DNA from: a virus
Strand: one strand, 5' to 3'
Length of the DNA stretch: 5,758 nt
IMG/VR virus record: IMGVR_UViG_3300010219_000019
Span: 1-5,758 of that record
In this document: positions 1-5,758 of the stretch, piece by piece
Numbering within the stretch: the stretch's first letter is position 1
Layout of the letters: each line of letters opens with the position of its first letter
The notes under the pieces: model-generated
Told to the model about the DNA's origin: nothing
Databases searched by the model: none
The model's input: the letters and a program-made list of their open reading frames with translations, nothing else
Translations under genes and position numbers: made by a program

Positions 1-55
1 GGCTTTGGCGGCGGTTCGTGCCCGCAGGACATTACCGTGAGCGTGCAGGGCGGAA
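1..55. repeat. Terminal direct repeat, exact copy of 5704-5758 (circular-closure overlap)
   Basis: Base-by-base comparison shows ggctttggcggcggttcgtgcccgcaggacattaccgtgagcgtgcagggcggaa at both ends. Confidence 0.95.
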
Positions 56-189
56 CCTCGCTGAAGGTGTTTTCTTATGCCAAGGGTTGCGAGTTGGTGA
101 GCGGGTACGTAAAGCCCGTCGTTCTTCTGCTTTCCCTCTGGGCGGCGTACATCATTTTGATTCCGGGCGGACCGGGGAGGGTGGACTGA
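1..189 (+). CDS. C-terminal part of the pIII-like adsorption/minor coat protein. It continues the ORF that leaves the window at 5758; 1-55 duplicate 5704-5758.
   Basis: Position 5704 is a codon start in the frame of the 4435 ORF and equals position 1. Frame 1 then reads GFGGGSCPQDITVSVQGGTSLKVFSYAKGCELVSGYVKPVVLLLSLWAAYIILIPGGPGRVD and stops at TGA 187-189. The hydrophobic C-terminal anchor is typical of pIII-type proteins. The stop overlaps the next ATG (TGATG). Confidence 0.75.
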   Translation, partial: GFGGGSCPQDITVSVQGGTSLKVFSYAKGCELVSGYVKPVVLLLSLWAAYIILIPGGPGRVD

Positions 190-476
190 TGCGGCTTGGA
201 ACGTGGCTGCTTGCGATGCTTCAGCCGATGCTCGCCAAGGCGCTGGTCGCCTTGGGCTTTTCCGTGGTGTCCATCACCGGCCTTCAGGCCATCACCGATA
301 ACCTCAAGTCGCAGGCGACTAGCGCACTCGGGCTGCTCTCTCCTGAGATGCTCAATCTTTTTCTTCTGGCTGGTGGCGCGCAGGGCCTCGGGATCATTCT
401 CGGCGCCTGTACGACCAAGCTCATGCTCTGGCAGATCCAGTCCGCAACCAAGATCCTCGGCACTAACCCGGGATAG
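189..476 (+). CDS. pVI-like small integral membrane protein (95 aa), of the type found immediately upstream of zot in many inoviruses (DUF2523-like, recalled not searched)
   Basis: ATG at 189 follows GGAGG (176-180) with an 8-nt spacer. The start overlaps the pIII stop by 1 nt. The product is very hydrophobic (MRLGTWLLAMLQPMLAKALVALGFSVV...GLGIILGACTTKLMLW). It lies between the pIII-like and pI-like genes. The GTG-18 extension in the ORF track overlaps the pIII C-terminus and is not needed. Confidence 0.7.
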   Translation: MRLGTWLLAMLQPMLAKALVALGFSVVSITGLQAITDNLKSQATSALGLLSPEMLNLFLLAGGAQGLGIILGACTTKLMLWQIQSATKILGTNPG

Positions 477-506
477 CGCCGCCAAGCCCTTCGTAGGAGC
501 CACACT

Positions 507-1658
507 ATGCAAACCCTCATCACCGGTACGCCGGGCGCCGGAAAGACCCTCTACGCGATTCAGAGCCTCATCCTTCCCATGCTCGGTCAGGAGGTGACGT
601 ATATCGACGCGGATGGCGAGACTCACACTGTCAAGCGGAGGCTGTTCACCAACATCAAGGGTTTTCAAATCGACCATGAGTTGGTCGAGGCTGGTCCTGG
701 CTGGGATCACGGCACCAAGGGCGGCTGGAGCCAGCCGGACGGCAGCAACAAGAAGGGCTGGCACAACTGGCATGAGTGGGCGCCGGTCGGTGCCATCCTG
801 GTCGTTGACGAGTTCCAGCGCATCTGGCCGAAGCGCGCGAACGGTTCGCCGGTGCCGCCCGATGTGTCGGCCATGGACACACACCGGCATATGGGGGTGG
901 ACTTCATCCTCATCACCCAGAAATTCAGCTTCGACGGCCACATTGAGGGCCTGATCGGGCGCCATCTGCACGTGCGGCGGATTGCCATGATGCCGCTGGC
1001 TATCGTTTACGAGTGGGATGAGGTGTCGAAGTCTCGTCTGTACTCCAAGGCGATCCAGAAACGCCCGTTCCGCTACGACAAGAAGGTCTATCAGCTCTAT
1101 CACTCTGCGGACGCTCACACGAAGCAACCGCGCAAGGTGCCGACGCTGGTCTATGTCGTGCTGGCGGCGCTCGCGTTCGCGGCCTATCAGGTGCCGAACA
1201 GCTGGCAACGGATCACCGGCAAGGGTGAGGAATACGCTAAGCGGACATCTTCCGGGAAGACGACGACAGCGGCCCCGGCAGACCGGGCCAGCGCAGCGCC
1301 GCACGGTCTGCCGGGGCCGCTGGCGGCGGCGTCCGCTCCTTCGGTCGCTGCTGCGGTTCCTGCCGGGCCGGTGCACATGGGGTGTATTGCGTCGGCCTCG
1401 AGGTGTGAGTGTTTCGGGCAGACCGGGGAACGGATCAATGTCGAGGAAAACGAGTGCCGGGAAGCATCGCACCGCGTTTCGTATGTCCTGGGGGGGTATG
1501 GGGCATCGCCCCATGGTGAACGTTCGGCGGGGTACCCGCTGAACCGGCCGGAGCCTGTTTCGTCGGTGCCGTCCGCGCCTTCACCTGGCGCTAGTGCTCC
1601 TGTGGTGTCGGAACGTGGGCACAATCTCAAGCCACCGATGCCGGTTTCATCGTCCTAG
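507..1658 (+). CDS. zot: Zot / pI-family phage assembly ATPase (383 aa)
   Basis: Walker A GTPGAGKT (525-548). Walker B ILVVDE (795-812). A central TM segment (VPTLVYVVLAALAFAAYQV) is followed by an Ala/Pro-rich, Cys-containing C-terminal domain. TAGGAG (494-499) plus a 7-nt spacer precedes the ATG. Confidence 0.9.
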   Translation: MQTLITGTPGAGKTLYAIQSLILPMLGQEVTYIDADGETHTVKRRLFTNIKGFQIDHELVEAGPGWDHGTKGGWSQPDGSNKKGWHNWHEWAPVGAILVVDEFQRIWPKRANGSPVPPDVSAMDTHRHMGVDFILITQKFSFDGHIEGLIGRHLHVRRIAMMPLAIVYEWDEVSKSRLYSKAIQKRPFRYDKKVYQLYHSADAHTKQPRKVPTLVYVVLAALAFAAYQVPNSWQRITGKGEEYAKRTSSGKTTTAAPADRASAAPHGLPGPLAAASAPSVAAAVPAGPVHMGCIASASRCECFGQTGERINVEENECREASHRVSYVLGGYGASPHGERSAGYPLNRPEPVSSVPSAPSPGASAPVVSERGHNLKPPMPVSSS

Positions 1659-2046
1659 AAAACAGACTGCGGCCCTTGTGCCATCCCGCAGTTAATACGA
1701 TGCATATTCCGTCAATCACCTTCTGACGCAATTCCCCAACGCTCTCTGTTGCGGAAGTGACGAAAATCTCCGGCCCGCCAGCCAAAAAACCCCCCTTCAT
1801 CACGTCGAGAATTTGGCGGCCTTCCTCTGTTTTCGCAAGTTGATCTTGCGATCTGGCTAGCAACGCTTCTTCGATGCGTACGCCCGCGATGATGGCCATC
1901 TTTCCGATGTGCACCTCTGTGGGAACGCTTTTCCCCATCTTCCAATCCGTCAGCAGTTGACGCGATACGCCGAGTTTCCCGGCAAGCTTGGACCGCGACC
2001 CGCATACTTTCGCCGCCCTGTCAATAAGTGTTTTAGTAAGTTCCAT
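1627..2046 (-). CDS. Cro/CI-type helix-turn-helix transcriptional repressor (139 aa), the only minus-strand gene
   Basis: ATG at 2046 follows GGAGG (complement of 2052-2056) with a 5-nt spacer. The GTG at 2052 given in the track overlaps this SD, so it is unlikely to be the start. The N-terminal HTH-like segment is GSRSKLAGKLGVSRQLLTDWKMGK. The gene is divergent from the replication/structural operon, as in other temperate inoviruses. Confidence 0.75.
   Translation of the reverse strand: MELTKTLIDRAAKVCGSRSKLAGKLGVSRQLLTDWKMGKSVPTEVHIGKMAIIAGVRIEEALLARSQDQLAKTEEGRQILDVMKGGFLAGGPEIFVTSATESVGELRQKVIDGICIVLTAGWHKGRSLFSRTMKPASVA
1666..1692. terminator. Candidate bidirectional hairpin between the convergent zot and repressor genes (ACTGCGG, 13-nt loop, CCGCAGT)
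   Basis: A 7-bp perfect stem (1666-1672 / 1686-1692) starts 8 nt after the zot stop. On the - strand it is followed by CTGTTTTCT. On the + strand there is no U-run, only relatively AT-rich sequence. The hairpin lies inside the last ~20 codons of the repressor ORF, which argues against simple termination of that transcript. Confidence 0.3.
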
Positions 2047-2111
2047 GTCCACCTCCGGCTGAGCTACGCTCCGGGCGTCAGAACATGTCTGACGTTTCTA
2101 GGAGCCACAAT
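2047..2111. promoter_or_regulatory. Divergent control region between the repressor and the ssDNA-binding gene. It is the longest non-coding stretch in the genome.
   Basis: Position between two divergent starts, each with its own SD. It contains the inverted repeat at 2076-2094 and two CTCCGG direct repeats (2053-2058 and 2069-2074). I could not assign convincing -35/-10 hexamers by eye. Confidence 0.5.
2076..2094. promoter_or_regulatory. Candidate operator: inverted repeat CGTCAGA-acatg-TCTGACG
   Basis: Perfect 7-bp arms with a 5-nt spacer, 6 nt upstream of the ssDNA-binding gene SD. The geometry suits a dimeric HTH repressor. Confidence 0.45.
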
Positions 2112-2396
2112 ATGATCCGTATCACCGTTCCGGCCCTGCCGGTTCGCAACATGAAGGGCATCGGCAAGACCAGCCAGAAGCCCTACGACCTCAACATCCA
2201 GACCGTCTATTGTCACGTCGCTGACGAGAACGGCAAGGCCCTTCCGTTCCCGGAAAAGTCGGAGGTGATCCTCGACGCTGGCCAGTCGCCCTTCGTTCCC
2301 GGCGACTACACCTTGTCCCCCGCCTCGCTGTACGTCGATCGTCAAGGTCGGCTCGCGGTGGCTCCCAAGCTGGTCCCGATCGCGTCGAAGTCCTGA
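2112..2396 (+). CDS. Gene V-like ssDNA-binding protein (94 aa)
   Basis: TAGGAG (2099-2104) plus a 7-nt spacer precedes ATG 2112, which fits better than the upstream ATG 2085 lying inside the operator. It is a small protein and the first gene of the + operon. From memory it resembles the Pf3-type ssDNA-binding protein (KPYDL, PFP, PGDYTL, RQGRLAV segments). This is unverified. Confidence 0.6.
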   Translation: MIRITVPALPVRNMKGIGKTSQKPYDLNIQTVYCHVADENGKALPFPEKSEVILDAGQSPFVPGDYTLSPASLYVDRQGRLAVAPKLVPIASKS

Positions 2397-2413
2397 GCGG
2401 GGGACACCCTCTC

Positions 2414-2602
2414 ATGGTGGACGCATACCACGCTGCGCGCTTGGTGGCCGTAGAGGCTGCCTTGCGCTCGTTGCTGGCTGAGGCCCAGACCTCGGACGCT
2501 CACGATGCGCCGGACGCGGTTGAAGCTGCGTTCACGGCTGACGGTGGGCTCGATGTGACCTACACCCGGCACGGGGTGCCGGTGAGCGGGGAGGGCATGT
2601 GA
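2414..2602 (+). CDS. Hypothetical small acidic Ala-rich protein (62 aa, net charge about -7)
   Basis: ATG follows GGGGGA (2399-2404). My hand count of third-position GC is roughly 80 percent. The stop overlaps the next start (ATGTGA). Confidence 0.55.
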   Translation: MVDAYHAARLVAVEAALRSLLAEAQTSDAHDAPDAVEAAFTADGGLDVTYTRHGVPVSGEGM

Positions 2603-2745
2603 GCAGGCAAGCCCGCTACCTCCGGTTGCTCGCATCGTGGTGCTCTTGGAGTGCGGAGGAACAGGATCGCCTGTCGTCGCGCGACCTTTGGGCCTTCGAT
2701 CAACTGCGCGCGCAAGCTGCGCACCTCATCGGGTTTATGGCATGA
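2599..2745 (+). CDS. Hypothetical protein (48 aa, GTG start), below the ORF-track size cutoff
   Basis: GTG 2599 is the first possible start after an in-frame stop at 2539. GGAGG (2590-2594) lies just upstream. The start overlaps the previous stop and the ORF's stop overlaps the next ATG (ATGA). Third-position GC is about three quarters in this frame and about half in the competing 2637 frame. The product is MSRQARYLRLLASWCSWSAEEQDRLSSRDLWAFDQLRAQAAHLIGFMA. Confidence 0.45.
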   Translation: MSRQARYLRLLASWCSWSAEEQDRLSSRDLWAFDQLRAQAAHLIGFMA

Positions 2746-2936
2746 ACTCGTCGTCGTTCAAGCAGTGGCGCGGCGGCATCGGGTCGCGCTGGCATCTTCG
2801 CATCGCCGGGTACTCCGGGCACATCGTTCAGGTCGTCAACGACTTTGGCGACCTCGTTGCGGTGTCGGGTCAGTGCCGCCGTGTTCGCCTTGCTCGCTAC
2901 GTCATGAAGTACGCGCGGAAGGTCGGCGCGGCATGA
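2742..2936 (+). CDS. Hypothetical 64-aa protein ending in a copy of the Rep active-site tyrosine motif (RYVMKYARK)
   Basis: Internal ATG of track ORF 2637-2936, overlapping the previous stop (ATGA). Third-position GC is above 80 percent by hand count. The C-terminal ARYVMKYARKVGAA matches Rep VRYVMKYASKFDSK. Confidence 0.55.
   Translation: MNSSSFKQWRGGIGSRWHLRIAGYSGHIVQVVNDFGDLVAVSGQCRRVRLARYVMKYARKVGAA
2898..2914 (+). repeat. Exact 17-nt repeat tacgtcatgaagtacgc, copy 1 (copy 2 at 3655-3671)
   Basis: Direct comparison. Both copies are read in frame as YVMKYA. Confidence 0.9.
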
Positions 2937-3082
2937 GGCGCGGCTATCTCACTGATTCGCGCTGGGGCGTCTACTGCGACGGCTGCGGCCTATCTCGCTG
3001 GGCGCGCTCGCTGCTCACGCGGCATCTGCCCGTGTGCGACGAGCATGGTTGCTGGCGCATCGAGTGCGGGTGCTCGGCATGA
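2933..3082 (+). CDS. Small Cys-rich putative zinc-finger protein (49 aa)
   Basis: Internal ATG of track ORF 2651-3082, overlapping the previous stop (ATGA). High third-position GC. The Cys pattern is C15-x2-C18-x16-C35-x4-C40, with additional C45, C47, H31 and H38. Confidence 0.55.
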   Translation: MRRGYLTDSRWGVYCDGCGLSRWARSLLTRHLPVCDEHGCWRIECGCSA

Positions 3083-3996
3083 GGCTGCACTCTGGCACCG
3101 GGGAGGCGCCGCGCAGCGGCGCTGGGGGGCTTGTCCCCAGCATCAACAAGGGGGAAACGCCCCGCAAGGGCCTTCGTGTTGCCCCGGGCGTTGGCCCCCG
3201 GCGTATGGAGACTTCGCGGGATCGGTTCAACGATCTCCGCGAGGGCAGGGTGACGGCGGAGGTCATCACGATTGACACCGTGGAAGCCCGTTGCACTCGC
3301 CTGCGCAAGAACCTCGGGGTCGCTGCCAAGTGGCTGTCTCAGGGGGAAGGGCACGCTTGGATGCTGACCCTCACCTATCGGGACGATGTGGAGTGGTCCC
3401 CCGGGCACGTGAAAGCCTGCATCGCGCATCTGCGTAAGTGGGTGGCGCGCACCTACGGCGGCGCGCTGCGGTATGTCTGGGTGATGGAAACGAAGGCGCG
3501 TCTTTCGGGAGGCAGGAAGGGCGAGTTCCGCCCGCATTACCACGTGGTGGTGTGGCTCCCCAAGGGTGTGCACGCGAGTTCGCTGCACCTCGATGAGAAG
3601 GGCTGGTGGCCTCACGGCATGACGAATGTTGTTCTGGCGGTTGCGCCGGTGCGGTACGTCATGAAGTACGCCAGCAAGTTCGACAGCAAGGACAGTTTTC
3701 CGAAGGGGGCAAGGTGCTATGGCGTTGGTGGCATGGGGTCTGTTGGTCGGCGTTGCCGTACTTGGATCAATCGCCCTCGTTTCGTGCAGGCGCGTGCTGA
3801 CATCTTCACCCGTGTCCGTCGAGCAGTCGGCGGCGGCTGGGATATTGGCGGCACTCACTACGCATCGGAGTGGGCTCTCGCCGGTCGCGGAGGCTCGCTT
3901 GCGCGCCTTGTGCGCGTCGTCACTCATCCCCCGACCGGCATCCAGCCGGACGGCCCGTTTTCCTTCCTCCGCGCTGGCTCCGCAGCGGCAGCGTGA
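3079..3996 (+). CDS. HUH rolling-circle replication initiator, two-tyrosine type (305 aa if it starts at 3079; alternative start ATG 3205)
   Basis: Motif 1 LTLTY (3364-3378). HUH motif HYHVVVW (3535-3555). Motif 3 YVMKY-ASK (3655-3669 onward). This layout resembles phiX174 gpA and P2 gpA (YVAKYVNK type). ATG 3079 overlaps the upstream stop (ATGA). The first ~40 codons are low-complexity and hairpin-rich, so the start is uncertain. Confidence 0.85.
   Translation: MRLHSGTGEAPRSGAGGLVPSINKGETPRKGLRVAPGVGPRRMETSRDRFNDLREGRVTAEVITIDTVEARCTRLRKNLGVAAKWLSQGEGHAWMLTLTYRDDVEWSPGHVKACIAHLRKWVARTYGGALRYVWVMETKARLSGGRKGEFRPHYHVVVWLPKGVHASSLHLDEKGWWPHGMTNVVLAVAPVRYVMKYASKFDSKDSFPKGARCYGVGGMGSVGRRCRTWINRPRFVQARADIFTRVRRAVGGGWDIGGTHYASEWALAGRGGSLARLVRVVTHPPTGIQPDGPFSFLRAGSAAAA
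3121..3241 (+). other. Cluster of GC-rich stem-loops: candidate origin, packaging signal or translational control element
   Basis: GCTGGGG-7nt-CCCCAGC (3121-3141). GGGG-aaacg-CCCC (3151-3163). GGGC-gttg-GCCC (3186-3197). CGCGGGATCG-gttcaa-CGATC(T)CCGCG, a 10-bp stem with one bulge (3215-3241). Confidence 0.4.
3655..3671 (+). repeat. Exact 17-nt repeat tacgtcatgaagtacgc, copy 2 (inside Rep motif 3)
   Basis: Identical to 2898-2914. Confidence 0.9.
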
Positions 3997-4028
3997 GGTT
4001 TTTCAATCCCTGCGGTAGGAGTGTTCTC

Positions 4029-4238
4029 ATGAAAAAGCAAATCGCCCTTCGCCTCGCCTCCATTCCGGCGTTCGTCCTCGCCACCATCGGCGGCGCGCAC
4101 GCTGCGGTGCCGGAAGGCGTGACTACGGCCATCACCTCGGCCGGCGCCGATCTGGTGACGGTCGTGACCGCCGTCATCGTGGCGTTCATCGCCTTTTGGG
4201 GCCTGCGCAAGCTGGGCGCCAAGTTCGGCTGGCTGTAA
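4029..4238 (+). CDS. Major coat protein (pVIII-like), a 69-aa precursor
   Basis: TAGGAG (4016-4021) plus a 7-nt spacer precedes ATG 4029. The signal peptide MKKQIALRLASIPAFVLATIGGAHA has an AHA-A cleavage site. The mature ~44 aa has an acidic N-terminus (E, D), a hydrophobic core (LVTVVTAVIVAFIAFWGL) and a basic C-terminus (RKLGAKFGWL). The track's 3870 start is an upstream extension overlapping rep. Confidence 0.85.
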   Translation: MKKQIALRLASIPAFVLATIGGAHAAVPEGVTTAITSAGADLVTVVTAVIVAFIAFWGLRKLGAKFGWL

Positions 4239-4256
4239 TCCGCCCGGGCGCTCTCC

Positions 4257-4442
4257 ATGGACCCGATCCAGACGACCAGCTGCACCGGTGAGTGCACCGT
4301 GACGCTGGTCGTGGAGAGCGCGCCCATCACCGTGGAGAACGCGGACGACCTCATGGGGATGTGGTGGGGTTTCATGGCGGCGCTGGCGGCCGTCTGGGGT
4401 CTCAAACGCATCTACGCACTTTTCAATTCCGACAATGGCTGA
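4257..4442 (+). CDS. Small coat-like membrane protein (61 aa), a candidate minor virion protein
   Basis: Very high third-position GC (about 87 percent by hand count). It has an acidic N-terminal half, one TM segment (MWWGFMAALAAVWGL) and then a basic KR. No signal peptide and no clear SD. It lies between the major coat and pIII-like genes. Confidence 0.6.
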   Translation: MDPIQTTSCTGECTVTLVVESAPITVENADDLMGMWWGFMAALAAVWGLKRIYALFNSDNG

Positions 4443-5758
4443 CCATGTTCAATCCGCAGGAAATGTTTTTCGCCGGTGGGCTGCTGCTGCTCTTGTGGGT
4501 CTGCTGGGGCTAGTCCTCGGCACGGCTCACGCGGGTTCGCTCACGCGCACCAATTACGGCGGCTTCGAAGTCCTCGGCTCCGGCAAGTCTTGGACCTTCG
4601 GCGACGCGAAGCCGCGACCTGGTGACATTGGCTGGGTTGATGACTACAACTACGGCGGCGGGTCGGCGAAGGCTGGCCCGTACTCCATGGGCGGCGACAG
4701 TTCCGGCCCTTATGCAAAGGCTCGCGGTACGCTGCCGATTCCAGGCTCCAACGGTCGTTCCGTTCCCGTCGATGTGACGGGGCGCATCCCCAAAAGTGGG
4801 GCGGGCAGTGCGGCGCGTGCCATTGGCACCTTCGCAGGCAAGATGCTTTATCCGGTGACTGCGGGCATGGCGATTTATGACCTGCTAAAAGACCTCGGCT
4901 ACATCGGCAAAGACATCGACGGCGACGGCCAGATTGACTGGATGAAGCCCGATCCGACGGCGGGGTGGTGCACCACGTCTCCGTGCTACGAATACAAGGC
5001 CGACGTTTTGGGACAGACGACCGGCCTCTATTACCGCACCGCGTCCGCTGCCTGCGATTCGGCCTTTGCGCTGTCGCCTCCTGCGGGTTACTCGCTGCGC
5101 AACAAGGCCTACGACCCGACCACGAACAGTAGCTATCCGTACGGGCGGTGTACCTATCAGTACAGCTACAACGGCGGCGCATGGACGTCCGCTAGTACGG
5201 TGGTTGGGGGCCGTACGCGTGCGGTCGACACTGGCACGGCCCCGGAGGTTGAGGCGTCTTTGCAGGAGCTTGAGGACAAGATTGCCAGCATGTCTGGCTG
5301 GCCTACTAAGGCGAACGCGGCGCTTGCGGATGCCATCAACAATGGTGAGTCCGTCGAGCATGCCTCCCCTACGGTCACTGGCCCATCCACCGTCGCGGGT
5401 GATACCACGACCAAACAGGAGCCCGCGCAGAAGGCGGACGGCACGCCGGGCACCAAGACGACCACGACCACGAACAACTACAACACTACCTATAACAACA
5501 ACACCGTGACGGTGACGCAGACGACGACGACGACTTCCACCACCGTCTACAGCGACGGCACCACTGAGACCAGCACGGAGACCGAAGAAAAAGAGCCTGA
5601 GTGCAAGGCCGAAGACAAGACGGTCGGTTGCGCGGAGATGGACGTTCCGGAGGGTGAGATTCCCAAGACTTCCAAGGCGCTCACGTATGCCGCGGAGGTT
5701 CTTGGCTTTGGCGGCGGTTCGTGCCCGCAGGACATTACCGTGAGCGTGCAGGGCGGAA
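4435..5758 (+). CDS. pIII-like adsorption / minor coat protein, N-terminal and central part. The ORF is open at the window end and continues at 56-189 (485 aa in total).
   Basis: It is absent from the ORF track because no stop is reached. ATG 4435 overlaps the stop of the previous gene (ATGGCTGA). The signal peptide is MADHVQSAGNVFRRWAAAALVGLLGLVLGTAHA-G. There is a Gly/Tyr-rich N-domain, a Thr/Asn-rich linker and a Cys-containing C-domain. Third-position GC is high throughout. The C-terminal region is reminiscent of TspB C-terminal-domain proteins of other inoviruses (recollection only). Confidence 0.75.
   Translation, partial: MADHVQSAGNVFRRWAAAALVGLLGLVLGTAHAGSLTRTNYGGFEVLGSGKSWTFGDAKPRPGDIGWVDDYNYGGGSAKAGPYSMGGDSSGPYAKARGTLPIPGSNGRSVPVDVTGRIPKSGAGSAARAIGTFAGKMLYPVTAGMAIYDLLKDLGYIGKDIDGDGQIDWMKPDPTAGWCTTSPCYEYKADVLGQTTGLYYRTASAACDSAFALSPPAGYSLRNKAYDPTTNSSYPYGRCTYQYSYNGGAWTSASTVVGGRTRAVDTGTAPEVEASLQELEDKIASMSGWPTKANAALADAINNGESVEHASPTVTGPSTVAGDTTTKQEPAQKADGTPGTKTTTTTNNYNTTYNNNTVTVTQTTTTTSTTVYSDGTTETSTETEEKEPECKAEDKTVGCAEMDVPEGEIPKTSKALTYAAEVLGFGGGSCPQDITVSVQGG
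5452..5583 (+). repeat. Low-complexity Thr/Asn-coding tract with short tandem repeats, including (ACG)4 at 5521-5532 and ACGACC repeats at 5458-5472
   Basis: It translates as TKTTTTTNNYNTTYNNNTVTVTQTTTTTSTTVYSDGTTETSTET, an interdomain linker of the pIII-like protein. Confidence 0.8.
5704..5758. repeat. Terminal direct repeat, exact copy of 1-55
   Basis: See feature 1-55. Confidence 0.95.

Follow-up and report, generated by a model that had tools for sequence, protein, structure and literature searches.

The window analysed here is a 5,758-nucleotide stretch of viral DNA whose two ends are an exact match over 55 nt, bases 1 to 55 being the same as bases 5704 to 5758. This terminal identity makes the window a complete, circular and very compact inovirus genome with a unit of 5,703 nt, from a Burkholderiales-associated clade. 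The genes and other features are listed in Table 1. GC3 periodicity favored coding in all the frames called; this applies to the four small ORFs and to nucleotides 3079 to 3204 of rep as well. The HTH repressor gene runs toward gene I, the 3' ends of the two overlapping by 32 nt, and a Pfam search with the pIII-like protein gave no match. A candidate gene in the +1 frame may overlap the 3' end of rep, as suggested by the TAT codon creating its ATG, which was present in 23 of 25 loci (compared with 24% TAT at other tyrosine codons), and by the absence of stop codons from this frame in 19 of the 25, where about 8 would be expected. Such an arrangement may resemble gene B within gene A of phiX174.

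Table 1. Genes, sequence elements and predicted structures of the window.
Feature	Coordinates	Strand	Basis or remark
pVI-like minor coat protein (DUF2523)	189..476	+	Pfam PF10734, E = 2e-13; GC3 phase consistent
Gene I / Zot-like assembly ATPase (pI)	507..1658	+	Pfam PF05707, E = 4e-21; PHROG 197, E = 4e-59
HTH repressor-like protein	1627..2052 (start 2052 or 2046)	-	Pfam HTH_3/YdaS/CI-repressor; PHROG 638, E = 2e-11
Gene V ssDNA-binding protein	2112..2396	+	Pfam PF02303, E = 2e-10; PHROG 1199
Four small ORFs	2414-2602, 2599-2745, 2742-2936, 2933-3082	+	Overlapping stop/start codons
rep, superfamily I HUH initiator	3079..3996	+	Pfam PF23343, E = 3e-26; HYH and YVMKY
Candidate +1-frame gene overlapping rep 3' end	3719..4018	+	99 aa, N-terminal hydrophobic helix
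Major coat protein	4029..4238	+	Pfam PF05356, E = 5e-8
Small hydrophobic protein, gVII/gIX position	4257..4442	+	GC3 0.95; homologs in 2 loci
pIII-like adsorption protein, signal peptide	4435..5758, on across junction to 189	+	485 aa; homologs in 16 loci
Terminal redundancy of circular assembly	1..55	.	Identical to 5704-5758; pIII-like ORF reads through junction
Largest non-coding gap, divergent promoter/operator-like region	2053..2111	.	7-bp dyad CGTCAGA-ACATG-TCTGACG
17-mer, copy 1	2898..2914	+	In orphan ORF3 (2742-2936); encodes YVMKYA
17-mer, copy 2	3655..3671	+	Encodes Rep catalytic motif Y-V-M-K-Y-A
Predicted origin hairpin 1, GCGCCGC-GCA-GCGGCGC	3106..3122	+	7-bp stem, GNA triloop, C-G closing pair
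Predicted origin core GGGCTTGTCCCCAGCATCAACAAG, 24 nt	3127..3150	+	Conserved CTTG at 3130-3133; DNA-level conservation
Origin-proximal hairpin GGGG-AAACG-CCCC	3151-3163	+	Within 3150..3198, positional equivalent of phiLf packaging hairpin SL4
Longer imperfect pairing	3150-3162 with 3186-3198	+	Within the same SL4-equivalent region 3150..3198
Hairpin CGCGGGATCG-GTTCAA-CGATCTCCGCG	3215..3241	+	Present in centroid fold; second packaging-signal candidate
Most stable ssDNA hairpin of genome	1255..1335	+	Inside gene I, Ala/Pro-rich linker past transmembrane segment
Second most stable hairpin of genome	4248..4321	+	dG = -30.8 kcal/mol, z = -4.8; inverted repeats I2, I12

A preliminary description of this DNA had reported gaps of 30, 65, 17, 32 and 18 nt and almost no intergenic sequence, and our gene calls reproduced both observations. 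The non-coding runs lie at 477 to 506 (30 nt), 2397 to 2413 (17 nt), 3997 to 4028 (32 nt), 4239 to 4256 (18 nt) and 2053 to 2111, the largest, which measures 59 nt, or 65 nt if the repressor starts at ATG 2046. The gaps between called genes sum to 156 nt, just 2.7% of the genome, and nothing is comparable to the intergenic region of about 500 nt that holds the packaging signal and the minus- and plus-strand origins of Ff phages. Ribosome-binding sites (AGGAG) were found within the gaps, and the sole sigma-70-like match of the genome (2089 to 2116) falls in or at the largest of them, which, judging from its sequence, would carry an operator-like palindrome and a promoter-like site. Every region able to hold a replication origin is intragenic.

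Since an Ff-style intergenic region is missing and the Rep resembles that of phiX174, an intragenic origin had been proposed beforehand. The motif set underlying that proposal was borne out, as HYH and the two-tyrosine motif YVMKY (Y208, V209, M210, K211 and Y212) are invariant in the alignment of Rep homologs. Both phiX174 gpA and the window Rep are two-tyrosine superfamily I HUH proteins (Y-x-x-K-Y), the Ff G2P belongs to the same Pfam family as the window Rep, and the Rep of phiLf-type phages is homologous to it (PF23343, HYH plus YxxKY), with 34% identity between the window Rep and the gpII of phiLf and Cf1c. As proposed for the rep gene of the window, the origin of phiX174 lies inside the coding sequence of its own initiator, gene A. 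However, phiX174 is a member of the Microviridae and differs from the window inovirus (Inoviridae) in realm and morphology, its origin is located mid-gene and lacks flanking hairpins, and the sequence similarity is restricted to CTTG and an A-rich 3' part. Gene A of P2 likewise encodes a two-tyrosine HUH initiator and contains its own origin; P2 is a dsDNA myovirus, unlike the window phage.

We consider it very likely that the plus-strand (rolling-circle) origin lies within the rep coding sequence near its 5' end, around positions 3106 to 3163, and equally likely that it is built of three parts, namely a stable GCA-triloop hairpin (3106 to 3122), the 24-nt core (3127 to 3150) and a small downstream hairpin. 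At the DNA level the core hardly varies among 26 distinct loci (group 1) whose Reps are approximately 50 to 67% identical, and its third codon positions are 95% conserved in this group, compared with 57 to 83% in the invariant Rep motifs. It uses the codons CTT and AGT, which are rare in the GC-rich genome of the window. Moreover, in a distant group with a Rep identity of approximately 40%, a 23-nt variant carries a 1-nt deletion that turns the peptide GLVPSINN into GLVSVSTT while the DNA is kept. The core pattern occurs in approximately 96 IMG/VR contigs of inovirus size, usually as one copy per contig, and is nearly confined to the coding strand, with 2 minus-strand matches in 432 kb. Of 98 distinct loci, 96 have the core in frame 0 relative to Rep, with no stop before the HUH motif, the exceptions being L031, which reads the core in another frame, and L088, which has a stop after it. 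The spacer between the core and the HUH motif spans 93 to 147 codons across the 98 loci, and that between the core and RLRKNLG spans 19 to 54 codons in group 1.

The structures flanking the core are also maintained. A GNA-triloop hairpin is located directly 5' of the core in 78 of the 98 loci; in a covariation test of this upstream hairpin, 91% of the cells were paired and double-sided changes numbered 50, against 17 expected. On the 3' side, most relatives have a small hairpin with a GAAA-type loop that often pairs with the CAAC of the core. The folding z score of -2.0 for the region 3085 to 3250 indicates a hairpin cluster that is real and, overall, moderately stable, and the hairpin at 3215 to 3241 sits in an insert of about 30 codons that, in the alignment, is common only to the closest relative. 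The range 3121 to 3241, which had been put forward as a candidate location, includes the core, whereas the upstream hairpin falls just outside it.

This arrangement has counterparts in phages with mapped origins. The Xanthomonas phages phiLf, phiLf-UK, Cf1c and XacF1 carry their origin and packaging signal within gene II (Lin and Tseng 1996; Yeh et al. 2023). In phiLf-UK, deletions that build on the work of Lin and Tseng (1996) identified SL4 (nt 332 to 357) as the packaging signal, and deletion of SL2 or SL3 (nt 273 to 331) abolished gII-dependent replication (Yeh et al. 2023, bioRxiv 10.1101/2023.12.30.573655). We found the same core and hairpin as in the window at nt 280 to 325 of phiLf-UK gII. 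Specifically, phiLf-UK and Cf1c share with the window the core GGGCTTGTCC-N7/8-AACAAG, the middle of which reads CCAGCATC in the window and ATTACAA in the phiLf-type phages; a C-GCA-G triloop hairpin precedes the core of phiLf-UK at 280 to 300, and Cf1c has a matching inverted repeat (GGCCAGCGCTGGCC) but lacks the triloop. In both cases the origin is placed in the part of rep that encodes the variable N-terminal extension, ahead of the conserved catalytic core, and neither the phiLf-type phages nor the window has an Ff-type intergenic region. Unlike those phages, the window lacks a dif-like attP, has gene V and small ORFs before rep, is smaller in genome size and has a Burkholderiales-like rather than a Xanthomonas host clade. 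The M13 origin shows the same bipartite pattern over a 21-nt span, with a hairpin followed by CTTGTTCC-AAACTGG-AACAAC, compared with CTTGTCCC-CAGCATC-AACAAG in the window. The proposal of an intragenic origin is well supported by DNA conservation, reading frame, structural covariation and homology to the functionally mapped phiLf origin.

Whether the element is intragenic depends on the rep start codon, which is likely ATG 3079, joined to the preceding ORF by an ATGA overlap. The source annotation instead starts a 263-aa Rep (P0001) at ATG 3205, and the homolog P0004 is likewise called short. If 3205 were the only start, the same origin element would fall in a 122-nt non-coding gap, 3083 to 3204 forming a short conventional intergenic region. 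A clear Shine-Dalgarno sequence is absent at both 3079 and 3205, but the shorter Rep is an unlikely reading given the open frame in 96 of the 98 loci with spacers differing by whole codons only, and the GC3 phase over 3061 to 3240, which agrees with the rep frame. Furthermore, the rep call of the closest relative (L067) shares the ATGA overlap, located 5' of the origin element, and in phiLf the sequence of the origin and packaging signal is regarded as coding, mutations there being described as synonymous in gII. The 24-mer and its hairpins might also be a different cis element, such as a packaging signal, a minus-strand origin or an mRNA operator through which the gene V protein represses rep. 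The leader of Ff gene II carries an operator for gene V protein, a precedent that suits the position of the 24-mer just downstream of the rep start codon, and the phiLf packaging signal immediately adjoins the origin. We regard this as improbable because, in phiLf, loss of the stem-loops with this exact core abolishes gII-dependent replication and loss of the adjacent SL4 affects packaging only. In addition, the core includes CTTG, the recognition sequence of superfamily I Reps, its pattern and spacing are those of the bipartite core bound by M13 pII, and GNA triloops are a DNA rather than an RNA feature.

A location of the origin at the duplicated 17-mer TACGTCATGAAGTACGC (2898 and 3655), or within 2414 to 3082 as an unrecognized intergenic region, is scarcely credible. 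An exact direct repeat of 17 nt is improbable by chance (approximately 0.003 such pairs expected), and it had been named as a candidate origin. Nevertheless, RYVMKYA.K is read in frame from each copy, and the one in rep is the invariant catalytic motif, whose DNA is conserved because of amino-acid invariance and codon bias. The similarity between ORF3 and rep is confined to 2895 to 2925 and 3652 to 3682 (26 of 31 nt) and stops there. The 17-mer was rejected as an origin: it has no origin-like features and consists of the codons for the Rep catalytic tyrosines together with a 31-nt patch of an orphan ORF. As for the small ORFs, the possibility had been raised that 2414 to 3082 is untranslated and holds the origin and packaging hairpins. 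No Pfam or PHROG matches were obtained for the four ORFs, and no relatives were found for ORFs 2742-2936 and 2933-3082 (ORFs 3 and 4), whose coding call rests on GC3 alone. However, ORF 2414-2602 is a conserved coding gene, full-length at 44 to 52% identity in 18 related loci, ORF 2599-2745 is conserved in 2 loci, and the closest relative has a single small ORF at this position. Since the region also contains no conserved or unusually stable DNA structure (z of -1 to -1.9), that possibility was not borne out.

The view that all origins and the packaging signal are embedded in genes holds for the plus-strand origin; the same reasoning did not locate the packaging signal or the minus-strand origin. 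The analogy with phiLf points to one of the origin-adjacent hairpins (3150 to 3241) as the most likely packaging signal. The analogy is positional only, because the phiLf packaging-signal consensus GGX(A/-)CCG(C/T)G and the binding protein PSB15 (DUF3653) are both absent from the window. Genome-wide folding, which had been suggested as a way to find stable conserved hairpins, ranked the hairpin at 1255 to 1335 first of 282 windows by z (dG = -44.8 kcal/mol, z = -9.7, none of 200 shuffles as stable); it is by far the most stable structure, with 34-nt arms and a perfect 19-bp core (1267 to 1285 with 1304 to 1322). Next in stability is the hairpin at 4248 to 4321, which extends over the coat gene stop codon and into the start of the gene that follows. 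The hairpin at 1255 to 1335 did not appear in the preliminary list of candidates. It may serve as minus-strand origin or packaging signal; that packaging relies on it rather than on the origin-adjacent hairpins is possible, although doubtful. Its size is comparable to that of the Ff and Ike packaging signals (stems of 22 to 24 bp), the phage is devoid of PSB15 and of the phiLf consensus, and unrelated strong hairpins occur at the equivalent place in gene I of Cf1c (z = -8.0) and Xf109/Xf409. Yet in Cf1c a short gII hairpin sufficed for packaging despite its gene I hairpin, and, with composition controlled, family-wide enrichment of the linker hairpin among 14 genomes was not significant, only 2 to 3 of them ranking it near the top. 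The structure could equally be a minus-strand origin or functionless.

For the origin within rep, a mechanism can be proposed by analogy with phiX174 gpA and phiLf gpII. In negatively supercoiled RF DNA, the two flanking inverted repeats would extrude as cruciforms, so that the 5' half of the core becomes single-stranded. The two-tyrosine HUH Rep would bind the core, cleave the plus strand beside the conserved CTTG and, covalently attached through a tyrosine of YVMKY, initiate rolling-circle synthesis. The CTTG is shared with phiX174, whose nick is annotated directly after CAACTTG, and by this rule the plus strand is probably nicked between G3133 and T3134. The phiLf nick at G304 is itself putative and concerns an upstream CTTG, which the family of the window does not conserve. 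Ff phages are nicked in the loop of the upstream hairpin, which measures 11 nt; the corresponding loop in the window is the 3-nt GNA triloop.

The idea of an intragenic origin is less novel because the gII origin and packaging signal of phiLf-type phages have already been mapped; an origin within its own rep gene has been shown by experiment in these related Xanthomonas phages and is not new. In the window phage, the core codes for a piece of the variable N-terminal extension of Rep, the encoded peptide being incidental, and the location of the replication origin within the start of rep would account for the scarcity of non-coding DNA in this genome.

The first 55 bases of the window are identical to its last 55, giving a circle of 5,703 nt with 63% G+C, within the ~5 to 10 kb expected for Inoviridae. 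The window encodes a full inovirus gene set, and the assembly ATPase, gene V protein, coat protein and small circle that characterize the family are all present. The closest annotated Reps are the gpII proteins of Xanthomonas phages Cf1c, XacF1, phiLf, Xf109, Xf409 and phiXv2, at ~34% identity. A blastn comparison of the complete genome with 50,697 phage records found no DNA-level relative, and a contig scan with a single Rep protein as query gave no matches. An alignment-based scan found only four related prophages, in Saezia, Aquabacterium and Caldimonas (Burkholderiales) and in Rhodanobacter, and a search for solved structures related by sequence found none. The repressor module (1627 to 2100) has a G+C content of ~0.50 to 0.55, compared with 0.63 genome-wide, and a weak GC3 periodicity, suggesting that it was acquired separately.

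Features of the window, in window positions
Feature	Position	Details
pVI-like protein, DUF2523	189-476	
Zot/pI assembly ATPase, gene I	507-1658	PF05707, E = 4e-21; PHROG 197, E = 4e-59
Gene I hairpin	1255-1335	perfect 19-bp core; dG = -44.8 kcal/mol; z = -9.7; genome-wide ssDNA fold
HTH repressor	2052-1627	divergently oriented
Gene V ssDNA-binding protein	2112-2396	PF02303, E = 2e-10
HUH replication initiator, Rep		PF23343, E = 3e-26
Upstream origin hairpin	3106-3122	GCGCCGC-GCA-GCGGCGC
Downstream small hairpin	3151-3163	GGGG-AAACG-CCCC
Candidate +1-frame ORF	3719-4018	99 aa; inside rep 3' end; hydrophobic N-terminus
Inovirus-type major coat protein	4029-4238	PF05356, E = 5e-8
Imperfect hairpin	4248-4321	~74 nt; z = -4.8; starts 10 nt past the coat-gene stop
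pIII-like protein	4435 to 189, across the junction	signal peptide

As the preliminary description had stated, almost no intergenic DNA is present. Its gap sizes of 30, 65, 17, 32 and 18 nt were reproduced from the gene calls (the second is 59 nt, or 65 nt with the alternative repressor start), and the noncoding runs sum to 156 nt, or 2.7%. Ff phages carry the packaging signal and the minus- and plus-strand origins in several hundred noncoding nucleotides, whereas the longest run here is 59 to 65 nt and no such region exists. The short gaps contain AGGAG ribosome-binding sites. Within the longest gap, which separates the repressor gene from gene V, a perfect 7-bp dyad, CGTCAGA-ACATG-TCTGACG (2075 to 2093), overlaps the sole sigma-70-like promoter match of the genome and is likely an operator for the HTH protein; this gap is therefore already taken up by regulation. 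The same description had allowed that the four small ORFs at 2414 to 3082, upstream of rep, might be untranslated and hold the origin and packaging hairpins. GC3 periodicity tracks every called frame, including these four ORFs and the 5' extension of rep. The ORF at 2414 to 2602 is conserved over its full length in 18 related loci and that at 2599 to 2745 in 2, while those at 2742 to 2936 and 2933 to 3082 are orphans. Since the gene calls are credible, and folding of 2414 to 3082 showed neither an unusually stable structure nor a conserved one, this stretch does not appear to be a disguised intergenic region.

The signal was found within rep. In an alignment of Rep homologs, the N-terminal peptide GLVPSINN is nearly invariant, with flanks that vary in both length and content. 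The underlying 24-mer, GGGCTTGTCCCCAGTATCAACAAC, is almost invariant as DNA in 26 distinct loci whose Reps are ~50 to 67% identical; the copy in the window (3127 to 3150) has two differences. Its third codon positions are 95% conserved, compared with 57 to 83% in the invariant Rep motifs, and it includes codons seldom used in this GC-rich genome. In a more distant group, whose Reps are ~40% identical, the element has a 1-nt deletion, GGGCTTGTC-TCAGTATCAACAAC; the DNA is otherwise essentially unchanged and the encoded peptide becomes GLVSVSTT. The peptide is altered and the DNA is kept; therefore, the constraint acts on the DNA.

To either side of this core lie hairpins. In the set enlarged with IMG/VR matches, which comprises 98 distinct loci, a GNA-triloop hairpin stands directly 5' of the core in 78, always with a C-G closing pair and with the triloops GCA (47 loci), GAA (26), GTA (4) and GGA (1). 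The two arms of the upstream stem covary, with 91% of cells paired and changes on both sides numbering 50 versus 17 expected, although the inner four pairs were a selection criterion. On the 3' side, the core is followed in most loci by a small hairpin whose loop is of the GAAA type, and the CAAC of the core is often part of its stem.

The same arrangement occurs in a phage whose origin has been mapped. In phiLf-UK, GGCCAGCGC-GCA-GCGCTGGCC (280 to 300) is followed by GGGCTTGTCC-ATTACAA-AACAAG (304 to 325), within gII (CDS 1 to 1041). A search of phiLf and Cf1c with the 24-mer, allowing up to 9 ungapped mismatches, missed this homolog because of its different middle, shorter by 1 nt, but a bipartite pattern recovered it. 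Between window positions 3106 to 3150 and phiLf-UK 280 to 325, GGGCTTGT and AACAA are invariant, as they are across 12 representatives, and the window stretch has the organization of phiLf-type origins, namely, a CTTG-bearing core with a GNA-triloop hairpin ahead of it. The core of Cf1c is that of phiLf-UK, but its upstream repeat, GGCCAGCGCTGGCC, has no triloop. In phiLf-UK, nucleotides 245 to 365 support gII-dependent replication and packaging, replication is lost on deletion of the stem-loops SL2 (273 to 306) or SL3 (307 to 331), and the packaging signal is the stem-loop SL4 (332 to 357) (Yeh et al. 2023, bioRxiv 10.1101/2023.12.30.573655, extending Lin and Tseng 1996). The same authors reported the GNA triloop hairpin, and Rep-dependent replication of an origin fragment has been shown for phiLf and phiLf-UK only (Yeh et al. 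2023). Because phiLf-UK has the same core and hairpin within gII, where these deletions were mapped, the window core is, by sequence comparison, homologous to an intragenic origin that was mapped functionally.

In 96 of the 98 distinct loci, the core shares frame 0 with Rep, and this frame stays open as far as the HUH motif, through a spacer of 93 to 147 codons that is always a whole number of codons, indicating that the core is translated as part of Rep, from a start codon that in the window is putative. The two exceptions are L031:1485, a related inovirus locus in which the core is read in another, still open frame, and L088:1338, in which a stop lies 11 codons past the core; in each case the sequence may be in error or rep may truly start elsewhere. 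The source annotation places the window's rep start downstream of the core, at ATG 3205 (P0001, 263 aa), and some homologs are called likewise short (P0004, 240 aa). If Rep did begin there, the origin would occupy a short intergenic gap of 122 nt, which we consider improbable. In addition to the conservation of frame, the GC3 phase upstream of 3205 agrees with the rep frame, and the rep call of the closest relative has the same ATGA overlap with the upstream ORF. For these three reasons, we favor ATG 3079 and translation through the origin, which suggests that P0001 and P0004 are truncated annotations and that rep genes called from starts 3' of the element are probably too short.

The intragenic origin proposed in the preliminary description is thus well supported by the frame of the core and by its homology to the phiLf origin. 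Two locations had been put forward; the hairpin cluster at 3121 to 3241 does hold the probable origin, whereas the duplicated 17-mer, TACGTCATGAAGTACGC (2898 and 3655), lacks any mark of one. The rep copy at 3655 encodes the invariant catalytic peptide Y-V-M-K-Y-A, and its DNA is conserved across the family through amino acid invariance and codon bias; the copy at 2898 encodes the same peptide within the orphan ORF3 (2742 to 2936). Similarity is confined to 31 nt (2895 to 2925 versus 3652 to 3682, 26/31 identical), with RYVMKYA(R/S)K in both. By sequence, the repeat is nonrandom, and the patch could be a recombination scar or a microduplication. ORF3 and ORF4 (2933 to 3082) were also considered as a decayed partial copy of rep, which we rejected, as the likeness ends after this patch and nothing else in them is Rep-like.

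Regarding the initiator itself, all 31 homologs share H168-Y169-H170 and Y208-V-M-K-Y212 without change (an HUH metal-binding motif and two catalytic tyrosines with Y-x-x-x-Y spacing), and by these motifs Rep is a superfamily I HUH initiator of the phiX174 gpA and phiLf gpII type (PF23343). CTTG is the recognition sequence of superfamily I Reps, and the nick in phiLf-UK was putatively placed at G304 (Yeh et al. 2023). That residue is part of a different CTTG, farther upstream, which the family of the window does not conserve. We infer a plus-strand nick between G3133 and T3134 because the CTTG of the core is the sole universally conserved one and the nick of phiX174, within gene A, is annotated directly after CAACTTG. 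The flanking inverted repeats would extrude in supercoiled replicative-form DNA, leaving the 5' half of the core as exposed single strand, at which Rep would cleave and then attach through a tyrosine of YVMKY. M13 has the same bipartite pattern and spacing, with a hairpin followed by CTTGTTCC-AAACTGG-AACAAC, compared with CTTGTCCC-CAGCATC-AACAAG in the window, which fits the assignment of both Reps to PF23343. Nevertheless, the M13 nick sits in an 11-nt hairpin loop, to which the 3-nt triloop of the window offers no counterpart. The RIP1 inovirus (PMC10975378) is of the RSM type, with a long hairpin of the conventional kind, and was uninformative for the window.

By position, the counterpart of the phiLf packaging signal would be the hairpins downstream of the core, at 3150 to 3198 and 3215 to 3241. 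The phiLf packaging-signal consensus matched the window only at 1990 (+) and 5242 (-), with no match near the origin. For the phiLf packaging-signal-binding protein PSB15, no DUF3653 match was found among 13 window proteins (Pfam), nor any WAGFxF-like motif in the six-frame translation. Searches with the E. coli-type dif and with the Xanthomonas attP core, each allowing up to 3 mismatches, detected no dif-like attP, and the host's dif may differ from both.

The genome-wide ssDNA fold suggested in the preliminary description was run, and its strongest feature, unmentioned there, was the gene I hairpin, the most stable ssDNA hairpin of the genome, encoded in an Ala/Pro-rich linker that follows the transmembrane segment. 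In phiLf-UK and several relatives, the top-ranked structure lies in the origin-adjacent region. At this point of gene I, Cf1c (z = -8.0) and Xf109/Xf409 also have strong hairpins, unrelated to that of the window. By raw folding energies, a linker hairpin seemed recurrent in about half of the relatives; by dinucleotide-shuffle z-scores, only the window and Cf1c had it at the top rank, and one related locus (L008) had it in third place. Family-wide conservation was dropped, as the recurrence was not significant after this control for composition. The only Rfam match, of a microRNA model to the gene I hairpin (E = 0.13; 23 bits versus a gathering score of 86), was subthreshold and spurious. As modeled, this hairpin is a candidate for either the minus-strand origin or the packaging signal. 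The imperfect hairpin past the coat gene sequesters the ATG (4257) of the next gene and has no T-run, which rules out a classical terminator; from its predicted fold, it may attenuate the minor-protein genes that follow.

A further overlap was seen at the 3' end of rep. Over the last ~90 to 100 rep codons, 19 of 25 loci have an open +1 frame versus ~8 expected under synonymous-codon randomization, with 0.31 +1 stops per 100 codons compared with 2.95 upstream. The ATG of the +1 ORF arises from the invariant C-Y-G of Rep (TGC-TAT-GGC), the Tyr codon of which is TAT in 23/25 loci; other Tyr codons of the same genes are 76% TAC and 24% TAT. In the enlarged set, TAT is kept in 20 of the 21 loci of the window's own group. 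The product has no Pfam match. Conservation of Rep by itself necessarily makes this product similar from locus to locus, and the loci are themselves relatives; we therefore treat this ORF as a lead and not as a proven gene. That the window has both a second cis element in its morphogenesis gene and, possibly, a new protein in the +1 frame of the last third of rep is a tentative reading, which we hold to be somewhat less probable than its opposite; if true, it would amount to a phiX174-like overlap of genes and signals in an inovirus.

The principle of an origin within rep is already established for phiLf-type phages, and in a later preprint mutations of the phiLf-type packaging signal were handled as synonymous in gII. 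What is new is the definition of the origin at the DNA level across the family, the reading-frame evidence for its intragenic position, the gene I hairpin and the candidate overlapping gene. The intragenic origin would explain how a 5.7-kb filamentous phage can have so little noncoding DNA. An origin architecture known experimentally only in Xanthomonas phiLf-type phages is extended to a large, mostly uncultivated clade of ~100 contigs together with the four prophages. The invariant core with its GNA hairpin provides a simple DNA signature for finding origins in such genomes and, for the window phage, a concrete prediction of the nick site. Finally, for non-Ff inoviruses, the gene I hairpin and the +1 ORF are leads on where the minus-strand origin or packaging signal may lie and on the extent of hidden coding, respectively.

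Follow-up and report, generated by a model that had tools for sequence, protein, structure and literature searches.

In the Ff filamentous phages (M13, f1 and fd), translation of genes V, VII, IX and VIII is coupled, as Ivey-Hoyle and Steege reportedly found, and gene II, which lies upstream of gene V, is controlled by gene V-mediated translational repression. Gene overlaps are frequent in compact phage genomes, with or without coupling of this kind. For tailed phages, Hendrix, Juhala and Clark are said to have described mosaic joints that fall at gene boundaries, together with 'morons', extra genes of a type that usually carries its own promoter and terminator. Filamentous phages have usually been described with a fixed minimal gene set, whereas the phages considered here have, within what appears to be their replication operon, a slot that is occupied by anything from none to five unrelated small ORFs.

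The DNA analysed here, which we refer to as the window, is the 5,758-nucleotide record IMGVR_UViG_3300010219_000019 of IMG/VR (positions 1 to 5,758); it is the circular, ~5.7-kb genome of an inovirus from an uncharacterised clade of filamentous phages. The clade is widespread and is made up of metagenomic genomes of 5–7 kb and of prophages found in Burkholderiales such as Acidovorax, Variovorax and Comamonas; the Comamonadaceae, along with other Burkholderiales, harbour the more distant relatives of the window phage as prophages. The whole genome has no megablast match among 50,697 phage records. Searching genome contigs with a single Rep protein returned nothing; a profile-based Rep search worked. 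In 88 related loci gene V (gV) is found 5' of rep, and in 63 of 69 distinct loci the layout is gV, a homologue of ORF1 of ~64 aa, the small ORFs of the slot, and rep. The slot ORFs of these relatives are diverse, with 36 singletons across 63 genomes; they include Cys-rich mini-proteins and the recurrent families F2, F3, F4, F5, F6 and F8, one recurrent family being 168–233 aa in length. None of these six families has a usable match in Pfam, PHROGs, NCBIfam, PADLOC or the PDB sequences.

In the window, positions 2112–3996 probably form an early (replication) operon, with gV, ORF1, ORF2, ORF3, ORF4 and rep following one another on one strand (Table 1). The divergent repressor-like gene to its left has weak Pfam matches to the YdaS, HTH_3 and CI-repressor helix-turn-helix families and matches the PHROG 638 transcriptional regulators (E 2e-11). 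The ribosome binding site of gV is strong (TAGGAGCCACAATATG), and an identical block is present 5' of Zot (repeat D3). A crude consensus scan of the + strand from 2397 to 3996 for terminator-like sites and for promoter-like sites, the latter of the sigma-70 type only, found none. The first-pass annotation had set this interval beside the Ff region between gene V and the coat genes, a comparison that does not apply, since rep itself sits between gV and the coat gene here and the interval thus belongs to the putative replication operon and is not the site of genes VII and IX.

Table 1. Features of the gV–rep region of the window and its divergent neighbour
Feature	Position	Strand	Remarks
HTH repressor-like gene, 141 aa	1627..2052	-	divergent; bounds the putative operon on the left
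Gene V, ssDNA-binding protein, 94 aa	2112..2396	+	PF02303, E 1.8e-10; opens the putative operon
ORF1, 62 aa, pI 4.4, core family F1	2414..2602	+	in all 63 tiled loci
ORF2, 48 aa, semi-core family F2	2599..2745	+	GTG start, overlaps the ORF1 stop (ATGTGA); 35/63 loci
ORF3, 64 aa, pI 11.3, rare cassette	2742..2936	+	database gene call P0121 is the 64-aa form
ORF4, 49 aa, rare cassette, CGGCATGAGGC on both flanks	2933..3082	+	one partial homologue
Rep, rolling-circle replication initiator, 305 aa	3079..3996	+	PF23343, E 2.6e-26; PHROG 2969
phiLf-type (+) origin, candidate	3106..3150	+	within the first 24 codons of rep

The four stop/start overlaps that link the small ORFs to each other and to rep were first noted in the first-pass annotation and lie where it placed them (ATGTGA at 2597–2602, and GCATGA at 2740–2745, 2931–2936 and 3077–3082). 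The lengths it gave (62, 48, 64 and 49 aa) and the shift of −1 at each next frame are both right, and GC content does follow the frame, the third codon position being the highest of the three in each proposed ORF (0.79, 0.73, 0.83 and 0.82). Tiling alone is weak evidence in a sequence of 63% GC, since 11.6% of dinucleotide shuffles pass a lax test in which any chain of ORFs with −4 or −1 overlaps may extend past 3109. When the −4/−1 chain must consist of ORFs of at least 40 aa and bridge the whole distance between the gV stop and the ATG of Rep at 3079, some chain is found in 3.2% of 5000 shuffles and a chain of four ORFs in 0.04% (2/5000). Codon-usage log-likelihood scoring gives the frames of ORF2 and ORF4 no clear preference, the scoring having low power at ~50 codons and one of its training genes (gVI, start 189) having been taken one base out of frame.

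The overlaps are conserved as a class among the relatives. In related loci 151 of 173 junctions overlap by 4 nt or 1 nt (97 at −4 and 54 at −1), a proportion of 87% in the slot; among the late genes of three called genomes, 4 of 17 junctions do so. The excess in the slot fits coupling. The hexamer GCATGA occurs five times in the window, and all three of the window's ATGA junctions have this form (p ~0.007 from NNA codon usage). It is enriched across the family as well, where it makes up 32 of 66 ATGA junctions and 18.9% would be expected (kinship among loci being ignored in this comparison), and the GCATGA junctions come after unrelated protein families.

The last of the four junctions depends on where Rep begins. 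Rep has 1188 homologues and carries the HUH motifs, namely HxH (HYHVVVW) and the tyrosine motif YVMKY, with H111, H113, Y151 and Y155 (numbered from a start at 3205) invariant in alignment A1. The database call, P0001, is a protein of 263 aa starting at the ATG at 3205, and adopting it would abolish the fourth junction. Comparison with relatives favours a start at 3079, because the Rep of L007 begins 'MRLRAAEGEG...GLVPSINN' right at the ORF2 stop, with N-terminal homology to the window Rep, and because each of the 63 tiled relatives has the origin-encoding segment in frame with its Rep.

This segment holds the hairpin GCGCCGC-gca-GCGGCGC (3106–3122), the invariant GGGCTTGTC (3127–3135), which includes CTTG, the recognition sequence of Rep, at 3130–3133, and ATCAACAA at 3143–3150. 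Its DNA is near-invariant, third codon positions included, across Reps that are 35–70% identical at the amino acid level, and it occurs in two reading frames. Of 55 distinct sequences, 80% contain a hairpin with a GNA triloop and a perfect stem of 5 bp or more, with 30 different arms, against 10% of controls. The rep genes of Xf109 and Cf1c contain the same element, and it is to this element that the origin of phiLf/phiLf-UK has been mapped experimentally (bioRxiv 10.1101/2023.12.30.573655). We therefore predict that the window element, as a homologue of the mapped phiLf-UK origin, is the origin here. The variable ORF slot ends 27 nt upstream, with the origin as its right-hand limit.

The first-pass annotation treated the four small ORFs as a single module, a view that does not survive comparison with the relatives, in which ORF1 is core (63/63), ORF2 semi-core (35/63), and ORF3 and ORF4 are rare, with one relative each. 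Its description of the four as soluble-looking, acidic, helical or Cys-rich holds in part: none has a membrane-like segment (maximum 19-residue hydropathy 0.21–0.97, against 2.27 for the coat protein), but only ORF1 is acidic, the predicted pI values being 4.4, 8.0, 11.3 and 8.3 for ORF1 to ORF4. The features expected of gVII- or gIX-like proteins, a length of ~30 aa and a hydrophobic membrane-spanning segment, are absent from all four, and none matches Pfam (above cutoff), PHROGs, NCBIfam, PADLOC or the PDB sequences, anti-phage defence families included.

Universal in the clade, ORF1 has a confidently folded model without a known fold. It has tblastn matches in 52 loci, and its family comprises 29 clusters among 1.8 billion representatives, of which 27 are stand-alone proteins of 57–73 aa; a tblastn search of 50,697 GenBank phage records with an ORF1-family member found no homologue. 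The AlphaFold model (pLDDT 94.1, pTM 0.76) consists of one long helix and a three-stranded sheet, and fold searches with it reached no significant match (best E 0.26 in BFVD and 1.3 in PDB). The codons for its C-terminal G-E-G-M (GGGGAGGGCATG) double as the Shine-Dalgarno (SD) sequence of ORF2. The family of ORF2 follows the pattern 'MSxxARxLxxLRxW...LRxxAAxxIG(F/W)(M/G)(A/C)' (alignment A3), and it is from the conserved C-terminus of ORF2, ...IGFMA, that the first GCATGA arises; the homologues in L007 and L029 end AHVIGFMA and AHLIGFMA, with an identical GGCATGA junction. As a best guess, gV or Rep would have ORF1 and ORF2 as clade-specific partners in replication or regulation, and ORF3 and ORF4 would be accessory proteins that the phage can do without.

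ORF3 has a single homologue in the global search, P0122 in L158, to part of which its core (2757–2863) is homologous. The two are identical at 30 of 38 amino acids, with an in-frame gap of two codons, with 15 synonymous and 8 non-synonymous codon differences, and with 5/7/21 differences at the three codon positions. The synonymous excess, with its strong third-position bias, means that the protein is under selection, of the purifying kind. The 3' end of the gene (2895–2925) comes from Rep, as a piece of its catalytic motif 3 (RYVMKYARKV); it forms with Rep positions 3652–3682 a 31-nt direct repeat (D2), and it has a 22/22 nt match to motif-3 DNA in the rep genes of other phages. Rep fragments adjoin ORF3 in both genomes, P0122 being fused to a Rep N-terminal/origin fragment. 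ORF3 is chimeric in carrying a piece of Rep, and part of it may be debris. We considered and rejected the idea that ORF3 is a degenerate duplicate of the full Rep; its hhalign match to the Rep profile covers only 13 residues (the YVMKY segment), its shifted frames lack conservation in L158, and the Rep-derived part is confined to the 3' 31 nt.

ORF4 contains six Cys in the arrangement CxxC...C-x4-C-x4-C-x-C and is probably a small metal-binding protein. A word-index search found no homologue of it; its only relative is an ORF of 80 aa in L029, which is likewise immediately 5' of Rep and has in common with it CDG..C and VCD(E/K)HGCWR(I/R)ECGC. ORF4 is bracketed by a 14-nt direct repeat (D9, at 2926–2939 and 3072–3085). 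A single-sequence structure model has low confidence (pLDDT 58), and a match to DUF2752 was dismissed at 16.8 bits against a cutoff of 27.

Close relatives differ by whole ORFs that have been gained or lost exactly at overlap junctions. For example, L129 and L130 are a 699-nt ORF apart, with GCATGAG on both flanks of that ORF; a 49-aa ORF placed exactly at the F1|F2 overlap sets L129 and L122 apart. Among 14 such insertion or deletion events, 10 have breakpoints no more than 10 nt from a junction and the rest no more than 14 nt, where 10.8% is expected. Two of the four ORFs in the window are conserved across the phage group, and ORF3 and ORF4 appear to be recent cassettes inserted exactly at junctions. 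The slot would accordingly be composed of a fixed core (ORF1), a common member (ORF2) and two recent insertions at an overlap junction (ORF3 and ORF4), and the last of these would account both for the presence of CGGCATGAGGC on the two sides of ORF4 and for the occurrence of GCATGA at all three ATGA junctions. Insertions that keep the overlap would preserve translation of Rep, so that only such insertions would be expected to survive.

How the region is expressed, and whether all of it is functional, can be read in several ways. The evidence indicates that the four small ORFs are real and the region protein-coding. An annotation of 2397–3078 as a long structured non-coding region, raised in the first-pass annotation as the scenario to fall back on, is scarcely credible, given that the relatives conserve the protein families of ORF1 and ORF2, that ORF1, ORF2 and ORF3 are conserved at the protein level with indels in frame, and that the predicted fold of ORF1 is a confident one; the RNA fold of the region has a z-score of −0.77, and there is no Rfam match. 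The longer ORFs at 2637–2936 and 2651–3082 do provide open frames of 99 and 143 aa, but we think it very improbable that they are the real genes. As claimed from the outset, their upstream parts have a GC3 of only 0.51 and 0.57, compared with 0.73–0.83 in the short ORFs; ORF2 is conserved in the other frame over its full length, C-terminus included; and the database calls ORF3 in its short form. Also in favour of the short ORFs, the junction starts coincide with the N-termini of the families ('MSxxARxL' for ORF2 and 'MxxAxHAARL' for ORF1), and a junction is likewise where the homologous ORFs of L029 and L158 begin.

With the four genes accepted, the reading that we favour, and judge likely, is that they form with gV and rep one operon that doubles as a cassette slot and in which translation is coupled, at a minimum at the weak starts of ORF3 and Rep. 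Predicted SD strengths are −8.6, −11.5, −3.2, −6.4 and −4.6 kcal/mol for ORF1, ORF2, ORF3, ORF4 and Rep; those of ORF1, ORF2 and ORF4 are moderate to strong, and only ORF3 and Rep look as if they depend on coupling. Ribosomes would load efficiently at the strong gV site, and also at ORF1 and ORF2 with their good SD sequences, and most translation of ORF3 and Rep would come from ribosomes that, having ended at the overlapping TGA, initiate again at the ATG that begins one base further 5' (NNATGA). Low-level Rep synthesis would thereby be tied to translation of the upstream genes, although both the coupling and its effect on the level of Rep are inferred. The overlaps could instead reflect compaction only, through selection for a small genome, each ORF initiating at its own SD sequence with neither coupling nor control of Rep. 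The SD sequences of downstream starts across the family are better than random (medians −4.7 to −7.0 kcal/mol, against −2.2 at random positions), so that independent initiation could suffice; the values for ORF1, ORF2 and ORF4 in the window agree with this, and some late-gene junctions overlap too. We nonetheless regard compaction as a rather unlikely explanation in view of the weak SD sequences at ORF3 and Rep, the far higher frequency of overlaps in the slot than among late genes, and the restoration of an exact overlap by each inserted cassette, which suggests selection on the overlap itself. It is also conceivable, and in our estimation unlikely, that ORF3 and ORF4 are non-functional, being recombination debris that is kept open as spacer ORFs for ribosomes on their way to rep. 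The Rep motif-3 fragment at the 3' end of ORF3 and the fusion of its only homologue to a piece of Rep would fit such an origin, as would the many singletons among the slot ORFs of relatives and, for ORF4, the want of a word-index homologue, the low-confidence model and the flat codon-usage scores. Against this stand the synonymous excess and strong third-position bias in the core of ORF3, and the retention by ORF4 of six Cys and a 14-residue motif in common with L029 amid otherwise diverged sequence.

Within the favoured reading of a coupled operon that doubles as a slot, the common junction motif may itself promote exchange between phages. We suggest, tentatively and as a possibility on which we would not rely, that (G)GCATGA(G) acts as a linker for the exchange of whole promoterless ORFs through microhomology-based or copy-choice recombination in the course of single-stranded replication, to give an integrase-free array. 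If true, coupling would guarantee expression both of the newcomer and of the Rep behind it, and the occurrence of GCATGA after unrelated proteins, the duplicated junction flanks and the abundance of singletons would all be explained. Adjacency to the origin was considered as the cause of a recombination hot spot and set aside; cassettes also enter the ORF1|ORF2 junction, which is far from the origin, and origin adjacency is therefore not required.

The likeness to Ff lies in a run of small genes directly 3' of gene V with abutting or overlapping stop and start codons, and in weakly initiating downstream genes whose dependence on upstream translation is, here, inferred. The Ff run consists of hydrophobic virion proteins and leads to the coat gene, whereas the window run leads to rep and its ORFs have neither a membrane segment nor homology to Ff proteins. 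Serial coupling from gene V, if it sets Rep dosage, would differ from the gene V-mediated repression of gene II. The Xanthomonas phages phiLf, phiLf-UK, Xf109 and Cf1c (Xylivirus and Coriovirus) are alike in their Rep, which is of the same family (PF23343, 34% identity), in having the GNA-triloop hairpin and GGGCTTGTC origin inside rep, and in having a divergent repressor; in Xf109 a pair of small ORFs, of 61 and 70 aa with a 1-nt overlap, also lies just 5' of rep. These two, ORF11 and ORF12, were rejected as homologues of ORF1 at hhalign probabilities of 0.2–0.6%. The Xanthomonas phages differ in gene order, with Rep preceding gV where the window clade has gV before Rep, and a multi-cassette array has not been reported for phages of the phiLf/Xf109/Cf1c type.

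As in the mosaic genomes of tailed phages, relatives differ by whole genes and have short common sequences at the joints; in contrast to morons, the cassettes of the window clade are promoterless, lie inside an operon, and each restores an exact overlap of 4 nt or 1 nt. Integrons are similar in having variable-number arrays of short, unrelated and mostly promoterless ORFs behind one upstream promoter. All ORFs of the 5.7-kb genome are accounted for, which leaves no space for an integrase, no recombinase match was found among them, and there are no attC-like sites; the junctions of the window clade differ in consisting of 7–12 nt of microhomology with a stop/start overlap, the repeats being 7–14 nt. 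The small cassettes represent a pool of uncharacterised phage proteins whose targets may be the host or competing phages. Overlapping and probably coupled genes are an ordinary principle in compact phages, of which the arrangement described here is an undescribed variant, and we regard the finding as moderately interesting and not surprising.

Because its first 55 bases are repeated exactly at its end, the window is a complete, circularly permuted genome of about 5703 bp, with a GC content of 63%. Matches to Zot/gI, gene V (gV), Rep and a coat-like gene mark the phage as filamentous (an inovirus). None of 50,697 GenBank phage records is related to it at the nucleotide level, and the closest named Reps, at about 34% identity, are those of the Xanthomonas phages Xf109, phiLf and Cf1c. 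The acidic ORF that separates the coat gene from the gIII-like gene is the sole candidate in the genome for a gVII/gIX-type tip protein.

Features of the window and of related loci (positions are those of the window unless a locus is named)
Feature	Position	Strand	Detail
Terminal repeat	1-55, 5704-5758		55 nt, exact
Repeat D3, at Zot and gV	494-509, 2099-2114		16-nt block TAGGAGCCACA(C/A)TATG
Zot/gI	507-1658		Pfam/PHROG match
Zot hairpin	1255-1334		34-nt arms, ~19 bp perfect core
Helix-turn-helix repressor	1627-2052	minus	Pfam/PHROG match
Gene V, ssDNA-binding protein	2112-2396		PF02303
ORF1	2414-2602	plus	62 aa
ORF1/ORF2 junction	2597-2602		ATGTGA
ORF2	2599-2745	plus	48 aa
ORF2/ORF3 junction	2740-2745		GCATGA
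ORF3	2742-2936	plus	64 aa
Rep-like 3′ end of ORF3 (repeat D2)	2895-2925		31 nt
ORF3/ORF4 junction	2931-2936		GCATGA
ORF4	2933-3082	plus	49 aa
ORF4/Rep junction	3077-3082		GCATGA
Rep, rolling-circle	ends at 3996		PF23343
Predicted phiLf-type origin	3106-3150		within first 24 codons of rep
Origin part: GNA-triloop hairpin	3106-3122
Origin part: invariant GGGCTTGTC	3127-3135
Origin part: ATCAACAA
Rep insertion	3160-3282		~40 aa, in frame
Coat gene ribosome-binding site	4015-4020		TAGGAG
Coat-like gene	4029-4238		Pfam/PHROG match
Acidic ORF	4257-4442		61 aa, hydrophobic C-terminal half
F3 carriers	L001 (2000-2545), L036, L097, L101, L102, L104, L116, L130, L131, L059
P0122	L158 3582-3875		97-aa ORF: origin-encoding Rep N-terminal segment plus ORF3-like core
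P0077	L158 3872-4636		Rep body, restarting at a new overlapping ATG

A search with a Rep profile gave 80 metagenomic, 61 viral and 12 genomic loci, the last including prophages of Acidovorax, Variovorax, Comamonas and other Burkholderiales, whose Reps are about 40% identical. Rep is preceded by gV in 88 loci, and shortest-path tiling of the gV-Rep interval (the slot) succeeded in 63 of 69 distinct loci. Every tiled locus has the same order: gV, a ~64-aa ORF, 0-5 more small ORFs, and Rep. The overlaps seen in the window recur in these relatives, where 97 of 173 internal junctions are 4-nt (ATGA/GTGA) and 54 are 1-nt overlaps (TGATG/TAATG); among late genes, in three genomes with database gene calls, just 4 of 17 junctions are of these types. 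Clustering of the slot ORFs puts ORF1 in a family, F1, found in 63/63 loci and ORF2 in a family, F2, found in 35/63, followed by F3 in 10 loci, several small families and 36 singletons; ORF4 groups with an 80-aa ORF of locus L029 alone, and ORF3 is a singleton. F3 is the biggest accessory gene of the slot (168-233 aa, motifs HPPCRxWG and GGVLEHP) and usually lies directly before Rep; it has no match in Pfam, NCBIfam or PADLOC, and its product may be an enzyme.

The first-pass annotation had described four small ORFs joined to one another and to Rep by overlaps, with a -1 frame shift at every junction. Its junctions, ORF lengths and frames are borne out, and GC3 is the top codon position in all proposed frames (0.73-0.83), whereas the two longer alternative ORFs reach just 0.51 and 0.57 in their upstream portions; its description of the products as acidic holds for ORF1 (pI 4.4) and fails for ORF2, ORF3 and ORF4 (8.0, 11.3 and 8.3). 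Its interpretation is supported in part. If the end condition is lax, a fully overlapped chain appears in 11.6% of dinucleotide shuffles. When ORFs of at least 40 aa with 4-nt or 1-nt overlaps have to span the interval between the gV stop and the Rep ATG at 3079, any chain occurs in 3.2% and a four-ORF chain in 0.04% of 5000 shuffles. The four-ORF chain exceeds chance expectation, and the comparative data are a stronger argument for this than the shuffles.

The fourth junction depends on the choice of Rep start, for which the database call (P0001, 263 aa) uses ATG 3205. Homologues favour 3079. In locus L007 a Rep starting MRLRAAEGEGPQAPGLVPSINN, which matches the window's MRLHSGTGEAPRSGAGGLVPSINKG from 3079, comes straight after an ORF2 homologue, and the segment 3079-3205 is in frame within Rep in 63/63 tiled relatives. 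A start at 3205 drops 42 N-terminal codons, origin included. By analogy with the full-length and N-truncated product pair of Ff gII/gX, both starts may be in use. The Rep insertion, which separates the origin-encoded motif from the conserved ARCTRLRKNLG block, recurs in the closest relative, L003 (ARDRFSEVVSGRLEAETITVD), and is absent from most other Reps.

The 'GLVPSINN' protein motif of Rep is in fact a DNA element, GGGCTTGTC(C/T)C(C)AGTATCAACAAC, whose DNA sequence is conserved in 63 loci and near-invariant, third codon positions included, across Reps of 35-70% identity; owing to a 1-nt indel, one subgroup reads it as SINN and the other as VSTT. The same element lies inside rep of Xf109 and Cf1c. 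The element is directly preceded by a hairpin that has a G-N-A triloop and a stem of variable sequence (30 different arms) with pairing kept, a perfect stem of at least 5 bp being present in 80% of 55 distinct sequences versus 10% of random windows. In phiLf/phiLf-UK a fragment within gII (nt 245-365) has been shown experimentally to contain the replication origin and packaging signal, the origin comprising a CTTG recognition sequence and a GNA-loop hairpin (bioRxiv 10.1101/2023.12.30.573655). By its homology to this mapped origin the window segment is a predicted origin, and since it begins 27 nt after the Rep ATG the variable array adjoins it. Cassettes, the ORFs gained or lost in the slot, also insert far from the origin, which is therefore best taken as the context and not the cause of the variability. 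The Zot hairpin, in the low-complexity C-terminal part of that gene, is a candidate minus-strand origin or packaging signal (single-stranded DNA fold z = -7.2; 0/200 shuffles fold as well); it also causes the only Rfam match, a spurious one to mir-622.

That the region might be a structured intergenic segment, the alternative raised with the original reading, is ruled out, as its RNA fold is no better than that of shuffles (z = -0.77) and no Rfam family matches within it. It is protein-coding, with the ORF1 and ORF2 families kept in relatives and the ORF3 core under apparent purifying selection. ORF1 has tblastn matches in 52 loci, and when 1.84 billion representatives were scanned exhaustively with HMMER, 29 clusters were recovered, of which 27 are stand-alone proteins 57-73 aa long; a confident AlphaFold model from the cluster sequences (pLDDT 94.1, pTM 0.76) places a helix (residues 4-27) against three strands, and fold searches returned no significant structural neighbour. 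Both ends of ORF2 fit its family (MSxxARxL and AAxxIGFMA), so the GTG start at 2599 is valid. ORF3 has one homologue in 5.8 billion proteins, P0122 of locus L158. Over 38 aligned codons they share 30 identical residues, with 15 synonymous versus 8 non-synonymous codon differences, nucleotide differences of 5/7/21 by codon position and one gap of two codons, a pattern that indicates purifying selection and is absent in shifted frames. ORF4 is the weakest case of the four, with no homologue by word-index search; it shares CDG..C and VCD(E/K)HGCWR(I/R)ECGC with the L029 ORF, both lying directly before Rep, and six of its 49 residues are Cys, which makes it a probable small metal-binding protein.

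None of ORF1-ORF4 has a membrane-like segment, and no slot family matches Pfam, PHROGs, NCBIfam, PADLOC or PDB sequences, so that functions can be assigned by position and conservation alone. On these grounds ORF1, which is universal and always adjoins gV, and ORF2, which is common and in most cases close to Rep, are likely to be clade-specific partners or regulators of the replication proteins, and ORF3 and ORF4 would be accessory.

The 3′ end of ORF3 is an in-frame copy, 84% identical, of the Rep DNA encoding the catalytic motif RYVMKYASK, and it fits the motif-3 DNA of other phages' rep better still (22/22 nt). The ORF3-like core of L158 follows a Rep N-terminal fragment (AGLVPSINNAET) in one fused ORF, and the separate Rep body, P0077, lacks the origin-encoding segment; the origin-encoded residues are therefore not needed in the Rep polypeptide. 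In both genomes, then, ORF3-like sequence is surrounded by pieces of rep origin, an arrangement that points to recombination within rep and close to it.

Strong TAGGAG ribosome-binding sites precede gV, the coat gene and Zot, those of gV and Zot within a shared block, and the three appear to mark the heads of the genome's three translation units. Inside the array no promoter-like or terminator-like site was found on the plus strand. Anti-Shine-Dalgarno duplex energies are -8.6 kcal/mol for ORF1, -11.5 for ORF2 (from conserved G-E-G codons, GGGGAGGG, at the ORF1 end), -3.2 for ORF3, -6.4 for ORF4 and -4.6 for Rep. The most economical reading, which we infer from these signals, is that the array is one operon in which ORF3 and Rep would be translated by termination-reinitiation at the overlaps, ORF1, ORF2 and ORF4 also being able to initiate independently. 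That the overlaps reflect compaction only, with no functional coupling, is a less likely alternative, favoured by Shine-Dalgarno sequences better than random at downstream starts across the family. Serial coupling would offer a possible control of Rep and is worth follow-up.

Sequence comparison indicates that whole ORFs are gained and lost at the overlaps. Loci L129 and L130 are 92-94% identical on both sides of an extra 699-nt ORF that L130 carries exactly at the F2/Rep overlap, with GCATGAG at either end, and L122 has a 49-aa ORF placed exactly at the F1/F2 overlap. Among 14 pairwise indel events (~7 independent), 10 have their breakpoint no more than 10 nt from a junction and the others no more than 14 nt; just 10.8% of slot positions are equally near. 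One reason would be that only junction-preserving events survive, because Rep translation depends on the chain. Another is that the shared GCATGA-type motif itself promotes cassette exchange, which we consider rather unlikely. GCATGA follows unrelated proteins (F1, F2, F3, F6, F7, F10 and singletons), and the ORF3/ORF4 and ORF4/Rep junctions have 11 identical bases, CGGCATGAGGC (repeat D9), so that ORF4 is bracketed by a direct repeat of the junction. An ATGA overlap requires a final sense codon ending in A, and GCA (Ala) accounts for 18.9% of internal NNA codons versus 32/66 terminal codons at ATGA junctions of the clade, a count that ignores shared ancestry; the ORF2 junction derives from the conserved ...IGFMA* terminus, as it does in L007 and L029.

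The feature is probably a cassette slot inside a probably coupled replication operon of an undescribed inovirus clade, the principle itself being ordinary; the conserved ORF1, whose modelled fold matches no known one, and the exact-junction turnover merit follow-up. Ff genes V-VII-IX-VIII are a known case of coupled translation in a run of small, overlapping genes behind gene V, but they encode hydrophobic virion proteins and do not lead to rep. The phiLf type has the same kind of Rep and origin in a different gene order: gV comes first in the window, whereas Rep precedes gV in Xf109, whose small ORFs are unrelated. An analogy with integrons fails for both integrase and attC. The mosaic joints and morons of tailed phages are similarly whole-gene indels at gene boundaries, but the cassettes of this clade differ from them in being promoterless and in recreating the exact overlap each time.
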